Assembly: GCA_001788925.1 (NCBI GenBank)
Contig: MFXS01000004.1
Coordinates: forward strand, 50,464-114,463
DNA: 64,000 nt
Direction of reading: 5' to 3'
Source of the DNA: Candidatus Peribacteria bacterium RIFCSPHIGHO2_01_FULL_55_13
GTDB lineage: Bacteria; Patescibacteriota; Gracilibacteria; Peribacterales; Peribacteraceae
Shown: positions 1 to 64,000 of the stretch, piece by piece
How positions within the stretch are numbered: the first letter of the stretch is position 1
Layout: every line of letters begins with the position of its first letter
Made by a program: the position numbers and the translations under genes
Notes under the pieces: generated by a model
Told to the model about the DNA's origin: nothing
The model's database searches: none
The model's input: only the letters and a program-made list of their open reading frames with translations

Positions 1-1
1 T

Positions 2-628
2 TGTGGGTTTGCGCAGATGATTTTTGTGAATGACGGGTCGAAGGATCGATCCCTGGAAATTCTCCGGTCCCTCGCACGCCCGGAGGACATCGTCGTTACC
101 AAGGAAAATGGCGGAAAAGGATCGGCCGTGCATATGGGCTATCGTTACGCGCAGGGGCACTACACCATCGTTCAGGATGCAGATCTCGAGTACAGCCCCG
201 AAGAGATTCCCGCACTTCTCCAGTTTGCAGAAGAGCATGATGCGGCTGCGGTTTTCGGCTCGCGGAGGCTCAAGAAGCAGAAGCAGTTCGTGCACCTCAC
301 GTTCTTCATCGGCGGCAGCCTGCTCACCGGGATCTGCAATATCCTGTACCGCACGCATCTCACCGACCAGCCGACCTGCTACAAGATGGTGCGCACGGAA
401 ATCCTCAAGACGTTCCCACTCAAAGAAAACGATTTCCGCTTCGACCCCGAGCTTACCGTCATGCTTGCGCGCCGCGGCGTTCCTATCCGCGAGTATCCCG
501 TCTCCTACCATCCGCGGTCTGTGGCGGAAGGGAAAAAGATCAACTGGAAGGACTGGTTTAAGTGGGTGTGGGTCTTTGCTTCCCTGCGGCTACGATCCAG
601 GCGCTATTTTGAGATCCATCGGGCATAA
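2..628 (+). CDS. glycosyltransferase family 2 (N-terminus upstream of window)
   Basis: Frame open to window edge; FVNDGSKDRS and DADLEY motifs typical of GT2/Dpm1-like enzymes; TAATG overlap with next gene. Confidence 0.8.
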   Translation, partial: CGFAQMIFVNDGSKDRSLEILRSLARPEDIVVTKENGGKGSAVHMGYRYAQGHYTIVQDADLEYSPEEIPALLQFAEEHDAAAVFGSRRLKKQKQFVHLTFFIGGSLLTGICNILYRTHLTDQPTCYKMVRTEILKTFPLKENDFRFDPELTVMLARRGVPIREYPVSYHPRSVAEGKKINWKDWFKWVWVFASLRLRSRRYFEIHRA

Positions 629-1995
629 TGGTCCCCATGCGCCGTACTCTCATCCTCGGTGGAAGCTGCCTGCTTCTTTTTATCCTCTGGCTTCCGGGGC
701 TCCGGTATCCGATCTTGAGCGATACGGCTTTCTACGCGTTTTTGGGAGAAAGCCTGTGGGTGCACGGCCGCTATGAACTGTTCGATATTCCGTACGCCAA
801 ACACTTGCCGCTGCACGCGTTTCTCTCATACCCGCTTATTCCGATGCTCGGGTTTTCCGTCGGGATGAAAACTGCGACGCTCCTTGCAGGCATGGGCACG
901 CTGCTTTTGACGTATCTGCTCCTTCGCGAAATTTTCTCGCCGCGTGTGGCGCTCATTGCCGTTCCGCTCGTCGCCGTTCATCACGGTTTTGTCCTGATGA
1001 CCATGCTCGGGTCCGCAGATCTACTTTTTACAGCACTCTTCCTTGCAGCACTCTATACGTACCTGCTCGCGGAAGAGGACCAGCGATGGTATCTGCTTTC
1101 CGGGGCGCTGCTCGGGCTTGCTTCACTCGCACGCTACAACGGCGTTCCTCTTTTTGGGGCGTTTGCATTGGCCCTTGTGCTCTGGCGCCGCGAAGACCTC
1201 CGTTCGTGGCATGCCTACGGAGGAGTCGCTCTGGGAGCTGCGATCTTTGGGCTCTGGCTGTATCGGAATTTCCGTGTGTTCGGGAACCCGCTCCATACCT
1301 CCTATACCGGAGAGCTTTCTGAGAGGACACCCAACGCTCTTCTTCAGATTGGGAAAAATTTCCTCTACTACCTCGATCCGTCGCACAACATTCTTCCGAT
1401 TCTCTTCGGCTTTGCGGTCTATGGAATCGTCAAAGAATGGAGAAAACAGAAAGTCGTGATCCTGTGGATCCTTGCAGTGTGGGTGCTTACGTCTTTCTGG
1501 TGGGTGCAGGCGATCCGGTTTGCGTTCCCCGCATACCCGATCCTCATCGGGTTTGGCATCGTCGGGATGCGTCATGCGCTCAAAAAAATCCCGCGATACC
1601 GGAAGCCGGCGCTGTGGCTTCTCGCAGCTGCAATCATCCTCAGCCATTTCGGCGCCCTCTGTCTCTATGGCTACGGCGCTTGCAACAGTCTCTTCGATCG
1701 GACGGTGGGACTGCTTCCCCAGAACCTCGGTCTCACGTCGGAGGGTCTCTATACTTGGCGACTGGCGCAGGAAGTCGCCAACGATCTTCTCCCCCAAAAC
1801 GCCATTTTTGTCTCCACCAGCATTGCACGCATCGAGAAGGAAGGGTTCTTCCGGCGTGATATCCGCATTGTGGAACCTGAAAGCGCGGAATGCCCGTATT
1901 ACCGCATCACGCAGGGGCCGCAATCTGGCGAGAGGCAGTTGTTTGTTACGAAAGCTCATCCGTTGACGTATGTGGTTCTGAAGGAATGCCAGTAA
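628..1995 (+). CDS. multi-pass membrane glycosyltransferase, ArnT/PMT (GT39/GT83)-like
   Basis: 455 aa, about 10 hydrophobic helices, composition and length as in dolichyl/undecaprenyl-phosphate-sugar dependent transferases; coupled to GT2 gene. Confidence 0.6.
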   Translation: MVPMRRTLILGGSCLLLFILWLPGLRYPILSDTAFYAFLGESLWVHGRYELFDIPYAKHLPLHAFLSYPLIPMLGFSVGMKTATLLAGMGTLLLTYLLLREIFSPRVALIAVPLVAVHHGFVLMTMLGSADLLFTALFLAALYTYLLAEEDQRWYLLSGALLGLASLARYNGVPLFGAFALALVLWRREDLRSWHAYGGVALGAAIFGLWLYRNFRVFGNPLHTSYTGELSERTPNALLQIGKNFLYYLDPSHNILPILFGFAVYGIVKEWRKQKVVILWILAVWVLTSFWWVQAIRFAFPAYPILIGFGIVGMRHALKKIPRYRKPALWLLAAAIILSHFGALCLYGYGACNSLFDRTVGLLPQNLGLTSEGLYTWRLAQEVANDLLPQNAIFVSTSIARIEKEGFFRRDIRIVEPESAECPYYRITQGPQSGERQLFVTKAHPLTYVVLKECQ

Positions 1996-2064
1996 CGATT
2001 TGCCATTGGCCATTTGCGATTTGCCATTGAAAAATGGCAAGTGGTAAATGGCCAATGGCAAATC
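1996..2064. repeat. 7-nt-periodic repeat module, inverted pair (GCGATTT/GCCATTG units)
   Basis: Arms 1996-2028 and 2034-2064 are about 26/31 complementary; exactly fills gap between convergent stop codons at 1995 and 2066. Confidence 0.85.
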
Positions 2065-2065
2065 A

Positions 2066-3124
2066 TCAACAGACATTTCTTAATCGTTCACATGTCTCAT
2101 CCATCCATGCCAGCGCCTCCGGTCTTTTAATCAGGTGTTCGTGATCCCTGCGTAATTTCTCCAGATCATTCCGGGAGGGCAGAGAGGGCAGGGGATAACG
2201 CTTTCCGCTGATTTTCTCTGCAAGCTCCTGGATGCAAGAGATCCCAAGCATTGCGGCGAGAATGCCATGGAGCATGTTGGCTCCCCAGCGCTCCACCGGC
2301 GCGCCATGGAAGTATTCCATCGTTTGTTCCGGCGTTTTGAAATAATTCAAAAGCATTACGCCGCCGCTCATGCCCGAAAATCCCGCGATGCATTCCGAGC
2401 GCTTCTTTTCCGGGAGTACGGGGCATCGGTAGCCTTTCGAAAGCAGGATCTCATTGGCTTTGTCGAACGTGTCATACCGCCTCAGGCCTGCTTTACTCGA
2501 ATGGGAATTGCCCTCGGCGGGTTTGAGGGAAAGGTGTTCCTTGTTGCAGAAGATATCCCGGTTGATCACCGTGCAGTAACTGCTGCTGGCTTCATATTCC
2601 TTGCCCGAGATCGTGTATTTCCATCGTCGTGGCCGGAAACTGAGTGATGCAGTCTGGGGGTCGCTGCATTCCCGTTCGATCAGCGGCACGATCCCAGGAG
2701 AAAGCAGGAAAATATCATCGTCGCAGATCCAGCCGAGCCGGCGGTTGCGCGCAATAGAGTACAGAAACTCGTCGCACTTTGTCGCTGCGTAGAAGTTCAG
2801 GAATTTCTGGACTCTGGCCCCGGGAAAATCCGCAGGATCCAGTTTTCCGGAGCAGTCGAAGATCCAGATATCCGCCTTGTCGCCCATAAATTTTTTCGCG
2901 CAGTGATACCACACCGTCATCATCGGCGGCAGGATGTTCATGGTGCAGAGCGCGGGCTTGTCCGATTTCTCCAGAGCCGGCCGCTTCAGGTAGTACGCGA
3001 TCGTCGGGAGGGCCGTCCTCCGTGCGCTGAGCACCGAAAACCGCTTGAAGGAGTATTGCAGGAGCTTGTGATAGGGGCGTTTCATAGGGTTCTGGCTTGT
3101 AGCGTAGCGTTTTTGGGCCGACAC
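2066..3124 (-). CDS. hypothetical protein, possible glycosyltransferase
   Basis: 352-aa ORF in glycan locus; CDDDIF acidic motif resembles DxD; start could be M14 (3085). Confidence 0.5.
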   Translation of the reverse strand: MSAQKRYATSQNPMKRPYHKLLQYSFKRFSVLSARRTALPTIAYYLKRPALEKSDKPALCTMNILPPMMTVWYHCAKKFMGDKADIWIFDCSGKLDPADFPGARVQKFLNFYAATKCDEFLYSIARNRRLGWICDDDIFLLSPGIVPLIERECSDPQTASLSFRPRRWKYTISGKEYEASSSYCTVINRDIFCNKEHLSLKPAEGNSHSSKAGLRRYDTFDKANEILLSKGYRCPVLPEKKRSECIAGFSGMSGGVMLLNYFKTPEQTMEYFHGAPVERWGANMLHGILAAMLGISCIQELAEKISGKRYPLPSLPSRNDLEKLRRDHEHLIKRPEALAWMDETCERLRNVC

Positions 3125-3138
3125 TGCTCGCGGTTCCC

Positions 3139-4188
3139 ATGCTTACCGCCTACACGCGCCGGCTTCCGGGTGTCCCGCTCATACCGCTTCTGTATCCGAA
3201 CTTCGGAAAGGAGGAGCGTGATGCGATTCTCTTCATGAATAACGCGTTCCGGGAGATCCGAGAACCGTTCGTTGCGGTCACCGACGATCCCGCGAAAGCC
3301 GATGTCCTTCTCCTTGCTCATAACTTCTCCACGCTTCGGAAGCGACCAGAGTATGTTGCGGAATTCGAAGAGCTCAGCAAGAAACACGGAAAAAAGGTCG
3401 TCGTCTTTTGGCACGGTGATCGACCCGATCGGGTACCACTCTCCAATGTCATCGTCTTTCGGACGTCCATGTATGACCACTGCCGCCGCCCGGAAGAAAT
3501 CGCGATGCCGGCGTACAGCGAAGATCTGCTTCAGGGTGAAGCACTGCAGATTCGAAAAAAAGGGGAGAAGCCCGTTATCGGTTTTTGCGGATGGGCGGAC
3601 TATCGAAGCCTCAAAAACCGTTTCGGCACGTATGCGCTCAATGCTGCAGTTGATCTACGTGCGGCTTTGGGTCGGCGTCCTGTGCTTCGAAGCAAGCGCA
3701 AAGGGCTCAGCTTCCGTCGTGAGGCGATCCAGGCATTGGAGCATCAGAATCAGGTCACGACGAACTTCATTATCCGCAGCAGCTACTCCGGTCACAGCAA
3801 TACCATCGCCCTAGATCCCGAAACGGCGCGCAGGGAATACCGGGAGAATATGCTTCAGTCCGACCTGGCGCTTGTCGTCAAAGGCGACGGGAACTTCTCC
3901 TATCGCTTTTATGAAGCACTCAGTCTCGGGCGCATTCCGCTTCTCATCGATACCGACTGTGTGTTGCCGTGCAGCGATCGCCTCGATTACGACGCGTTCA
4001 TATTCCGCGTCCCATTCCAAAATATCGATCAGTTGCCGCAGCTGGTGGGGGAGTGGTGGGGCAGGCTCACCGATGAAGGATTCGCTGCCATGCAGAAAAA
4101 GGCGCGGGAGGCGTATGAGGAACATCTCTCCGTGCCGGCGTTTCTGCAATCTGTCCCAGAATTGATCACACAAACACCAAAAACTTGA
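3139..4188 (+). CDS. exostosin-like (GT47-type) glycosyltransferase
   Basis: C-terminal LVVKGDGNFSYRFYEALSLGRIPLLIDTD resembles exostosin-family signature. Confidence 0.55.
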   Translation: MLTAYTRRLPGVPLIPLLYPNFGKEERDAILFMNNAFREIREPFVAVTDDPAKADVLLLAHNFSTLRKRPEYVAEFEELSKKHGKKVVVFWHGDRPDRVPLSNVIVFRTSMYDHCRRPEEIAMPAYSEDLLQGEALQIRKKGEKPVIGFCGWADYRSLKNRFGTYALNAAVDLRAALGRRPVLRSKRKGLSFRREAIQALEHQNQVTTNFIIRSSYSGHSNTIALDPETARREYRENMLQSDLALVVKGDGNFSYRFYEALSLGRIPLLIDTDCVLPCSDRLDYDAFIFRVPFQNIDQLPQLVGEWWGRLTDEGFAAMQKKAREAYEEHLSVPAFLQSVPELITQTPKT

Positions 4189-4552
4189 AGAGCAGAAAGT
4201 TCCACGACGCCCCGAGCCCCATCGTGATGATCTTGCTCCACTCTTCGCCGAGTGCCGTGTGCTCCACGAGCACAAAAAGGAGGATATTGGTGGCTAGGAG
4301 ATTGAACATTTCGACCGAGAAATGCCGTTGAAGATGTTTCATAAAGTCATCCGGTTTTTTGAAAACAATGTATTTATGGAGCGTGAATGTGGTGATGTAA
4401 CTGAGCACGAACGCGACGACCGATGCGCCGATGTACCACGTGCCCCAGTGCAGGAGCAGGAGATACGTCGTGAGCTCCACAACCGCTCCGGTTCCACCAC
4501 TCAGGATATACAGGAGAATTTGTTTCGCATGATGGCGGAAGAGAGGATTCAC
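4166..4552 (-). CDS. GtrA family membrane protein
   Basis: 128 aa, 4 TM helices, SGGTGAVVELTTY and WNFLLFKFLVF motifs typical of GtrA. Confidence 0.75.
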   Translation of the reverse strand: MNPLFRHHAKQILLYILSGGTGAVVELTTYLLLLHWGTWYIGASVVAFVLSYITTFTLHKYIVFKKPDDFMKHLQRHFSVEMFNLLATNILLFVLVEHTALGEEWSKIITMGLGASWNFLLFKFLVFV

Positions 4553-4572
4553 CGGTGCATTCTGCGGTGCCG

Positions 4573-5541
4573 TTACGCGCTCTGCAACTCCACAATCTTC
4601 CCGGCAAGCGCATGTGCGTCTCCTGCCGGCACAAGATAGATGCCCTGGCCCTCTTTGTATCGTTCATGAATCGCCGGGGTATCGGCGGTGATCACGGGCA
4701 CGCGACACGCCATGCATTCGATGACCTTATGAGGGATCACGCGCTTCGTTTTCTCTCCGGTACCAAAAATACCAAGCGTGACATCCGCATCGCGGATGAT
4801 GGTCGGTAGATCTTTGAGCGGTGCGAAGGGCTTGAAGGTGACATTCTGGAGCTTCCATTCCGTCGCGAGAAGCCGCATCTCCCCGTACGTCTGCCCGCCG
4901 CCAATGAGGGTGAAATGAACCCGGGCATGCTTGTCTTGTAGGATTGCAGCCGCCTTCAGAATCACATCGATCCCTTGTAGCGGTATGTAACTTCCATAAA
5001 AGAGCACCTCAAACGTCTCTCCCCGCATATGCCGGTGATGCGGGTCCGGACGGAAATACTCCGGCGCTTCCAGATACACCACCGTGATATCCGCTGGGTG
5101 GATGCGGAAAGCGCGGCTGAAGTACTCCTTGTGCACCTTGGTATCGATCAGGATCTCATCAGCAAGATGGCAGTCGACGAAATCCGTGAGCCAGATGCAC
5201 CATGCTACGGGATTTCCTGGATGTACTTTCTTGCGGTCGGTGACGAGCGTGTCGTATGCGGAGATAAACGCATCAAAGACCAGAATTTTTCGGGGGAATC
5301 GAGTCAGTAACCACGCAAGCCACACCAGATGATGCCCGGGGAACGTGACCACGACGGTCTTGCAACTCTTTCTGTGCGTGCGGAATTGCCGCACAAGATC
5401 GCGGCATTTGGGTAGGAAGCCTTTTCGTGACGTGCGACATTCCACGATCGTTTTCCCCTTACGTTCATAATGCTTGCGCACGGTAAGGTGCCGCGGGGCA
5501 TGCAGGTCATGGAAACCGAACATGAGGACAGATGACTGCAT
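4573..5541 (-). CDS. glycosyltransferase, GT1/GT4-like
   Basis: C-terminal GT-B motif (IFGTGEKTKRVIPHKVIECMACRVPVITADT); start may be M7 (5523). Confidence 0.7.
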   Translation of the reverse strand: MQSSVLMFGFHDLHAPRHLTVRKHYERKGKTIVECRTSRKGFLPKCRDLVRQFRTHRKSCKTVVVTFPGHHLVWLAWLLTRFPRKILVFDAFISAYDTLVTDRKKVHPGNPVAWCIWLTDFVDCHLADEILIDTKVHKEYFSRAFRIHPADITVVYLEAPEYFRPDPHHRHMRGETFEVLFYGSYIPLQGIDVILKAAAILQDKHARVHFTLIGGGQTYGEMRLLATEWKLQNVTFKPFAPLKDLPTIIRDADVTLGIFGTGEKTKRVIPHKVIECMACRVPVITADTPAIHERYKEGQGIYLVPAGDAHALAGKIVELQSA

Positions 5542-5561
5542 CGCGGTTTATACTAGCATCC

Positions 5562-6716
5562 ATGCGCATCACCTACGTCACACATACGCGCTTTCCCACC
5601 GAAAAAGCTCATGGCTACCAGGTGGCTCAGGTGTGCCATGCCATGGCCGCCCTGGATCATGAAGTGACTCTTGTCACGCCGACCGTAGGAGTGGCACCGG
5701 CCGAGAGCGCTTTCCGTTTTTACGGAATCCCGGAGTCTTTCTCCATCTTGCGGCTCCAGCAGTTTGATGCGCTCAGCTCCTCATTCGTTCCGGGGCAGCT
5801 GGCGTTTGCGGTTGCCATGATTTCCTACCGATACGCGCTCAAAAAATATTTCGCCTCGTCCAGGGCGGATCTTCTGTATGTCCGTTCCCCCGTGCTTCTC
5901 CCCGCGCTTCTCGCAACAAAAATTCCGATCATTCTGGAACTGCATACGCTCCCAAGGTTTTTCCGTCAGCGCTTCGTGCGCATGACCAATCGGTGCCGTC
6001 TGGTTATTTGCCTGACGCGTGCGATGCGCGAAGAGCTGCTTTCGTGGGGGTGCGATGCCCGAAAAATCCTCGTAGAAGCAGACGGGGTGGATCACGAGCG
6101 GTTTTATAACCTGCCGCCCGCGAATCTCGCGAAGCAGGATTGGTCGCTGCCGCAGGACCGGACGGTCGTGGGATACATCGGATCCCTCGTTACGCGCGAT
6201 ACGCTGGAGAAGGGAGTGGCCGAACTGATCGACGCTGTCGCCTTACTCCACAAAGCAGGTTCGCCCGTGTTCTGCTGGATCGTCGGTGGCCCCGGCCCCT
6301 GGGTGAAGACCTATAAGCGCAGGGCGGAGGAACAAGGGCTCACGGCCAATGATATCCGTTTTCAGGGGATGATTCCTGTCCGCAAGGTGCCCTCGGCGAT
6401 CGCCGCATGCGATGTCTGCGTCTATCCCGCGCCGAAGAGCAAGCATCCTTACTTCCTCCGAGACACATCACCGCTCAAATTGTTCGAGTATCTGGCTGCC
6501 CGCAAACCGATCGTCTGCGCGGATCTTCCGCCTATTCGTGATGTCGTGAATGAGCGTGTCGTGCATTTCTGTGCACCCGGTGATCCTGCAAGCCTCGCCC
6601 AAGGCATCACTTCCGCCATCGAGTATCCGCTAAAAAGCGCCGAAGAACGCGCGAACATCGTTCATCGGCATTCGTGGAACCAGAGGATGGAAAGAATACT
6701 GACCGAAGCGATTTAA
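5562..6716 (+). CDS. glycosyltransferase family 4
   Basis: MRITYVTHTRFPTEKAHG N-terminus and C-terminal LKLFEYLAARKPIV (E-x7-E-like) motif; ORF track start 5532 trimmed. Confidence 0.75.
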   Translation: MRITYVTHTRFPTEKAHGYQVAQVCHAMAALDHEVTLVTPTVGVAPAESAFRFYGIPESFSILRLQQFDALSSSFVPGQLAFAVAMISYRYALKKYFASSRADLLYVRSPVLLPALLATKIPIILELHTLPRFFRQRFVRMTNRCRLVICLTRAMREELLSWGCDARKILVEADGVDHERFYNLPPANLAKQDWSLPQDRTVVGYIGSLVTRDTLEKGVAELIDAVALLHKAGSPVFCWIVGGPGPWVKTYKRRAEEQGLTANDIRFQGMIPVRKVPSAIAACDVCVYPAPKSKHPYFLRDTSPLKLFEYLAARKPIVCADLPPIRDVVNERVVHFCAPGDPASLAQGITSAIEYPLKSAEERANIVHRHSWNQRMERILTEAI

Positions 6717-6746
6717 GGGGAATAAGGGATGTAAGGGATAATCCCT

Positions 6747-7178
6747 TTGTCCTACAATCCTTCTATGTCCGATCTCAAGACCATCACCGCCCACGGCCGT
6801 ACGCTTGCGATCATCGGCAAGAAACCGAAAGTCGACGGCATCAAGTTCGTCACGGAACCCCAAGATCCTTTTCAGGTCGGCATTATGGAGCGCCCGAAGG
6901 GATACGAGGTGAAGCCGCATAGGCATCCCGACCGACCGATCACCGTGGAATCCGTCAGTGAATTTTTCTACGTAGAGAAGGGCAAAGTCCGTCTCACGGT
7001 CTTTGATGATCAGTGGAATCCCGTCGGCAAAGAGGAAATCGGAGCGGGGGAGTTTGCCCTGATCCTTGGCGGCGGGCATGGTGTGGAATTCCTTGAAGAC
7101 ACGCGGATGCATGAAGTGAAACAGGGCCCCTACCCCGGAGACTCCGGTTCGAAGGAATTCTTCCGAGCGATCGCATGA
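6747..7178 (+). CDS. cupin-fold protein, WxcM/FdtA-like sugar isomerase or epimerase candidate
   Basis: 143 aa, HRHPD and GGGHGVEF cupin-like motifs; sits in NDP-sugar locus. Confidence 0.5.
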   Translation: MSYNPSMSDLKTITAHGRTLAIIGKKPKVDGIKFVTEPQDPFQVGIMERPKGYEVKPHRHPDRPITVESVSEFFYVEKGKVRLTVFDDQWNPVGKEEIGAGEFALILGGGHGVEFLEDTRMHEVKQGPYPGDSGSKEFFRAIA

Positions 7179-7648
7179 CTCCCGAGGAAGTACAACAATT
7201 GGAAGCGTTGCTCAAAAAACTACGCACAGAAGATCTTCTGCCGCCGAAGACACCTCTTCCTGTCTGGAAAGCAATCCACGGTATCGTGCCGGTTCCGTGT
7301 GTTGAAGTGATTGTCACGACGACCGGCAAGGATTTTCTGCTGACGCATCGCAAGGACGCGGATTGGAACGGCTGGCATATTCCGGGCGGCTACCTGCACT
7401 ATCGCGAATCCATCGAAGATGGTTGCAAGCGGATCGCACGTGAAGAACTTGGCATCTCAGTGGTGTTCGAGAAAGTCATCGACACCTACATGTGGCCCGA
7501 TCATCCCTATAGCAGTGCTCTCTCGCTTGTGTGCATCTGTACAACGTCGGAAAAACCCGAGGTGGGGGAATTCTTCACAGAGATCCCAAAAGAAATCATT
7601 AAGCATCACGGGGATTTTTTGCAGAAATTCCTTTCGATGGAGGATTAA
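7175..7648 (+). CDS. NUDIX hydrolase (GDP-mannose mannosyl hydrolase-like)
   Basis: Nudix box GGYLHYRESIEDGCKRIAREELG; adjacent to gmd as in GDP-sugar loci. Confidence 0.75.
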   Translation: MTPEEVQQLEALLKKLRTEDLLPPKTPLPVWKAIHGIVPVPCVEVIVTTTGKDFLLTHRKDADWNGWHIPGGYLHYRESIEDGCKRIAREELGISVVFEKVIDTYMWPDHPYSSALSLVCICTTSEKPEVGEFFTEIPKEIIKHHGDFLQKFLSMED

Positions 7649-8622
7649 CATTTCCCCATCGCCTCTTTTTCAATCTTCATATCCGCCTCGACCATAATCT
7701 TGATCAGATCCTTGTACTTCACCTTCGGTTCATACCCGAAGGTTTTCTTCGCCTTGCTGTAATCTGCAATCAACGTGCTCGTCTTTCCAGGACGGAAGAA
7801 CTTCTGGTCGATGACCACGTGATCTTTCACCTTGAGTCCGAGCTGCGCGAATGTCTCCTCCAAAAATTGCTCTACGGATACTGCTTCTCCCGTGCCGATG
7901 ACAAAATCATCAGGCTCATCAAGCTGGAGAATGTTCCATGCTGCTTCCATGAATTCGCCTGCAAACCCAAAGTCGAGTTTGGCGCTTAAATCGCCGAGCC
8001 GGAGTTCCTTCTGAAGACCAAGCGAGATCCGTACAGCAGACTTTGTGATTTTGCGTGTGACATAGGAATCCGTCCTGCGCGGCGATTCATGGTTGAAGAA
8101 GATCGCCGTGGAAGCAAAGAGCTTGTGGACGTTGCGATAGTACTTTGTCAGCGACCACGCGTAGGTCTTCGCACAGGCGTAGGGGCTCTGGGGATTCAGT
8201 GGAGTCTCCTCGTTTTGCTTTACGGTATCCGTCAGACCGAACATGTTACTGGTCAGCGGTTGAAAGAAGCGGATGGTGGGATCCACGGCCCGGATGATCT
8301 CCAGTACTCTGCCCGGCGCACTTCCGGTGATATCAGAAGCGTAATCCGGCAGATCGTAACTCCAGCCGGCATGGTCCTGGTCCGCTTCGTTGTAGATTTC
8401 CTGAGGACGGACAGAACTGATGGCACGGAGAAGGGAGGTGGCATCGGCGAGATCACCGCGGTGCAGCGTGATCTTTTCGAGAAGATGGTCGATGTTTCGG
8501 GTGTTTCCTGTCGCCGAACGACGGAGAAGGCCGTGTACCTCGTACCCCTTACTGAGCAGGAACTCTGCAAGGTAGCTTCCGTCTTGGCCGGTTATGCCGA
8601 GGATGAGCGCTTTCTTCGTCAT
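7645..8622 (-). CDS. gmd: GDP-mannose 4,6-dehydratase
   Basis: LILGITGQDGSYLAEFLLSKGYEVHG, SPYACAK and FNHESPRR match Gmd closely; start set at MTKK (ATGA overlap with upstream gene). Confidence 0.93.
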   Translation of the reverse strand: MTKKALILGITGQDGSYLAEFLLSKGYEVHGLLRRSATGNTRNIDHLLEKITLHRGDLADATSLLRAISSVRPQEIYNEADQDHAGWSYDLPDYASDITGSAPGRVLEIIRAVDPTIRFFQPLTSNMFGLTDTVKQNEETPLNPQSPYACAKTYAWSLTKYYRNVHKLFASTAIFFNHESPRRTDSYVTRKITKSAVRISLGLQKELRLGDLSAKLDFGFAGEFMEAAWNILQLDEPDDFVIGTGEAVSVEQFLEETFAQLGLKVKDHVVIDQKFFRPGKTSTLIADYSKAKKTFGYEPKVKYKDLIKIMVEADMKIEKEAMGKC

Positions 8623-9884
8623 GGAACCACGCGGAATTGCGGGAGAGGGACGATAAACTGTCCGCCGCCCTTGCGCCACTGTTCTTCCCGCTTATAGAAC
8701 TCGTCGAAGAATGCGTAGGGCAGGACCAGGAAGTAATCGGGCTGGGCTTTTCTTGCTTCGTCTTCGGAAACGATCGGAATGCCGGTGCCGACAGTGAATT
8801 TCCCCCACTTTTCGGGACTGCGCTCCGCGGCGGCTTCGATCACCGTGTGATCCAGTCCGTAGTACTGCAGGATCGTATTGCCTTTCGTGGAGGCGCCATA
8901 GACCCACACACTTTTTCCTTTGGCGACGGCATCTTTTATAAACTCCACGCATTGGCGCTTGCTCTCCTCGATGCGCGCGAAGAATGCGGCATGCACTTCC
9001 CTGGAGTCGATGCCTTGTTCTTCCTTGCGGTACTGTGCCAAGCGCTCCGCAGCTCCCGCGGACATCACCGGGGGATGCCCATCCTTTAAGCCCGCATACA
9101 CACGGTAGCTGCCGCCGTTCACTTTGTTGTGCTCGATATCAATCAACGTGAGACCATTCTTCTCGAGCAGGAATTCGAGGGATTTGAGCGAGTAGAACTC
9201 CAGATGTTCATGGCAGATGTTGCCCACGTCATTGGTATCAAGCATGTTTTTCAGGCACATCAGCTGCGCGATGAAGACGCCGTCGTCCTCCAGGCAGAGT
9301 GCCGCATCGCGAATGAACTGGTTGGGATCTTCCATGTCATAAAACATGCCGATAGCAGTGATCACCTTTGCCTTCTTCGCGCCTGGGATGGCCTTCTCAT
9401 AATTTTCCTTCGTCCAAAAATCGTTGATGAAATAGTCGAGACCTTTCCTGCCTTCCTCAGCGAGGTTCGACGCGGGTTCCACGCCCACTTTGACGATGCC
9501 GGGCACGACATAGGTTCGAAGCATCGTGCCGTCGTTGCTGCCGATATCCATCACGATGTCTCCCGCCTTCAAATTCACGCGTTGCTCAATGCTTTCGGTG
9601 ATATTCCGAAGCGCTTTCTTCATCGTGTCGGTCACGCCGGAGCGATACCAGTAAAAGCGAGCATAGAGCAGCTCCTGAGGAGCGGTATCGCGCAGCTGTA
9701 CGAGCGAGCAGTGTTCGCACATCACCATTTCAAGCGGTGCCTTGATTCCTTGATCCGTCTTCTCCACGAAATCCGACACATACAGATCGCCCAGCGTATA
9801 CAGCGGGCTGATCTCCTTGGAACCGCATACGCGGCAGCGGGAGATCGTTGTATAGGCGGTGGTGTTTCCTTGTGCGGGATTCAT
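8619..9884 (-). CDS. NDP-hexose C-methyltransferase (TylCIII/EvaC-like)
   Basis: N-terminal Zn-ribbon CRVCGS...CEHCSLVQL, SAM motif VMDIGSNDG, long C-methyltransferase C-terminal domain. Confidence 0.8.
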   Translation of the reverse strand: MNPAQGNTTAYTTISRCRVCGSKEISPLYTLGDLYVSDFVEKTDQGIKAPLEMVMCEHCSLVQLRDTAPQELLYARFYWYRSGVTDTMKKALRNITESIEQRVNLKAGDIVMDIGSNDGTMLRTYVVPGIVKVGVEPASNLAEEGRKGLDYFINDFWTKENYEKAIPGAKKAKVITAIGMFYDMEDPNQFIRDAALCLEDDGVFIAQLMCLKNMLDTNDVGNICHEHLEFYSLKSLEFLLEKNGLTLIDIEHNKVNGGSYRVYAGLKDGHPPVMSAGAAERLAQYRKEEQGIDSREVHAAFFARIEESKRQCVEFIKDAVAKGKSVWVYGASTKGNTILQYYGLDHTVIEAAAERSPEKWGKFTVGTGIPIVSEDEARKAQPDYFLVLPYAFFDEFYKREEQWRKGGGQFIVPLPQFRVVP

Positions 9885-10612
9885 GAAGATGGCGTTCTCC
9901 CGCGCATTCTAATGCGGATTACCCGCCACGCATAGTTCACTGCGAGGCGGAAAAAGACGCGGAGGCTACCGTCAGTTTTGGAGACTCCCGCCTGCCGAAG
10001 CCCGTACCGGTACGGCACTTCGACGATGCTCACATTCTTTTCAAGACACGCATACACCCACTCCACGAAGTATTCACCGAAACCGTCGGGAGAGAGAGGT
10101 ACTTTTTGGAGTGTTTCTCTCCGCGCGGCGGCGAAGCCGGATGTCCAGTCCCAGAATGAAAAATGCCCCAGCACTACTCGGGTGTAGAAGTTGAAGACAT
10201 AGCTTAGAAACGCCCGGAAGCGGTGCCTGGTGTCCAAGCCACCCTTCACATAGCGCGATCCCACCGCTACTTCGTACTCATCCAGTCTCTCGACCAGTTT
10301 CACAATATCTTCCGGCGGGATGCCAAGATCACAATCCAGCCACACCACATATTTCCCTTTTGCCGCCTTCGTGCCATCCGAAAGTGCAGAGGCCAATCCG
10401 CGCTTGTCCATGCGTCGCATCAGACGGCAGCGGGGATTACCCAGTTTCTCCACCACTTCCCAGGTGCGGTCTGGGCTGTTGTCATCCACCACGATAATCT
10501 CAAGCAGGCCAGTGCCCAATGCGGAAGCCGTGCGCTCGATGGCGTCTTTGATATTGTCCCGCTCGTTATACGAGGGAATGACGACGGAAATGCTGGAAGG
10601 TTCAGGAATCAT
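9881..10612 (-). CDS. glycosyltransferase family 2 (polyprenol-phosphate sugar synthase-like)
   Basis: SVVIPSYNERDNI, VVDDNSPDRT and LDCDL motifs. Confidence 0.8.
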   Translation of the reverse strand: MIPEPSSISVVIPSYNERDNIKDAIERTASALGTGLLEIIVVDDNSPDRTWEVVEKLGNPRCRLMRRMDKRGLASALSDGTKAAKGKYVVWLDCDLGIPPEDIVKLVERLDEYEVAVGSRYVKGGLDTRHRFRAFLSYVFNFYTRVVLGHFSFWDWTSGFAAARRETLQKVPLSPDGFGEYFVEWVYACLEKNVSIVEVPYRYGLRQAGVSKTDGSLRVFFRLAVNYAWRVIRIRMRGRTPSS

Positions 10613-10628
10613 GATGGGCGGAAGGGGA

Positions 10629-11741
10629 TTATCGATTCTGAGCGATGTCGCGGACCGCCTGCGTTACCGTGGAGAGTTGCTCCTCGGTGAGCGCCAGCCC
10701 GGAAGGAAGGTAGAATCCGCGCTTTGCGATATCTTCGCTTACCGGGAACGATTCCTTCGCCTGCGGATGCGTGCTCAGGAACGGTTGGCTGTGGCAGGGA
10801 TAGAAAAAATCCCGGGTATCCACTCCGCGTTCCGCAAGCTTCTTTCGCAGCGTGTCTTTGGACATTCCGAAGGCATCTTCGACGAGCACAGCGTACATCC
10901 AATAGACGTTGGTTGCGTAGTCCTTTGTTATGGGCAGTCGCAGGCCGGGTACCTTCGAGAGCTCTTCCTTGTAGCGTCGTCCCATCCATTGCTTCTTCTC
11001 CACGTACTCTTTTATATGCGGCATCTGGCCAACCCCCAGGGCCGCCTGCAGGTTGGTCATGCGGTAGTTGAATCCCAAATCGGTATGCACGAAGCGCTTC
11101 TCGGGACTATGCGCCAGGTCACGCAGGCCTTTCGCACGCGCAGCAAGCGCATCATCATTCGTCACGACCATGCCGCCCTCGCCGGTGGTGATCAGCTTGT
11201 TGGCATAGAAACTGAAACAGTTCATCACACCCATCGATCCGCAGAGTCTTCCTTTGTACGTTGCCCCGTGCACTTCGGCCGCATCCTCCACCACTGCCAG
11301 GTTGTGTTTTTTCGCCGTTTCTAAAATCGGGTCCATATCCGCGCTGTGACCGTAGATATGCACCGGAAGAATAGCTTTCGTGCGCGGCGTTATAGCCTTT
11401 GCCATGAGGTCCGGGTCCATCGCGAAGGTCTCGGGGTCAACGTCCACAAAGACAGGCGTCGCACCGGTATACATCACGGCCGTGACCGTCGAAATCATCG
11501 TGAAGTCCGGCACGATGACCTCGTCTCCGGGGCCGATGCGAAGGCTCGCAAGCGCAAGATGCAATGCTGCAGTCCCGTTCATCACTGCGACCCCGTGTTT
11601 CATACCCAAAAAATCCGCAAATTCCCGTTCGAACTGGGTGATACATGGACCTGCCGAAGAAACCCATCCCGTTTCCAGTGCTTCGATCACTGCCTGCCTG
11701 GATTCAGGCGCGATGATCGGTTCGTTGACGGGGATTTTCAT
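10629..11741 (-). CDS. DegT/DnrJ/EryC1/StrS sugar aminotransferase (perosamine-synthase-like)
   Basis: 370 aa; typical N-terminus and PLP-lysine region (FSFYANKLITTGEGG). Confidence 0.9.
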   Translation of the reverse strand: MKIPVNEPIIAPESRQAVIEALETGWVSSAGPCITQFEREFADFLGMKHGVAVMNGTAALHLALASLRIGPGDEVIVPDFTMISTVTAVMYTGATPVFVDVDPETFAMDPDLMAKAITPRTKAILPVHIYGHSADMDPILETAKKHNLAVVEDAAEVHGATYKGRLCGSMGVMNCFSFYANKLITTGEGGMVVTNDDALAARAKGLRDLAHSPEKRFVHTDLGFNYRMTNLQAALGVGQMPHIKEYVEKKQWMGRRYKEELSKVPGLRLPITKDYATNVYWMYAVLVEDAFGMSKDTLRKKLAERGVDTRDFFYPCHSQPFLSTHPQAKESFPVSEDIAKRGFYLPSGLALTEEQLSTVTQAVRDIAQNR

Positions 11742-11782
11742 GCGGAACTGTGGAAGCAGGTGATCTCCTGGCTATTGTGTTT

Positions 11783-12796
11783 TTATTGCACACTCTCCGC
11801 AATGGCTTCCGCAGCCTTTTCGATCGTTTCTGCATGCGGGTGCACGGTGTCCCAGGAGAGGGTTTTGGCTTCATTCCCGAATGTGTCATACAGGTCGATC
11901 ACCGTGAATCCCTCTTGTTCAGCGAGAGCGCGGATCCGGGGCCGGCTCAGGGCGTGAAGTTCCCGGTCCGGCCAGAGAACGAAATATTTTTCGATGCCTT
12001 CGTCGATCTCTTCGGCAAATGCATGTAGCGCCTCACCGTATGCGGTGATCTGTTTTTCGGTAATACTGTCACGGTCCGGGTTCTCTTTGCTTTCTTCCCG
12101 TTCGCGTTCCAGTGTCTCTTTCCCCGCGCGCATGCTCGTGAACTTCTTCATCGCCACGTAGACGGCGCTTCTGCGATCCAGAAAACACTTTCCCGGGATC
12201 ATACTCAGGATTCCTTCCTCCGGAGGATTACATCGAAGCGCCGGGCGGTCTTTCGGATCATCTCCTTCGGCCCGCAGCACGCCGTCTTCGTCCAGCCATC
12301 CGGTTTTTTCGTCCATGTCATTCGGGAAGAAGACCAGAATGATCACTTGAGGATCAAGCTCCGCAATCTTCTCCTTATATGTGGCTCGCTCCTGGCTCAG
12401 CTGATATCCGGGTACGCCGGTATTCAAAAATTGCATCGCCGGCATGCGGGCTTCCAGCCGCGCAGCAAGGGTCTCTTCGTTCTCCACGCCGTAGCCGAAG
12501 GTGATGGAATCACCGATCACCGCCGCAAGCGGGCGCGTCGGGTCAATTTCCGGTGACCGGAATCCCAACGCATTTGTTTTTACCGTCGATCGATAGGCTC
12601 CACGCTCGATTCCCGGGATCAGTTCATAGCTGATATCCGGATTGTCGCTGCTTTGGAAAATCAGCGGAGGATGCGGCCCTACGGTCACGAGCCCCGTCAT
12701 CCTCAGTACGATTTCAATACCCGCAAGAAATATAATTGCTGAGACTAGGGACAAGCCGAGGTTGATCAATGCATTACGCACGTAGATATTCTCCAC
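11783..12796 (-). CDS. membrane-anchored SGNH/GDSL hydrolase
   Basis: N-terminal TM helix, block I VIGDSITFGYG, later FFPNDMD. Confidence 0.6.
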   Translation of the reverse strand: MENIYVRNALINLGLSLVSAIIFLAGIEIVLRMTGLVTVGPHPPLIFQSSDNPDISYELIPGIERGAYRSTVKTNALGFRSPEIDPTRPLAAVIGDSITFGYGVENEETLAARLEARMPAMQFLNTGVPGYQLSQERATYKEKIAELDPQVIILVFFPNDMDEKTGWLDEDGVLRAEGDDPKDRPALRCNPPEEGILSMIPGKCFLDRRSAVYVAMKKFTSMRAGKETLEREREESKENPDRDSITEKQITAYGEALHAFAEEIDEGIEKYFVLWPDRELHALSRPRIRALAEQEGFTVIDLYDTFGNEAKTLSWDTVHPHAETIEKAAEAIAESVQ

Positions 12797-12804
12797 GTTT
12801 AATA

Positions 12805-12830
12805 TGAGGCAAGCCAGTAGGCTTGCCTCA
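12805..12830 (-). terminator. GC-rich hairpin (TGAGGCAAGCC-AGTA-GGCTTGCCTCA), no clear U-tract
   Basis: Perfect 11-bp stem directly 3' of small ORF 12848-13144. Confidence 0.3.
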
Positions 12831-12847
12831 CGATCTCTGGAAATCTG

Positions 12848-13144
12848 TCAGGTCGTCCTCTCCAAGAGGATAACCATCAAAAAGGTGCAGAAACACACAC
12901 TGATACTCGCGCACAGGAAGGTCAGGAATATCCAACCTTGGTATGCATCTAAGTGTTCCTGCTTCAGGGAAAGCTTAAACCTTACCCAGGCATTCCTAGA
13001 CCGTCGGCTTGCGTATCCACCGATCACTAAACTTGCTATCCCAACGAGGGACAGGCAGATCCAAACAAGTGGGCTCATTTCATCACCCCCTTTCCTTCCA
13101 AAGATCGATATCTTGAGTGTATGGATCCCATTACATCTGTCCAT
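12848..13144 (-). CDS. small two-TM membrane protein (hypothetical)
   Basis: ATG overlaps carbamoyltransferase stop (TAATG); two hydrophobic helices; AT-richer than neighbours. Confidence 0.35.
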   Translation of the reverse strand: MDRCNGIHTLKISIFGRKGGDEMSPLVWICLSLVGIASLVIGGYASRRSRNAWVRFKLSLKQEHLDAYQGWIFLTFLCASISVCFCTFLMVILLERTT

Positions 13145-14904
13145 TAATCCAACAAGAATTTTTTCAAATACTCCTCACTACTTCTTTTCCACTCCGGCGG
13201 CAGTTTCTTTTTATCCACGATGCACTGCCCCAGCACCAGATAATCCATGTGCGTATGAACGAAGCAGTTCCAGGCGTCTTGGGGCGATTCCACAATCGGC
13301 TCGCCGCGGACGTTAAAGGAGGTATTGATGATCACGGGGCATCCGGTCTGCTCATCAAAGGCCTTCAGAAGATCGTAGTAGAGCGCGTTCTGGTTTCGGT
13401 TGATCGTCTGGATGCGCGCGGAGCCATCCACGTGCGTCACCGCAGGAATTTCCGCCCGGTATTTCTCCCGCGTGTCGGCTACAAGGAGCATGAACGGGCT
13501 TTCACGATCCAGTTCAAAGTATTCCGATGCCTTTTCCTCAAGCACCGTCGGCGCAAACGGCCGGAAGGACTCGCGGAACTTGATCTTGAGGTTCACTTTT
13601 TTCCAGTTATTGGGATTCCGCGCGTCCGCGATGATCGAACGGTTGCCGAGCGACCGCGGGCCGTATTCCGTGCGTCCCTGAAACCAGCCGATCACATTTT
13701 CGCCCTGCAGGAGAGTGGCGACGTGCTTCGGCAGGTCTACAGCCGGGATCTTTTCCGAAGGAATCCGGTTCTTCGTCAGAAAATCCTCGATCTCCGTTTG
13801 GTTATAACTCTTTCCAAAGAAGACGTGTTCCATCCGCGGAAGCCTTTCGCCCTGCATCATCCCGTGCCATGCCATGAGTGCGGCACCCAGCGCTCCTCCG
13901 GCGTCTCCCGAAGCTGGTTGGATGAAGATGTCTTCAAATATTCCCGACCGCAGAATCTTTCCGTTGCTCACGCAGTTCAGTGCCACGCCTCCGGCGAGGC
14001 AGAGATATCGGCTTCCTGTCAGTTCCTTCGCGGCCCGGGCGAGATTCAGCATCACTTCATCGGTCAACTCCTGCAGCGACCGTGCAATGTCTTTGTGGAA
14101 CTGCTCAAGAGGGGATTCCGGCGTTCGCGTGGGTTGTCCGAACAGTTTTTCGATGCTGCGACCCGTCATCCGCAGTCCGTATTCGTAGGTGAAGTACTTC
14201 ATGTCGAGCGCGAAGCTTCCATCGGGCTTCACGTCGATCAGTTTGCGCATCTGTTCCAGATACTTTGGCTCTCCATACGGTGCGAGTCCCATCACTTTGT
14301 ACTCAGCGCTGTTCACCTTGAATCCAAGGTAATACGTTATCGCGGAGTAGAGGAGTCCGAGCGAATGCGGATAGTGTATTTCCCGAAGCAGCTTCAGCTC
14401 CTTTCCTTTGCCGTGCCCGATGGTTGTCGTTGCCCATTCACCGACGCCGTCGGCAGTCACCACAGCCGCATCCGGAAATCCCGAACAGAAAAATGCGGAC
14501 GCGGCATGTGATTCATGGTGTGACGGATAGTAGATGGGCCCCTTATACGAAAGCTCGCGGCGGATAATATGGGGAATCCAAAGCTTCTTGGGCATCCATT
14601 CCTGCATGGCCATGTGGTACTGCACAAATCCGCGCGGCCAGACCTTCATGGTTGTCTGCAGGATGCGGTCGAAGAACTTCAGTATCGGTTTCTCGTAGAA
14701 CGCGACGGCATCCAGATCTTGCGCGGTGATGCCCGCGTGCTTCAGCGCCTCTTCAATCGCCAGTTTCGGGAACGACTCATCGTGCTTCTTTCTGGAGAAG
14801 CGTTCCTCCTGCGATGCAAACACAATCTGCCCGTCTTTCAGAAGCACGGTGGCGCTATCGTGGTAGAAGCAGGAGATGCCCAATATGTAGACTGGCTTAT
14901 TCAT
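13144..14904 (-). CDS. carbamoyltransferase (NodU/CmcH/SxtI family)
   Basis: ILGISCFYHDSATVLLKDGQIVFASQEERFSRKKHD N-terminus and full-length 586-aa architecture. Confidence 0.92.
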   Translation of the reverse strand: MNKPVYILGISCFYHDSATVLLKDGQIVFASQEERFSRKKHDESFPKLAIEEALKHAGITAQDLDAVAFYEKPILKFFDRILQTTMKVWPRGFVQYHMAMQEWMPKKLWIPHIIRRELSYKGPIYYPSHHESHAASAFFCSGFPDAAVVTADGVGEWATTTIGHGKGKELKLLREIHYPHSLGLLYSAITYYLGFKVNSAEYKVMGLAPYGEPKYLEQMRKLIDVKPDGSFALDMKYFTYEYGLRMTGRSIEKLFGQPTRTPESPLEQFHKDIARSLQELTDEVMLNLARAAKELTGSRYLCLAGGVALNCVSNGKILRSGIFEDIFIQPASGDAGGALGAALMAWHGMMQGERLPRMEHVFFGKSYNQTEIEDFLTKNRIPSEKIPAVDLPKHVATLLQGENVIGWFQGRTEYGPRSLGNRSIIADARNPNNWKKVNLKIKFRESFRPFAPTVLEEKASEYFELDRESPFMLLVADTREKYRAEIPAVTHVDGSARIQTINRNQNALYYDLLKAFDEQTGCPVIINTSFNVRGEPIVESPQDAWNCFVHTHMDYLVLGQCIVDKKKLPPEWKRSSEEYLKKFLLD

Positions 14905-14920
14905 GTTTTCCTCGAACGGC

Positions 14921-14956
14921 GGAATTGAAAATTGAGAATTGAGAATTGAAAATTAA
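14921..14956. repeat. 7-nt-periodic repeat module, single arm (GAATTGA/AAATTGA x5)
   Basis: Tandem heptamers fill the gap between two minus-strand genes; contains the TAA stop of ORF 14953-15180. Confidence 0.85.
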
Positions 14957-15180
14957 AACTGATACCTCATATCAGTGGAGTCTTTGCTCACATCGACCCA
15001 GTACGTGTCTGTTGGAGGCTTCCCCGAAAAGAGGTAAATCATCTTGAGGATGATCGCGTATATGCTGAACACCACAATCCAAATGATTGTGAGGAGAATC
15101 GTACTCATGATGCGCCCGAGCACATGCGAAAAGCGCATCCAGAGGTCATAGAGCTGTTGCAGTGGTTTCGGAAGTTTCAC
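14953..15180 (-). CDS. SxtJ-like small membrane protein
   Basis: 75 aa, LWMRF...hydrophobic helix...YW...MRYQF terminus as I recall for the SxtJ family; adjacent to carbamoyltransferase. Confidence 0.5.
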   Translation of the reverse strand: MKLPKPLQQLYDLWMRFSHVLGRIMSTILLTIIWIVVFSIYAIILKMIYLFSGKPPTDTYWVDVSKDSTDMRYQF

Positions 15181-15186
15181 AGTGTT

Positions 15187-15254
15187 GGATGGCTAAATGG
15201 CTAAATGGTTAGTCCACATCTATAGCATATAACCATTTAGCCATTTAACCATTC
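15187..15254. repeat. 8-nt-periodic repeat module, inverted pair (ATGGCTAA units)
   Basis: Arms 15187-15212 and 15231-15254 nearly perfectly complementary; fills gap between two minus-strand genes. Confidence 0.85.
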
Positions 15255-15260
15255 AGCTCC

Positions 15261-15419
15261 TTAAAAAACCGTGTAGATAAACGGCGCCAGCGGCGACGTC
15301 TGGGCGAAAATCAGGATTAATCCCAAAAGCACGATGATGAGAATGATAGGAAGAAGCCACCACTTCTTGCGCATGCGCATGAAGCGCCAGAGTTCGGTGA
15401 AGATGGAGAGTTTGGACAT
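15261..15419 (-). CDS. DUF5989 (SxtK-like) small membrane protein
   Basis: 52-aa ORF not in track: MSKLSIFTELWRFMRMRKKWWLLPIILIIVLLGLILIFAQTSPLAPFIYTVF; matches the DUF5989 pattern. Confidence 0.6.
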   Translation of the reverse strand: MSKLSIFTELWRFMRMRKKWWLLPIILIIVLLGLILIFAQTSPLAPFIYTVF

Positions 15420-15455
15420 ACACGCAGTATACACTCTTCCACCTCTTTCATTTCA

Positions 15456-16127
15456 TCACAGCATGGATGCGATCATCTCCATCACGTTCACAAACGGACT
15501 CACAATCAAATCAATCCATCCCATCAGCAGCGGAACATTAAAAATATCCTCCGCGATCAAAAGTCCCAAAAGGATCCAGGGACCTCTTCGGAGCCACTCG
15601 TTGTACTGCTCGTCGTAGCGATAGGGAATGAACACCTGGAAGATCTTGCTGCCATCCAGAGGTGCCACGGGCAGAAGGTTGAATGCCATCAGGCCGAGGT
15701 TCAGCGCGATCGAGATCCGCAGGATATCGGTAAGGACCGTTGCAAATGTCCCGCGGCCGCCGCCGGAAAGCAGGTTCCAGAAACCGCCGCCCACAGAATC
15801 GGGCGCGAGAAGTAGGAGTCCGCCGAACGCGAGGAACGCGATAATCAAATTACTGATCGGTCCCGCGATACTCACGAGTGCCGTGTCGCGCTTCCAGCTC
15901 TTGAAGTATCTAGGGTCGATCGGCACGGGTTTGCCCCATCCAAATCCCACCAAGAAGAAGAGGATCGTGCCCATCAGATCCAGGTGCGCGATGGGGTTTA
16001 AGGTCAGCCGGCCCTGTTCTTTCGCCGTCGGGTCGCCGAGGCGATGTGCGACCAGCGCGTGCGCCCATTCGTGGACGGACAGCGCGATCAGCAGGGCGAT
16101 GATGAAGGACGGGCGGAGGGCGGACAC
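15456..16127 (-). CDS. site-2 protease family (peptidase M50) metalloprotease
   Basis: HEWAHALVAHRLGD (HExxH) in TM helix, multi-pass membrane; GTG start. Confidence 0.85.
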   Translation of the reverse strand: MSALRPSFIIALLIALSVHEWAHALVAHRLGDPTAKEQGRLTLNPIAHLDLMGTILFFLVGFGWGKPVPIDPRYFKSWKRDTALVSIAGPISNLIIAFLAFGGLLLLAPDSVGGGFWNLLSGGGRGTFATVLTDILRISIALNLGLMAFNLLPVAPLDGSKIFQVFIPYRYDEQYNEWLRRGPWILLGLLIAEDIFNVPLLMGWIDLIVSPFVNVMEMIASML

Positions 16128-16132
16128 GAGAT

Positions 16133-16214
16133 AATTATGAATTAGAAATTAGAAATTAGGAATTAGCAATTATGTCTCTATCTCGCCAATTGCTAATTCC
16201 TAACTGCTAATTGG
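16133..16214. repeat. 7-nt-periodic repeat module, inverted pair (AATTAGA/AATTAGC units)
   Basis: Arms 16133-16171 and 16188-16214; lies in divergent region between M50 protease and rpmB. Confidence 0.85.
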
Positions 16215-16265
16215 CAAGGTTTAAAGTTGACCTTTGTATCGCCTGTACGTAGGCTTTCCCAGCAA

Positions 16266-16475
16266 ATGGCCCGCAAGTGCGTCAAAACCGGCAAAGGAAC
16301 CGCCTTCGGCAACACCCGAAGCCACTCGAACAGGCACACCCGCCGCACGTTTCGTGCGAACATCCAGAAGAAGCGCGTCTTCGACCCGCGCACGGGCACC
16401 TACGTCACGATGAAAGTCTCTACGAGCTACCTCCGCACGCTTGCGAAGCGGTTGCAGGAAGGCAGGACAATCTAG
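16266..16475 (+). CDS. rpmB: 50S ribosomal protein L28
   Basis: MARKCVKTGKGTAFGNTRSHSNRHTRRTFRANIQKKR is canonical L28. Confidence 0.92.
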   Translation: MARKCVKTGKGTAFGNTRSHSNRHTRRTFRANIQKKRVFDPRTGTYVTMKVSTSYLRTLAKRLQEGRTI

Positions 16476-16481
16476 CCGATC

Positions 16482-16757
16482 TCATCTGGAGAATCTCCTA
16501 AAGACACTTGTGCCGCGATAGGGTTCCGTCTTTTTCATACACTCACGCTTCGTCATCCCTTTCTTGCCCGAACATCTGATCGCACGTTCCTGGTTGCGCA
16601 TGCAGGTACTTTTGCTTGCGCCTTTGAATTCGTTGCAGCGGTAATTAGCCGCCGGAGCCGCGTGATAGGTGGCCGCTTCCACAGAGGCAATCCTGGTGAA
16701 CGCCATGATCACTGCAAGTATAAGGAAGAGGGTGCGCATAGATCTATTGTCGCGCAT
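16482..16757 (-). CDS. small secreted Lys-rich protein with two C-x10-C units
   Basis: Signal peptide; CNEFKGASKSTC and CSGKKGMTKREC. Confidence 0.5.
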   Translation of the reverse strand: MRDNRSMRTLFLILAVIMAFTRIASVEAATYHAAPAANYRCNEFKGASKSTCMRNQERAIRCSGKKGMTKRECMKKTEPYRGTSVFRRFSR

Positions 16758-16815
16758 TTTCTTCCCTACGCAAAACGCCCCCCGGAGGAGGCGTTTTGAA
16801 GGAACACTCAGTGTA

Positions 16816-17286
16816 TTACTGCGCTACGCCGCCCTTGTTGCGGTACTTCATGCGCATGTCTCCGATTTTCTTCATGACACCGGAAGGATTTTTCATCATT
16901 CCTTTCTCCTTCTCAGCTTTCACGCATTCCTGGAATTCCGGAGTGCGCTTCGGGAATTCGCTGCAAGTCTTTTTCATCATCGCAGGGCGCATAACGAGCT
17001 TCTTCACAAAAGACTTTCCCGTCATCTTGCGGTCCTTGATGGTGCTATGAACGCACTCTGCGCGCGATTTGCCGCTCAACTTGGAACAGTTCTGCTTGAT
17101 GGTCTGGCCGAGGTTGTTCTGCTTCATTCTCTTGCTCGATGAGCTGCTTGCCGCAGTGGAGGTTGTGGAAGCGCTCGAGGTGGAAGAGCTCTCGGCGGCG
17201 CTGCTGGAAGACTCATCAGCAAACGCGGGAACTGCCGTAAGGGCGATGGCGCCCGCGGCGAACAGGGAAACGAGACGACGTGTCAT
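16816..17286 (-). CDS. secreted Ser-rich/Lys-rich protein with C-x10-C and C-x12-C units
   Basis: Signal peptide MTRRLVSLFAAGAIALTAVPAFA, poly-Ser linker, CSKLSGKSRAEC and CSEFPKRTPEFQEC; start trimmed to 17286. Confidence 0.5.
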   Translation of the reverse strand: MTRRLVSLFAAGAIALTAVPAFADESSSSAAESSSTSSASTTSTAASSSSSKRMKQNNLGQTIKQNCSKLSGKSRAECVHSTIKDRKMTGKSFVKKLVMRPAMMKKTCSEFPKRTPEFQECVKAEKEKGMMKNPSGVMKKIGDMRMKYRNKGGVAQ

Positions 17287-17352
17287 AGAAAAGTAGGGGA
17301 AAAAAGAAAAATCGTTCTTCGAGCGTAAAGTATACACCTCTTTCCGAGCGTA

Positions 17353-17775
17353 TTACGCAAATCCCTCTTCACCAACAAGCCCCTTGTTCTTTCGGTTCCT
17401 TTTCAGCGCTCCATGAAGCCGCTTATCGAGCAGGACGGATTTCTGGGAACTTGGTTTTCTTCTCCTCCTTTCCAGCTTCTGCACAAACACCTCGTGTCGC
17501 TTTTGCTGCTCCTCGGAAGCGTGCTTATCGATGATGTGCTGGATCAGCATCTGGTACGCGAGTTGGCGGTTGCGGTGCTGCTCGCGCTGCTCGTGAACGC
17601 GCACGGAGATGCCCGTTGGCCGGTGCGTGAGCTCCACGCAGTTATTGGTCTTGTTCACTTTCTGCCCGCCATGGCCTGATCCGCGCGTGAAGGCTTCGGA
17701 GATATCCGCCATGTGAATGCCCAGCTGCTCGGCAGCATGTTCCAGATGCGGGGGGAGGGGAACGGGGAAGGACAT
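17353..17775 (-). CDS. arfB: alternative ribosome-rescue factor ArfB (RF-1 domain peptidyl-tRNA hydrolase)
   Basis: 140 aa, GSGHGGQKVNKT GGQ motif, basic C-terminal tail. Confidence 0.8.
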   Translation of the reverse strand: MSFPVPLPPHLEHAAEQLGIHMADISEAFTRGSGHGGQKVNKTNNCVELTHRPTGISVRVHEQREQHRNRQLAYQMLIQHIIDKHASEEQQKRHEVFVQKLERRRRKPSSQKSVLLDKRLHGALKRNRKNKGLVGEEGFA

Positions 17776-17786
17776 GGACCAATTAT

Positions 17787-17855
17787 GAATGCGGAATTCG
17801 GAATTCGGAATTGATTTTTCCTATGATTCCGAATTCCGCATTCCGAATTCCGAAT
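17787..17855. repeat. 7-nt-periodic repeat module, inverted pair (GGAATTC/GGAATGC units)
   Basis: Arms 17787-17812 and 17825-17855; in divergent region between arfB and the TPR membrane protein. Confidence 0.9.
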
Positions 17856-17866
17856 ATACTCCACTC

Positions 17867-19672
17867 ATGCAATTGCATCGTATCCGTTATCTTGCTGTTC
17901 CCGGATTGTTACTGGTCATTGTGTTCCTGGGATTTGGTCATTCTCTTTTCCAGGACTTCGCGCCAATCGATGACACGCTCCTTGTCCGTGAAAACCTCGC
18001 GATCCGTGGGCTCACGCTCGAAAACCTTCGCTATGTCTTCACGCACTTCGATCCAGAGCTCTATATTCCGCTGACATTTGTTTCGTTTCAGATCAATTAC
18101 GTTCTCGGCGGTTTGAGTCCGTTCGGATTCCATCTGGGAAATGTGCTGCTGCATGCGGCGAACACATCGTTGGTCTTTCTCTTTGTTTCACAATTGATGA
18201 ATGCAAAAAGCATAAAGGATAAAGAAAAAAGCCATTTATCCTTTTTGCTTTATCCTTTTTGCTTTCCGGCGGGCATCGCTGCGCTCCTTTTTGCGGTGCA
18301 TCCTCTTCACACGGAGGCAGTCGTCTGGATTGCCGGCCGCAAGGATCTTCTTTTCACCTTCTTCTATCTTCTTACGATTGTAACGTATCTGCGGAGAGGA
18401 AAGTGGTATTGGGTCAGTATTGTTTTCGCTTTGTGCGCGCTTCTCAGCAAAGCGACTGCGATGACACTCCCGGTGATCCTGATTCTTTTGGATTGGGTTT
18501 TGGATGATGAACGCCGGATGTCTATCAAAAACAAAATCCCGTTCTTCCTCCTCTCCATTGTTTTTGCCTTCATCGCCCTTAGCGGCAAAGAGCGCATTGT
18601 CGGCTCCACTTCCATCCTTGATACCGGCCTCGTTGCCATCCGCAGTATTGGTCATTACCTCTGGCAGATCTTCATTCCCGTTGGCTTCAGCGTCTTCTAC
18701 CAGCAGCGTGATCCGATTCTGAATGTGTATTTCGTTGTATCCCTTCTTTTTCTCGCATCCCTTATTGCTCTCACCTGGTATTTCCGCAACAGAAAGCCCT
18801 GGATAGCCTTTGGCGTCTTGTTCTACCTGATCACACTTAGTCCGACGTTCTTCAACTTCCATAAAGGATTGATCTCATTCTACGCAGTGGACCGCTATGC
18901 GTATCTTCCTTCGATTGGAATTATTTTTATTGCAGCAATGGCATGGCGTGATGTGCAGAAAAGAATTTTCCATTTTCCAGCCTTCGCCAAGGCTACGGCC
19001 GGCAGGCAATTTTCAATTTTCAATTCCATTCCTGTTGTGCTCATCGCACTCATTCTATTGTTCGTGTCACGACATCAAACGAAGGTCTGGGACACTCCCG
19101 AATCCCTCTATGCACATTCCGTTTCCGTCGATCTTGCTTCCGTTCCCGCCCGCGCAACTCTCGCCTCCGTTCTCCGCCAGACAGGTCATCCTGTTGAAGC
19201 CTTCAATGTTCTTAAAGAAGGACTCCCGTACGGCGATGATGTGAGTTATCGCCTGGAAGCAGGAAATATCTACGCAAGTAACGGGCAGATAGCGGATGCC
19301 ATCACGGAATTCACCAAAGCTTCACAGATGAAGCCCGATCTTCCTGAACCAATCTTCTCCATCGGCAATCTGGAAGACCAGCGAGGCAATAGTGATCTTG
19401 CATTGGAGTATTACCGCAAGGCCTTGGCACTGGATCCTTCCTATGTTGGGGCCCGCGTGCGCATCGCGGATATCCATATTGACCGGGGAGAACTGGCGGA
19501 AGCAGAGGAGCAGTTGATTCAAGCACTGCGATGGAATGAGAGTTCATTTGGAGCGAATGTGCAGATGTATCGGTTGAGGATGGCACAAGGGAGGGGAGAG
19601 GAGGCGGAAGTGTATTTGGAAAAGGCGAAGGCGTTACGGCCTGGAGAGGCCATCAATTCTTTAGCACCATAA
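17867..19672 (+). CDS. multi-pass membrane protein with C-terminal TPR repeats (TMTC/PMT-like glycosyltransferase candidate)
   Basis: About 11 TM helices followed by TPR-like repeats (YYRKALALDPSY); track start 17789 lies inside the hairpin, so trimmed to ATG 17867. Confidence 0.7.
   Translation: MQLHRIRYLAVPGLLLVIVFLGFGHSLFQDFAPIDDTLLVRENLAIRGLTLENLRYVFTHFDPELYIPLTFVSFQINYVLGGLSPFGFHLGNVLLHAANTSLVFLFVSQLMNAKSIKDKEKSHLSFLLYPFCFPAGIAALLFAVHPLHTEAVVWIAGRKDLLFTFFYLLTIVTYLRRGKWYWVSIVFALCALLSKATAMTLPVILILLDWVLDDERRMSIKNKIPFFLLSIVFAFIALSGKERIVGSTSILDTGLVAIRSIGHYLWQIFIPVGFSVFYQQRDPILNVYFVVSLLFLASLIALTWYFRNRKPWIAFGVLFYLITLSPTFFNFHKGLISFYAVDRYAYLPSIGIIFIAAMAWRDVQKRIFHFPAFAKATAGRQFSIFNSIPVVLIALILLFVSRHQTKVWDTPESLYAHSVSVDLASVPARATLASVLRQTGHPVEAFNVLKEGLPYGDDVSYRLEAGNIYASNGQIADAITEFTKASQMKPDLPEPIFSIGNLEDQRGNSDLALEYYRKALALDPSYVGARVRIADIHIDRGELAEAEEQLIQALRWNESSFGANVQMYRLRMAQGRGEEAEVYLEKAKALRPGEAINSLAP
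18203..18264. repeat. 7-nt-periodic repeat module, full hairpin read in frame (GCAAAAA/GGATAAA units)
   Basis: Arms 18203-18224 and 18236-18262 inside the CDS; encodes NAKSIKDKEKSHLSFLLYPFCFP. Confidence 0.8.
18963..19027. repeat. composite: heptamer arms (ATTTTCC / ATTTTCA) flanking a core related to the 25-nt element
   Basis: Core CCTTCGCCAAGGCTACGGCCGGCAGGC resembles CCCTTCGACAGGCTCAGGACAGGC; in frame (FHFPAFAKATAGRQFSIFNS). Confidence 0.6.
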
Positions 19673-19683
19673 ATGTGTACCGT

Positions 19684-19707
19684 GGAGACGCACTGGCAGT
19701 GCGTCTC
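19684..19707 (+). terminator. GAGACG...CGTCTC hairpin 3' of TPR gene
   Basis: GGAGACGCACTG-GC-AGTGCGTCTC, followed by AAATTATTT; weak U-tract. Confidence 0.4.
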
Positions 19708-19863
19708 AAATTATTTCGAAGGTGAGGCTTCCCTCCAACACAATTCAAAAATAATCGTCCGGTAAAAATGCGCGATATCGCGATTTTCAATGATCGTGCA
19801 GGTTATTTTTTGTTTCGTGTATGACATGATCGCGATGGAATCATTCCAGGAAAAAATACCCGA

Positions 19864-20142
19864 TTGCCATTGCATGGTCGGCGGAAGCATCCGAACGGTA
19901 TTTTTATATTCCTTTCCGGTCTTGATGACAAAATCCGCGAAGCCTTCTCCGGCCGAACACTCGATGTGCCCCAGATCACAGACGATTGCTCCAAGGAGAT
20001 CCGCATCGAGTCGCGCCAGAAATACGCCGCTCCGCGCAAAGCAGTGGAGGAGAACCTGAAGAAGTGGGATGAATCAGCAAGTGCGCCACCGGCGGAGGAT
20101 GAAATGGGGGCGGAGGAGAAGTTTGAAGAGCCGTTGATATAG
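19864..20142 (+). CDS. hypothetical small acidic protein (uncertain)
   Basis: 92-aa ORF in AT-rich stretch, followed immediately by two-hairpin repeat copy 1; competing frames exist. Confidence 0.3.
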   Translation: MPLHGRRKHPNGIFIFLSGLDDKIREAFSGRTLDVPQITDDCSKEIRIESRQKYAAPRKAVEENLKKWDESASAPPAEDEMGAEEKFEEPLI

Positions 20143-20232
20143 CATGGAAGGGAAACCTACGGTTTCCCTCCCATGAACCCTCCTTTCCCTAAGAGGTGGC
20201 GCTCCAGGCAAGCGGAGCTTGCCTTCGCGCAC
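20143..20232. repeat. two-hairpin ~90-nt repeat, copy 1
   Basis: CATGGAAGGGAAACC-TAC-GGTTTCCCTCCCATG ... CCCTAAGAGGTGGCGCTCCAG + hairpin GGCAAGC-GGA-GCTTGCC; aligns with 21816-21911. Confidence 0.8.
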
Positions 20233-20287
20233 TTATTTGATGGGCGGCCTTCCTCTCTCGTCTTACGATCCCTAAAATCCTTTTCAC

Positions 20288-20378
20288 GGAGAGATGGCCG
20301 AGTGGTCGAAGGCGCGCGACTCGAAATCGCGTAGGCCCCAAAAGGGTCTCGAGGGTTCGAATCCCTCTCTCTCCGCCA
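20288..20378 (+). tRNA. tRNA-Ser (anticodon CGA), CCA encoded
   Basis: Acceptor GGAGAGA/TCTCTCC, anticodon loop CTCGAAA, long variable arm, T-arm GAGGGTTCGAATCCCTC, GCCA end. Confidence 0.93.
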
Positions 20379-20525
20379 TTCGACTCGGCCCTGCGGGGGC
20401 CTCGCTCATGGTCCTCGTTTCGCTCGGGCCATTCTTTACCGAGCCGAGCTGAATGACCCTGAGTGAACGAGCGTGAGCGAGTGAATCGAAGGGCCATGAC
20501 TTTCCCTAGCGACGTGGCTCCGCCC

Positions 20526-21374
20526 TTATTCTTTAATTACGTGTTCTTTTTGCAGGATCCGCAAAATATCCTCCATCCTTTCCTGTGTCGCCTCCTTTCC
20601 GGCATCCATGAATTCCATGCTTTTCTGGAAGTGGTACGGAGCGCCGTCGAGTTTCGGCACGATGATGATGTCGCAGGCTGAGGTACTGGCATGCAGGAAC
20701 TCCTGGCTGGCGTAGAGGACTTTCCGGAGCACCTGCGGCAGATAAGGAGCGACCGTCGTATACGTTGGCGTGGTATCCGTGGCAATGATGTAGTCCACCG
20801 TGTGATGTTTTTTGAGCGACTGCACCGGAACGGCGCCGAACGTGCAGAGATCCATAAAACGGGATTTTCCGACTTTCACCGGTTGGAATACCACCGGTAC
20901 CGCGCAACTGGCCGCGAGTGCATCGAGGATCAGGGTCTCCGGGGGAAAGACGTATGTCTCCACGGACGTGAGCAGCGTCGGGAGAAAATCCTGCTTCATC
21001 ACGTTCTTCCACGGGATCGCTTTCAGGATTCTTCCCGCGACGCACATGAACGGAATCCGGCAGTCGGCAATCCGCGCGCCCTGTATATAAGGGGCAAGGA
21101 TCTCCTTCATACGGTGTTCCAGAACGCCGCCTTCCAAGCCGTCGCTCAGGGGGCGCTTTTTCCATGAGGCGACCGTGGAGGGGGTGAGCTTTTTTCCGAT
21201 CTCCCGGATGGTTTTGGTCTCGATACCCAGGGCATAGAGCCCGGCCACCACAGCCCCCATGCTGCTTCCGGCGATGACATCCGGGGAAAGACCTTCCTTT
21301 TCAAGACATTCTACGACCCCGACATTGGCAACTCCGTATGCCGCGCCGCCGGAGAGGACAAGGCCCCAAGACAT
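20526..21374 (-). CDS. patatin-like phospholipase
   Basis: LSGGAAYG oxyanion motif, GSSMG nucleophile elbow and C-terminal D-containing motif. Confidence 0.88.
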   Translation of the reverse strand: MSWGLVLSGGAAYGVANVGVVECLEKEGLSPDVIAGSSMGAVVAGLYALGIETKTIREIGKKLTPSTVASWKKRPLSDGLEGGVLEHRMKEILAPYIQGARIADCRIPFMCVAGRILKAIPWKNVMKQDFLPTLLTSVETYVFPPETLILDALAASCAVPVVFQPVKVGKSRFMDLCTFGAVPVQSLKKHHTVDYIIATDTTPTYTTVAPYLPQVLRKVLYASQEFLHASTSACDIIIVPKLDGAPYHFQKSMEFMDAGKEATQERMEDILRILQKEHVIKE

Positions 21375-21527
21375 AGGCGTATTGTAGGCTACGAAGCGGT
21401 TTTTGCCCTTACTATCGCCGCGAAAATCGCGCTAATCGGCTTATACATTACGTAATTCCTTGCAAAACGCCGATTCCGTCAATTGCTTTTGCAACGATAA
21501 ATTCACCATTAGGCGTAGATTTTTGGC

Positions 21528-21555
21528 TTGCAGAGGCGTTTTGGGCTGTTACAAT
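21528..21555 (+). promoter_or_regulatory. candidate sigma-70 promoter (TTGCAG-16 nt-TACAAT)
   Basis: Hexamers 21528-21533 and 21550-21555, about 30 nt upstream of the DUF1931 ORF. Confidence 0.3.
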
Positions 21556-21586
21556 CTCGCCGTCTACTTCTCTTCCCCCTTATTTC

Positions 21587-21757
21587 ATGTCCTACGTCGT
21601 CGCTTCGAAGATCAAGGAAGTTGTAAAGAAGCACAACATGATGGCCGCCGGCGACCTCGCCGAGGCAGCCAGCGCTTTCCTCGAGGCCGCCCTCAAGGCA
21701 GCCGTGAAGCGCGCCAGCGACAACGGCCGCAAGACCGTTCGTCCGTGCGATCTTTAA
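21587..21757 (+). CDS. DUF1931 histone-fold-like small protein
   Basis: 56-aa ORF not in track: MSYVVASKIKEVVKKHNMMAAGDLAEAASAFLEAALKAAVKRASDNGRKTVRPCDL; pattern matches the DUF1931 family (Aquifex Aq_328-like). Confidence 0.65.
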   Translation: MSYVVASKIKEVVKKHNMMAAGDLAEAASAFLEAALKAAVKRASDNGRKTVRPCDL

Positions 21758-21781
21758 GCATCTCGATTTGCTTATCAAAGT

Positions 21782-21810
21782 GGGGCTGCCGTAAGGCGCC
21801 CCATTTTTTT
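21782..21810 (+). terminator. rho-independent terminator
   Basis: GGGGCTGCC-GTAA-GGCGCCCC followed by ATTTTTTT. Confidence 0.7.
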
Positions 21811-21815
21811 AACTT

Positions 21816-21911
21816 CATGGAAGAGGAACCTACGGTTCCTCTCCCATGGGCCCACTCTTCCCTAAGAGGTGTCGCTCCAGCGCGGGACCCACAAGACCCG
21901 CGCTTCGCGAC
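21816..21911. repeat. two-hairpin ~90-nt repeat, copy 2
   Basis: CATGGAAGAGGAACC-TAC-GGTTCCTCTCCCATGG ... CCCTAAGAGGTGTCGCTCCAG + hairpin CGCGGG...CCCGCG. Confidence 0.8.
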
Positions 21912-21942
21912 ATCTTTTAGATTGGTGCCGTGCTGAAAGGTA

Positions 21943-23026
21943 TTACGCTCTTGCTTCTCTTTTCAACTCCGCATCAATAAACATCTGGATCTCTCCATCG
22001 AGCACCCCCTGCGTATCACTTGTCTCCGTATCGGTCCGGAGATCCTTGACCATCTGATACGGATGCAGGACGTAGCTTCGGATCTGCTGCCCGAAGTCGG
22101 CGCTTTGCGTTGCTCCTTTTAATTCCTTCTTCGTCGCAAGATCGGCGGCCTGCTGCTTTTCCAACAGCTTCGCACGAAGCAATGCCATGGCACGGGTTCG
22201 ATTTTGCAGTTGCGATCGCTCCGTCTGACAGGCAACAACAATGTTGGTGGGGAGATGGGTGATGCGGATCGCCGTCTCCACTTTGTTCACGTTCTGTCCG
22301 CCCGCGCCGCCGCTGCGGAAGGTATCCACCCGAAGCTCGCTGGGATTGATCGTCACTTCCGTTTCTTCGATCTCCGGAAGTACTTCTACCAGTGCGAAGC
22401 TAGTCTGCCGCAGGCTCTTGGCATTAAAGGGAGAGAGGCGAACCAGGCGGTGCGTACCACGTTCGCATTTCAGATTGCCGTAGGCCATCGCCCCTTCTAC
22501 ATAGATCGTCGCAGTCTTGATGCCGGCCTCCTGGCCGTCCGTCTTATCGATCAGCTCCGTCTTCCATCCCTGCCGCTCGCAGTAGCGCAGGTACATCCTG
22601 AGCAGCATCGCCGCCCAGTCCTGGGCCTCGGTGCCGCCTGCTCCTCCGCTTACCGTCAAATAGCAGTGGGCCGTATCAAATTCTCCGGAGAGATAGAGCT
22701 GCGTTTCCACTTCCTTCCATCGCCCGGCAAGTTTGGCATATTCTTTTTCCAGATCAGGAAGATCCGTTTCCGCTGATGTTTCCGCGAGCGAGATCAGATC
22801 CCTTGCCTCGCTGAGCATCGCGTTGACCGGTTCCCAAGTTTTTTTCAGCGCGCGCAGATCGGCGAACAATTTGTTGGCGGCTTTCTGGTCCGACCAAATG
22901 CCCGGATCCTCCGAGCGCTTCTGTAGGTCGTCGATCTTTTTCGGAACGCCTCTGACCTCAAAGAGAGTCCTTACCCGTGTTCAGAGCAGCCATCAGTTCC
23001 CGGAGATGTTTGAGGAGCTCTTCCAT
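21943..23026 (-). CDS. prfB: peptide chain release factor 2 (two frames joined by programmed +1 frameshift)
   Basis: Frame 0 MEELLKHLRELMAALNTGKDSL then CTT TGA G; the +1 frame continues EVRGVPKKIDDLQKRSEDPGIW into the 308-aa ORF with SPF and GGQ motifs. Confidence 0.93.
22958..22963 (-). promoter_or_regulatory. RF2 autoregulatory +1 frameshift site CTTTGA
   Basis: In-frame TGA after codon 22 preceded by CTT, as in the classical prfB recoding site. Confidence 0.85.
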
Positions 23027-23086
23027 GGGGAAGGGGGAATATCTATCCTTATTACTATACCTCAGATGTCTCTTCTACGGTAGCCA

Positions 23087-23443
23087 TTACCCGAACTGGC
23101 ACCGAATCTTATTATGGATTTTCTGTGTGAGTTCGTTGCAAATTTCGCCTGAATTCCAGAAATTCGTTGGTTGGCGCTCTTTTGGAGCGAGAGAGACAGC
23201 TCTGGCATACATGTCTTCATCCCAGTCATCTATACCCTCCTCAGCAAGGCGTAATGCCCAGGACTGTAGATTTGCTGGAGAAGCATTGCGGTCGTACATG
23301 ATGGCGATATACCAAAATGCGTGCCAGATGATGTCGCATGTGTTTCGAACCTGGTCTGGCGGAAACTGATTTGAAGGAAGATTTCGCTCAAAATGAGCGC
23401 GAAATTCGAAGGCCCCCTCAAAGAAGTATTTCTCGTGATCCAT
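23087..23443 (-). CDS. hypothetical protein (AT-richer orphan)
   Basis: 118-aa ORF with protein-like composition and no recognisable motif. Confidence 0.5.
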   Translation of the reverse strand: MDHEKYFFEGAFEFRAHFERNLPSNQFPPDQVRNTCDIIWHAFWYIAIMYDRNASPANLQSWALRLAEEGIDDWDEDMYARAVSLAPKERQPTNFWNSGEICNELTQKIHNKIRCQFG

Positions 23444-23527
23444 AATTTCATACTATATTTTACACATTCTGCAAGTCTTGGGAAAGGACAAATTGTATAA
23501 ATTTGGCTATAATATAAGGAAAACTTC

Positions 23528-24130
23528 ATGACAGACACATCCACTTCAACGCCGGTTTCCACAGTCCCCACACCAGGACACATCCTTCACAGGATGAGTA
23601 TGCCGGTGCTGCTTTTTAGCGCCGTGTTCGCCACGGCTCTCGGCGTTTCGCGTTTCGCGATTCTACCGACCCTAACGTCGATCGAAGTGGGCGGCGTGAA
23701 GCGCGATGCGGCGGGGCTTCAGAGGCGTACGGAAGAATTGAAGGCACAGATCGCGGACGTTCAGAAAGAGCGCGATGAAGAAATTCTGACACTCCAGGGC
23801 ACGCCCTATCGCGCGCTTGTGAATAGCAAGATCTCCGACGATTCCGGCCTGGAACTTCTCGAGGCCTTTCGCTCATTGGCGCGGGAAGCGGTGCCCGGTA
23901 CTCCGGATGCCGTCGTCATCACCCAGGAGCATATCGACGGAAAGACGCTCACGCTGAAAGGCGACGTCTCGGGTGTAGGTCCGGGCAGCATGACGGTGCT
24001 CGCGCAATTCACAGAAATTCTCCGCGGCGATACGCGCGTTGCTTCGCTCGTTGCTCCCACCTTCACACGTCTTGAAGATCCGAAGGTCGGGCCGCACTCG
24101 CCGTTTACCATCGTGCTCACGTTGCAATGA
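23528..24130 (+). CDS. membrane-anchored coiled-coil protein (hypothetical)
   Basis: N-terminal TM helix then QRRTEELKAQIADVQKERDEE coiled coil; ATGA overlap with next gene. Confidence 0.6.
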   Translation: MTDTSTSTPVSTVPTPGHILHRMSMPVLLFSAVFATALGVSRFAILPTLTSIEVGGVKRDAAGLQRRTEELKAQIADVQKERDEEILTLQGTPYRALVNSKISDDSGLELLEAFRSLAREAVPGTPDAVVITQEHIDGKTLTLKGDVSGVGPGSMTVLAQFTEILRGDTRVASLVAPTFTRLEDPKVGPHSPFTIVLTLQ

Positions 24131-24999
24131 CATTCCATCCTTATCCGCATTGGCAGTCGTCTGTCGCCCGCTGGGCGGGGTCTCTGTCGCTTATTGCGCT
24201 TGGCGCAGTCTTTCTCGCGCAGCATATTTCTACCGTGCGTGATGTGCGCGCTTCTTCGCTTCCCTTGGCCCAGGAAATACCGGGGCTGGAGCGTCGTCTG
24301 AATGTCCTTAAGCAGCAGAAAGAGCTCAGCGAACTCTCACATGCGCTGCGGACGGGTTCGCCCGAAGAGCGCGTCCACGTGTACGTGCTTCCGGAGGAAG
24401 CTGACCTCGATAAAGTCGTCACCGCATTCGACGCACTCGCTCAGGAACTCCGCAAGCGCAAACTTCTCACGGTGATCTCGCCGATTGCATTCGGAGAAAC
24501 GAGGCCGGGTCCTGAGGGGATGAAGGAGCAGTCTGTGACACTGGAGCTCGCGATGCATCAGGAGGGTATCGAGGCTCTGCAGACATTCGTAAAACTCAGC
24601 GGGCTTCTTTCCGTCGCAGATGCCCTCAGCTCCGAAGAGCGTTCGCGGCTGCTTCTCCAGACGGAACTGGAAAACCCCGCCGCCATCGTCGCACTGGAGC
24701 AGTTTCTGAACACGGATCTTCTGAGCTACCTCCGGGAACCCCGCCCGGCCGAGGAACAACTTCTGAAATCCTTCTCCAGCCAGAGCTTCGAGCGCGCCTT
24801 CCGCGACGTGGTCCGCACATCACTCCTTGCGGATGCGGGACGGCTCCTCAGTCCGGCATTCACAGACAAGCTTTCGGCTGCGCGCCTCTGGCCGATGCAG
24901 ATGATGGACATCGAGAGTTTGGAACTGGAAGCCGGAAGGTCGGAGGGGTGGTATCGGGTGAAGCTGAAGATCGACTTGTATATGAGGAGTGTGTTTTGA
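24127..24999 (+). CDS. membrane-anchored protein (hypothetical)
   Basis: N-terminal TM helix, helical extracytoplasmic part; translationally coupled to the previous gene. Confidence 0.6.
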   Translation: MTFHPYPHWQSSVARWAGSLSLIALGAVFLAQHISTVRDVRASSLPLAQEIPGLERRLNVLKQQKELSELSHALRTGSPEERVHVYVLPEEADLDKVVTAFDALAQELRKRKLLTVISPIAFGETRPGPEGMKEQSVTLELAMHQEGIEALQTFVKLSGLLSVADALSSEERSRLLLQTELENPAAIVALEQFLNTDLLSYLREPRPAEEQLLKSFSSQSFERAFRDVVRTSLLADAGRLLSPAFTDKLSAARLWPMQMMDIESLELEAGRSEGWYRVKLKIDLYMRSVF

Positions 25000-25055
25000 T
25001 CCTCGTCGCATTGCTTGACCATCTTCACGCCTACCCTCACGATAGAGCGGCAGTT

Positions 25056-25595
25056 ATGCAGAAACGCAGACAATACATCGGTCACTCCCGCGACCCCAAG
25101 CGTCCGCGGACGAATGAAGAAATCACGTCCCCGGAGGTTCTTTTGGTTACGGACGGCGTCTCGGAGCGTATTCCGACCGCCGAAGCGATCAAGCGCGCAA
25201 AGGACGCGGAGTACGATCTCATCGAAATCGCGGGGAAGGCGAATCCTCCGGTCGTCAAAATCGGCGACATCGGACAGTACCTGTACCAGCAGCAGAAGAA
25301 GGAGCGGAAGCAGAAGAGCGGATCGAAGCAGACGGAAGTGAAGATGCTCCGCTTCGGATTTCGCACGGACCAGCACGACCTCGACCGCCTCGTCGGCCGC
25401 TCGAAGGAATTCCTCGCCGAGCGCCACTTGGTGAAGTTCGTCGTGCGGCTCCGGGGGAGGGAACTTAGTAACAAATCCTTCGCCGGGGATAAACTAAAAG
25501 GCGTCATCGCGGCGCTCAAAGATGTGGCGGAGGTGGAAACGGACATGAGGATGCAGGGCAATAACTTCGTCGTGGTGTTGCGAGCGAAGAAGTAG
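25056..25595 (+). CDS. infC: translation initiation factor IF-3
   Basis: RTNEEITSPEVLLVTDG...DLIEI...PPVVKIGDIGQYLY...KEVKMLRFGFRTDQHD; start set at ATG 25056 downstream of the previous stop. Confidence 0.88.
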   Translation: MQKRRQYIGHSRDPKRPRTNEEITSPEVLLVTDGVSERIPTAEAIKRAKDAEYDLIEIAGKANPPVVKIGDIGQYLYQQQKKERKQKSGSKQTEVKMLRFGFRTDQHDLDRLVGRSKEFLAERHLVKFVVRLRGRELSNKSFAGDKLKGVIAALKDVAEVETDMRMQGNNFVVVLRAKK

Positions 25596-25617
25596 AGACG
25601 TCCGGCCGGACGTCTCT
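25594..25617 (+). terminator. GAGACG...CGTCTC hairpin overlapping infC stop
   Basis: AGAGACGTCCGG/CCGGACGTCTCT perfect palindrome; no U-tract. Confidence 0.35.
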
Positions 25618-25683
25618 GCATGAAAAACATCACCAGTTTTTCTTTGCAAAACCCCCTATCTTCATTAGGATCCCCCGGTACCC

Positions 25684-25878
25684 ATGCCAAAGATCCGTTC
25701 CCACAGCGGCACAAAGAAGCGCGTCCGGAAGACGGGCAGCGGCAAATATGCCATGAAGCGCCACAGCCGCAATCACCTTCTGATGCAGAAGAACAAGCGT
25801 CAGAAGCGCATGAATCGCACCATTACTCTTCCCGGCACGGAGACAGCGCGTCTCCGAGGCCTTGTCCCTTACCTTTAA
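25684..25878 (+). CDS. rpmI: 50S ribosomal protein L35
   Basis: MPKIRSHSGTKKRVRKTGSGKYAMKRHSRNHLL canonical L35. Confidence 0.93.
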   Translation: MPKIRSHSGTKKRVRKTGSGKYAMKRHSRNHLLMQKNKRQKRMNRTITLPGTETARLRGLVPYL

Positions 25879-25899
25879 GTTCTCGAGGACGCGTGCCAT

Positions 25900-25921
25900 G
25901 GTTCGACAAGCTCACCATGAC
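25900..25921. repeat. short element GGTTCGACAAGCTCACCATGAC (variant related to the 25-nt element)
   Basis: Shares the TTCGACA(A/G)GCTCA core with 56126, 61365 and 36829; intergenic rpmI-rplT. Confidence 0.45.
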
Positions 25922-25944
25922 ACGCTTCCCATCCCTCAACCATC

Positions 25945-26289
25945 ATGAGAGTTAAGCGCGGTATCGTCCGCCATCGGCGTCACAAGAAAATCCGCAAGCT
26001 TGCCAAGGGTTACCGCGGCATGCGCTCAAAGACCTTCGTCAAAGCCAATGAGGCCGTGATGAAGGCCGGCCGTTATGCGTACCGCGACCGCAAGGCCAAG
26101 AAGCGCACCTTCCGCCAGCTCTGGATCGTCCGTCTCAACGCAGCGCTCGCCACACACGGACTCGGTTACGCGCCGTTCATCAAAGCTCTGCAGGACAAAA
26201 AAATCACGCTCGACAGAAAGACCCTCTCGGAACTCGCGATCCATGAGCCGGAGGCGTTTGCGGCAGTGGTGAAGGCGACGCAGAAATAA
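25945..26289 (+). CDS. rplT: 50S ribosomal protein L20
   Basis: [25 protein letters not shown] canonical L20. Confidence 0.95.
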
Positions 26290-26354
26290 TTTGCCACGTT
26301 CCATTTGCGATTTACCATTTTTACAATGGCAAATGGTAAATGATAAATGGCCAA
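26290..26354. repeat. 7-nt-periodic repeat module, inverted pair (CCATTTG / ATGGCAA-ATGGTAA units)
   Basis: Fills gap between convergent stops 26289 and 26357; about 18 bp of pairing with a few mismatches. Confidence 0.85.
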
Positions 26355-26356
26355 TT

Positions 26357-27130
26357 TTACACAGTCTTCAATTCATCAAACAACACCATCATCGAAAGCA
26401 ATGCCAGGATGGTTGCCGGTGCATTGAGCGCGGCATCGATCACGTCCATCACCAGAGTCGATGCGGGAGCCAGTCCATCGACTGCGAGATATCCCAAGAA
26501 CGAAATCAGATTCGGAATGCCGTAGACCAGAAGGAAGATCACCACCATCCGCCAGGTCATTGCCCAGAGGTTCCCGCGAACCACGTCCTTGCTGCGCTTG
26601 AGCGCGCCGCGGTAGGCAATATCCTCCGTCACAACGATGATGTCGTTGAAGATCGTGCGCAGGGAATAGATGATGCCCGGGATAACCAGAAGAAGAGTCC
26701 AGAGGAGCGTGAAGCAGGTGCGCAGCAGCTGCGTGAGAAGCAGCGGCAGAATAAAGGAACGTCCTTCACGGGCGACCGCCGCCAGCGACGTGCGGTTTCT
26801 GCCGGCGCGCGAGTGGACGAGTTTCTTTCCGATGAGCAAGACGCACGCGCCGCCCCAGAGCATCACGACTGCAAGAACAAGAATCGCGACGATAGCGATA
26901 GCAACGGCCATATCCTGCTGCGCTTCCGTAAATCCAAGGAAGTCGCCATTTTCGTTCCAGTCCATGAGCGTGGAAAAGATATTCATGAGCGCTCCGGGGA
27001 TCAGGAAAAACCAGAACGCCACTCCTTTGAGCGCGGGCTGTTTCTTTCCGAACTCCCAGGCGGTGCCGATGAGGGAAAAAGGCGACGAGATAGCCAAAAA
27101 GTACGCGGGATAGCCGCTTGATGCAAGCAT
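26357..27130 (-). CDS. multi-pass membrane protein (hypothetical)
   Basis: 257 aa with 5-6 hydrophobic helices. Confidence 0.6.
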   Translation of the reverse strand: MLASSGYPAYFLAISSPFSLIGTAWEFGKKQPALKGVAFWFFLIPGALMNIFSTLMDWNENGDFLGFTEAQQDMAVAIAIVAILVLAVVMLWGGACVLLIGKKLVHSRAGRNRTSLAAVAREGRSFILPLLLTQLLRTCFTLLWTLLLVIPGIIYSLRTIFNDIIVVTEDIAYRGALKRSKDVVRGNLWAMTWRMVVIFLLVYGIPNLISFLGYLAVDGLAPASTLVMDVIDAALNAPATILALLSMMVLFDELKTV

Positions 27131-27143
27131 TCTTCTTCGGCGG

Positions 27144-28106
27144 TTACTTGCGCTTTACGCGGATGAACCCGGAGATATCCACCGTGGAGAGCTGCTTCTC
27201 CTCTTTTCCAAGAATATCGAGCAGCAGGTTGATGCCCAGGGCGTCGCTGGCCATGTGGCTGCACTGGACCATGTTCACGTGGTGTTTCTTGGCCTCATCG
27301 AGCGTCTTCTCGGTGACGTGCATGGAAAGGATGGTGCCGACTCCCGCGTGGGACTGGGCGATCAATTGGTCCTCCGGGCCGTTCGTTCCTCCTGTGAACT
27401 CCGTCGCCGTGATCTTGCCGGGGCGACTGTTCCTCGAGCCGTTCACGATGATCGGGGGATTTCCTTTGCGGGCGTATTCCTTGTATTCTGGAATCTCGAG
27501 AAGCGCATTGAGAATTTCTCCGAGATCATCGAACTCCTTCTTGCAGATCGTCTTTTCAATGAAGCGCCAGACGAGGTTGTCGGTGATGGTGTGGCAGCAG
27601 AACGCCGGAATGCCGAGAAGTTCCGCAGCGCGCTCGGTCCTGAAGAGGTTATCTGCATGAATCGAACGCCAGACACGGTCTTGGCGGGGTCTCAGGTGCG
27701 CTTCCGAGTGGTTTACCGGAACGCCGAGGGAAGCGAGAACATCTACCTGCAGGTCCATCACCTTGTCGAGATCGGCCAAAGCACGGCCCTCGGGATGGTG
27801 AATGAGGACCCCGTCAATTTTCTCTCCCTTGGCGCGCAACCGGTCGATCAAAAGCATTTCGGGTGTCTCGATGTCGATCCCCACGACCAGGCGCTTGATC
27901 TCTTCATTACCGTTTCCATTGATAATCCGGCAGTCGGAGTATGGATTCCATGTCCGTTCGTTGTCGGCGAATTCCTTTTCTTTGCCTTCGAGCTTCGCCT
28001 GGCGCTTTTCCTCTTTCTTCAGCGTCTTCTCGATCTGCTTTCGGCCACGGACATCCGCATCGATGCCGATATCGACGCAGCGTTGGAAGAGTTTAGAGAA
28101 CTTCAT
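27144..28106 (-). CDS. NIF3 (dinuclear metal centre)-like protein, tentative
   Basis: GVLIHHPEG and CSHMASD resemble NIF3 HHP and C-terminal H..E/D motifs. Confidence 0.45.
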   Translation of the reverse strand: MKFSKLFQRCVDIGIDADVRGRKQIEKTLKKEEKRQAKLEGKEKEFADNERTWNPYSDCRIINGNGNEEIKRLVVGIDIETPEMLLIDRLRAKGEKIDGVLIHHPEGRALADLDKVMDLQVDVLASLGVPVNHSEAHLRPRQDRVWRSIHADNLFRTERAAELLGIPAFCCHTITDNLVWRFIEKTICKKEFDDLGEILNALLEIPEYKEYARKGNPPIIVNGSRNSRPGKITATEFTGGTNGPEDQLIAQSHAGVGTILSMHVTEKTLDEAKKHHVNMVQCSHMASDALGINLLLDILGKEEKQLSTVDISGFIRVKRK

Positions 28107-28185
28107 AGTGGGAGCAGAGTACAGCGCTCATGATGGGGGAAGCAACTTTGTCTTACATGGGGAAACAATGATGTCTCTTTCGGTA

Positions 28186-28222
28186 TCCACTTTCTTTTGT
28201 CTCCCCGACAAAAGAAAGTGGA
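28186..28222. repeat. perfect 16-bp inverted repeat (TCCACTTTCTTTTGTC / GACAAAAGAAAGTGGA)
   Basis: Loop TCCCC; sequence related to the GGAAAGT heptamer family. Confidence 0.8.
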
Positions 28223-28385
28223 GAAAGAAAAGCGCACCGCGCGCCAATACTCCTCCGCCCGGCCCTGGGTCTCGATGGAAACGCCTCCAAGGCTTCGGCG
28301 TTTTCATCTCGACTTCCGTCCGCTGCGGCGAACGGAAAAGCAGGGCCTTCCCCAACACCCCCCGTGGCGCGCGGAACCCACCCGC

Positions 28386-30470
28386 CTATGTTTTTACTAC
28401 GACTTTGGCATCCAATACTGAAATCCCTGCATCAGAAACAAGCACGGGATTACAATCAAGTTCTTCTATCTGCGGACATTCGTGAAGCATCTCCGAGACA
28501 GCGACGATTGCTCGTGCCAGCGCATCAATATCACTCCTCGCTTTTCCGCGCATGCCCAGCAGCAGTTTCCAGCTCTTTAATTCCGTAAGCATCCGGTATG
28601 CCTCTTCTTCGTTGATCGGTGCAATCCGGAATACCGTATCTCTGAAGAGTTCCGTATAGATACCGCCGAGCCCTACCATCACCATCGGGCCGAAGGAGGC
28701 ATCCTGAAGACCGCCGATGATGAATTCGTTGCCTGGGGGGAGGTGCTTTTGGATTAAAATTGAGAATGGAGAATTGAGAATTGAGAATTTGGATGCTGTG
28801 ACATTCGCCATGATTTCTTCGCATGCTTTCCGAACGTCCGCTTCATTCTGAAGATTGCCTTTCACGCCTCCGATGTCGGTTTTATGCAGAATCTGCGGTG
28901 AACTGATCTTGGCGATCACCGGAAATCCGATGTCTTTGGCAATCTGCACGGCTTCATCAGCCGACGTCGCGACTTTGGCTTTGGGTTGCGGCAATTGGTA
29001 GAGATCGAAGAGTTCTTTAGAGGTGTCTTCATCCAGTAACCCTGAATGCTTCCCGAGAATCTTCTGGGCCTTCTCTTTCCGTACACGCGCTCCGCGTTTT
29101 TCGGATGCCTCCGCGCCGTTTTTTCGGGGAAGCAGCGTTGCCATCGCATGGACCGCCGCTTCCGGAGTAGGGAAGTGGGGGATGCCGGCCTCCATCAGAA
29201 TTTTTTCTCCTTTTTCCACGCTCGGGCCGCCCATGAAGCAGGCGACAATGGGCATCAGCGACTGGCGTTTATGGAAATCCGCTATCGCGGTGGCGATTTC
29301 TTCGACGGGTGTCATCACCTGAGGGGTCAGAAGCGTCACGACACCATCAATACCCGAGTCATCACCAGTTGCTTCGAGTGCGGAGGAGTAGCGGTCGCAC
29401 AGAGCATCACCGAGAACGTCGATGGGGTTCCCGATGCTTGCGGAAGAGGGGAGTTGGCCTTTCAGGCGATTGCACATTGCAGATTGCAGAGGGGGCAACT
29501 CAAGACCGGCTGCCTCGGTGGCATCTGTCGCAAGGATTCCCGGACCGCCGGCGTTGGTGATCACGGCAATGCGGTTCGTTCGTAATTGTGGCTGCGTGGA
29601 AAGCGTCTGGAGGAGCATCAAAAATTCTTCAGCATTCGCTGCACGATGGATTCCGGCTTGTGCGCATGCGGCATCGATGGCAGCGCTTGATCCGGCAAGC
29701 GCTCCCGTATGCGAAGCAGCTGCTTTACGTCCGGCATCGGAAACGCCGGACTTCAGAAGCACGATTGGTTTTCTTTGACTGATCGTGCCTGCGGTCTTTA
29801 AAAACCGTCGGCCGTCTTTGATGCTTTCAAGATAGAACCCGATCACTTTTGTCTCAGGATCCTCCGCAAGTTCTTCCAAGAAGTCACACTCGTCCATCAG
29901 GGCCTTGTTGCCGATGCTCAAAATCTGCGAGTAGCCGATGCCGAGGCTCAGCGATTGGTCGATCAGCGCCACCGCAAGAGCCCCGGATTGGCTCACCAGC
30001 GCAATCGATCCTGCTTTCGGGAGATCTTTGGCAAAGGAAGCATTCAAGCCAATACTCGGGATCAGGATACCTAAGCAATTTGGGCCGATGATGCGGATTT
30101 TCGATTTACTATTTATGATTTGCGATTGAGCAGCATCGATAATCTGTTGTTCGAGGATTTTTCCTTCATCCGTATGCGTCTCACTGAATCCTGCCGTGAT
30201 GATGACGGCTGTTTGAATACCTTTGGCAACGCATTCTTTCACGATGCCGGGAACCGTGTGCGCCGGCGTCACGATGATTGCGGTATCGACTGCTCCGGGA
30301 ATGTCGCCGATCGTCTTGAACGATTTCTTCCCAAGAATTTCTTCACCTTTCGTATTCACCGCGTACACCTCACCTTTGAATCCTTGCGTCAACAGATTGT
30401 TATAAATCATGTGGCCCACTTTGTGCGGGCTTGCGCTTGCTCCGATGACGGCGATGGATGTTGGGTGCAT
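28386..30470 (-). CDS. acetate--CoA ligase (ADP-forming), fused alpha/beta
   Basis: CoA-binding N-terminus IAVIGASASPHKVGH, succinyl-CoA-synthetase-like and ATP-grasp domains, 694 aa. Confidence 0.9.
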   Translation of the reverse strand: MHPTSIAVIGASASPHKVGHMIYNNLLTQGFKGEVYAVNTKGEEILGKKSFKTIGDIPGAVDTAIIVTPAHTVPGIVKECVAKGIQTAVIITAGFSETHTDEGKILEQQIIDAAQSQIINSKSKIRIIGPNCLGILIPSIGLNASFAKDLPKAGSIALVSQSGALAVALIDQSLSLGIGYSQILSIGNKALMDECDFLEELAEDPETKVIGFYLESIKDGRRFLKTAGTISQRKPIVLLKSGVSDAGRKAAASHTGALAGSSAAIDAACAQAGIHRAANAEEFLMLLQTLSTQPQLRTNRIAVITNAGGPGILATDATEAAGLELPPLQSAMCNRLKGQLPSSASIGNPIDVLGDALCDRYSSALEATGDDSGIDGVVTLLTPQVMTPVEEIATAIADFHKRQSLMPIVACFMGGPSVEKGEKILMEAGIPHFPTPEAAVHAMATLLPRKNGAEASEKRGARVRKEKAQKILGKHSGLLDEDTSKELFDLYQLPQPKAKVATSADEAVQIAKDIGFPVIAKISSPQILHKTDIGGVKGNLQNEADVRKACEEIMANVTASKFSILNSPFSILIQKHLPPGNEFIIGGLQDASFGPMVMVGLGGIYTELFRDTVFRIAPINEEEAYRMLTELKSWKLLLGMRGKARSDIDALARAIVAVSEMLHECPQIEELDCNPVLVSDAGISVLDAKVVVKT
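28751..28792. repeat. 7-nt-periodic repeat module in CDS (AAATTGA/GAATTGA units)
   Basis: Read on minus strand as KFSILNSPFSILIQ. Confidence 0.85.
30093..30130. repeat. 7-nt-periodic repeat module in CDS (xxxGATT units)
   Basis: Read as [10 protein letters not shown]; 30102-30127 matches 63234-63259 at 25 of 26 nt. Confidence 0.85.
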
Positions 30471-30486
30471 GTGTACGTCGAGAATG

Positions 30487-31473
30487 CTACTCCGTTTGTG
30501 CGACAGAGATCAGTTTCCTGTTGGTGAATATTTCTATTGCATCAAGATATTTATCTTTTGCACGATCTTCAGACATTGGGATGCGGTCCAGGTCCTGTTT
30601 GATTGATGCATACACATCAGACCATGCCGTGCTCAGCCCATCGCGCACTTTTTCCAGTATTGCAATTTGCACGGTGCGCACATCGACACCGCGGCCGCCT
30701 TCCACATCTTGGCGATACTTTTGCAGCGTACTTTCGATCTGCTGTTCATTCTCACCTGGGACAAACTTTGTTATGCCCTTTTCGATATTCATCATCATGT
30801 CGATTTCATCAGCCATGTCATAAAGGTCGAGATCTTCCTCGATAAATCCGTTTCTTTCCAGATATTCGATAGCCTGCAGTAGTTGTTTCTTTATTCGTTC
30901 TTCCTCCAAGCCAGAAATTTCCTGTTGTGCAGTTACAAACTTGAACCAATCATCCGGAGTATGCGGCTGGCCTTCTTCTATCTGTTCCATGTACCACACA
31001 CATGCGCTTTGCAGATCGGGGTCCAGCACACTTAAGAGATGAACACGCCAAGCATCTCTCTCCTGGTCAGAGATCGTAGCCTTTGAGGCGCCATTGTAGA
31101 AATCTTCTGCGAGAGCATTTATAAGATTCGCTCCTTGATTTTGTACTACAGGTGCATTGGATTGAGGCTGCGCGGGCGTGTCGATCCACTGTTTTTCAAA
31201 CATTCGAATAAGTACGGCCTTATACCAATCTTGACGTGCCTTTAGTCCGCCCATCACTTCCTCGCTCACACTCTCCCAATCAATAGGCTTGCCTCCCTCT
31301 ATTCGCTGTAACAGTAAATCGTACAATTTATACTCGGTTGTGGCGCCAAGTGTTCTTAAATTTTTATAGATACCAGGAAGATTGGCATCAGGTGTTAGTT
31401 CTGGCTTAGCCGTTCCTGCAGATATTGCATCCACTTTTTCGACATGACTGGGGTGTGGCTCCTTCTGTGTCAT
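30487..31473 (-). CDS. hypothetical protein (AT-richer orphan, acidic)
   Basis: 328-aa ORF with protein-like composition and no motif recognised. Confidence 0.6.
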   Translation of the reverse strand: MTQKEPHPSHVEKVDAISAGTAKPELTPDANLPGIYKNLRTLGATTEYKLYDLLLQRIEGGKPIDWESVSEEVMGGLKARQDWYKAVLIRMFEKQWIDTPAQPQSNAPVVQNQGANLINALAEDFYNGASKATISDQERDAWRVHLLSVLDPDLQSACVWYMEQIEEGQPHTPDDWFKFVTAQQEISGLEEERIKKQLLQAIEYLERNGFIEEDLDLYDMADEIDMMMNIEKGITKFVPGENEQQIESTLQKYRQDVEGGRGVDVRTVQIAILEKVRDGLSTAWSDVYASIKQDLDRIPMSEDRAKDKYLDAIEIFTNRKLISVAQTE

Positions 31474-31535
31474 ATATGATTATTATACATCAATTGTGTG
31501 TTTTAGGCAAATATAGAATAGCTATCAGTAGATTC

Positions 31536-32021
31536 ATGCTATTGCGCTACAATGCGCAGGTGTCATCACTCCAGATTATTTACGCCAGTACCAGCGGGCA
31601 TACCGAGTACGTTGTCGGCGTCCTGACAGAGGTTTTAAAAGGAGCGTTGCAGGTTGCAACGTGCAATGCCGAGGCTGCAACGCCGGAGGATCTTTTGAAA
31701 GGAGATAACCTTATTCTTGCCTGCGGCACCTGGAATACCGATGGGCCTGAGGGGCAGCTCAATCCGCATATGAAAGATCTTCTGGTTGGCAGGGCCAAGG
31801 ACATTGATCTTGCCGGGAAGCAGGTTGCCATTATCGCGCTTGGTGATGACCGTTATTACTATACCTGCAGGTCGGGGGAGCACATGCGCAGGTTCGTGCT
31901 CGATCACGGCGGAAAGATCCTCGGAGATGCATTGCTTGTGGTGAATGAGCCGTACGGTCAGGAGGAGAGAGTGAAGAAGTGGGCGGAAGCTCTTCATCAA
32001 AAATTAGCAATTAGGAATTAG
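31536..32021 (+). CDS. flavodoxin
   Basis: IIYASTSGHTEYV FMN-phosphate loop and LACGTWNTDG; track start trimmed to 31536. Confidence 0.8.
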   Translation: MLLRYNAQVSSLQIIYASTSGHTEYVVGVLTEVLKGALQVATCNAEAATPEDLLKGDNLILACGTWNTDGPEGQLNPHMKDLLVGRAKDIDLAGKQVAIIALGDDRYYYTCRSGEHMRRFVLDHGGKILGDALLVVNEPYGQEERVKKWAEALHQKLAIRN

Positions 32022-32035
32022 CAATTAGCAATTTT
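31999..32035. repeat. 7-nt-periodic repeat module (AATTAGC/AATTAGG units), left arm flanking korA
   Basis: Supplies the last codons and TAG stop of flavodoxin; ends at the korA ATG; inverted partner at 33801-33836. Confidence 0.85.
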
Positions 32036-33826
32036 ATGCGAATTTCACTCAAAGTTACCGGCGCGCAAGGTCAAGGAGTCAACTCCATAGGAGAGATGTG
32101 TGCAAAGGGTCTCAAGCGTGCGGGGTACTGCGTGTTTGGATACAAAGAATATATGTCCCTCATCAAAGGCGGACACAGCAGTTATCAGCTTGATGTCGCA
32201 TCCGAAGCCATCGAGAGCAGCGAGACAACGGTGGATATGCTCGTGTGTTTCAATCACCACGGACTCGAGCGTAATGCACTAGAGGTGAAGAGCTGCGGGA
32301 TCATCCTGCACCAGACGCCGCAGTGGAAATACACCAAAGAACAGCAGAAGGTGCTCGAGGATCGTGGCATCCGGACGGTATATCTCCCTTCAGAGGACAT
32401 CCTGAAAAAGCTCAAGGCGAAGCCGATCTTAGGCAACGTGCTCGTCACATCTGTCGTCTGGGCATTGCTTGGGCGCAAGGCTGAAGAACTGAAGGAGCTT
32501 GTGCAGGAACAGTTCGGGCATAAAGGGGAGAAGGTGGTAGCGATGAACTTCCAGTGCATCGAAGAAGGGTTCGCATTCTTGGGAGAGGAAAGTGGAAAGT
32601 GGAAAGTGGAAAGTGGGCTGCGGTTACCCAAGTCTGATCCTTCATGGAAAGATCATCTGCTGATTACCGGAAGCGAGGCGATGGGACTCGGGCTCATCCA
32701 CGCAGGATGCCGTCTGTACTGCGGATATCCGATGACGCCGAGTTCGCCGCTGCTGAGTTACATCGCGGGGATGCAGAACAAGACCGGGATGATCATCAAG
32801 CAGGCGGAAGATGAGATCACGGCCGCGCAGATGATGAGCGGGGCGATGCACATGGGCACACGCGCAGCGACGGGCACCTCGGGCGGGGGATTCGACCTCA
32901 TGACCGAGACGCTTTCACTCGATGCCATCATCGAAAATCCTTCCGTCTTCATTCTCGCACAGCGCCCTGGGCCAGCAACGGGCCTTCCTACATGGACCGC
33001 GCAGGGTGATCTTCTTCTGGCCGTGGGTTCGTCGCACGGGGAATTCGCGCGCTGCGTGATTTCCGTGGCCGATGCACAGGATTGCTACGACCTGATGCCC
33101 GAAGCATTTAACATTGCCGAGAAATATCAGACTCCGGTGATTGTGATGACGGATAAGCAGATCGCAGAAGCGTTATTCACGCAGAAACCGTACGATCAGA
33201 AGAAGGCGAAGCTTGATCGGGGAAATCTGGTGACCGATCCGAAGGCCTTAAAGAAGCTCAAGAGCACGGACCGCTACGATCCGAATGCTAAGGATGGCAT
33301 CTCCCCGCGATGGCTTCCCGGAAGCCTTGCTGCGACCTACTGTGCGCAGGGTGACGAGCATAACGGCGATGGTTCTGTAGATGAAAGCGCGAAGAATGCG
33401 GTGGAGCAGATAGAGAAGAGGATGAAGAAGATGAAAGCGATGGAGCGGGAGACGCCAGAGCCTGTACTGACGGTAATGAGCAATGAGAAATTAGCAGTTA
33501 GCAATGAAGAGCCGGCATTGGATCTTCTTGTGGTGAGCTGGGGGAGTAATAAGGGGGTGATCATGGATGCTTTGAAGGTTGCGGGTTCCGGGTTACGGGT
33601 TGGGTATCTCCATTACACATACCTCTGGCCGATGAAGACAGAGAGGCTGAGCAAGTTGATGAAAAAGTCGAAAAAGACCGTGCTTGTGGAGTGCAACTAT
33701 GGAGGACAACTTGGCATGTTGATTCAGATGGCCGGAGGCCCCACGATCAAAGAAAAGATTTTGAAATATGACGGCAGGCCGTTCTTCGTCGATGAGCTCC
33801 AAAAATTGCTCATTGCTAACTCCTAA
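32036..33826 (+). CDS. 2-oxoacid:ferredoxin oxidoreductase, fused gamma-alpha subunit
   Basis: 596 aa; GAQGQGVNS gamma-domain N-terminus then the alpha domain (GYPMTPSSPLL). Confidence 0.9.
   Translation: MRISLKVTGAQGQGVNSIGEMCAKGLKRAGYCVFGYKEYMSLIKGGHSSYQLDVASEAIESSETTVDMLVCFNHHGLERNALEVKSCGIILHQTPQWKYTKEQQKVLEDRGIRTVYLPSEDILKKLKAKPILGNVLVTSVVWALLGRKAEELKELVQEQFGHKGEKVVAMNFQCIEEGFAFLGEESGKWKVESGLRLPKSDPSWKDHLLITGSEAMGLGLIHAGCRLYCGYPMTPSSPLLSYIAGMQNKTGMIIKQAEDEITAAQMMSGAMHMGTRAATGTSGGGFDLMTETLSLDAIIENPSVFILAQRPGPATGLPTWTAQGDLLLAVGSSHGEFARCVISVADAQDCYDLMPEAFNIAEKYQTPVIVMTDKQIAEALFTQKPYDQKKAKLDRGNLVTDPKALKKLKSTDRYDPNAKDGISPRWLPGSLAATYCAQGDEHNGDGSVDESAKNAVEQIEKRMKKMKAMERETPEPVLTVMSNEKLAVSNEEPALDLLVVSWGSNKGVIMDALKVAGSGLRVGYLHYTYLWPMKTERLSKLMKKSKKTVLVECNYGGQLGMLIQMAGGPTIKEKILKYDGRPFFVDELQKLLIANS
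32585..32617. repeat. 7-nt-periodic repeat module in CDS (GGAAAGT x4)
   Basis: Read as EESGKWKVESG at the gamma/alpha domain junction. Confidence 0.9.
33473..33509. repeat. 7-nt-periodic repeat module in CDS (GCAATGA/GAAATTA/GCAGTTA units)
   Basis: Read as VMSNEKLAVSNEE; same family as the arms flanking the gene. Confidence 0.7.
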
Positions 33827-33836
33827 TTGCTAATTT
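33801..33836. repeat. 7-nt-periodic repeat module, right arm flanking korA (inverted copy of 31999-32035)
   Basis: Reverse complement differs from the left arm at 2 positions; supplies the korA C-terminus QKLLIANS and the TAA. Confidence 0.85.
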
Positions 33837-33838
33837 CC

Positions 33839-34729
33839 ATGTCTATCCCCCTCGATTCCGGAACGGCCAAAAAGATGAGTGCATTCCACTGCGCAAACCA
33901 GTGCACGTGGTGCGATGGGTGCGGCGACTATGGCATCTGGACGGCGGTGAAGCGCGCGCTCAGTGAGAGCGACATTCCGCCGCACGGGGTTTTGCTCTGC
34001 TACGACGTCGGATGTCATGGAAATACCAGTGACAAGATCCTCGGCTACCGTTTCCACGGCCTCCATGGCCGCGTGATTCCCTTTGCCGCAGGCGCCAAGC
34101 TCGCTAATCCTCGTCTTCCGGTGATGGCCTTCGGTGGCGACGGCGCGAGCTTCTCCGAAGGAGTCGGGCACCTCGTTCACGGTATTCGCAGCAACTACCC
34201 GATCACGTTCGTGCTCCACAATAACGGCAACTACGGGCTCACCACGGGGCAGGCAAGCAGCCTTACACAGCAGGGCCAGCCGATGAACAGTTCCCCGAAC
34301 GGCATCCCCGAGCACACGCTCAATTCCATGGACTTTGTGTTCTCGCTCGAGCCCACCTTCGTTGCCCGCGCCTGGTCGGGGGATATCGATATGATGACAA
34401 AGGTTCTCAAAGCGGCCATCGGCCATCGTGGCTTCGCGTTCGTGGACATCCTTCAGGCATGCCCCACCTACAACCACTTCGCCACGCACTCGTACCTTAT
34501 GGAGAAGTGTTACGACGTGAATGCGGAAGGCCACACGCCGGATGATTTTTCGAAGGCCCGCGCCCTCGCTCTCGATACCTCAAAGCGTATCGCTTGCGGT
34601 GTGCTCTTCCAGCGCGAGGATATGCCGAGTTTTTATGAGAGGTTGGAACCGAGGAAGGATTGCAAAACAACTGCGGTGGAAGAAGTGCAGATTGTGGATA
34701 CGGCGGAGTGGGAGCACGAATTTATGTGA
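33839..34729 (+). CDS. 2-oxoacid:ferredoxin oxidoreductase, beta (TPP-binding) subunit
   Basis: WCDGCGDYG and GGDGASFSEG TPP motifs. Confidence 0.9.
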   Translation: MSIPLDSGTAKKMSAFHCANQCTWCDGCGDYGIWTAVKRALSESDIPPHGVLLCYDVGCHGNTSDKILGYRFHGLHGRVIPFAAGAKLANPRLPVMAFGGDGASFSEGVGHLVHGIRSNYPITFVLHNNGNYGLTTGQASSLTQQGQPMNSSPNGIPEHTLNSMDFVFSLEPTFVARAWSGDIDMMTKVLKAAIGHRGFAFVDILQACPTYNHFATHSYLMEKCYDVNAEGHTPDDFSKARALALDTSKRIACGVLFQREDMPSFYERLEPRKDCKTTAVEEVQIVDTAEWEHEFM

Positions 34730-34816
34730 GGAATGGCCAAAAATCCGGTGCAACAACATGTTGTTTTTTGAAGAAAACACTTTTCATTTCCGGGAACATC
34801 CTTAAAATGCGCGCCC

Positions 34817-35170
34817 ATGGCGAAAAGTAAATCCCCGGAGGCAGATCTTGAAGATCATACCGCTAGAGCAGAGGGGCTCATAAGGGAATATGGAAGACGG
34901 GGGGCAGATAAAACGAACATTTTCATCCAATTAGAGAAGGTGCGAGGAGCGATAACGACGCTTCTGGAGAAAATACATGGAGATGATTGGTTTGAGGCAA
35001 GTACCGATGATCCGAGATTGGATCAGCTCTTCGGAAACATCGGTGCCATTGCGCGCGGACAGGAACGCAAACTGCCTCCTCCAGGGGCAATAAAAAAGAG
35101 CATCACCTCTAAGAGAGCAAAGACAGCGGCGTATCTGGCAAACCCCGCACAGGTCGACCGAATACGCTGA
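34817..35170 (+). CDS. hypothetical protein
   Basis: 117-aa ORF, charged/helical composition. Confidence 0.45.
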   Translation: MAKSKSPEADLEDHTARAEGLIREYGRRGADKTNIFIQLEKVRGAITTLLEKIHGDDWFEASTDDPRLDQLFGNIGAIARGQERKLPPPGAIKKSITSKRAKTAAYLANPAQVDRIR

Positions 35171-35212
35171 ATTCTGTGTACCCAATTCACCGGACGTTAT
35201 ACCCTTTTATCT

Positions 35213-35905
35213 ATGCGGATAGATATCATCACGCTTTTTCCGGCGATGTTCCAAGGTCCTCTAACCGAGAGCATCCTAAAACGTGCCCAGGATGAAGAAA
35301 AACTGGAGATTGTCTTTCATGACCTTCGCCAGTTCGGCCTTGGGAAATATCATCAGGTGGATGACAGCCCGTATGGCGGCGGCGCCGGAATGTTGATGAG
35401 AGCAGATGTAATTGTTCCGGCGTTAGAGAAGATCGCCGAAAGAAAAATGCATAAAGGAAAAAGCAAAAAGCCGTACACGATCTATTTTTCTCCGAGAGGG
35501 AAGAAGTTAAAGCAGGCGAAGGTGGAGAAGCTGGCGAAGAAAGAATGGCTGATCCTACTTTGCGGACATTACGAAGGCATTGATCAGCGTGTCATCGACG
35601 GTGGCTGGTTCGACGGGGCTCACCATAAATGGATCGATGAAGAGATTTCGATCGGGGATTATGTGCTGACCGGCGGCGAGCTTCCAGCAATGGTCCTGAT
35701 CGACGCTGTGGCGCGGCAGATTCCGGGGGTGCTCGGGAAAGAGGCTTCAGTACACGAAGAGAGCTTTTCGGCTTCCCTCGGCCGTAAAAAGGAATATCCG
35801 CATTTCACGCGCCCGGAGGAATTTAGGGGGCTCAAGGTGCCCGATATTCTGCTTTCCGGGCATCACGGGGAGATAGAGAAGTGGAGGAAGGAAAACGTGA
35901 AGTAA
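35213..35905 (+). CDS. trmD: tRNA (guanine37-N1)-methyltransferase
   Basis: MRIDIITLFPAMFQGPL, GHYEGIDQRV and IGDYVLTGGELPAMVLIDAV motifs. Confidence 0.93.
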   Translation: MRIDIITLFPAMFQGPLTESILKRAQDEEKLEIVFHDLRQFGLGKYHQVDDSPYGGGAGMLMRADVIVPALEKIAERKMHKGKSKKPYTIYFSPRGKKLKQAKVEKLAKKEWLILLCGHYEGIDQRVIDGGWFDGAHHKWIDEEISIGDYVLTGGELPAMVLIDAVARQIPGVLGKEASVHEESFSASLGRKKEYPHFTRPEEFRGLKVPDILLSGHHGEIEKWRKENVK

Positions 35906-35935
35906 TTGAAAATTGAAAATGTAAAATTGAAAATT
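35904..35935. repeat. 7-nt-periodic repeat module (AATTGAA units), single arm
   Basis: Runs from the trmD stop to the next ATG; 35904-35933 is identical to 43600-43629 (30/30 nt). Confidence 0.9.
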
Positions 35936-36211
35936 ATGGAAGTTGCTCTCTCAACATTGCAGGCTCAGTTGAGGGAAGCAGGGGAGCTGACCTTCAACGT
36001 GCGTGTTCATCCAGGAGCCCGAAAGACGCAGATCAAAAGCGTGATGGCGGATGGCACGATCAAGATCGACGTTGCTGCTGTACCGGAGGAGGGAAGAGCG
36101 AATGCGGCGCTCGTAAAATTTCTTGCGGAGGAGTTTGGTGTTGCGAAAGGGAATGTGGAGATTGTGGCGGGGGAGACGGGTAGGAAGAAGGTGGTGCGGA
36201 TTGTCGCATAA
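35936..36211 (+). CDS. DUF167 (YggU) family protein
   Basis: VRVHPGARKTQI...EGRANAALVKFLAEEFGV...VEIVAGETGRKKVV. Confidence 0.8.
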   Translation: MEVALSTLQAQLREAGELTFNVRVHPGARKTQIKSVMADGTIKIDVAAVPEEGRANAALVKFLAEEFGVAKGNVEIVAGETGRKKVVRIVA

Positions 36212-36214
36212 ATC

Positions 36215-36937
36215 CTATTTCTCCATCGCTTCCCGTATCTGCCCCTCCAGATCCGCGGCATACGGTAGACCCGTGTACTGCTTTCCATCGATGAAATATG
36301 TCGGCACCAGATTGACGCCAAGGCTGCGAAGCCAGGACTGCTGTTCTTCGATCACGGTAGTGGTTTTCTCGCTTCCGAGGCAGTCCCCGAAGATCTTTTC
36401 ATCGAGCTTCAGCTCTTTTGCATAGGAAAGGAGTGAGGCACGGTCGCTTCCGGTGCGCTCGAAGAGCAGACGGTGCATGCCCAGACCTGCATTCTGCTTT
36501 CCTGCACAGTACAGCGCCGAAGACATCTCTTTGCTTCCCGTATATTTCTTGAGCGGCAGGATTGCGATCGCGAGCCGGAGCGTCCCTGCTTCCAGAAACT
36601 GCTTCTCCAACATCGGCATGTATTCTGTGAGGAAGTCGCGGCAGTAGTTGCAGTGGTGTTCTGTGATCAGGAGCATCGAATGCGCTGCATCACGGTTGCC
36701 GAGTTCCAGGAGGCCGGAAGAAAGGAGGCGCTCGGGAAGAAGAGACCCCGTAAGGCTTTCGGGCTCCATGACTTGTTCTTCAGCCGGAGCTTCACCTTCA
36801 CTTTCGGTCTCTTGGGAAGGTTGCGGAGGCCTGTCCTGAGCATTGTCGAAGGGTTGCGAAGTTTGCGGAGTGGGCAGCGAGCAAGCGCTGAGAATGAGAA
36901 TGGCAGCCAGAGAGAAAGTGAATTTCATCATTGGCAT
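36215..36937 (-). CDS. DsbA/thioredoxin-like lipoprotein
   Basis: Lipobox ILSAC; CNYC active site (HHCNYCRDF). Confidence 0.75.
   Translation of the reverse strand: MPMMKFTFSLAAILILSACSLPTPQTSQPFDNAQDRPPQPSQETESEGEAPAEEQVMEPESLTGSLLPERLLSSGLLELGNRDAAHSMLLITEHHCNYCRDFLTEYMPMLEKQFLEAGTLRLAIAILPLKKYTGSKEMSSALYCAGKQNAGLGMHRLLFERTGSDRASLLSYAKELKLDEKIFGDCLGSEKTTTVIEEQQSWLRSLGVNLVPTYFIDGKQYTGLPYAADLEGQIREAMEK
36829..36853. repeat. 25-nt element (gene sense CCCTTCGACAATGCTCAGGACAGGC) flanked by 8-nt direct repeats
   Basis: Flanks TTGCGGAG and TTGCGAAG; read in frame as PFDNAQDR. Confidence 0.75.
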
Positions 36938-36938
36938 T

Positions 36939-36995
36939 GTAATTGCAGATTGAAAATTACAAAGCAGCTTCTGCAATTTTCAATCTGCAATTCAC
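36939..36995. repeat. 7-nt-periodic repeat module, inverted pair (AATTGCA/GATTGAA units)
   Basis: GTAATTGCAGATTGAAAATTAC / GCAATTTTCAATCTGCAATTCAC between two minus-strand genes. Confidence 0.85.
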
Positions 36996-37000
36996 TGTTC

Positions 37001-37426
37001 TTATAAGCACCGTGCTCCGCCCTCCGTGGGCTCGCACCCTCCCGGGCAGAACGTGTGCTTCAAGTGGTTCGCGACATCCGTGCAGCGCAGAACCTGGGGC
37101 TGACTGCAGGAACAAGAAGGATTGTGCATTTCCTGACATACGCCGTAGCGGATGGCACAGATGGCAGTCGGGCTGTTGCAGTCGTCCTCCTGGGTGCAGC
37201 CTGTCGTTGTTACCGTGGGGACTGTCTGGGGGGCGGAAGGTTGCGTGGGTTGCGAAGGTTGCAAAGTTTCTTGATCAGCTGTGACAGGCGGGCGGGCAAG
37301 AATGTTAGCGGCGCCGGGAACCACCACCACTCTTGTTTCCGGCTGAATAGCCTGAAGCACCAGAATCGTTGCGACTCCGGCAAGGTAGGCGACAAGGGTG
37401 ACGGCGATAGAGGGGATACGCTCCAT
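37001..37426 (-). CDS. membrane-anchored Cys-rich protein (hypothetical)
   Basis: TM helix then Thr/Pro linker and 12 Cys in the C-terminal 60 aa; start trimmed to MERIP. Confidence 0.5.
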   Translation of the reverse strand: MERIPSIAVTLVAYLAGVATILVLQAIQPETRVVVVPGAANILARPPVTADQETLQPSQPTQPSAPQTVPTVTTTGCTQEDDCNSPTAICAIRYGVCQEMHNPSCSCSQPQVLRCTDVANHLKHTFCPGGCEPTEGGARCL

Positions 37427-37477
37427 TTTCGTGAATTTTCCGCGTATCTTCCTCTGAATGCAATAGACAACAGACAA

Positions 37478-37539
37478 ATGCATAAAGCAAAAAGGATAAT
37501 GCAAAAATATTTTTGCTTTTTGCTTTATGCTTTATGCAT
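37478..37539. repeat. 7-nt-periodic repeat module, near-perfect palindrome (GCATAAA/GCAAAAA/GGATAAT units)
   Basis: In the divergent region, ending 6 nt before the wecG-like ATG. Confidence 0.9.
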
Positions 37540-37545
37540 TTCCCC

Positions 37546-38280
37546 ATGGCTTCACGCATTCCCATTCTCGGCGTTCCCATTGATCCCGTCACGATGGAGG
37601 AGGCGGTTACGTGCGTTCTGTCGATGCTCCATGGGTTGAAGCAGTGCCATGTGATGACACCGAACAACGAGATGCTCGTGGAGGCAGACCGCAATGCCGC
37701 TTTTAAAAGCGTCCTTCAGAGGAGCGATCTCAATCTCCCGGACAGCACCGGGCTTCTGTGGGCGGCTCGTAGAACAGGGGAGAGGATTCCAGAGCGTGTG
37801 AGCGGGGTGGATTTTGTGGAGAGACTGTGTGGGGCGTTGGATCAGAGTATTCCGGTGTTTTTTTTGGGGGGGAGGGGTGGAGCAGCGGAGAAAGCGGCGG
37901 AGAAATTCGGAATGCGGAATTCAGAATTCGGAATTGCAGGAGTATTTGAAGGATCTCCGAAAGATATGGATGCAGATCAGATCATCCAGGCAGTGAATAC
38001 TTCCGGTGCCAAGCTGCTACTGGTGGCTTACGGTGCGCCGAAGCAGGATCTCTGGATCGCGAAACATCTTTCGAAGATGCCTACGGTGCGTGTCGCGATC
38101 GGCGTCGGTGGTACATTCGATTTTCTGTCAGGAACGATCAAACGGGCGCCACGATGGTTGCGGTCACTGGGACTCGAGTGGTTGTGGAGACTGATCCTTC
38201 AGCCGTGGCGTATCAAAAGAATCTGGACGGCCGTCGTTATATTTCCGATGCTCGTCCTCATGTCAAAAAAGCAGAACTGA
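37546..38280 (+). CDS. WecB/TagA/CpsF family glycosyltransferase
   Basis: ILGVPIDPVTMEEAV, TPNNEML and LGLEWLWRLILQPWR motifs. Confidence 0.85.
   Translation: MASRIPILGVPIDPVTMEEAVTCVLSMLHGLKQCHVMTPNNEMLVEADRNAAFKSVLQRSDLNLPDSTGLLWAARRTGERIPERVSGVDFVERLCGALDQSIPVFFLGGRGGAAEKAAEKFGMRNSEFGIAGVFEGSPKDMDADQIIQAVNTSGAKLLLVAYGAPKQDLWIAKHLSKMPTVRVAIGVGGTFDFLSGTIKRAPRWLRSLGLEWLWRLILQPWRIKRIWTAVVIFPMLVLMSKKQN
37902..37937. repeat. 7-nt-periodic repeat module in CDS (GGAATGC/GGAATTC units)
   Basis: Read as KFGMRNSEFGIAG; same peptide as the guaA insert. Confidence 0.85.
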
Positions 38281-38290
38281 TACAGGGCGG

Positions 38291-38608
38291 CTACTCATGC
38301 ATCTGCTCCTCGTGCGCCACATACCATTCTTTCTCTCCCTTCTGAAGCTTCACGAGCTTCGGTCCGTTTTTTGTTTGCACCAGGTAGTCTCTCTGGTTCT
38401 CATTACTCCGCAGCAGCGTCGAACTCGTGACGACGTCGTCTTCCAAAAGAAGATACACCGCGATATCCGGCTTATCGGTGAGCGCCGCCTTCACATTGGC
38501 CATCGCGCGGCCGAGGGTGGCGGCGAGCGCCACGACGAGCATCGAAAGGAGCACGGCCCACATCATCGTGTGGCCGTACCGCTTGCGGGAGATGAGGGAA
38601 AGTTCCAT
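38291..38608 (-). CDS. small membrane-anchored protein (hypothetical)
   Basis: 105 aa with one TM helix. Confidence 0.45.
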   Translation of the reverse strand: MELSLISRKRYGHTMMWAVLLSMLVVALAATLGRAMANVKAALTDKPDIAVYLLLEDDVVTSSTLLRSNENQRDYLVQTKNGPKLVKLQKGEKEWYVAHEEQMHE

Positions 38609-38655
38609 TTCTCAGTATTATAGCAGAAGTCTACATCGGGTGGTACCTTTGCCGC

Positions 38656-40164
38656 ATGCCCCGTGTCTGTCTCATCATCATCGACGGCTTCGGAGTGGCT
38701 CCTCCGGGACCCGGAAATGCCCGGACGCTCGCTAAAATGCCCACCGTGGCGACATTGGAGAGCGAAGTCCCAAATGTCCTGATGGAGGCTTCGGGCAATG
38801 CCGTCGGGCTTCCGGAAGGCCAGCAGGGCGCTTCGGAACCCGGCCATCTGACGATGGGGGCGGGGAGAGTGGTGTGGCAGCCGCTGGAAAATATCAACCG
38901 CGCGATCCGCGAAGGAGATTTTTTCGAGAATCCCGTCCTGATCGCCGCGTGCGAACGCGCGAAAGAAAAAAATGTCCCGCTTCACCTCCTCGGTCTCTAC
39001 TCCAGCGGGGGAGTACACAGTCATCTCGATCATATGCACGCGATGCTCAGGCTCGCGAAGCAGAAGGGCGTCGCGAAAGTGTTTCTCCATCTCGTTGGCG
39101 ACGGGCGCGACATGCCGGAGCAGTACTTCTGCACGGATTTCGATCTCCTGAAGAAAGAAATTTCGAAGGAGCAGCTCGGCACCATCGCCTCGCTCGTGGG
39201 CCGATACTTTGCCATGGACCGCGACAAGCAGTACGTCGATCGGACAAAAGTCGCCTACGATCTTCTGGCGGAAGGCAAAGGGGAGGACTCCAGCGATTTC
39301 TGCGCGTCGGCGAAACAGTGGTACATCGCGGCTCCCGACAAACAGAAGACGGATTACTATATTCGCCCGCTCAAAACGAAGGAGTTCCAGCCTGTACAAG
39401 GGAAAGACGTCGTGGTGTGTGTGAACTTCCGCAGCGACCGCATGATCCAGATTGTGCGTGCTCTGGAAGAGGAAAATTTCGCGGAGTTTCCCCGCCCGGT
39501 ACGCGTCACCGACGTCGTTTGCATGGGACCGTATTCCAATCACTTGCCCGTGGCGTTTCCTGCTCAAGAAGTCCTCAATACCCTTGGATCGGTGGTGTCG
39601 AAGGCTGGTATCAAACAGCTACGCGTTGCGGAAACCGATAAATTCGCGCATGTGACATTCTTCTTCAATGCGCAGGAACATGAGCCATATAAAGGAGAAG
39701 ATCGCCTGATGGTGGAATCGCCGAAAGTCGCGAACTTCGCGGAAGCTCCCGAAATGAGTGCGGATCAGATCACGGAGACGGTGCTCGGCAATATCAAAGA
39801 TGGCACATACGGACTGATCGTCATGAACTACGCGAACCCCGATCTTGTAGGCCATGGCGGCAAGCTCGATGCGGCCGTGAAAGCATGCGAAACCGTCGAT
39901 CGCAATCTTGCGAAGCTTCTTCCGGCACTCGAAGCCGCCGGCTACGACTGGATCGTCACGGCCGACCACGGCAATGCGGAGTGCATGCTTCTGGAAGACG
40001 GTGCCACGATCAATCCGAGTCATACGACGAGTCCCATCCAGACGTTCGTGCATTCCTCGATTATCAAATCGTCTGCAGATCTGAAAGATCTCAAGGGGCT
40101 CAAAGATATTGCGCCGCTTTGCCTGAAGATCATGGGCATTCCGGTGCCGAAAGAGATGCAGTAG
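38656..40164 (+). CDS. gpmI: 2,3-bisphosphoglycerate-independent phosphoglycerate mutase
   Basis: LIIIDGFG, SGGVHSH and TADHGNAE motifs; 502 aa. Confidence 0.93.
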   Translation: MPRVCLIIIDGFGVAPPGPGNARTLAKMPTVATLESEVPNVLMEASGNAVGLPEGQQGASEPGHLTMGAGRVVWQPLENINRAIREGDFFENPVLIAACERAKEKNVPLHLLGLYSSGGVHSHLDHMHAMLRLAKQKGVAKVFLHLVGDGRDMPEQYFCTDFDLLKKEISKEQLGTIASLVGRYFAMDRDKQYVDRTKVAYDLLAEGKGEDSSDFCASAKQWYIAAPDKQKTDYYIRPLKTKEFQPVQGKDVVVCVNFRSDRMIQIVRALEEENFAEFPRPVRVTDVVCMGPYSNHLPVAFPAQEVLNTLGSVVSKAGIKQLRVAETDKFAHVTFFFNAQEHEPYKGEDRLMVESPKVANFAEAPEMSADQITETVLGNIKDGTYGLIVMNYANPDLVGHGGKLDAAVKACETVDRNLAKLLPALEAAGYDWIVTADHGNAECMLLEDGATINPSHTTSPIQTFVHSSIIKSSADLKDLKGLKDIAPLCLKIMGIPVPKEMQ

Positions 40165-40350
40165 ATGAGTAGCGGAGGTTCATGAACCTCTGGTCAGTGC
40201 ACTTACGCCGGAGCAGCAAAAGGCACGAGGAGTATTCCTTGAAGAATTCATTCGTTGGGTCGTTTCTTTGCGGAAATAAACATCCCAGAAATATTCGACA
40301 AAAGTTAATTTATAGTGTATTATAGTTATAATATTTCTTTCAACATCCAT

Positions 40351-40899
40351 ATGAAACACGCCATACATCGTAGGAAATATCTTCTGTGTGCGCTTGTAGT
40401 GGTTGGGGCACTCTTGGCACTCTCATTTGCTGCAAAGTATTTTGCAGAGCTAAACACCATAAGTGCAGCAACCATAGATACGGGTGGGAACCATTCGAGT
40501 CCACCATGGCAATCCTATTGTATGGAATCTGTCACGGAAAGTTCCGCGAGTACAACGGCTGTTACCGATGCAAGAACAAGAGTGAGCGATTGTGCTGAGA
40601 GCTTTAGATCTGCTTGCGAAGTGCAAGGGTCTCCTCTGGGGGTACTCACTGTAGGCGCACAAACGGAGACTTCGATGACATACTCGTATCATATGTGGCC
40701 GCTCAGCCTGATATTTAACGATGTGATGACAACCATTCAGCAAGAAGTGAAATGTGACTATCTTCCTGGATATTTGGAGGAGATGGCAAGAAACGCTCTC
40801 AATAGTGCAAGTTCGGGTATGCCAGTGTCTGCACCATCCGGAACGACTGCACCAACCGGAGTGCCTGCAATGCCTGCGACAAATGGGATCATCCCGTAA
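40351..40899 (+). CDS. secreted/membrane-anchored hypothetical protein (AT-richer orphan)
   Basis: N-terminal TM/signal sequence MKHAIHRRKYLLCALVVVGALLAL. Confidence 0.5.
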   Translation: MKHAIHRRKYLLCALVVVGALLALSFAAKYFAELNTISAATIDTGGNHSSPPWQSYCMESVTESSASTTAVTDARTRVSDCAESFRSACEVQGSPLGVLTVGAQTETSMTYSYHMWPLSLIFNDVMTTIQQEVKCDYLPGYLEEMARNALNSASSGMPVSAPSGTTAPTGVPAMPATNGIIP

Positions 40900-40979
40900 A
40901 TGTGGGCATCTGGATGAAGCGTTCTTCCATTGATGTTCGGGTCCACAGGTAGCGGAGGATCGTAATCTTCCGCTACGCT

Positions 40980-42332
<1,353 letters not shown>

Positions 42333-42356
42333 CTGCTCACTAGTAGGGTTATAGGG

Positions 42357-43793
42357 ATGCTTCAACGTATCCGCGAGGGGCTTACCTTGGTACTCATTGC
42401 AGTGCTGCCCTTTCATGCGTTTCTCGTTACCGTCGGGACAAAGCTCATCGCGGGGTCAGGGCAATCACCGTTGCCCGTGTTGGCGCTTTGGAAAGAGGCA
42501 GTCCTTGGGATGATTTTGCTTGTTGCTTTGGTGGAGATCTTTCGAGAGTGGAAAACGGAAAGTGGAAAGTGGAAAGTTGATGTTTTCGACATTCTGATCG
42601 TTGGGTTAATTGCCTGGTCGATCATTTTGTATTTCGTTTTCCACTTTCCACTTTCCACTTTCCACTTCGCATTCGGGTTTAAGTATGACTTCCTCCCGCT
42701 CGTTGCATTCCTGATCCTGCGGCGGGTGCCTTGGTCACCGTGGTTCATCAGCACGGCAGTAGCCGTGCTGCTAAGCGTGGGTGCGGTCGTCGCGGTCTAT
42801 GGAATCGCTGCGATATTCCTGCCGATGTCGTGGTTCACGGCGTTGGGATATTCCGATCTTCATTCCTTGTATGTCCCCGGGGGGCCGCTTGCACCGTTCC
42901 AGCAGATTGAATCGATCGGCATCAGAAGAATGCAGTCGGTAATGAGTGGGCCGAATCAGATGGGGCTGTGGCTTTTGATTCCCTGGAGCATTGCGTTCGT
43001 TGATCTTGTTCGCAGGCGGTCGTTTGCTGGTTTGCTGGTTTGCTCGTTGCTCGTTGTAGGCATTCTCCTCTCTTTCTCAAGATCCGCCTGGATCGCGGCA
43101 GCCGTCATCGGCGCAGTCGTTGCATGGAAGCATTTGTCTCGCAAACAGATGGTCATGGCTGCCTCTTTCTTGATCGTTCTTGCCGTTATTGCCGTTGCTG
43201 CATTTCCAAGCATTGTTTTACGTGCCACATCTACCACCGGTCATATTGATCGGCCTCTTCAGGCGTTGCAGATCATGAAAGAACATCCGCTGGGTCTGGG
43301 TCTTGGTTCTGCCGGCCCGGCAAGTAATCGCTTCAGCGATGCCTGTGTGGATCTTCCCGCAGGCAGCGACGCTTCATGGGCGCAGGCGCATTCGCAGCTG
43401 TGTGTGTTTGTCGGCGGCAATCAAGTCCAGCCTCCGCTCCCTTCCGGGGAGCTACGGCCGGCAGGCCAACCTGCGGATCGTACGTGCTCCTGTCCGCTTC
43501 TACCCGAAAATTGGTATCTGCAGATCGGTGTGGAGTTGGGGTGGATAGGTTTTATCCTGTATGTGACGTTGGTGCTGATGCTTTTGAAACGCTTGACGGA
43601 ATTGAAAATTGAAAATGTAAAATTGAAAAAAGAAGAATTTTCAATTTTCAATTTTCAATTTTCAATTGGTCTCGCATTCCTCGGCATCAGTATCGCCGCC
43701 CTCTTCCTGCATGCATGGGAAGACAGCGCGGTGGCGTATACGGTGTGGATTCTTATGGCAATGGGGCTTTTACTGAGAAGGAGGATCCATTGA
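42357..43793 (+). CDS. O-antigen ligase (Wzy_C)-like membrane protein
   Basis: About 11 TM helices, LLSFSRSAW loop motif, 478 aa. Confidence 0.75.
   Translation: MLQRIREGLTLVLIAVLPFHAFLVTVGTKLIAGSGQSPLPVLALWKEAVLGMILLVALVEIFREWKTESGKWKVDVFDILIVGLIAWSIILYFVFHFPLSTFHFAFGFKYDFLPLVAFLILRRVPWSPWFISTAVAVLLSVGAVVAVYGIAAIFLPMSWFTALGYSDLHSLYVPGGPLAPFQQIESIGIRRMQSVMSGPNQMGLWLLIPWSIAFVDLVRRRSFAGLLVCSLLVVGILLSFSRSAWIAAAVIGAVVAWKHLSRKQMVMAASFLIVLAVIAVAAFPSIVLRATSTTGHIDRPLQALQIMKEHPLGLGLGSAGPASNRFSDACVDLPAGSDASWAQAHSQLCVFVGGNQVQPPLPSGELRPAGQPADRTCSCPLLPENWYLQIGVELGWIGFILYVTLVLMLLKRLTELKIENVKLKKEEFSIFNFQFSIGLAFLGISIAALFLHAWEDSAVAYTVWILMAMGLLLRRRIH
42546..42670. repeat. inverted GGAAAGT arrays separated by 57 nt, all in frame
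   Basis: Arms 42546-42579 (EWKTESGKWKVD) and 42637-42670 (FHFPLSTFHFA) bracket a predicted TM helix. Confidence 0.85.
43598..43669. repeat. 7-nt-periodic repeat module, complete hairpin in frame (AATTGAA / TTTTCAA units)
   Basis: Read as ELKIENVKLKKEEFSIFNFQFSIG. Confidence 0.9.
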
Positions 43794-44282
43794 GGTCAGA
43801 AGATGCTCATCACCATTTCCAGCAGCCATGATCGTGGATTTCCGCTCCCCAACATCCGAAGGGTCATTCAGCCACTCTGTAACATCGTCTCCGGTAAACT
43901 GTTCATTCGGAGGATACACCTGCTTCATGCCTGTTACGGAACCAGGCGCCTTCTGATGTGCTGTGGAAAGAACGACAATTGCCTCATTGTGTATTTTGCG
44001 GACAGCAAGAGTGAGCTGGGTGAGATTGTTCAAGCTCTGCGTGAGCTTTTCATCTCCATCAACGATGACAGACGAAATCTCGCCTTCTTTTCGTACGTGT
44101 ATTCGCTTGTCTCTTTGCAATAAGTTATTTGTTTGTAACCCCGTATACAGCCCTGGATTTTTTGTTTCGGGGAGGACAATATCGCCATTTTGAACTTCTG
44201 CATGCAATTCCATAAGTACAGTATGTTCTCGCTGCGGCACCCTTTTGTCAATTCCCTCTGGAAAGGGGTAGGCTTTGCCCAT
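43770..44282 (-). CDS. hypothetical protein (AT-richer orphan); start uncertain
   Basis: 170-aa ORF filling the 487-nt gap; its ATG overlaps the guaA ATG (CCATGG); M24 (44213) is an alternative start. Confidence 0.4.
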   Translation of the reverse strand: MGKAYPFPEGIDKRVPQREHTVLMELHAEVQNGDIVLPETKNPGLYTGLQTNNLLQRDKRIHVRKEGEISSVIVDGDEKLTQSLNNLTQLTLAVRKIHNEAIVVLSTAHQKAPGSVTGMKQVYPPNEQFTGDDVTEWLNDPSDVGERKSTIMAAGNGDEHLLTSMDPPSQ

Positions 44283-46107
44283 GGAAGGTTCCGTTCATCC
44301 AAAGTCCATCGCTATTCTCGATTTCGGAGGCCAGTATGCGCACCTGATCGCCAGCCGCATCCGGCGTTTTGGGTATCCCTCCTATATCTACCCGTGTGAC
44401 ATCGATCCCACAGAATTAAGGGGAGTTGCTGGCATCATTCTCTCTGGTGGGCCACAGAGCGTGTACGACAAGGGGAGTCCGCAGGCGGATCCGAAGATTT
44501 TTGATCTTGGTATTCCGGTTCTGGGACTTTGCTACGGGCATCAGTGGCTGGCGCATGCGCTTGGCGGCCGAGTGGCTGCTGCGAAGGTTAAGGAATATGG
44601 ATCTACGCTGGTGAAGCGAGCGGAAAAAGAAAAAAGCAAAAAGGAAAATGATTTGTTTGAAGGATTTCCGGAGCAGTGGACGGTCTGGATGTCGCATGGC
44701 GACGAAGTGAGTGAGCTTCCGCCGGGATTTATCCGCACTGCAAGTACGAAAGATTGCATCAACGCGGCGATGGTGAATCCGGAGAGAAACATTTTCGGCA
44801 TCCAGTGGCATAACGAGGTGACGCACACGGAGCATGGCATGGAAATCCTCCGGAGGTTTGCGGAATTCTGTAAGCCTGCGCAGTGGTCGATTAAAAGTTA
44901 TGCCGATCATGTGGGTGCGCAGATCAAAGAAGAGGTGGGTGGCAAGAAAGTCTTTATGCTGGTCTCCGGAGGGGTGGATTCCACGGTCGCGTTCACGCTT
45001 CTGAACAAGGTCCTTGGCGCAGATCGTGTACAGGGGCTCCTCGTCGATACGGGATTGATGCGCAAAGGAGAGGTGAAGATGATTGAAGAAGCGTTTGCAA
45101 AGCTCAAGATCAAAAATCTGCACATCGAAGATGCATCAGAGGAATTTTTTGCGAATCTGAAAGGCGTTTATGGACCGGAAGAGAAGAGGAAGATCATTGG
45201 GAATACATTTTTAGAGGTGCAGAAGAGGGTGTTTGAAGAAATGCGGAATTCGGAATTCGGAATTCGGAATGAGGTGTGCTTGTTGGGTCAAGGGACCATT
45301 TATCCAGACACGATTGAAACCGGAGGGACCAAGCACGCGGACAAGATCAAGACGCATCACAACCGTGTGGAGGCGATCCAGAAAATGATTGAGCAGGGAC
45401 TCGTGATCGAGCCGCTCAAGGAACTCTATAAAGATGAAGTGCGTATTCTGGGCGAAGAACTGGGATTGCCGCATGCACTCGTATGGCGGCATCCATTTCC
45501 GGGGCCGGGACTTGGCGTTCGAATTCTTTGTGCGAAGAATTCGAACGAATTGAAAATTGAAAATGGAAAATTGAAAATTGAGTTCCAACACACGGTGTTG
45601 CCCGTGCAATCGGTGGGTGTGCAAGGTGACGGAAGAACCTATCGGCATGCGATCGTTGTTTTCGGTAAAGATCCCTCGAAGATTACTACGGAGCATCTGG
45701 AGCTTGCGACGCAGGTGCCTAACAGTAATCGCGAAATCAATCGTGTGCTTCTTTGCACGTCTCAATCTGAGCGCACAGAATTTTCGGTGACGCCGGGGGC
45801 GATCACCCGCGAGCGCGCAGACCTTCTCCGTGAAGCAGATGACATCGTCCTTCAGGAAATGCGAAACGCAGGTCTCTATGAAAAAATCTGGCAGTTCCCA
45901 GTCGTGTTACTTCCTCTCGGGAAGGGGAAAGGACAGTCGATTGTCCTTCGCCCTATCTCTTCCACCGACGCGATGACAGCGAATGCATTTGTATTGCCTC
46001 CCGAAGTCATCCAAACGATCACCAAAAAGATCATGCAATTGCCGGGCATCGATGCGGTTTTCTATGACCTCACCAATAAGCCGCCGGCGACTATAGAGTG
46101 GGAGTAG
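44281..46107 (+). CDS. guaA: GMP synthase (glutamine-hydrolysing), long form
   Basis: ILDFGGQYAHLIASRIR, LGLCYGHQ, SGGVDSTV and GQGTIYPD motifs. Confidence 0.93.
   Translation: MEGSVHPKSIAILDFGGQYAHLIASRIRRFGYPSYIYPCDIDPTELRGVAGIILSGGPQSVYDKGSPQADPKIFDLGIPVLGLCYGHQWLAHALGGRVAAAKVKEYGSTLVKRAEKEKSKKENDLFEGFPEQWTVWMSHGDEVSELPPGFIRTASTKDCINAAMVNPERNIFGIQWHNEVTHTEHGMEILRRFAEFCKPAQWSIKSYADHVGAQIKEEVGGKKVFMLVSGGVDSTVAFTLLNKVLGADRVQGLLVDTGLMRKGEVKMIEEAFAKLKIKNLHIEDASEEFFANLKGVYGPEEKRKIIGNTFLEVQKRVFEEMRNSEFGIRNEVCLLGQGTIYPDTIETGGTKHADKIKTHHNRVEAIQKMIEQGLVIEPLKELYKDEVRILGEELGLPHALVWRHPFPGPGLGVRILCAKNSNELKIENGKLKIEFQHTVLPVQSVGVQGDGRTYRHAIVVFGKDPSKITTEHLELATQVPNSNREINRVLLCTSQSERTEFSVTPGAITRERADLLREADDIVLQEMRNAGLYEKIWQFPVVLLPLGKGKGQSIVLRPISSTDAMTANAFVLPPEVIQTITKKIMQLPGIDAVFYDLTNKPPATIEWE
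44620..44650. repeat. 7-nt-periodic A-rich repeat module in CDS
   Basis: Read as RAEKEKSKKEN in the GATase domain. Confidence 0.6.
45241..45273. repeat. 7-nt-periodic repeat module in CDS (GGAATTC x3 plus variants)
   Basis: Read as MRNSEFGIRNE just upstream of the conserved GQGTIYPD. Confidence 0.9.
45537..45582. repeat. 7-nt-periodic repeat module in CDS (AATTGAA units, third unit AAATGGA)
   Basis: Read as NSNELKIENGKLKIE. Confidence 0.9.
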
Positions 46108-46164
46108 CCAAACCTCACCTTTTACTGGATTTGTGCAAATTAACAGCGTAGGATTCCTTTCACT

Positions 46165-46773
46165 ATGGTTGCGCCCAAGGCACTGACGAGCGACGAGGTA
46201 CGGCAGCTGGTAATGGAGGCCCAGAGCGGGGACACGGGGGCGTTTAGCAAGCTCTACGATTTTTATTTTCCACAGGTATTCCGCTACTGCGCATTTCGAG
46301 CTCCTGCGGAAGTCGCCGAGGATCTTGTGGCGGAAGTTTTTGTGAAAGCGTGGGAGAAACTGCACACCTACAAAGTGCAGAAGGACATTCCCTTCGGTGC
46401 ATGGCTCTTTCGTGTGGCGCGCTACACGGTGATCGACGCCTATCGCACCAGCCGCACGTGGGAAGATCTCGATGAGACACTCGAAGATCCCGATACGCTC
46501 AACTCCGCAGACGGGATGCTCCGCCAGAAAGAGGTGGTCCGTGTGGTGCGTAAAGCGCTGAACGCATTGCCGCGCCGGTACCGTGATGTGCTGGTGCTCC
46601 ACTACATTGCGGGCCTTCCCAGCGACGAGGTGGCACGCGTTTTACGGCTGAGCCAGGGGGCTTCCCGCATCCTCAAGTTCCGGGCGCTCAAAAAGCTTGA
46701 ACAAGAATTGCCGTCAGAATACCGGGAAGGGCGTAACAAGGCTGCTTTGGCATCGTTTTCACCATTGCAATGA
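46165..46773 (+). CDS. ECF-type RNA polymerase sigma-70 factor
   Basis: Region 2 (FSKLYDFYFPQVFRYCAFR) and region 4 (LPRRYRDVLVLHYIAGLPSDEVARVL). Confidence 0.88.
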   Translation: MVAPKALTSDEVRQLVMEAQSGDTGAFSKLYDFYFPQVFRYCAFRAPAEVAEDLVAEVFVKAWEKLHTYKVQKDIPFGAWLFRVARYTVIDAYRTSRTWEDLDETLEDPDTLNSADGMLRQKEVVRVVRKALNALPRRYRDVLVLHYIAGLPSDEVARVLRLSQGASRILKFRALKKLEQELPSEYREGRNKAALASFSPLQ

Positions 46774-48680
46774 GGCTTGAACAGCGTCTCCAGAGGCTTT
46801 CCCAAGACATCACACCTTCTGGGGCTATCAAAAGTCGCATATTCGATCGTATTGAGCAGAGAATCGGCGCTCCGGAGGTGCTCCGAATGGCGGCCAAAGA
46901 GATGACGCCGAGGGCTGCCGTCCGTGACCGCGTGTGGGACAAGGTAGCGCAGGTTGTCACACAGTCTCCCGTTGCCTTCCTCGATCGCGTCCGTGGCGCG
47001 CTGCTTCCTCCCGTCGAACTTTCCAAAGATCTCTGGCAGTCCTTCATCCTGCCGCGGCTCCAGCCGCAGCAGGTTGCCGCCCGTTCCTATCGTGGTATTG
47101 CGTGGGTCACGGCCGTGGCGATTCTTATCGTGACCGTTCGCGTCAGTCCGAGCCTCTTCTTCGCCGCTCCCACCGCCGCCGAGTCGGCTGTGACGCTTCT
47201 GCCTACGCGTGGAGCAGTCACGGTGAAGATCGCGGGAGTCATACAGGAAGTCGATCAGGAAGTGGCCCTTGTGCCGGGGATGCAGATCCGCACGGGCGAC
47301 AGCGAGGCGAGCATCCTTCTGCGCGATGACGGCGTGATTCGCATGGACCGCAACACCGTCGTCACGCTCCACGATCTCACGGAGCGCCTAGAACCGGCGC
47401 CTGAGATTCTGCCCACGCTCACGCTCGAACAGGGACGCATCTGGGTGCAGGGGCTCGTGCCGGCCACACTTAGGGGCATCACACTCGCTACTGCCGAAGG
47501 CCATATTACGGTGAATGAAGGCAGCGTCTCGCTTGCCCGGGAAGATCTCCTGACGGTCGAAGTCTATAACCGCACCGCCACGCTCCTGCGCGAGGACCGT
47601 GAAACGCGGCTCATCACGGGAGACCGCATCCAGCTCTGGGCTGGAAGCGTCCCGCTCATCCGTCATATCCCGCTCTCCGCCTATGATGACAGCTGGGTAA
47701 GCCAGAACATCGGCCGCGACGCCGTGCATCGCAAGGATATCGCCCAGCAGCAGCAGGATCGCAAAGTGGCGCGCGCAGGCATCCTCCCGACATCCAAACT
47801 CTACGCCGTGAAGCGTGCCGCGGAAGCCGTGGACGTGATGCTCACCTTCGACGGTCGCACGCGCGTCGAGAAGCAGATCGCCTACGCAGGCGTCCGTCTC
47901 GACGAGGCGGCCGCTCTCATTGAAGAGGGGGCGGTGGAAGCCGTGGAGGCACCGTTGCAGGAATACCGCAGGGCGCTTGTTGCCCTTGCGGGAGAGTCCA
48001 CTGACGGGACCGAAGCACAGTTCCTTCTGCAGCAGGCTGTGTCCGAGGATTCCGCCGAGATCGCGGCGGCTTCCGTGGGCGACAACAACTATCTTCTGAA
48101 AAAGACCGTGCTCGAGGCCTACTCTGAGCTTCCGGGACAGGACGGGGAAATCATCGAAGCGGCGCTCCTTGTGGACGGGCTCTCCACGCTCGCAGAGGCC
48201 GCAGAAGCGGGAGACCAGATGCAGGTTACCGGCGCCTGGGATGCACTGGAGCCGTATCTGAAAGCCATCGAAGAGAATCCTGAACTTGCCGAAGCGGTAG
48301 AAGCAAAGGCCCTTTTGAAGCGTTTCGCGCTGGCCGTCCAGGACACGGAGGGCTTTGATCCGGATCTGATCGCCGCGTCGGAGGAATTCCTGCCTGAGGA
48401 GCCGGTGACGGTAGTGGCCCACCTCACGGACGAACAGGTGCTCGCGATCGCCTCGAATATCAAGGAACGTATTTTCACGCAGTACCGCATGCCCCAGTCC
48501 CGCAGCAACGTACTTCTCGCCGAACTGCGGAAACTGAAAGGCAATGCGGATGAAGGCCGCATCCTGCGCGCGCTCTATCACGCAATGCCGGAAGATACCG
48601 AGCTCCGCGTACCCGTGCGCCGCTCCATCACGCAGCTGAAGTGGTCGGTGGTGGCGGGGGAAGAAGGGGATTCACTGTAG
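46770..48680 (+). CDS. anti-sigma-like membrane protein (FecR-like plus DUF5667-like helical domain)
   Basis: ATGA overlap with the sigma gene; TM helix; FecR-like IRTGDSEASILLRDDGVIRMDRNTVVTL; long helical C-terminus. Confidence 0.6.
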   Translation: MRLEQRLQRLSQDITPSGAIKSRIFDRIEQRIGAPEVLRMAAKEMTPRAAVRDRVWDKVAQVVTQSPVAFLDRVRGALLPPVELSKDLWQSFILPRLQPQQVAARSYRGIAWVTAVAILIVTVRVSPSLFFAAPTAAESAVTLLPTRGAVTVKIAGVIQEVDQEVALVPGMQIRTGDSEASILLRDDGVIRMDRNTVVTLHDLTERLEPAPEILPTLTLEQGRIWVQGLVPATLRGITLATAEGHITVNEGSVSLAREDLLTVEVYNRTATLLREDRETRLITGDRIQLWAGSVPLIRHIPLSAYDDSWVSQNIGRDAVHRKDIAQQQQDRKVARAGILPTSKLYAVKRAAEAVDVMLTFDGRTRVEKQIAYAGVRLDEAAALIEEGAVEAVEAPLQEYRRALVALAGESTDGTEAQFLLQQAVSEDSAEIAAASVGDNNYLLKKTVLEAYSELPGQDGEIIEAALLVDGLSTLAEAAEAGDQMQVTGAWDALEPYLKAIEENPELAEAVEAKALLKRFALAVQDTEGFDPDLIAASEEFLPEEPVTVVAHLTDEQVLAIASNIKERIFTQYRMPQSRSNVLLAELRKLKGNADEGRILRALYHAMPEDTELRVPVRRSITQLKWSVVAGEEGDSL

Positions 48681-48686
48681 GAAAAG

Positions 48687-48770
48687 CACCAAATCCCAAT
48701 GACCAAACAGTGACAAGAAAAAAATAACCAGGCAATATTTTGGTGATTGCCTGGTCATTGGTACTTGGTT
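48687..48770. repeat. nested inverted repeat (CCAAATC/CCAATGA units plus AACCAGGCAAT hairpin)
   Basis: Fills the gap between convergent stops 48680 and 48773. Confidence 0.75.
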
Positions 48771-48772
48771 AT

Positions 48773-49615
48773 TTACCGAATCCTGTACGCATTACTGCAA
48801 TGCGTTGCATCATTGTCTGTACACAAATAGATCCACTGTGTGGGGCCCAGCAGCGGCTGCATGCCCCGGATATTCACCCGCGCTGTGCCGTGATCAACGG
48901 CGTCGCAGGTAAAGGGCTCATCATCATAGGAAACTTTCTGCGTCTCTCCGGCGCCGTTCCAACGGACGATCTCTGTGCATCCTTCTCCCTTGGAATATGT
49001 GACGGAGAGATAGGCATTGCGTGCGATGGTGGCGGAATGGATGGTGATAGCTTCCTGCGCGGCTCCATGCGTACCGCCTCCGGATGTCACTGCGATTGGC
49101 TGGCTGCAGTACTGACGGGCGTTCGTGCAGACCTGCACGAGCTGGCCTTCAGTCACCGCCGGCTGGATTCCCTCGAGTCGCAGGTGCGCGGAGAGTTCTC
49201 TTGCATTCAGGGAGCATGGCACGCCGCCGATGACATTGAGGCGCTGGAATTCCTGGTTTGCGGCTCCCGTCATCCAGAGGGAGACACATTCGGCTTCCGG
49301 GAGAGCGTAGGCGACATCCAAATGATCCATTGTCAGCTGTGCGCTTCGAAGTGTGATCGCATCTACACCCCCCGTTGATTCTCTCTGTTCCCTCACGGCC
49401 GGCACTGCCGTGCGGATGCTTTCGCGCAAGGCACGCCAGTCATTGCGTGCGCGGCGAACGACTGCCCGAGGGGCCATGCGGTACGTACCGCCGTTTTCGG
49501 AAACGGCTCCGCTCAGGCTCGATGTGGAAACACTCGCGGCGTAGACACTGAGGGCCGCGAGAAGTACGCCGCTTCCAAGAACAAGGCGTGAAGCTTTCTT
49601 TTTGAGAAGACTCAT
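48773..49615 (-). CDS. secreted hypothetical protein
   Basis: Signal peptide MSLLKKKASRLVLGSGVLLAALSVYA; Cys-containing beta-rich composition. Confidence 0.55.
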   Translation of the reverse strand: MSLLKKKASRLVLGSGVLLAALSVYAASVSTSSLSGAVSENGGTYRMAPRAVVRRARNDWRALRESIRTAVPAVREQRESTGGVDAITLRSAQLTMDHLDVAYALPEAECVSLWMTGAANQEFQRLNVIGGVPCSLNARELSAHLRLEGIQPAVTEGQLVQVCTNARQYCSQPIAVTSGGGTHGAAQEAITIHSATIARNAYLSVTYSKGEGCTEIVRWNGAGETQKVSYDDEPFTCDAVDHGTARVNIRGMQPLLGPTQWIYLCTDNDATHCSNAYRIR

Positions 49616-49712
49616 AAAGGAATGTGGGTATGTATTATCATTATATAATAAATGTAAAGATTTTGCAACAACGGTTGACGCTCTGCAGCTGACACTTCAA
49701 ACTGCCGCAACT

Positions 49713-50279
49713 ATGGGACTTTTGACGATTACCGAGCTAAAACCGGGCAGAGCGGTCGTTCTCGACGGCGAACCGTATATCGTCGTGGCTTCGCAGTTCG
49801 GCCGCAAAAGCCAGTCCAAGGCGAATATGCAGTGCAAACTGCGGAATCTGAAAACAGGGGGAGTGATTGCCCGCAACTTCCAGGGCAGCGAAACCGTGGA
49901 GCCTGCGGATGTCGGATACCGCCGCGTGCAGTACCTCTATAAGGATGACGTCGGATACGGCTTCATGGATCTTAATGATTACAACCAGTTCTCGCTTTCC
50001 GAAGAGATCATCGGCGACGCGGGGAAGTATCTCGTGGAAGGAGGGGAGGTGGACGCGCTGATGTTCGATGACAAGCCGATCGCCATCGAGCTCAAGTCCA
50101 CCGTCGAACTGAAAGTTGTGGAGACTTCGGCGGGTGTTCGCGGCGACACGGCCACAGGCGGCAATAAGCCCGCGATTCTCGAAAGCGGATTACAAGTCAA
50201 CGTGCCGCTGTTTATCAATGAAGGAGACAAGATCAAAGTGAATACGGAGACGGGGGCGTATATGTCGAGAGCGGATTAA
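49713..50279 (+). CDS. efp: elongation factor P
   Basis: ELKPGRAVVLDGEPYIVV...KLRNLKTGGV...VETSAGVRGDTATGGNKPA. Confidence 0.92.
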   Translation: MGLLTITELKPGRAVVLDGEPYIVVASQFGRKSQSKANMQCKLRNLKTGGVIARNFQGSETVEPADVGYRRVQYLYKDDVGYGFMDLNDYNQFSLSEEIIGDAGKYLVEGGEVDALMFDDKPIAIELKSTVELKVVETSAGVRGDTATGGNKPAILESGLQVNVPLFINEGDKIKVNTETGAYMSRAD

Positions 50280-50578
50280 TTTTTGTTATACCATCGAATA
50301 ATGGCTGCAGCGCGTTTTTGGTGTTCCCCCAAAAAATGAGCAAGGTCTTTCACCAACTCCCCTTGAATTCCGGGGCAGCAGACTCGCTCAGCTTGGAAGC
50401 GGGCCTCCGCCATGCTTGCGTACGTATTTTCCTGAAGCGTTACCGCCTTCTGAAGAATTTGCGGTGCGAATGCCTGGCGTAACACTTCCGCCCGCGTTCG
50501 CATGCTTGTTTGCTGGCTCCTGAGCAGAGCATCGTTCGTAGCAAGGAGGTCCGCTTTGTATTCCGCGTTCTTTACCAT
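50276..50578 (-). CDS. hypothetical protein downstream of gatB
   Basis: 100-aa ORF starting 4 nt after the gatB stop. Confidence 0.45.
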   Translation of the reverse strand: MVKNAEYKADLLATNDALLRSQQTSMRTRAEVLRQAFAPQILQKAVTLQENTYASMAEARFQAERVCCPGIQGELVKDLAHFLGEHQKRAAAIIRWYNKN

Positions 50579-50581
50579 GGT

Positions 50582-52027
50582 TCAGGAGAGTAGTTTTTTC
50601 AGAATCGCATTCACTTTCCCCGGATTTGCCTGTCCTTTGCTCTCTTTCATCACCCAACCCACAATCGTACCAAGGGCCGCTTCTTTGCCTGCTTTCCACG
50701 ATTCAATCGCTTTGGGATTTGCAGCAATCGCCTTCTTCACCAGCTCTTCAATTGCGGAATCATCGCTGATCTGCTGCATGCCCTCCGCAGCGATAATTTC
50801 CTGCGCAGATTTTCCCGTGGCGACCATTTTTTCCATGACGTCTTTGCCGGCATTTCCGGAGATCGTTCCTGTTTCGATGGCCTCCACCAGTTCTAGCATT
50901 GCTTTCGCCGACGGACCTTCGGCTACGGTTTTATTGGCGGCATTTAAAAATCCCAGGAGTTGTGTGAGGACAAGGCTCACGGCGCGTTTGCCGTCGCCTG
51001 TTTTTTCGTAGACGGCATCGAAGATCATGCGCAGTGCGGCGTCATCGATCACCTGCATAGACTGCTTACTATCCAGACCGAGCTTGAGATACCGATCCCG
51101 TAGTGCTTTGGGCAGCTCGGGCAGTTTCTTTTTGATGGCATTGAGTTCTTTTGCATCAAATTCCAGCGGAGGAATATCCGGCTCCGGGAAATAGCGGTAG
51201 TCATCCGCGGTTTCTTTGTCGCGGAGCATACGCGTCTTTTCCTCATCATCCTGCCATCCAACGGTGATCGCGCCTTTCATGGGGCCGCCCTCTTCCTCCC
51301 AGAGTTTTCGGAGCCGTTTCTCTTCATATTGCAGCGCTTTTTCCAGCGACTTAAACGAGTTTAAGTTCTTGATCTCACTACGCACATTCAGCTTTTCGGT
51401 TCCTTTTTCTCGGAGCGAAATCGACGCGTCGAAACGCATCATGCCTTTGAACATGTCCGCTTCGGAGGCATCCACGGCGATCAAAATCCTGCGGAGCTCC
51501 TGCACAAAGGCCACGGCCTCGTCGGCTGAGCGTAAATCCGGCTCCGTGACGATTTCCATGAGCGGCGTTCCGGCGCGGTTGTAATCGCAGAGCGTCTTCT
51601 TCCCTCGGTGGGTCAATTTTCCCGCATCGTTCTCCATGTGCAACCGTGTGATGCGGCAGACTTTTTCTTCAGTCACCTTGCCGCTGCTGTCTCGGAGTTC
51701 GTAATCGACTTTTCCAGCCTTCGAAAGCGGAAAATCGTACTGCGAAATCTGATACCCAGCAGGGAGATCGGGATAGAAATAGTGTTTGCGGTCGAAGTGG
51801 CAATTGGGAGCTACGGTGCAGCCGATGGCCAAAGATGCTTTTACGGCTTTCGCAACCGCCTCAGCATTCGGCACGGGCAAGGTTCCCGGGTGACCCATGC
51901 AGACGGGGCAGACGGTGGTGTTGGGTGCCTTATTCCAGGCGTCATTATCGCATCCGCAGAACATCTTCGTTTTGGTGCTCATTTGGGCATGGATTTCGAG
52001 GCCGATAATGGCTTCCAGCTCTGGCAT
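50582..52027 (-). CDS. gatB: Asp-tRNA(Asn)/Glu-tRNA(Gln) amidotransferase subunit B
   Basis: EAIIGLEIHAQMSTKTKMFCGC and full-length match to the GatB architecture. Confidence 0.95.
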   Translation of the reverse strand: MPELEAIIGLEIHAQMSTKTKMFCGCDNDAWNKAPNTTVCPVCMGHPGTLPVPNAEAVAKAVKASLAIGCTVAPNCHFDRKHYFYPDLPAGYQISQYDFPLSKAGKVDYELRDSSGKVTEEKVCRITRLHMENDAGKLTHRGKKTLCDYNRAGTPLMEIVTEPDLRSADEAVAFVQELRRILIAVDASEADMFKGMMRFDASISLREKGTEKLNVRSEIKNLNSFKSLEKALQYEEKRLRKLWEEEGGPMKGAITVGWQDDEEKTRMLRDKETADDYRYFPEPDIPPLEFDAKELNAIKKKLPELPKALRDRYLKLGLDSKQSMQVIDDAALRMIFDAVYEKTGDGKRAVSLVLTQLLGFLNAANKTVAEGPSAKAMLELVEAIETGTISGNAGKDVMEKMVATGKSAQEIIAAEGMQQISDDSAIEELVKKAIAANPKAIESWKAGKEAALGTIVGWVMKESKGQANPGKVNAILKKLLS

Positions 52028-52038
52028 ACGGATCAGTT

Positions 52039-52488
52039 TTACCCGATAGCCTGATAATCAACAATCAATACTCCTTCGAGATGGTCTACTTCATGCTGAA
52101 CAACCCGTGCATCAAAATGCTTCAATTTCCGTTCCTGGGCCTTACCCTTCGCATCAATGTACTTGAGCGTTATCTCCACCGATCGCGGAACATCGACGGC
52201 GATTCCTGGAAGGCTCAGGCACCCCTCTTCCGCTGATTCCTTCTCTTCACTTTTCTTCGTGATTTTTGGATTGATCAAGGGAATCATCTTTCCGGAGATC
52301 AATGCGAGGCAGACGCGTTCCGTGCGGGCCACCTGCGGCGCCGCGATTCCCGCACCATCGGCGTCTTTTACCGTTTCCTGGAGGTCCTTGATCAGCTTCA
52401 GAAGCTCTTTGGTCACCTTCGGCACGCTCTTCGTCTTTTTGCGAAGGAGCGGGTGGTCTGCGCCGATGATGATGGGAAGTACGGACAA
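52039..52488 (-). CDS. def: peptide deformylase
   Basis: GAGIAAPQV, EGCLSLPG and QHEVDHLEG motifs; the TTG start lies at the edge of the repeat hairpin. Confidence 0.92.
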   Translation of the reverse strand: MSVLPIIIGADHPLLRKKTKSVPKVTKELLKLIKDLQETVKDADGAGIAAPQVARTERVCLALISGKMIPLINPKITKKSEEKESAEEGCLSLPGIAVDVPRSVEITLKYIDAKGKAQERKLKHFDARVVQHEVDHLEGVLIVDYQAIG

Positions 52489-52557
52489 TTCGGAATGAGG
52501 AATGCGGAATGCGGAATTGCTGCAACATCATAATTCCGAATTCCGAATTCCGCATTC
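52488..52557. repeat. 7-nt-periodic repeat module, inverted pair (GGAATGA/GGAATGC / GAATTCC units)
   Basis: Exactly fills the gap between the dnaQ-like stop (52558) and the def start (52488). Confidence 0.9.
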
Positions 52558-53142
52558 TTAATTTCTTGCCAATTGCTTCACTGCCGCCCGCTTCCGCAAT
52601 TCGTCCAGCGACCGGATATTGCCCTTTTCCATCATCTTCAAGAATGCCTGTGCCGTGAGGAGCACATCAGGAAGTGCGCGGTGGCGGTCTGTGGGGAGAA
52701 CAAGGCCGCAGCGCAGCGCCAGGACATCAAGGTTGTGGCGGAACTCCTGGGGGAAAATCGACCGGCTGAGGACCAGACTGCAGAGGCATTCGGGGAGATC
52801 GACGTAGCCCCAACAGAAGTCCTTTTCCACCTGCAAAAATCCCATGTCGAAGTTGGCGTTGTGGGCGAGAAGGGTCGATCCTTCGGCGAAGGTCAGAAAC
52901 TGCGGTAGTACCTGGTCGATGGTCGGAGCATTGGCCACCATCGTGTCATCAATCTTGTTCACCTGTTTGGCTTCCCACGGGATCAATCGCTCGGGATTTA
53001 CATACGTCTGAAAGGCCGTTTCTCCCTGAATAACTCCGCCTTCAATGCGAACGGCGGCGATCTCGATGATCCGGTGACCGCGCTTCGGATCGAGACCGGT
53101 CGTCTCGACGTCGAACACGGTGAAAGGAGGGAGGAAAGACAT
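52558..53142 (-). CDS. DnaQ-like 3'-5' exonuclease
   Basis: FDVETTGLDP (Exo I), AHNANFDMGFL (Exo II) and HRALPDV (Exo III) motifs. Confidence 0.85.
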   Translation of the reverse strand: MSFLPPFTVFDVETTGLDPKRGHRIIEIAAVRIEGGVIQGETAFQTYVNPERLIPWEAKQVNKIDDTMVANAPTIDQVLPQFLTFAEGSTLLAHNANFDMGFLQVEKDFCWGYVDLPECLCSLVLSRSIFPQEFRHNLDVLALRCGLVLPTDRHRALPDVLLTAQAFLKMMEKGNIRSLDELRKRAAVKQLARN

Positions 53143-53213
53143 GCGGGGAGTGAACTGTAAGTGAAAATACGTCCGGTCGGAATTGTGAACATGCTATATT
53201 GTTCTCTAGTTTC

Positions 53214-53891
53214 ATGACACGACTCTCTTTGCGCATTGTGCTCGATACGCTGCGGAAAAGTCACACTCCTCCGAAGACGTTTTTGCAGTTCCGCACGCCC
53301 CTCGATCTCCTCGTCGCCACCATTCTTTCGGCGCAATGCACCGATGTGCGCGTGAATAAAGTAACGAAGGAAATTTTGTATCCGAAGTATAAAACACCGT
53401 CCGATTATTTGAAGGTTTCACGCACCGAACTCGAGCGCGACGTCCATTCCTGCGGCACATACCGGAACAAAGCGAAATACATTCAGCTCATGTGCGGCAT
53501 GCTCATCGATCAGTATCAGGGAGAAGTCCCTCATACGATGGAAGAGCTGACCGCGCTTCCGGGCGTGGGCCGAAAGACGGCATCGGTCATTCTTTCCGCG
53601 GCATTCGGCATTCATGAAGGAATCGCCGTGGATACACATGTGTTCCGCGTCGCTCGTCGTTTCGGATTGAGCAGAGGGAATACTCCTGAGAAGGTAGAGC
53701 AGGATCTGATGCAGGGCGCGCCCAAAAAAGAATGGGGCAAGGTAACGACGCTCCTCATCAGCCACGGCAGAAGCGTCTGCACAGCCCGTAACCGCGCGTG
53801 TGATCAGTGCCCGTTCCAAAACAATTGCCCTTCCTCATGGGTTCAGGGGAGGAAAGACCTGGGAAAACTTGCAAAGAGATCGCGTTCATAA
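53214..53891 (+). CDS. nth: endonuclease III
   Basis: HhH-GPD LPGVGRKTASVIL and C-terminal C-x6-C-x2-C-x5-C cluster. Confidence 0.92.
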   Translation: MTRLSLRIVLDTLRKSHTPPKTFLQFRTPLDLLVATILSAQCTDVRVNKVTKEILYPKYKTPSDYLKVSRTELERDVHSCGTYRNKAKYIQLMCGMLIDQYQGEVPHTMEELTALPGVGRKTASVILSAAFGIHEGIAVDTHVFRVARRFGLSRGNTPEKVEQDLMQGAPKKEWGKVTTLLISHGRSVCTARNRACDQCPFQNNCPSSWVQGRKDLGKLAKRSRS

Positions 53892-53951
53892 ACTGTTTTC
53901 CAGGGAACATTTCTGCGCTACAATGGGCCCCTCCTCCTTTTTCTTCTTTTT

Positions 53952-54668
53952 ATGCAGATCCGCCGCTCTCTTCTGGTTCTTTCCTTGGTCGTTCTTGCAG
54001 CCTGTCTCCCCGCGAAGAACGCCGCAAATCCTAATGGAAGCGCGATGTCGCAGGGTGCCGCCGCACGTTCCGTACAGCCTTTGACGGAAGACGGCGTCAC
54101 GATGAAAGGTGGAATGATGCTCACGATCAAAGACGGACAGATGTCGCGGATGCAAGAGGATCTGGAGTATGACGACGGCACGACGGTGAAAACCGACGGC
54201 ACGGTAATACTTTCGGACGGTACCACGCTGGTCCTCCCCGAAGGCATGATGATCACGGTGGATGGCCGCCTCCAGATGCGCGAGGAGTTTGCGGTGCAGG
54301 GAAATCCTGTGATTACGGTTCCTCCGACATCGTCAGGCACGGCATCCACCGGCACACAGGCTGCCGCAGAGGCGACATATCAGGATTACACAGCCGATGT
54401 CCTCATGAACGGCGAAACAAAGGTGCTCTTCTTCCATGCCTCCTGGTGTCCAGAATGCAAGAAGGCAAATGCGTATCTGCAATCCATTCTGCCGTCCGGG
54501 GAGTATTCCCGGTCGGTTTACAAAGTGGACTACGACACCGCCAAGGAGCTCAAGGCGAAGTACAATGTGGTGTACCAGCACACGTTTGTGGTGGTGGATG
54601 GAAACGGCGTGAAGCTTTCCTCGGTGCAGGGCCCCACGGAGGTTCAGCTTGAGGCGTTGCTGAAGTAA
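53952..54668 (+). CDS. thioredoxin-domain lipoprotein
   Basis: Lipobox VLAAC; WCPEC active site. Confidence 0.7.
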   Translation: MQIRRSLLVLSLVVLAACLPAKNAANPNGSAMSQGAAARSVQPLTEDGVTMKGGMMLTIKDGQMSRMQEDLEYDDGTTVKTDGTVILSDGTTLVLPEGMMITVDGRLQMREEFAVQGNPVITVPPTSSGTASTGTQAAAEATYQDYTADVLMNGETKVLFFHASWCPECKKANAYLQSILPSGEYSRSVYKVDYDTAKELKAKYNVVYQHTFVVVDGNGVKLSSVQGPTEVQLEALLK

Positions 54669-54736
54669 GAAAAGGCAGAAAGGGTAGGAAAGGCAAAACA
54701 TGTTTTGCCTTTCCTGCCATTTCCCCCATTCCTGCC
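54669..54736. repeat. 7-nt-periodic repeat module, imperfect inverted pair (AAAGGCA/GAAAGGG units)
   Basis: Centre GGCAAAACA/TGTTTTGCC; between two plus-strand genes. Confidence 0.7.
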
Positions 54737-54749
54737 CTATCATCCATGC

Positions 54750-56624
54750 ATGTCTACACTTCCGACCGCACTCGTTCTCTTTCTCGCAGGAATGCTCACT
54801 ATCTTTTTGCCCTGCATTCTGCCGCTTCTGCCGATCGTGCTTGGGGTTAGCGTCGCCGGACGTAGCCGATGGCGGCCGCTTCTCACTGTCCTTGGGATGG
54901 TCGTGAGCTTTGTGGGGTTCACGTTTCTCCTTACGCTGGTCCTGAGCCAGTTCGTTGCATTTGCCGACGTGCTCCGGATTTCCACGTACTACATCCTGCT
55001 GCTCTTCGGCGTGGGATTCCTTACAAACAACCGCACACTGCAGCTTCTGGGTGCCGTGATGGGAGGATTTTTCTTTGAACGCTACGGATGGATCTCGGTC
55101 ACGATCGCGCAAACCGTCGGAGCGACCGCCATGGAACTCGGGTCCAAGATCGCGACGAAACTCCAGCAGTGGGGAGGGGAGATACAGCAGGAAACAGGCG
55201 AGAAGCTCGGACGTGAAAATCCGCTCGCAGCATTCATCATCGGTCTCACACTCGGCCTCGTATGGGTGCCGTGTGCCGGTCCCGCGTTAGGCTTCGCTTT
55301 CACGCTCGTCCGGGAGGAGCCCGGGCCGCGTGCAGCATTTTTGCTTTCGATGTACGGCCTCGGGACCGCAGTTCCTCTGCTGATCGTCGGCTACGGCGGA
55401 CAGGCGATCACCCGGCGCGTACGGGCCCTCAACCACTATAGCGGGCTTATCAAGCGGATTGCCGGCGTAGTACTCATCCTCACGGCCGTGGGACTGCAGT
55501 ATGGAGGCCTGATGCGGCTGCAGACGTATCTGGTGGAGAAAGTAGGGTACGGGGATTTCGGGAGCCGGGTGGAGGAGAAGTTATTTGGGGAGGATTCAGA
55601 AGAGACAACGTCATCCTCCAGCTTTGAAAATCCGTTTACTGCGAAGCTTCCTGTCATTTCCTCTGCCCCGGAGTTCTCCGGTCTTGCTCCTTGGCATAAC
55701 AGTGATCCATTCACGATGGAGAGTCTTCGTGGAAAAGTTGTGCTCGTCGATTTCTGGACGTACTCGTGCATCAACTGCATCCGTACGCTCCCCTACATTC
55801 AGGGCTACTGGGAAACATTTAAGGATACGGGGAAATTCGTCCTCATCGGCGTTCACACGCCTGAGTTTATTTTCGAGAAGGATCAAAAAAATGTCGCTGA
55901 TGCCATCAAGCGCCACGGACTCACGTACACAGTGGCCCAGGACAATGATTTTGGAACGTGGAATGCCTTCGAGAACCGCTACTGGCCGGCGAAGTACCTG
56001 ATCGATGTGGAAGGGAATGTCCGCTACACCCATTTTGGGGAAGGAGACTATGAGGAGACGGAGGAGGCGATTAAAAGTTTGTTGCGCGAAGCAGGTGTGA
56101 CAGTAGGGGGTCCAGAAGATTCAAACCCTTCGACAGGGCTCAGGACAGGCGATTCAGAGGATGTAAAAGAGTATTACGGTAAGCAGACCCCGGAGATCTA
56201 TCTTGGGCCCAGAAGCTGGAGTTCTTTTGGCAACGGAGGAATGTTTCCCACCGAGGATGCCGTTGTCTACACCGCGCCCGAAGAAATGGAGCTTCATGAA
56301 TACACTCTCGATGGCACCTGGCAGATCGTGGATGATGAACAGAGAGTCCTTCGATCTGAGACCGGAGAGATCCGCATGAAGTTTTTGGGAGGGGAGATCA
56401 ATCTGGTGATGGGAGTAGAGGGAATGGATGCCGCACTGCTCACCACAGGCTCTCTATCGCTACCAATGGTGCAGGTCTTCGTTGATGGAAAGCTGGAGAA
56501 GACGTTTACCATCGACCGTTACGATCTCTTCGTGCTTTGGAAAGGGGAATACGGCGAACATGAAATAATCCTGAAGATCGCCGGGGCGGGAGCGGAGGGA
56601 TATGCGTTTACCTTTGGGCAATAA
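54750..56624 (+). CDS. DipZ-like protein: CcdA/DsbD membrane domain fused to thioredoxin-like and C-terminal domains
   Basis: CcdA-type helices with LPCILPLLP and VPCAGP motifs; redoxin domain WTYSCINC. Confidence 0.8.
   Translation: MSTLPTALVLFLAGMLTIFLPCILPLLPIVLGVSVAGRSRWRPLLTVLGMVVSFVGFTFLLTLVLSQFVAFADVLRISTYYILLLFGVGFLTNNRTLQLLGAVMGGFFFERYGWISVTIAQTVGATAMELGSKIATKLQQWGGEIQQETGEKLGRENPLAAFIIGLTLGLVWVPCAGPALGFAFTLVREEPGPRAAFLLSMYGLGTAVPLLIVGYGGQAITRRVRALNHYSGLIKRIAGVVLILTAVGLQYGGLMRLQTYLVEKVGYGDFGSRVEEKLFGEDSEETTSSSSFENPFTAKLPVISSAPEFSGLAPWHNSDPFTMESLRGKVVLVDFWTYSCINCIRTLPYIQGYWETFKDTGKFVLIGVHTPEFIFEKDQKNVADAIKRHGLTYTVAQDNDFGTWNAFENRYWPAKYLIDVEGNVRYTHFGEGDYEETEEAIKSLLREAGVTVGGPEDSNPSTGLRTGDSEDVKEYYGKQTPEIYLGPRSWSSFGNGGMFPTEDAVVYTAPEEMELHEYTLDGTWQIVDDEQRVLRSETGEIRMKFLGGEINLVMGVEGMDAALLTTGSLSLPMVQVFVDGKLEKTFTIDRYDLFVLWKGEYGEHEIILKIAGAGAEGYAFTFGQ
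56126..56150. repeat. 25-nt element CCCTTCGACAGGGCTCAGGACAGGC flanked by 8-nt direct repeats
   Basis: Flanks GATTCAAA and GATTCAGA; element plus one flank is 33 nt, read as NPSTGLRTGDS. Confidence 0.8.
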
Positions 56625-56772
56625 AAGACCCAACCTGGAAGTTTTAAGCTTGGGCCCCTTCACATGCATGTAGGCCCGCTGCTGAGCTGGAACAGCCCTC
56701 CAGGTTGGTCCTGCAATTTCGCCGCGGAAACTGCATTGTTCCCACTCTACATTGAGGATGTCCGCATACAAT

Positions 56773-56803
56773 AAAAACGGCGGAGAGTTGCTCCGCCGTT
56801 TTT
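56773..56803. terminator. bidirectional rho-independent terminator
   Basis: AAAAACGGCGGAG-AGTTG-CTCCGCCGTTTTT between the convergent DipZ-like gene and glnA. Confidence 0.75.
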
Positions 56804-56818
56804 GAAATTCCCAATTTC

Positions 56819-58321
56819 CTAGGCGTCGAAGTACTTATAGAACTCCCATGGAGTTGGGCGCATGCCGCATTCGGCGACTTCCGCACGTTTGCCTTCGATG
56901 TAGGAAGCGATGAAGGCCTCGGAGAACACGCCGTTTTTTGTGAGGAAGGTGTGGTCGTCCTCCAGTGCATCAAGTGCATCGGCGAGCGTTGCCGGCGCGT
57001 GCGGGATTTTGCTGAGTTTGGATGCCTCCATCTTGTAGAGGTTCTCATCGGTGTGCGATCCGGGCTTCAGTTCGCGCTCAATGCCGTCGAGACCAGCAAG
57101 AAGCATGGCGGAGAAGGCGAGATAGGGGTTGCAGACGGCGTCGGGCATGCGGAATTCCACGCGCTTGGCCTTGGGGTTATTGCTGTACATGGGAATGCGG
57201 ATGGCGGCGGAGCGGTTGCGTGCCGAGTAGATCAGATTCACCGGCGCTTCGAAGCCAGGTACCAGGCGCTTGTAGCTGTTGGTCGTCGGGTTACACAGTG
57301 CGCAGAGTGCAGGAGCGTGTTTCAGGAGCCCTGCAAGGTAGGACATCGCCATGGTGCTGAGGCCCGCGTACTCGCCCCCGGCAAAGAGCGGCTTGCCGTT
57401 CTTCCAGAGGCTCTGGTGGACGTGCATGCCCGTGCCGTTGTCCCCATAAATCGGCTTTGGCATGAAGGTAACAGTCTTGCCGAACTGCGCGGCAACGTTT
57501 CTCAGGATGTATTTATAACGGATCAGCTTATCCGCCATCGTGAGCATCTCGTCTCTTTCCATGTCGATCTCGCCCTGGCCGGCTGTTGCTACTTCGTGGT
57601 GCGAGGTTTCCACCTTGATGCCCGAAGCTTCGAGCTCGCGGACCATCGCGGAGCGAACGCCTTTCAACTGATCCATCGGTGCCCCCGGAAAATAACCCTC
57701 TTTGTTCCGGATCTTGTAGCCCATGTTTCCACCCACCTCTTCCTTGCCGGTGTTCCAGATGGCTTCTGAAGAATCTACAGCATAGAAAGCGCTGCCCTGC
57801 TGCTGATCGTAACGGACGGAGTCGAAGATGAAGAATTCGGCCTCCGGACCGAAGTACGCGGCATCGGCAACGCCGCTTTTCTGCAGGCGCTCCACAGCTC
57901 GCTTAGCAATCGTCCGTGGAGATGAGTCAAACAGGTTGCCGCTTATGGGATCCTTCACGTCACAGAGCAGTGCGATCGTCGGTTCCCCTGCAAACGTATC
58001 CAAGAATGCCGTCGCGGGGTCGGGCATCAGGAGCATGTCGCTTTCCTCGATGTTCCGGAATCCGCGGATACTGGAACCATCGAACCCCGCGCCTCCTTCA
58101 AAAACATCACTGAGCTCGTGGATCGGCTTTGTCGTGTGTTGCAATGTCCCCGGCACGTCGACGAAGGTGTAATCGGCGAACGTTGCGCCGTGTTTCTTGG
58201 CAAAGGCGATCACATCGGCCTTTGTTTTCATTGCCGGCGTAAAATCAAGATCCGCTCCCGTGCGTGCGAATTTGGCATCAGCAACGAGCGCTTCTTTCAT
58301 GGGGGAGGAGACGGGGTTCAT
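56819..58321 (-). CDS. glnA: glutamine synthetase
   Basis: 500 aa; GSSIRGF, MPKPIYGDNGTGMHVHQSL and NSYKRLVPGFEAP motifs. Confidence 0.93.
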   Translation of the reverse strand: MNPVSSPMKEALVADAKFARTGADLDFTPAMKTKADVIAFAKKHGATFADYTFVDVPGTLQHTTKPIHELSDVFEGGAGFDGSSIRGFRNIEESDMLLMPDPATAFLDTFAGEPTIALLCDVKDPISGNLFDSSPRTIAKRAVERLQKSGVADAAYFGPEAEFFIFDSVRYDQQQGSAFYAVDSSEAIWNTGKEEVGGNMGYKIRNKEGYFPGAPMDQLKGVRSAMVRELEASGIKVETSHHEVATAGQGEIDMERDEMLTMADKLIRYKYILRNVAAQFGKTVTFMPKPIYGDNGTGMHVHQSLWKNGKPLFAGGEYAGLSTMAMSYLAGLLKHAPALCALCNPTTNSYKRLVPGFEAPVNLIYSARNRSAAIRIPMYSNNPKAKRVEFRMPDAVCNPYLAFSAMLLAGLDGIERELKPGSHTDENLYKMEASKLSKIPHAPATLADALDALEDDHTFLTKNGVFSEAFIASYIEGKRAEVAECGMRPTPWEFYKYFDA

Positions 58322-58322
58322 A

Positions 58323-58357
58323 AAAAAGGAAAAATGAAAAAGGATAAAGGAAAAATT
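58323..58357. repeat. 7-nt-periodic repeat module (GGAAAAA/TGAAAAA/GGATAAA units) abutting the glnA start
   Basis: Inverted partner at 58560-58599. Confidence 0.85.
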
Positions 58358-58410
58358 CGCTAGCGAGTCTGGCGTTGAGCGCAGCCCATTACAAACGCAT
58401 GTTCGTATAC

Positions 58411-58433
58411 AAGAATTGAACTGTTCAGTTCTT
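58411..58433. promoter_or_regulatory. candidate operator palindrome AAGAATTGAAC-T-GTTCAGTTCTT
   Basis: Perfect TGAAC-T-GTTCA core (58417-58427) in the divergent glnA/TrmB-like region. Confidence 0.3.
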
Positions 58434-58559
58434 TATCAACAATGCATCGTACGATCTTTGGCTTAGTAAAGTCTTCCTACTCACTGGTGTGTATCTTGTG
58501 CAATAAAAAACCGTCTTTGTTGTAAAAATTAATAACACCTTGCTACACTCTCAAAGTCA

Positions 58560-58599
58560 TTTATTTTTCCATTATCCTTTTTCATTTTTCCTTTCTTTC
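58560..58599. repeat. 7-nt-periodic repeat module abutting the TrmB-like gene start (inverted copy of 58323-58357)
   Basis: TTATCCTTTTTCATTTTTCCTTT is shared by both leaders in gene sense. Confidence 0.85.
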
Positions 58600-59346
58600 A
58601 TGGCCCGCGACCTTCTTCCCATTCTTGAATCTATCGGCCTCGACCCGAAAGAGGCGCAGCTGTATCTCACCGGCCTCCAGATCGGCTCGGCGCCAGCGTC
58701 CGAATACGCGAAGCGCAGCAAACTGAACCGAATCACGAGCTACAACTCCCTTGAAGAAATGGTGCAAAAGGGGATCTTCACGATGGAGCGGAAAATGCGC
58801 GCGAAGTGGTATGCACCGGTTGCTCCCGAGTATCTGAGTATTGAAGCGCGCAAGAATGCCGAGTCTCTCGAGCGTATTCTTCCGGAATTACGGTCACTCC
58901 AGGGAGCCAAGCACCGCAGCCCGCATGTACGGTTCTTCGAGGGGTGGGAAGGCGTTCAAAAAGTGTACGAAGACACGCTCACCGCATCCGGAGAACTGCT
59001 GAACTTCGCAAACTCCTCTGTCGTCCGGGAATTCTGGCCGGAGTATGACGAGGAATACGTGGCGCAGCGCGTGAAGCGCGGCATTCATCTCCGTGGTATT
59101 TCTCCCGACGACGCCGCCGGCAGGAAAGTGCACGGCGATGACAAGCAATATCTGCGTGAGATCCGCCTTGTTCCTGCAAAAGAATTCGATTTTCAAAATG
59201 AGATCAACATCTACGACCACAAAGTGGCGATTTGCTCGTTTGGAGATGGAGGAAATGTTTTCGGCGTGATTATTGAAAGCAAGGAGGTGGCGGAAACCCA
59301 ACGTCAAATCTTCGAGATGGCTTGGCGCTACGCTGGTAGAAAATAG
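58600..59346 (+). CDS. TrmB family transcriptional regulator
   Basis: N-terminal wHTH LGLDPKEAQLYLTGLQIGSAPASEYAKRSKLNRITSYNSLEEMVQKG. Confidence 0.7.
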   Translation: MARDLLPILESIGLDPKEAQLYLTGLQIGSAPASEYAKRSKLNRITSYNSLEEMVQKGIFTMERKMRAKWYAPVAPEYLSIEARKNAESLERILPELRSLQGAKHRSPHVRFFEGWEGVQKVYEDTLTASGELLNFANSSVVREFWPEYDEEYVAQRVKRGIHLRGISPDDAAGRKVHGDDKQYLREIRLVPAKEFDFQNEINIYDHKVAICSFGDGGNVFGVIIESKEVAETQRQIFEMAWRYAGRK

Positions 59347-59348
59347 GA

Positions 59349-59744
59349 CTACTGGAATGCCTTGTACTCAAAGAAATCTTTCTGATGTTCCTGACCTTCT
59401 TTATGCACATTGTGTTTGATAGAGCAGGAATAGATTTCTGTTCTATTCACGATAGCCTTAAGCCAAGCTACGCCCCCATTTGCATACTCACAGTAGAGGC
59501 AGGCAAGTTTTTGAAATATATTGAGATGCCGTAATTTATAACGATCGAAAATGCAATAATCGCTGAATCTGACTTTGGGAATGTCATAAATTGGAAAATA
59601 GATTTGTTGATAGATCCATATGCTTCCGTGCAATAAGAGTCCGAAAGGAAGAACAGACCAAATAATCACCGTTGCCACCAATTGCAGAAAAAGACCCCGT
59701 TTTTTCAGTGTCTGTTTCGTGACGACGAAGTTATCATAGAGCAT
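59349..59744 (-). CDS. membrane protein with CxxC motif (AT-richer orphan); start uncertain
   Basis: 131-aa ORF; its ATG is back-to-back with the thyA ATG (CATATG); internal TTG/GTG starts are possible. Confidence 0.45.
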
Positions 59745-60578
59745 ATGAAGGCGTACTTGGATTTACTGCAGCATATCCTCGATAGCGGCGCGGCAAAAGA
59801 CGACCGAACGGGCACGGGCACGTACTCGATGTTTGGCGCACAGCTGCGGTTTGATCTCAGCAATGGATTTCCCATGCTCACAACGAAGAAGCTTTCTACG
59901 CGTGCGATCATCCACGAACTTCTCTGGTTTCTGATGGGTTCTACGAACATCGGCTATCTCAAAGAGAATGGTGTTTCGATTTGGGATGAATGGGCGACAG
60001 AGCGCGGGGATCTCGGGCCTGTGTATGGCAAGCAGTGGCGGGCGTGGGAAGGGCCCAGCGGCCGCGTGATCGATCAGGTGAGCGAGGTCATCGCGCAGAT
60101 CAAGAAGCGACCGCATTCGCGCCGTCTTATCGTCTCTGCATGGAACCCTGCGGACCTTCCGGATGAATCGATCAGTCCGCAGGACAACGTGGAGCAGGGG
60201 AGGATGGCGTTAGCACCATGCCATTGTCTGTTTCAGTTCTATGTCGCGAATGATCGGTTGAGTTGCCAGCTCTATCAGCGTTCCGCCGATGTCTTTTTGG
60301 GCGTTCCATTCAATATCGCATCCTATTCCCTGCTCACACACATGGTCGCGCAGGTCTGTGGGCTCGGTGTAGGGGATTTCGTCCACACCTTTGGCGACGT
60401 GCATCTCTATAAAAACCACGTGGATCAGGCGCGTCTTCAATTATCACGTGCGCCCAAGGCGCTGCCGCAGCTCAAGATTAATCCGGAGGTGAAATCCATC
60501 TTTGATTTCCGGTTCGGAGATTTTGAGGTTCTGAATTATGACCCGGAGCCGAGCATTAAGGCGCCGATTGCGGTGTAA
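59745..60578 (+). CDS. thyA: thymidylate synthase (ThyA type)
   Basis: [31 protein letters not shown] and [12 protein letters not shown] motifs. Confidence 0.95.
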
Positions 60579-60589
60579 TGCCGCCGCGT

Positions 60590-60660
60590 TGGTGGAGCGG
60601 AGGGGAATCGAACCCCCATTCCTTCGATTAGCAAGTCGAGGAATGCACCATGCCCGCCCC
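60590..60660 (-). ncRNA. aberrant tRNA-like element (acceptor/T-arm/CCA with G3:U70, no canonical D or anticodon arm)
   Basis: GGGGCGG...GGGGGTTCGATTCCCCT-CCGCTCC-A-CCA; central 9-bp bulged hairpin with 8-nt loop CTTGCTAA. Confidence 0.35.
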
Positions 60661-60768
60661 ACAACGGCGGCATATGAACCGTAACAAGGGATCTTGACAT
60701 GCACGAGTGCACAAACGTACACTGTATGCACGATTAGCAAGTCGACGGATGCACTATAGGTGCTCGGA

Positions 60769-60790
60769 CCCCCGCTTCTAGCGGGGTTTT
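60769..60790 (+). terminator. terminator-like hairpin CCCCCGC-TTCTA-GCGGGG-TTTT
   Basis: Plus-strand orientation, 190 nt after the thyA stop. Confidence 0.45.
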
Positions 60791-60850
60791 CGTATGTGCA
60801 AAAATCTTTTTGTTTTAACCAATTTTGGCATTTGCTGGTAGGTTGGATCC

Positions 60851-61354
60851 ATGCGCATCTCCCTTATTGCCGCCGCCTCGGAAAACAACGTGATCGGCGA
60901 TCATGGGAAGATTCCGTGGAACATCCCGGAAGACATGAGGCATTTCCGGACACTCACAACCGGAAAGCCCGTGATCATGGGGAGGAAGACCTATGAATCC
61001 ATCGGGCATCCGCTTCCGAAGCGTCCAAATATCGTCGTTACGAGGCAGAAGGGATATATGGCAGGAGGGTGTCACGTTGTTGCTTCGCTCGACGAGGCAT
61101 TGCAGATTGCCCGCCTGCCGGACGGGCAGGCAGATTGCAAAAATGCTGAAGAAGTCTTTGTCATTGGAGGAGGGGAAATCTATCGCGAGGCACTCGAAAA
61201 AGCAGACCGCATTTATCTCACGCGCGTGCATGCGACTGTTCCGGGTGATGCGTACTTTCCGGAGTTTCATCCGGAGCGTTGGAATGCTGTGAGTGAAGAG
61301 AGGCACGAGGGGAATCCGGCGTATACATTCTTGATGTACGAGAAGAAGTTGTAG
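60851..61354 (+). CDS. folA: dihydrofolate reductase
   Basis: ISLIAAASENNVIGDHGKIPWNIPEDMRHFRTLTTGKPVIMGRKTYESIG. Confidence 0.93.
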   Translation: MRISLIAAASENNVIGDHGKIPWNIPEDMRHFRTLTTGKPVIMGRKTYESIGHPLPKRPNIVVTRQKGYMAGGCHVVASLDEALQIARLPDGQADCKNAEEVFVIGGGEIYREALEKADRIYLTRVHATVPGDAYFPEFHPERWNAVSEERHEGNPAYTFLMYEKKL

Positions 61355-61364
61355 GGGGGTAGGG

Positions 61365-61389
61365 CCCTTCGACAGGCTCAGGACAGGCT
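61365..61389. repeat. 25-nt element copy (CCCTTCGACAGGCTCAGGACAGGCT), intergenic
   Basis: Flanked by GTAGGG direct repeats (61359-61364 and 61390-61395). Confidence 0.75.
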
Positions 61390-61514
61390 GTAGGGTGTTG
61401 GATGGGTTTCGCAGGGAACGAGATTTTGGCTTATGTAAGACAAAAAAATGATGCATAGGAGATTCAGGTGCCGCGATTCGGACATCGCAAACATGGTGCC
61501 ACACACTGGGCGCG

Positions 61515-62471
61515 ATGAACGAGAACCGAGCAGCACTGGCAGAGATGGAAGCGCAGCCGATGGAGATCCTTACAGCAGCAGAGCGGCTGCAGAGGGCCAC
61601 CACATATGCGGATACTCTGGGAGAAGTTTCCAGCCAGATCGATACGGAACTCCAGATTCTGGAGGAGGAAGTGGAGCAGGGCATCATCGATGCAAGCGAC
61701 GGCACCGCAGCGGATATCCGCCAGGCATTACTTACACGACAAGACGTCATCGCGCCGCTTGCTTCCGAGTACAGCAGCGTGCAGGTGGCGCAGCTGGAGC
61801 CCGGCGTCGGTGGCATGGCGCCTGTAGGAGGAGAGGTTTCTGAGATTTTCGTGAGCGCGGGGCAAGTGGCGAATGGGGACCCGAGAAAACTGAAAGGTAT
61901 TCTTGTGCATGAAGTACAACACACAGATCAAACTGATTTGCAGACTGCAGGTGGATCCGTCCTGATTGTGGACGGAAAGACAGTGACAGACGAAGTTGTC
62001 CTCCTTGAAGGAGACACCGAAAAAACTGCAAAAAAGGTGATCGGTGATCGGGATGACAGACCCGATGCTGTATACGGAGAGGGTTTGGAGATTGCCGAGG
62101 AGATTCAGACGTATGCAGCAGATACGTGGCAAACCACTCTGGAGGGAGATGGGAATGTAGAGGCGCTTCAGAATGCCGTTTGGATCAATGGCGTTGAACA
62201 GGAAAAGCTCTCTGCTGAGGAACTCGTCGAGCAAGCGGATCAAACCGGATATATGTTCAACGAAGCCTTCATTGCGGCGCAAAATACGGAATGGGCGGCA
62301 GCGATTGAGAACGGAAAATTGACTGCGCAAGAAGTGCAGGAAGTTGCGGAGCAGCTGGATATTGAACTTACTTCCGAAGTGAATCTGGCCATTGCGAAAG
62401 TCGCGGCGGAAACGCGGAATCTGTACATGTACGGGCCGCGGGCTGAACGGCCAACCGCGCTGGCGGCTTGA
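61515..62471 (+). CDS. acidic hypothetical protein with HExxH motif
   Basis: 318 aa, highly acidic; ILVHEVQHTDQ. Confidence 0.55.
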   Translation: MNENRAALAEMEAQPMEILTAAERLQRATTYADTLGEVSSQIDTELQILEEEVEQGIIDASDGTAADIRQALLTRQDVIAPLASEYSSVQVAQLEPGVGGMAPVGGEVSEIFVSAGQVANGDPRKLKGILVHEVQHTDQTDLQTAGGSVLIVDGKTVTDEVVLLEGDTEKTAKKVIGDRDDRPDAVYGEGLEIAEEIQTYAADTWQTTLEGDGNVEALQNAVWINGVEQEKLSAEELVEQADQTGYMFNEAFIAAQNTEWAAAIENGKLTAQEVQEVAEQLDIELTSEVNLAIAKVAAETRNLYMYGPRAERPTALAA

Positions 62472-62480
62472 TCACCTTGG

Positions 62481-62503
62481 GAGACGCAACAGAGTTGCGT
62501 CTC
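62481..62503 (+). terminator. GAGACG...CGTCTC hairpin 3' of gene
   Basis: GAGACGCAAC-AGA-GTTGCGTCTC; no clear U-tract. Confidence 0.35.
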
Positions 62504-62515
62504 TACGGATGCCGT

Positions 62516-63058
62516 TTACCTTCCTATTAACCGCAGGAATTCCTCCCGTGTCTTTTCATCTTTCTTGATCAATCCCTTCACGCAGCTGGTCATGGCTTTG
62601 GAATGCTGCTTCTCCACGCCCCGCATCATCATGCAGAGGTGCTCGGCTTCTACGACGACCGCGATGCCCTTGGGCTTCAGCACCGATTCCAGCGCGTCGC
62701 AGATTTGCTGGGTGAGGCGTTCCTGGGTCTGGAGCCTGCGGGCGAACATGTCGATGATGCGCGGGATCTTGCTGAGGCCGATGATGTGCTTATTCGGGAC
62801 GTAGCCCACATGCACCTTGCCGATGAAGGGCAGGAGATGATGCTCGCACAGGCTGTAGCATTCGATATCGGTGACGATGACCATTCCATCGGTCTCACTG
62901 GGAAAAAGCGCGTCGTTCACAATCGTTTCCAGATCTTCCCCGTAGCCTTTTGTCAGAAATTGAAAGGCGTCTGCTGCCCGCTTGGGGGTTTTCAGAAGCC
63001 CTTTGCGTTTCGGGTCTTCGCCGATGGCCTTGAGAAGATCATGGAACAGTTTTTCCAT
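62516..63058 (-). CDS. folE: GTP cyclohydrolase I (FolE type)
   Basis: [30 protein letters not shown] and HLCMMMRGV motifs; start set at MEKLF. Confidence 0.9.
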
Positions 63059-63065
63059 GGCTCCA

Positions 63066-63560
63066 TCATAAAGCGATGTCCGTGAGGACACACTCCTGTT
63101 CTAGGGTTTTTTCGAGCAAATATTCCCAGGATTGCTTTATGACGGGGTGCTTGAATTGCGGGTCGATCAGTTCGCAGAGGGGCTCGAGGACAAAACGGCG
63201 TTCGTGCATGCGAGGGTGGGGCAGGACGATTTGCGATTTACTATTGATGATTTGCGATTTGTTTCCATGCAATAAGAGATCGAGATCAATTGTTCTGGGG
63301 CCGAAACGGAAGGGCGGAGCTTTGCCCAGCGATTGCTCGATGCTTTGCAAGATACGATAGATATCTTCAGAGGATTTCTGGGTATCACAGGTTGCAACGG
63401 TATTCAGGAAATCATTCTGATCCTCCACTTCGCGGGCGGCCGTGCGGTAGACGGAGGAGAATTCGATATCAGGAAAATGTTCCCGGAGCAAAGCGGCTGC
63501 TTTTTGAAGATTCATTTCAGGATCGATATTGCTGCCGAGGCCGAGGAAGATCTGTGTCAT
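63066..63560 (-). CDS. folK: 2-amino-4-hydroxy-6-hydroxymethyldihydropterin pyrophosphokinase
   Basis: [19 protein letters not shown] and [12 protein letters not shown] motifs. Confidence 0.88.
63226..63262. repeat. 7-nt-periodic repeat module in CDS (xxxGATT units)
   Basis: Read as [12 protein letters not shown] between the conserved DLDLLL and PHPRMHER. Confidence 0.85.
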
Positions 63561-63898
63561 GGGCGGGTGATGGTTGCTTTCACTCCACGCACCCCTGGCA
63601 GAGGCTCTTTCCAGACGGAGACTTTCACGGATTCAGGATTATACAATGCAATGATCATCGCTGCGATGTCCTCCGCGAGCCTTTCGATCGTTTTGCGTTC
63701 GGTCTTGGCAAGCGCGCGGACCTCATTTGTCAGCATTTCATAGTCGATGCCCTTGGAAACGTCATCAGACTTTCCGACAGGAGAGAGATCGCCCTGGAGC
63801 TCAATCGTCACGAGGATCCGTTGCTCCGCTTTGCGTTCCTCATCGGGGACGCCGATGCGGGTCCAGAGCTCGAGATCGGTGATGGTCAGCGTATCCAT
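63557..63898 (-). CDS. folB: dihydroneopterin aldolase
   Basis: MDTLTITDLELWTRIGVPDEERKAEQRILVTIEL; the frame stays open upstream to the window edge. Confidence 0.8.
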   Translation of the reverse strand: MDTLTITDLELWTRIGVPDEERKAEQRILVTIELQGDLSPVGKSDDVSKGIDYEMLTNEVRALAKTERKTIERLAEDIAAMIIALYNPESVKVSVWKEPLPGVRGVKATITRP

Positions 63899-64000
63899 CG
63901 AGGTTAGGACGGCATTTCCTGCTTTCGCTTCACTCCGAAGAGCTCCGACCGCTGCGCCAGCGGCGTTGCAGCGATTCTTTTCGCCAGCCACTTGGTGACA

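Follow-up and report, generated by a model that had tools for sequence, protein, structure and literature searches.

A 24-nt interspersed repeat inserted in frame and without target-site duplication in genes of Candidatus Peribacteria

The DipZ-like gene of a Candidatus Peribacteria genome carries an element that was inserted as exactly 24 nt, without target-site duplication (TSD), into a pre-existing tandem-repeat linker, where it adds eight residues. The family to which it belongs is not specific to the Peribacteria lineage. Taken as a whole, these in-frame inserts are probably copies of a short interspersed repeat that is a REP-like hairpin element, either trans-mobilised or relict (a reading to which we give a probability of roughly 0.6). 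The observed part of this explanation, namely the dispersed unit, the TSD-free insertions of 24 nt, the cross-phylum family and the covarying stem, is very likely to be correct; mobilisation as a REP-like hairpin by an enzyme acting in trans is a tentative proposal. On our best reading, the element is closest to the CGTC-tagged REPs and to the RPEs of Rickettsia.

Results and Discussion

Copies of the repeat in the window

The analysis covered a 64-kb stretch of DNA, hereafter the window. An initial annotation had described three copies of CCCTTCGACA(GG/AT/G)GCTCAGGACAGGC, and these were recovered at 56126-56150 (+), 36829-36853 (-) and 61365-61388 (+), with zero matches expected by chance from shuffled sequences. 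A covariance model (R1) gave five significant copies, located in the linkers of DipZ and of a DsbA-like lipoprotein, in TrmD and in two operon spacers. The TrmD copy and a half-deleted copy in DipZ had been overlooked, and a related insert lies in a PMT/TPR membrane protein gene. All window copies are sense-oriented. The units and their relatives are as follows:

56127..56150, + strand: focal 24-nt unit CCTTCGACAGGGCTCAGGACAGGC in the DipZ-like gene (covariance model 37 bits, E=9e-8)
36829..36852, - strand: 24-nt unit CCTTCGACAATGCTCAGGACAGGC in the DsbA-like lipoprotein gene (E=2e-7)
35607..35630, + strand: 24-nt unit GGTTCGACGGGGCTCACCATAAAT, in frame in TrmD, with a decayed tail (E=4e-5)
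61365..61388, + strand: intergenic copy CCCTTCGACAGGCTCAGGACAGGC with a 2-nt loop centre, in the spacer between folA and the next gene (E=7e-8)
25898..25923, + strand: variant copy ATGGTTCGACAAGCTCACCATGACAC in the rpmI-rplT spacer (covariance model E=5e-6)
56436..56450, + strand: remnant (3' half) of a second unit, CTGCTCACCACAGGC, encoding LLTTG, at DipZ site B
18980..19007, + strand: related subfamily insert GCCTTCGCCAAGGCTACGGCCGGCAGGC (AFAKATAGRQ) in the PMT/TPR membrane protein gene
20380..20500, no strand assigned: GC-rich composite region lying downstream of tRNA-Ser; both strands contain long-loop relatives of the unit

The three regions proposed earlier as degenerate relatives fared differently. 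The rpmI-rplT copy is a true member, its stem swapped to GG/CC and lengthened to CATGGT/ACCATG, and is the sole window copy with a clearly favourable fold. The insert at 18980-19007 represents a related subfamily and a real insertion: it lies inside a heptamer array (ATTTTCC x2 / AATTTTC x2) within the coding sequence and is missing from the closest orthologue, P0143, which reads RIFNFQFSIFNF. The region at 20380-20500 shares TTCGAC...GCTCA and CCCTGAG...TCGAAGGG with the unit; it reached no statistical threshold and was missed by R1. Searches of the literature by DNA or peptide string found the motif described nowhere.

Exact insertion of 24 nt without target-site duplication

In the DipZ-like ORF (54750-56624) the focal copy is read in the sense orientation as NPSTGLRTG; its eight residues PSTGLRTG (aa 460-467) belong to the linker that joins the Redoxin domain (305-438) to the Thioredoxin_10 domain (480-623). 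The DsbA copy (ORF 36215-36937, - strand), also in sense orientation, supplies the residues PFDNAQDR to the linker that follows the lipobox Cys. As the initial annotation had pointed out, these two copies are read in different frames and both ORFs stay intact. In TrmD the insert corresponds to the FDGAHHKW region (aa 133-140), an 8-residue insertion relative to solved TrmD structures.

The flanks GATTCAAA/GATTCAGA, TTGCGGAG/TTGCGAAG and GTAGGG/GTAGGG had been taken for TSDs. The letters are as described; the repeats predate the element. They are adjacent members of tandem arrays of 9-mers (codon triplets) or 7-mers, and these arrays are already present at the empty sites. The array units next to the two coding copies, and an empty site elsewhere in DipZ, are:

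56109..56126, + strand: 9-nt (three-codon) array units GGTCCAGAA GATTCAAAC, upstream of the DipZ copy, pre-existing, formerly the left TSD
56151..56168, + strand: 9-nt array units GATTCAGAG GATGTAAAA, downstream of the DipZ copy, pre-existing, formerly the right TSD
36811..36828, - strand: 9-nt array units CTCCGCAAC CTTCCCAAG (gene sense), downstream of the DsbA copy, pre-existing
36853..36870, - strand: 9-nt array units CTCCGCAAA CTTCGCAAC (gene sense), upstream of the DsbA copy, pre-existing
55820..55821, + strand: empty site A of the window DipZ, GAAACATTT^AAGGATACG

Orthologous loci provide empty and filled alleles of the same sites. The empty DsbA site of L181 reads ...ACTTCGCAA^CCTCCGCAA..., two adjoining units of the 9-nt array, and in L182 the site is filled, with two synonymous changes. 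The focal DipZ copy is present in orthologue P0002 and absent in P0003-P0040; the empty linkers of L008 (GGATTCAGG GGATTCAGA GGATTCGAA GGATTCAAA) and L009 contain four 9-nt array units and no element. Counted from GVT to EY, this linker has 14 residues in both L008 and L009, and the window linker comes to the same length when 8 residues are taken out, not the 11 codons (element plus one flank) suggested previously. The folA-spacer copy is embedded in a G-rich heptamer array (TGTAGGG), to which the adjacent GTAGGG belongs, and the orthologous spacer of L007 holds this array only, without the unit. The view that these are genuine, dispersed and frame-preserving insertions is upheld, close orthologues lacking the copy at the DipZ, DsbA and spacer sites.

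Three further sites give the same picture. TrmD is empty in L182 (GGTGGCTGG^ATCGAC) and filled in L181. DipZ site A, empty in the window, holds a 24-nt unit in L008, L184 and P0026 and a heptamer array in L007; its boundaries in L008 are unambiguous (TTT[24 nt]AAG), the flanks being without any similarity, and the site shows no junction microhomology and no resemblance to the unit. DipZ site B, where the window keeps half a unit, is intact in L008 (GAAGATCGT[GGTTCGTCACCGCTCACCACAGGC]TCTCTATCG) and empty in L009 and L007, which have a perfect palindrome of 22 nt (GCGGAAGATCGCGATCTTCCGC). Relatives within Peribacteria thus carry 24-nt inserts at DipZ sites other than that of the focal copy. The empty/filled pairs of DsbA, TrmD and DipZ sites A and B show an exact gain of 24 nt with no duplication, and five sites in all have a net gain of 24 nt. 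The junctions (T^A, Y^G, C^C, T^G) have no common target beyond a 5' pyrimidine, and at two of the four clean sites they are ambiguous by 2 nt (CC) and 3 nt (TGG).

The element had been interpreted as a MITE-like transposon of 25 nt making 8-nt staggered cuts and adding 33 nt per insertion. Near-identical 8-mers or 6-mers do flank all three focal copies and the sum (25+8=33) is a multiple of three, but this model is very improbable: in the empty alleles the two flanking units already adjoin, five sites have each gained 24 nt, the flanks of DipZ site A are dissimilar, and there are neither terminal inverted repeats nor a transposase. No TSD signal was found at any offset in 127 copies from other genomes, where the 9-mers on the two sides resemble each other no more than shuffled pairs do. 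The two observations that the initial annotation had itself named as counter-evidence were both made, flanking repeats without the element in orthologues (L181 DsbA, L008 DipZ) and copies without flank duplications (L008 DipZ site A and the 127 copies elsewhere).

Local origin, by slippage or duplication of a low-complexity linker in place with copies alike by convergence, is scarcely credible. The host linkers are tandem arrays and some targets loosely resemble the unit (ACTTCGCAA versus CCTTCGACAA; ATCGACGG versus TTCGACGG); against this, unrelated genes, spacers and other phyla share identical 20-24-mers, for which the chance expectation is zero, and DipZ site A is unlike the unit. A sequencing adaptor or assembly artefact was rejected. 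The protein is carried by 14 contigs, and the six loci retrieved from these have the copy in identical form; it is also shared with an orthologue of 84% identity, and the family is found in isolates and long-read assemblies.

The Peribacteria copies are old, since they are shared between orthologues at 76-84% protein identity and have drifted at synonymous sites. They occur patchily over the phylogeny, in a pattern linked to recombination tracts.

Sequence and structure of the unit

The conserved block is YCC-TTCGAC-N2-3-GCTCA-GG-ACAGGC, with ends YCC... and ...ACAGGC. In general form the repeat unit is s2 s1-TTCGAC-N(2-3)-GCTCA-s1' s2'-ACAGGC, 23-24 nt long and usually preceded by a 5' pyrimidine. 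Among cross-genome copies conservation is sharply bounded at 24/25 nt, the length being set by the loop centre, which varies in almost every copy. A fixed 24-nt "ruler" was rejected on this ground (block of 24 or 25 nt) and also because the pyrimidine at -3 is already present in 4/4 empty sites. All coding copies in Peribacteria are of the 24-nt isoform with a 3-nt centre, and the two intergenic copies have a 2-nt centre. Five of the six reading frames of the unit are without stop.

Evidence for a stem comes from 77 unselected variants, in which the positions on either side of the conserved TTCGAC...GCTCA core show the covariation of a short stem (pairs in 69/77, 68/77 and 59/77, against nulls of 43, 36 and 39). 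With its 24 nt and this covariation the unit resembles the generic REP, a dispersed imperfect palindrome of 20-40 nt with hairpin potential; REPs are by the same definition extragenic, and here three of the five model-significant window copies and both further inserts are intragenic. Stems in the three focal copies reach only 3-4 bp and the predicted folds are no better than those of shuffled sequences on both strands, so a thermodynamic hairpin in these copies was rejected. Rfam covariance models matched tRNAs only, in the window and 17 motif-rich loci, and gave no family for the unit. A likeness to the tRNA 3' half or T-loop (GGTTCGA...GCTCACCA) was dropped as unsupported, and so were hammerhead-like and k-turn-like readings, all judged from sequence.

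Distribution across phyla and host genes

The block occurs in near-identical form in Chloroflexota, Proteobacteria, Acidobacteriota, Planctomycetota, Verrucomicrobiota and Saccharibacteria, and also on viral contigs and isolate plasmids; it is absent from 5,426 E. coli genomes. REP families are normally lineage-specific, and such cross-phylum near-identity is atypical for them. In-frame copies elsewhere were found in Pfam-verified ThyA, MutL, GlyS, PheT, YbeY, a kinase and an SdhB-like protein, and in about 80% of the copies from other genomes a clear coding signal on both sides is lacking. Units nested in loops of inverted sister units account for 6/127 copies, and one period-24 tandem array was also seen. 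The sense bias is confined to genes; intergenic copies are unbiased (5:4), for which reason an RNA-level or transcription-coupled orientation bias was rejected.

A selected function as a DNA or RNA motif (protein-binding hairpin, processing or regulatory signal), instead of a selfish or neutral nature, is improbable. It is favoured by the conservation of the core across phyla, by GTA-like tail genes in which a 26-nt block is free of substitutions while the surrounding sequence is only 78-98% identical between copies, and by the sense orientation of all window copies; some REPs are moreover thought to act as RNA elements (PMC3733652). However, the copies occupy unrelated genes, frames and spacers with no common context, the closest relatives lack them, those of Peribacteria drift at synonymous sites and one is half deleted, intergenic orientation is unbiased and no Rfam family matches. 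The window copies are most likely neutral, fixed passengers and not functional modules.

Comparison with known systems

In the CGTC families described by Di Nocera et al. (2013, PMC3733652) the stem measures 8-9 bp and begins with A-T, T-A, the loop has 4-5 nt and there is a CCA tail. CGTC/TGTC-tagged REPs share several properties with the unit: a length of 20-40 nt, a hairpin whose variable stem covaries, occurrence as singletons, inverted pairs and clusters (sometimes in palindromes) in many phyla, with sphingomonads prominent, and no dedicated transposase found. The reverse complement of the unit, in its ACAGGC class, is GCC-TGTC-C TGAGC NN GTCGAA GG and may thus include a short unpaired tag like theirs; the putative tag reads G-TGTC-ATGG... 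in the rpmI-rplT copy, and in units with a GG/CC stem the fourth base follows the stem (GCC-TGT-GG). In contrast to CGTC REPs, the C of "TGTC" takes part in the covarying stem of these GG/CC variants, and the stem of 3-6 bp surrounds a conserved interior of 11-12 nt without a CCA tail. The focal stems are CC(T)/(A)GG, and only the window copy at 25898-25923 has a stem starting with AT. The motif strings of the unit are absent from PMC3733652 and its supplements, and CPR/Peregrinibacteria are not among the phyla given for GTAG or CGTC repeats in the available portion of that paper.

REPs inside genes are documented, some of them in loops or linkers, including those of tRNA synthetase and repair genes, and RPE-4 and RPE-6 correspond to CGTC-type REPs (PMC3733652; review PMC10969869). 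RPEs resemble the unit in being in-frame repeats in functional housekeeping genes, placed at tolerant protein sites and translated as an extra peptide; they differ in measuring about 100-150 bp and in being restricted to Rickettsia, whereas our insert adds 24 nt (8 aa) and belongs to a family found in many phyla.

REPIN/RAYT systems (GTAG REPs) and IS200/IS605 PATEs are similar in the lack of TSD, in hairpin recognition and in a plausible single-strand chemistry, and precise gain and loss would fit the patchy distribution. Unlike GTAG REPs, the unit has no GTAG tag, and no RAYT or TnpA gene was found near it in the window or the 120 loci surveyed. IS200/IS605-type insertion targets the lagging-strand template; unlike PATEs, the unit shows no fixed target tetra- or pentanucleotide at its junctions, and its orientation is not tied to the inferred direction of replication. 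MITEs (Correia/NEMIS, ERIC, Nezha, Chunjie) are likewise non-autonomous dispersed repeats, occasionally intragenic and in frame, but have 70-300+ bp, terminal inverted repeats of 15-30 bp and TSDs, none of which is found in a unit of 23-25 nt. The mobile GC clusters or "byp" elements of yeast mitochondria are very short GC-rich hairpin-forming inserts, some inside protein-coding genes. They belong to a eukaryotic organelle system and are skipped by translational bypassing, whereas the frame of our unit is open and the insert presumably translated.

Possible modes of mobilisation

No transposase, HUH, RT or RAYT gene, the candidates called for by the initial annotation included, was found in the 64-kb window. 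Among 120 genome loci of 8 kb there was no recurrent neighbour gene and no RAYT, and the gene list of the related species Ca. P. riflensis has no IS200/Y1 entry. A larger parent element was rejected in view of the lack of extended homology between unrelated loci and of conserved flanks; the footprint or att site of a larger element was rejected as well, each right half having its left half, with no split half-sites. General targeting of hairpin apices was set aside, the enrichment across phyla being weak (5% versus 2%, p=0.08). Orientation set by replication was rejected: it follows transcription across a GC-skew switch, not the inferred direction of replication.

The unit may be a REP-like micro-element, non-autonomous or by now relict, whose mobile form is a single-stranded hairpin. 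The mobilising enzyme would be supplied in trans, HUH/Y1-type enzymes being the standing candidates, as for REP/RAYT. The unit would enter DNA that is exposed or prone to form structures (for example tandem arrays, the centres of palindromes or the loops of sister units) and would do so without staggered cuts; selection would retain only frame-preserving, sense-oriented copies in tolerant loops. Within Peribacteria, filled alleles may also be spread or lost by homologous recombination.

Alternatively, no dedicated transposase may be involved, each unit being copied from another genomic or incoming one. Where forks stall or breaks occur in structure-prone DNA, template switching or short-patch repair would do the copying with the help of 0-3 nt of microhomology at the junction. 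The landing sites (tandem 7/9-mer arrays, a perfect 22-nt palindrome, sister-unit loops), the CC and TGG ambiguities at two of the four clean junctions, a loop centre different in nearly every copy and the lack of a transposase in the window and the 120 loci all agree with this, and PMC3733652 reports CGTC-type REPs without a dedicated enzyme. Still, we find it unlikely: arbitrary stretches would be expected and the unit boundaries are constant, DipZ site A has no microhomology, the conserved core and covarying stem point to a specific recognition factor, and cross-phylum near-identity is hard to keep without a sequence-specific step.

A more far-reaching form of the REP-like reading, which we hold to be doubtful, is that of a still-mobile, transposase-orphan hairpin of 23-24 nt, near-unchanged in a dozen phyla including ultra-small CPR genomes and phages. 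Its precise, duplication-free insertion and excision would proceed by an undescribed mechanism (a widely transferred or host-universal single-strand DNA enzyme, or self-templating repair), and it would act as an eight-residue "loop cassette" that repeatedly remodels essential proteins.

Conclusions

If our reading is true, few dispersed elements for which empty/filled allele pairs demonstrate clean insertion into genes are as small as this unit, which enters essential enzymes (TrmD, ThyA, aminoacyl-tRNA synthetases, MutL) in frame across distant phyla. It would offer a testable system for how REP-like repeats without a dedicated transposase move, and would repeatedly supply protein evolution with short loop insertions. 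It would also help to explain many spurious "hypothetical proteins" with PFDKLRTG, LRQAQDR or PSTSSGQA-type peptides, serve as a warning for gene callers and alignment-based phylogenomics, and provide a marker of recombination and strain history in uncultured CPR lineages.

Copies of the repeat in the window

The initial annotation had placed a 25-nt element in a DipZ-like gene, a DsbA-like gene and the spacer downstream of folA. Copies were found at all three sites, where dinucleotide-preserving shuffles lead us to expect 0 matches to the focal 25-mer or 24-mer, and the observation is real. The two coding copies are 25-mers as described; the spacer copy is 24 nt long and ends at 61388, not 61389. 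A covariance model built from 51 unit variants returned five significant copies in the window, the three focal ones and two more in the rpmI-rplT spacer and in TrmD. As for the degenerate relatives first reported, the one near 25900 is this rpmI-rplT copy, the one at about 18979-19007 is an insertion of a related subfamily, and 20380-20500 holds candidate long-loop relatives.

Copies of the unit and related inserts in the window
56126-56150, + strand, focal 25-mer CCCTTCGACA(GG/AT)GCTCAGGACAGGC in the 624-aa DipZ-like ORF 54750-56624
36829-36853, - strand (gene sense), focal 25-mer CCCTTCGACA(GG/AT)GCTCAGGACAGGC in the DsbA-like lipoprotein ORF 36215-36937 (minus strand)
61365-61388, + strand, focal copy, 24-nt version, between folA and the next gene
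25898-25923, significant covariance-model copy in the rpmI-rplT spacer
35605-35631, significant covariance-model copy in TrmD
56436-56450, half unit (3' half) at DipZ site B, from comparison with the related locus L008
18980-19007, related-subfamily insert GCCTTCGCCAAGGCTACGGCCGGCAGGC inside a heptamer array of the PMT/TPR membrane-protein gene

By its homologues the window belongs to Peribacteria/Peregrinibacteria, within the CPR, and its GC content is 53.9%. Fourteen public contigs from aquifer metagenomes encode exactly this DipZ-like protein, and the DNA surrounding the unit is identical in all six loci retrieved.

Empty and filled alleles

The 8-mers and 6-mers on either side match their first description, in which they were taken for target-site duplications within a 33-nt insertion. 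At the DsbA site, the locus of the closest relative, L181, is empty (...ACTTCGCAA^CCTCCGCAA...), with both flanks adjacent, and the window is filled (ACTTCGCAA C[CTTCGACAATGCTCAGGACAGGC C]CTCCGCAA). The gain is exactly 24 nt, between two already adjacent array units, with a junction ambiguity of 2 nt. Among the 40 closest DipZ orthologues, NPSTGLRTG occurs only in the window's cluster and in P0002; the empty linker of L008 is a 9-nt tandem array (GGATTCAGG GGATTCAGA GGATTCGAA GGATTCAAA), and the segment from GVT to EY(Y/F) has a length of 14 residues in both L008 and L009, and also in the window after 8, not 11, residues are taken out. The spacer copy lies within a G-rich heptamer array, which L007 has without the unit. 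In TrmD, L182 is empty (GGTGGCTGG^ATCGAC), and the window and L181 have 24 additional nucleotides (FDGAHHKW), 8 residues more than solved TrmD structures.

Other sites of the DipZ gene agree. At site A, L008 is filled (GAAACCTTT[GGTTCGACGCCGCTCACCACAGGC]AAGGACACG) and the window empty (GAAACATTT^AAGGATACG), with unambiguous boundaries and neither duplication nor microhomology. At site B, L009 and L007 show a perfect 22-nt palindrome, at the centre of which L008 carries a unit; a 21-nt deletion in the window has left the 3' half alone. The linker of L184 carries a separate, independent unit (CCTTCGGCTCCGCTCAGGACAGGC). The GCCTTCGCCAAGGCTACGGCCGGCAGGC insert is missing from the closest PMT/TPR orthologue, and a similar insert occupies another position in the TrmD of L182. 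A pyrimidine 5' of the unit was already there in four of four empty sites.

The flanking repeats thus predate the unit, and in 127 copies from other genomes the 9-mers on the two sides were no closer than shuffled pairs at any offset. Both findings had been named in the initial annotation as ones that would refute its reading. The model of an 8-nt duplication and a 33-nt insertion is therefore wrong. What the comparisons show are insertions of exactly 24 nt that keep the frame and bring no duplication; the inserted unit is a REP-like hairpin common to many phyla, and it lands in pre-existing tandem arrays, palindromes and tolerant protein loops.

Anatomy and orientation of the unit

Every clean event fits s2 s1-TTCGAC-NNN-GCTCA-s1' s2'-ACAGGC (24 nt). 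The centre of the interior (2-3 nt, at times far longer) is different in nearly all copies; it has 3 nt in coding copies of the Peribacteria lineage and 2 nt in its two intergenic copies. Among 77 variants picked without regard to pairing, the positions of the triplet preceding TTCG pair with those of the triplet that follows GCTCA in 69/77, 68/77 and 59/77 cases, against 43, 36 and 39 in shuffles. Since pairing is far above shuffles and includes CG, GC and TA pairs, the family has a real stem around its conserved interior. The focal stems are 3-4 bp only, and predicted folds of the focal copies were unremarkable on both strands. Some units are nested exactly within an inverted sister unit's loop (6/127), and period-24 tandem arrays also occur.

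Five of the six frames are stop-free (PFDKLRTG, LRQAQDR, PSTSSGQA, ACPELVEG, PVLSLSKG), and the sixth has TGA. Intragenic units are mostly in sense orientation (a strict codon-composition test gives 15:1 and a looser one 15:5), as are all in-gene events of Peribacteria; units lying between co-directional genes are unbiased (5:4). The pattern agrees with selection acting on the encoded peptide and on stop codons rather than with an RNA function. Orientation follows transcription across the GC-skew switch near 32 kb, and not the inferred replication direction.

Distribution across phyla

When 185,579 species genomes were scanned with the pattern TTCGACA-N1-2-GCTCAGGACAGG, at least 120 loci matched, for a rough expectation of about 9 in the whole collection. 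Among the matches listed are Chloroflexota, Alpha-, Beta-, Gamma- and Deltaproteobacteria, Acidobacteriota, Verrucomicrobiota, Planctomycetota, Nitrospirales, Bacteroidota and relatives, Latescibacterota, Binatia, Saccharibacteria, one actinobacterium, one firmicute and a few isolates. Conservation reaches just past the pattern (Y, C, C before; C after), then falls to background. The motif is also present in 51 viral-contig stretches and on plasmids of cultured Sphingobium, Sphingomonas, Novosphingobium, Rhizorhabdus, Variovorax, Methylobacter and Pseudanabaena; none was found in 5,426 complete E. coli genomes. Pfam-verified hosts of in-frame units are ThyA, MutL, GlyS, PheT, YbeY, a Ser/Thr kinase, an SdhB-like protein, an MFS transporter and an M48 peptidase. 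This is not a family confined to one lineage. Spurious ORFs of many environmental bacteria commonly encode peptides such as PFDKLRAN/TG or VSLSNHE.

Seven viral contigs (L132, L140, L151, L157, L162, L164, L177) carry an in-frame unit (APSTGSGQG) in alphaproteobacterial GTA-like/prophage tail genes. A 26-nt block is free of substitutions in the seven copies, although the 820-nt regions around it are only 78-98% identical from copy to copy, a hint of constraint at the nucleotide level or of repeated conversion.

Patchy presence and recombination

The presence of units in Peribacteria is patchy. The window and the distant L182 share the DsbA insert, which differs between them by two synonymous changes and is missing from sister sequences 93-96% identical to the window; DipZ site A is filled in 3 of 40 orthologues, which are not sisters. 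The DipZ gene is a recombination mosaic: identity to L007 is 90-100% over 56105-56280, compared with 80% over the gene as a whole, and 56430-56530 best matches L008. Each tract bears a repeat-unit allele, and recombination therefore carries filled alleles from lineage to lineage. Re-insertion or precise loss may also lie behind the pattern.

In various Peribacteria the same loops of DipZ (P0029, P0033) and of the PMT/TPR protein (P0148, P0153, P0156) are occupied by GC-rich inserts that are different and longer, such as ESPAFAPPGGASTLRLLATGDRS and PSSAQGGLRPAGNSQFLAPPKSAGADEG; several repeat subfamilies have hot spots there.

Other features of the window

Tandem heptamer arrays occupy nearly every intergenic spacer (1997-2064, 15175-15266, 17781-17858, 37476-37541, 42546-42674, 43600-43667, 52487-52566, 58322-58597 and others). 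The heptamer varies by spacer (AATTGAA, AATTCGG, AAGTGGA, AATGGCA, AAAGGAA...), and the arrays, laid out as inverted arms, would form long hairpins; they resemble cyanobacterial STRR heptamers. Arrays also lie within coding regions (18962-19028; DipZ site A of L007; 'NFQFSIFNF' in the orthologous protein P0143), and they are landing pads for the 24-nt unit.

GC skew in 8-kb bins turns from negative to positive near 32 kb (~31470-32030), where genes diverge (30487-31473, minus; 31476-32021, plus) and from which most genes point away. The point is a possible replication origin or major strand switch, with no dnaA noted.

A 65-nt repeat with the hairpin CATGGAAGGGAAACCTACGGTTTCCCTCCCATG occurs at 20143-20207, just upstream of tRNA-Ser (20288-20375), and at 21816-21880 (85% identity), adjoining a PCRF/RF-1 release-factor gene. 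Directly downstream of the tRNA, 20380-20500 is a GC-rich composite of candidate long-loop unit relatives, which lie on both strands (TTCGAC...GCTCA with an internal GGCCC/GGGCC hairpin; CCCTGAG...TCGAAGGG), crossed by a spurious 102-aa ORF on the minus strand. Two release-factor-like genes lie less than 5 kb apart: 17356-17775 (-) encodes a 140-aa ArfB-like protein with the RF-1 domain only, and 21946-22818 (-) a 291-aa PCRF+RF-1 protein, its ORF as found beginning inside the PCRF domain (model position 60).

Relation to known repeats and possible mobility

Among published repeats, REPs come closest, as do Rickettsia RPEs for in-frame behaviour. In Di Nocera et al. (PMC3733652), hairpin repeats of 20-40 nt with a GTAG or CGTC/TGTC tag are reported from 8 phyla, some of them intragenic (tRNA synthetase and repair genes are among the hosts) and some inserted in palindromes; there, CGTC-type repeats have no dedicated transposase, and RPE-4 and RPE-6 correspond to CGTC-type elements. 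The reverse complement of the unit, GCC-TGTC-C TGAGC NN GTCGAA GG, has the same general layout as CGTC/TGTC-tagged REPs, but differs from the CGTC type as specifically defined (8-9-bp stem starting AT, 4-5-nt loop, CCA tail). The unit sequence is absent from PMC3733652 and its supplements, and neither DNA nor peptide strings of the motif were found in the searchable literature. The unit is therefore of the REP-like kind and is assigned to no named family; Rfam gave no match.

No larger parent element was found around the copies, nor split half-sites, nor a general preference for hairpin apices, and no neighbour gene recurred in the 8-kb loci of the 120 matches listed. The initial annotation had proposed looking for a transposase or RAYT; within the 64-kb window there is no transposase, integrase, RT or HUH gene. 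We give a probability of about one in three to mobilisation of the unit in trans, as single-stranded DNA, by a putative enzyme. Its main rival, copying of the unit by repair or template switch, seems unlikely. The underlying phenomenon is of more interest than the 8-nt duplication and 33-nt insertion first proposed.

What the first reader, a model, noticed from the sequence alone, without database searches (positions are those of the whole stretch)
60579..60790. Aberrant tRNA-like element with a duplicated 27-nt segment between thyA and folA
The minus strand carries a perfect acceptor stem with a G3:U70 pair, T-arm GGGGG-TTCGATT-CCCCT, discriminator A and an encoded CCA (60590-60660). It has no canonical D or anticodon arm. 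Instead there is a 3-bp mini-hairpin and a 9-bp bulged hairpin with an 8-nt loop CTTGCTAA. CGATTAGCAAGTCGA-N-GGATGCAC-N-AT is repeated directly at 60628-60655 and 60731-60758. Five (A/G)TGCAC motifs are spread over 110 nt. The element is enclosed by pairing TGCCGCCGCGTTG/CAACGGCGGCA, and a plus-strand terminator-like hairpin follows at 60769-60790. It could be a decayed tRNA, an att-site scar, or a tRNA-like sRNA or regulatory module for the thyA-folA pair.
Basis: partly seen in the sequence, partly recalled or inferred. Interest (0 to 1): 0.6.

Follow-up and report, generated by a model that had tools for sequence, protein, structure and literature searches.

The report
Alanine tRNA mimic with antisense partner
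The odd "tRNA" between thyA and folA is one of two RNA genes in a small mobile unit of CPR bacteria: a 71-base alanine-type tRNA look-alike and a ~62-base RNA that pairs with it, with a predicted DNA-damage (LexA) control site at their promoters.

Summary
Window 60590-60660 (minus strand) is a 71-nt tRNA-like RNA with a 7-bp acceptor stem, G3:U70, A73, encoded CCA, a canonical T-arm, a mini D hairpin, and a 9-bp arm with an 8-nt loop. Covariation supports the fold in 19 relatives.

It is not a decayed tRNA, an att scar, the genome's tmRNA, or a thyA-folA regulator. The "duplicated segment" plus the plus-strand "terminator" form a second gene. This is a divergent ~62-nt sRNA (60730-60790, plus strand) with promoter TTGACA-N18-TACACT and an intrinsic terminator. 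Its first ~27 nt are complementary to nt 10-36 of the tRNA mimic.

Partner and mimic co-vary locus by locus (18 of 21 loci). The pairing persists in divergent, tandem and convergent gene arrangements.

New here: a GTGTAC-N4-GTACAC palindrome sits at the mimic's promoter in 12 of 21 loci. The same palindrome precedes lexA, recA and ssb, so it is the likely LexA box, and the mimic is predicted to be SOS-induced. The module is an insertion polymorphism. It is absent from the thyA-folA spacer of one congener and inverted in another.

Function is inferred: an antisense-neutralised, alanine-chargeable tRNA mimic resembling an RNA toxin/antitoxin pair.

This scan has noted the same two-RNA module before in other CPR genomes. 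I found no paper or Rfam family describing it.

The parts
60590..60660 (-). Mature 71-nt alanine-type tRNA-like RNA ("TLD"). It has a 7-bp acceptor stem with G3:U70, A73 and encoded CCA, a mini D hairpin GCA-UGG-UGC, a 9-bp arm with the 8-nt loop CUUGCUAA, and the T-arm GGGGG-UUCGAUU-CCCCU.
   Evidence: Sequence; fold; covariance model hit of 96.6 bits; family covariation.
60661..60672 (-). 5' leader strand (UGCCGCCGUUGU) that pairs with the 3' trailer and extends the acceptor stem. It is a presumed processing stem of the precursor.
   Evidence: Fold of 60576-60676: -52.8 kcal/mol, z = -4.7. Leader-trailer pairing recurs with different sequences at other loci, for example GCCACCGC/GCGGUGGC, CCCCGCUG/CAGCGGGG and GCCGAG/CUCGGC (read).
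60579..60589 (-). 3' trailer strand (ACGCGGCGGCA) of the leader-trailer stem. It begins directly after the thyA stop codon on the other strand.
60707..60722 (.). LexA-type palindrome GTGCACAAACGTACAC, one mismatch from GTGTAC-N4-GTACAC. It overlaps the sRNA -10 box on the plus strand and a candidate TLD -10 box (TACGTT, 60719->60714) on the minus strand.
   Evidence: Genome-wide motif search. The same box precedes lexA, recA and ssb. It also precedes lexA in 4 of 4 relatives checked. Its position relative to the TLD is fixed in 12 of 21 loci.
60694..60723 (+). Sigma-70-type promoter of the partner sRNA: TTGACA (60694-60699), an 18-nt spacer, then TACACT (60718-60723).
   Evidence: It is the only promoter-like site in 60500-60900, matching 10 of 12 positions. 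An equivalent promoter is present at 17 of 18 partner genes.
60730..60790 (+). Partner sRNA of about 62 nt. The 5' seed CGAUUAGCAAGUCGACGGAUGCAC (60731-60754) is complementary to TLD nt 10-36. It is followed by a small hairpin GCAC-UAUAG-GUGC (60751-60763) and an intrinsic terminator (60770-60786) with a U-run.
   Evidence: Terminator scan; fold. Seed duplex -42 kcal/mol against -15.2 +/- 3.0 for shuffled seeds; cofold -74.7 against -53.6 for the two RNAs folded separately. Own-locus versus cross-locus tests.

Best explanation
The region is a compact module of about 215 bp, mobile or gained and lost, that carries two divergently transcribed RNA genes.

Gene 1 (minus strand) encodes a precursor whose leader and trailer pair with each other. 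It is presumably trimmed by RNase P and 3' processing to a 71-nt tRNA mimic. The mimic keeps everything alanyl-tRNA synthetase needs (G3:U70, A73, CCA) and a tRNA elbow (T-loop plus a GG-containing mini D hairpin). It has a long 9-bp arm with a conserved 8-nt loop in place of an anticodon arm.

Gene 2 (plus strand) has a near-consensus promoter and an intrinsic terminator, and makes an sRNA of about 62 nt. Its 5' end pairs first with the loop, then with the 5' strand of the long arm and the D hairpin (nt 10-36). This unfolds the mimic's body and neutralises it.

A LexA operator overlaps the mimic's promoter. The mimic is therefore predicted to be repressed normally and induced in the SOS response, when it would outrun its antisense partner.

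Free mimic is inferred to be charged with alanine and to engage the translation or ribosome-rescue machinery (EF-Tu, SmpB, stalled ribosomes) without being able to decode or supply a tag. The pair would then behave like an SOS-controlled RNA toxin/antitoxin module.

What is shown computationally: both genes and their signals, the fold, the co-varying pairing, the operator, and the insertion polymorphism. What is inferred: expression, processing, alanylation, the direction of control, and the cellular effect.
For: - **Fold and identity.** In 20 intact copies from 17 genomes the acceptor stem is 7/7 paired, and G3:U70 and ACCA are present in 20 of 20. Covariation: 96.3% and 96.1% of cells paired, 14/24 and 15/23 pairs with changes on both sides, 0 of 500 shuffles as high, and slid controls at or below 59% paired.
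- **Partner gene.** A promoter TTGACA-N16-18-TAnnnT is found at 17 of 18 loci. Complementarity starts 5-8 nt after the -10 box, followed by a hairpin and a terminator. In the window these are the only promoter-like and terminator-like sites.
- **Cognate pairing.** The median own-locus match score is 15, against 8.2 +/- 1.25 across loci, and 18 of 21 arms match their own flank best. Own-pair duplexes are -34 to -62 kcal/mol against -25.5 +/- 6.3 for cross pairs, and 15 of 18 TLDs bind their own partner best. The two modules in this genome do not cross-pair: -49 and -50 for own pairs, -25 and -21 for cross pairs. The seeds do not match tmRNA or tRNA-Ala above chance.
- **Arrangement.** Pairing is kept when the partner is tandem or convergent in other families of the phylum.
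- **LexA box.** There are 4 perfect copies in the genome against 0.07 expected. Two lie at the lexA start, two before recA, and one each before ssb, a PIF1 helicase gene and comM. A box lies 38-72 nt upstream of lexA in 4 of 4 relatives checked. Those genomes hold 9-14 boxes each against 0-3 for a reversed-pattern control. The box lies 22-27 or 59-65 nt upstream of TLD nucleotide 1 in 12 of 21 loci, including loci where the partner gene is downstream.
- **Mobility.** The thyA-folA spacer is an empty 17 nt in G006, holds the module on the minus strand here, and holds it on the plus strand in G004.
- **Literature.** A molecule consisting of the tRNA-like domain (TLD) alone strongly inhibits tmRNA, perhaps by titrating SmpB (Mao et al. 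2009, as cited in PMC4131195; also PMC11915505).
Against: - Transcript ends, processing and relative levels are therefore predictions.
- Toxicity, alanylation and SmpB or EF-Tu binding are untested.
- According to PMC4131195, inhibition of tmRNA by a TLD-like RNA did not need chargeability. Yet the alanine identity set is invariant here. This suggests the function needs alanylation and may not be simple SmpB titration.
- True tRNA-Ala genes score higher on the Rfam tmRNA model than this element does (42.3 and 41.4 bits against 28.7). The "tmRNA-like" resemblance is therefore not specific.
- In this genus the LexA box also overlaps the sRNA promoter, so LexA may repress both genes.
- 9 of 21 loci lack the box.
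- Reduced CPR genomes keep several copies each, which could mean a beneficial housekeeping role rather than a selfish module.
Confidence: 0.6

Rival explanations
1. The mimic is a dedicated alanine donor for a non-ribosomal aminoacyl-tRNA-dependent transferase, such as a FemAB/FemX-type peptidoglycan bridge enzyme. Lacking an anticodon keeps it off the ribosome, and the sRNA tunes its availability.
For: The second copy in this genome (G000:C28:7635-7705) ends 22 nt upstream of a FemAB-family gene on the same strand (Pfam FemAB, E = 3e-42). G088:C31 also has a FemAB homologue about 1 kb downstream on the same strand. The invariant alanine identity set suggests that charging matters.
Against: Only 2 of about 21 loci lie near FemAB, and these may be one conserved synteny. 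The window copy and most others lie in unrelated contexts, including thyA/folA, uppS, pheS-like, pyrE-like and trigger-factor genes. The idea does not explain the SOS operator or the cognate antisense RNA.
Confidence: 0.1
2. The mimic is a tag-less ribosome-rescue RNA, a working mini-tmRNA like the CDS-less tmRNAs of jakobid mitochondria. It is induced when DNA damage produces broken mRNAs, and the sRNA buffers it.
For: It has an alanine-type acceptor and T-arm, and a sub-threshold end-to-end match to the Rfam tmRNA model. SmpB is present. CDS-less tmRNAs exist and are thought to be functional (PMC11915505). The predicted SOS control fits this role.
Against: Congeners carry a normal 406-nt tmRNA with a tag reading frame in addition to two mimic modules. 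There are multiple copies per genome. The resemblance to tmRNA is no greater than that of tRNA-Ala. A dedicated antagonist RNA is unexpected for a beneficial rescue factor.
Confidence: 0.15
3. It is a decayed tRNA or tmRNA pseudogene, and the repeat is an integration (att) scar of a mobile element.
For: Gene finders do not call it. There is a direct repeat, and the locus is an insertion polymorphism.
Against: All four helices co-vary and the alanine identity is invariant. The repeat carries its own promoter and terminator on the opposite strand, and it also occurs in inverted orientation (tandem sRNA) at other loci. No integrase gene is adjacent. One truly decayed copy (G131:C22) looks different: it lacks the 5' acceptor strand and has no partner.
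Confidence: 0.03
4. It is a cis-regulatory element of the thyA-folA pair, for example a 3'-UTR structure or terminator of thyA.
For: The element starts right after the thyA stop codon. The plus-strand terminator could also end thyA transcripts.
Against: The spacer is an empty 17 nt in G006, and the module is inverted in G004. All other copies lie next to unrelated genes.
Confidence: 0.02
5. It is a decoding tRNA with an 8-nt anticodon loop, that is, a quadruplet-reading or missense alanine tRNA.
For: ARAGORN calls the C28 copy a 71-nt "tRNA-Ser(cga)". The loop has a U at the position of U33.
Against: The arm is 7-9 bp, not 5. The loop has 8 nt with a conserved consensus AUYGNCAA rather than a free anticodon. 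The loop is the landing site of the partner sRNA. The genome already has three normal tRNA-Ala genes.
Confidence: 0.03

Closest known systems
TLD-only / CDS-less tmRNA-like RNAs: mycobacteriophage DS6A (tmRNA Website ID 11587), jakobid mitochondria, Mallomonadaceae plastids (PMC4131195, PMC11915505)
   Same: An RNA of about 65-75 nt made of an alanine-type acceptor stem and a T-arm, with no tag reading frame and no usable anticodon. A similar molecule inhibits tmRNA, which gives a precedent for an inhibitory role.
   Different: Here the RNA coexists with a normal tmRNA in congeners, is multi-copy, and has a mini D hairpin and a long arm with a conserved loop. It always travels with a cognate antisense sRNA gene, and it carries a LexA operator. 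Specific homology to tmRNA rather than to tRNA-Ala is not shown.
SOS-controlled type I toxin-antitoxin loci with an RNA antitoxin (tisB/istR-1, symE/symR); from my own knowledge, not tested here
   Same: A LexA-repressed target RNA and a small antisense RNA made from a strong promoter. The loci are compact, multi-copy and variable in position, with pair-specific base pairing.
   Different: In those systems the toxin is a peptide or protein translated from the target mRNA. Here the target is a non-coding tRNA mimic with no conserved reading frame.
RNA-toxin systems (type VIII TA), e.g. CreT/CreA (PMC8501985)
   Same: If the mimic is toxic, both toxin and antitoxin would be RNAs, and the toxin would act on the translation apparatus.
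   Different: CreT sequesters a rare tRNA, and CreA works through Cascade as a transcriptional repressor. Here the predicted control is direct RNA-RNA pairing, and the toxin candidate is itself tRNA-shaped.
tRNA-Ala and AlaRS minihelix substrates
   Same: G1-C72, G2-C71, G3:U70, A73 and CCA, with a T-arm close to that of the host tRNA-Ala.
   Different: No cloverleaf: no 7-nt anticodon loop, no variable region, and a D arm reduced to a 3-4-bp hairpin. ARAGORN does not call it, and Rfam gives no hit above threshold.
mascRNA/menRNA (Rfam RF01684)
   Same: A small tRNA-like fold with a reduced D arm (27.9 bits).
   Different: That is a eukaryotic family processed from lncRNAs. The hit is below the 42.5-bit cut-off, and mascRNA has no alanine identity set or encoded CCA.

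Membership tests
Canonical tRNA (tRNA-Ala) | Cloverleaf detected by tRNA finders or Rfam RF00005 at threshold | tested here: not met
   ARAGORN gives no call at 60590-60660. The Rfam gathering-threshold search finds only the tRNA-Ser at 20288.
Canonical tRNA (tRNA-Ala) | 5-bp anticodon stem with a 7-nt loop carrying an anticodon | tested here: not met
   The arm is 9 bp with a bulge and an 8-nt loop. The loop consensus across copies is AUYGNCAA.
Canonical tRNA (tRNA-Ala) | AlaRS identity set: G3:U70, A73, G1-C72, G2-C71 | tested here: met
   Present in 20 of 20 intact copies.
tmRNA (Rfam RF00023) | Score at or above the gathering threshold (47 bits) | tested here: not met
   28.7 bits, matching only the model ends, with 326 model positions replaced by 26 nt. 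The genome's tRNA-Ala genes score higher.
tmRNA (Rfam RF00023) | mRNA-like domain with a tag reading frame and pseudoknots | tested here: not met
   The RNA is 71 nt in total. No conserved ORF is seen in the module when the 4 aligned copies are read by eye. Congeners have a separate 406-nt tmRNA whose tag ends ...AFAMAA.
TLD-only tmRNA-like RNAs | Short RNA with an alanine-type acceptor and T-arm and no tag | tested here: met
TLD-only tmRNA-like RNAs | Closer homology to tmRNA than to tRNA | tested here: inconclusive
   The acceptor and T-arm resemble both. Host tRNA-Ala outscores the element on RF00023.
TLD-only tmRNA-like RNAs | Binds SmpB or interferes with trans-translation | not testable with these tools
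   SmpB is encoded at G000:C7:64874-65287. Binding needs an experiment.
RNA-antitoxin TA modules (type I / type VIII) | A small RNA with extended, pair-specific complementarity to the target RNA | tested here: met
RNA-antitoxin TA modules (type I / type VIII) | The target product is toxic when the antitoxin is absent | not testable with these tools
   The only indirect precedent is the TLD-like RNA that inhibits tmRNA (PMC4131195).
SOS (LexA) regulon member | An operator matching the organism's own LexA box at the promoter | tested here: met
   The box at 60707-60722 has one mismatch. The motif is defined by the lexA, recA and ssb upstream regions here and by lexA in 4 relatives. LexA binding itself is not tested.

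The most novel reading that the evidence does not exclude
A new class of RNA-only, SOS-triggered stress or addiction module. In it, an alanine-charged, anticodon-less tRNA mimic is the effector that jams or redirects ribosome rescue and translation. A co-evolving antisense RNA is its specific antidote. The module spreads as a ~0.25-kb mobile unit through CPR/Patescibacteria genomes.
Probability: 0.3. Interest if true: 0.85.

Novelty: new variant of a known kind. Interest (0 to 1): 0.72.

Why it matters
CPR bacteria make up a large share of bacterial diversity but are almost unstudied at the RNA level. The module would matter for several reasons.

- It would be a widespread non-coding RNA pair that is missing from Rfam and, as far as I could find, from the literature.
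- The tRNA-shaped RNA keeps its alanine-charging signals but cannot decode. This raises a direct question: what does an alanyl-tRNA mimic do in a cell that already has tRNA-Ala and tmRNA?
- The predicted LexA control links DNA damage to the translation or ribosome-rescue machinery through an RNA. The cognate antisense partner gives a built-in genetic handle for experiments.
- In practice, these elements cause false tRNA calls (a spurious "tRNA-Ser" here) and may break assemblies.
- The LexA box defined along the way gives a first SOS regulon for Candidatus Peribacteria.

Tried and rejected
- **Is it the genome's tmRNA, reduced or permuted?** Rejected. Congeners G003-G006 have a normal tmRNA, and G004 carries two modules as well. 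RF04321 gives only 21 bits. I saw no conserved tag frame upstream.
- **Is the upstream repeat a DNA-level att duplication, a DGR-like template, or an alternative pairing strand in one transcript?** Abandoned once the opposite strand showed a consensus promoter, a seed starting at the predicted transcription start, and a terminator.
- **Does the sRNA target tmRNA or tRNA-Ala?** No. The duplex energies equal those of shuffled seeds.
- **Is FemAB generally linked?** It is found near only 2 loci.
- **Is there a functional theme among neighbouring genes?** None was seen when the translated neighbours were read by eye. I did not run them through Pfam.
- **Phage origin?** No blastn match in the 50,697 phage records.
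- **Literature.** Searches for a published description found only TLD-only tmRNAs and the CreTA RNA toxin. Nothing described this pair.
- **Alignment.** MAFFT misaligned type II copies with type I copies, so the two types were analysed separately.
- **Canonical tmRNA in this assembly.** None was found by Rfam, ARAGORN, or blastn with the congener's tmRNA. I cannot tell absence from an assembly gap.

Full report
**1. What is in the sequence**

The window comes from a 1.17-Mb, 43-contig genome (G000:C4:50464-114463). Its closest FolA relative belongs to "uncultured Candidatus Peribacteria bacterium" (72% identity).

thyA ends at 60578 and folA starts at 60851, both on the plus strand. On the minus strand, 60660->60590 reads GGGGCGG GCAUGGUGC AUUCCUCGA CUUGCUAA UCGAAGGAAU GGGGG UUCGAUU CCCCU CCGCUCC ACCA.

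RNAfold gives that exact fold at -30.8 kcal/mol. With the flanking TGCCGCCG/CGGCGGCA pairing the energy is -52.8 kcal/mol, z = -4.7.

ARAGORN makes no call. Rfam has no hit at gathering thresholds. Below threshold it gives tmRNA RF00023 at 28.7 bits (cut-off 47), matching the model ends only, and mascRNA at 27.9 bits (cut-off 42.5).

**2. It is a conserved RNA family, not a wreck**

The same genome has a second copy at C28:7635-7705. ARAGORN mislabels it as a 71-nt tRNA-Ser(cga). Congener G004 has two copies.

A covariance model built from three copies found 69-72-nt members in many genomes of the family, often several per genome. I collected 21 loci. Among the 20 intact copies:
- the acceptor stem is 7/7 paired, with many compensated sequence variants;
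- G3:U70 and A73-CCA are invariant;
- the T-loop is TTCRAnT;
- a GG sits in the loop of the mini D hairpin;
- the long arm is 7-9 bp with an 8-nt loop of consensus AUYGNCAA.

Two subtypes exist:
- Type I has a 3-bp D hairpin, as in the window.
- Type II has an unpaired G8 followed by a 3-4-bp D stem.

Pair counting on ungapped or nearly ungapped alignments gives, for type I, 96.3% paired cells and 14 of 24 pairs with changes on both sides. For type II the figures are 96.1% and 15 of 23. In both, 0 of 500 shuffles reach the observed values, and slid registers fall to 45-59% paired.

One copy (G131:C22) has lost its 5' acceptor strand and has no partner. That is what real decay looks like.

**3. 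It is not the tmRNA**

SmpB is encoded. No canonical tmRNA is found in this assembly by Rfam, ARAGORN, or blastn with a congener's tmRNA.

However, congeners G003-G006 have an ordinary ~406-nt tmRNA. Its acceptor stem is GGGGAUG and its tag ends ...AFAMAA. G004 has that tmRNA in addition to two mimic modules. The tmRNA of G000 is therefore most likely unassembled; in relatives the gene often lies at contig ends.

The genome's three true tRNA-Ala genes score higher on the tmRNA model (42.3, 41.4 and 31.2 bits) than the element does. Their T-arm and acceptor stem resemble those of the element. "tmRNA-like" is therefore no more specific a label than "tRNA-Ala-like".

41 of 43 tRNA genes here encode CCA, so the encoded CCA is normal for this genome.

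**4. The "duplicated segment" is a second gene**

Across loci the repeated segment differs, but within a locus it matches the mimic's D hairpin 3' half, arm 5' strand and loop. I had seen this locus-specific repeat myself. Earlier notes of this scan on other CPR genomes suggested an antisense partner, and I then tested that reading here.

Read on the opposite strand, each repeat is preceded by TTGACA-N16-18-TAnnnT (17 of 18 loci). Complementarity begins 5-8 nt after the -10 box. A small hairpin and a GC hairpin with a T-run follow. The predicted RNAs are 59-86 nt long.

In the window, the generic scanner finds exactly one promoter-like site: plus strand, 60694-60723, TTGACA-18-TACACT, 10 of 12 positions. 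It also finds exactly one terminator-like site: plus strand, 60770-60786 followed by TTTT. The sRNA is therefore about 60730-60790 on the plus strand.

sRNA nt 2-28 pair with mimic nt 10-36, 26 bp with one mismatch:
- The seed duplex is -42 kcal/mol, against -15.2 +/- 3.0 for shuffled seeds.
- The cofold is -74.7 kcal/mol, against -53.6 for the two RNAs folded apart.

**5. The pairing co-evolves and does not depend on gene arrangement**

- Own-locus match scores have a median of 15, against 8.2 +/- 1.25 across loci. 18 of 21 arms match their own flank better than any other locus's flank.
- RNAduplex energies are -34 to -62 kcal/mol for own pairs, against -25.5 +/- 6.3 for cross pairs. 15 of 18 TLDs bind their own partner best.
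- The two modules of G000 do not cross-pair: -49.4 and -50.5 for own pairs, -25.2 and -20.7 for cross pairs.
- The seeds do not match the congener's tmRNA or the host tRNA-Ala above shuffled level.

The partner is usually divergent and upstream, with the seed 81-129 nt from mimic nucleotide 1. It lies downstream in G018, G088 and G009.

A phylum-wide sample of 150 genomes, searched at a strict threshold with a type I model, recovered members in four other families. In these the partner is tandem downstream (G206, G266) or convergent (G042, G256:C4). Complementarity maintained through these rearrangements argues for a trans RNA-RNA interaction, not a DNA repeat.

**6. A LexA operator at the mimic's promoter (new in this analysis)**

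A palindrome GTGTAC-N4-GTACAC lies upstream of the mimic in 12 of 21 loci, at two fixed distances from nucleotide 1:
- 22-27 nt in six genera;
- 59-65 nt in genus g1, including the window (60707-60722, one mismatch).

This holds even where the partner gene is downstream, so the box belongs to the mimic's promoter. It contains a -10-like TACGAT, TACAAT or TACGTT.

In G000 the motif occurs perfectly 4 times, against 0.07 expected. Perfect or near-perfect copies lie:
- twice at the start of a LexA gene (Pfam LexA_DNA_bind plus Peptidase_S24);
- twice upstream of recA (C9:2877 and 2959, before C9:3114);
- once each before an SSB gene, a PIF1-type helicase gene, comM/UPF0102 and a ComEC-like gene.

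In four relatives a box lies 38-72 nt upstream of lexA. Each of the five relatives searched has 9-14 boxes, against 0-3 for a reversed-pattern control.

This is the standard signature of a LexA box, so the mimic is a predicted SOS gene.

In the window the box also covers the sRNA's spacer and -10 box. Here LexA may hold both promoters.

**7. Mobility**

- In G006 the thyA-folA spacer is 17 nt with no module.
- In G000 it holds the module with the mimic on the minus strand.
- In G004 it holds a module with the mimic on the plus strand and a different arm and seed.
- In G001 and G003 folA has another neighbour.

Other copies sit beside unrelated genes: uppS/polyprenyl synthetase, FemAB, SOD and others. 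No integrase or target-site duplication was seen. How the module moves is unknown.

**8. How it most likely works**

Shown computationally: two genes with their signals, the fold, cognate pairing, the operator, and gain and loss of the module.

Inferred:
- The precursor's leader-trailer stem is removed, presumably by RNase P at G1 and by 3' trimming to CCA. This stem also co-varies between loci.
- AlaRS charges the RNA.
- The sRNA, made from a near-consensus promoter, lands on the 8-nt loop, invades the arm and D hairpin, and destroys the L-shape.
- After LexA cleavage the mimic rises above the sRNA.

What the free mimic does is the weakest step. [quoted passage not shown] 2009, as cited in PMC4131195; PMC11915505).

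The layout parallels SOS-controlled type I toxin-antitoxin loci such as tisB/istR-1 (my own knowledge, not tested here):
- a weak, LexA-controlled target gene;
- a strong, apparently constitutive antisense gene;
- multiple copies whose pairs do not cross-react;
- variable genomic locations;
- at least one decayed copy.

Against simple titration, the alanine identity set is invariant. This suggests that alanylation is required.

**9. Rivals**

- Ala donor for FemAB-type enzymes: supported only by the C28 and G088 loci.
- Tag-less rescue RNA: possible, but hard to square with a dedicated antagonist and a coexisting tmRNA.
- Pseudogene or att scar, thyA-folA regulator, and decoding tRNA: each is contradicted as set out above.

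**10. Novelty and limits**

Rfam has no family for either RNA. Five literature searches found only TLD-only tmRNAs and the CreTA RNA toxin.

Earlier AI notes of this scan describe the same mimic-plus-antisense unit in other Patescibacteria. So this is a re-discovery within the scan. I tested it here independently and extended it with the SOS operator, the two structural subtypes and the insertion polymorphism.

No expression evidence could be obtained, and all transcript boundaries are predictions.

Noticed in passing
G000:C41:5401-5441 (lexA), C9:2877 and 2959 (recA), C7:22460 (ssb), C18:17554 (PIF1 helicase), C25:26918 (comM/UPF0102), C7:51517 (ComEC-like); outside the window: GTGTAC-N4-GTACAC defines a probable LexA box and a small SOS regulon for this Candidatus Peribacteria genome. 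The same box precedes lexA in four other genera of the family.
   Followed up: yes
whole genome G000: SmpB is encoded (C7:64874-65287), but no canonical tmRNA is found in the assembly by Rfam, ARAGORN or blastn with a congener's tmRNA. In relatives the tmRNA gene often lies within a few hundred bases of a contig end. It is probably unassembled, and a repeat may lie next to it.
   Followed up: partly
G000:C28:7635-7705: ARAGORN annotates the second mimic copy as a 71-nt "tRNA-Ser(cga)". Automatic annotation of these genomes will carry such false tRNA calls.
   Followed up: yes
G000:C28:7727-8722 (L042:2228-3226): A FemAB-family gene starts 22 nt after the CCA of the C28 mimic on the same strand. 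A FemAB homologue also lies about 1 kb downstream of the mimic in G088:C31. The link is possibly functional, possibly just synteny.
   Followed up: partly
G000:C28:7871-7900: A run of GTGGAAA heptamers (about 4 copies) lies in frame inside the FemAB gene. It is the kind of heptamer array already noted elsewhere in this genome by earlier readers.
   Followed up: no
L079 (G131:C22:6908-6974): A degenerate mimic copy lacks the 5' acceptor strand and has no recognisable partner sRNA. This shows that modules decay.
   Followed up: partly
window 60707-60723: In this genus the -10 box of the sRNA (plus strand, TACACT) and a candidate -10 box of the mimic (minus strand, TACGTT) overlap inside the same LexA palindrome. 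The two divergent promoters may exclude each other.
   Followed up: no
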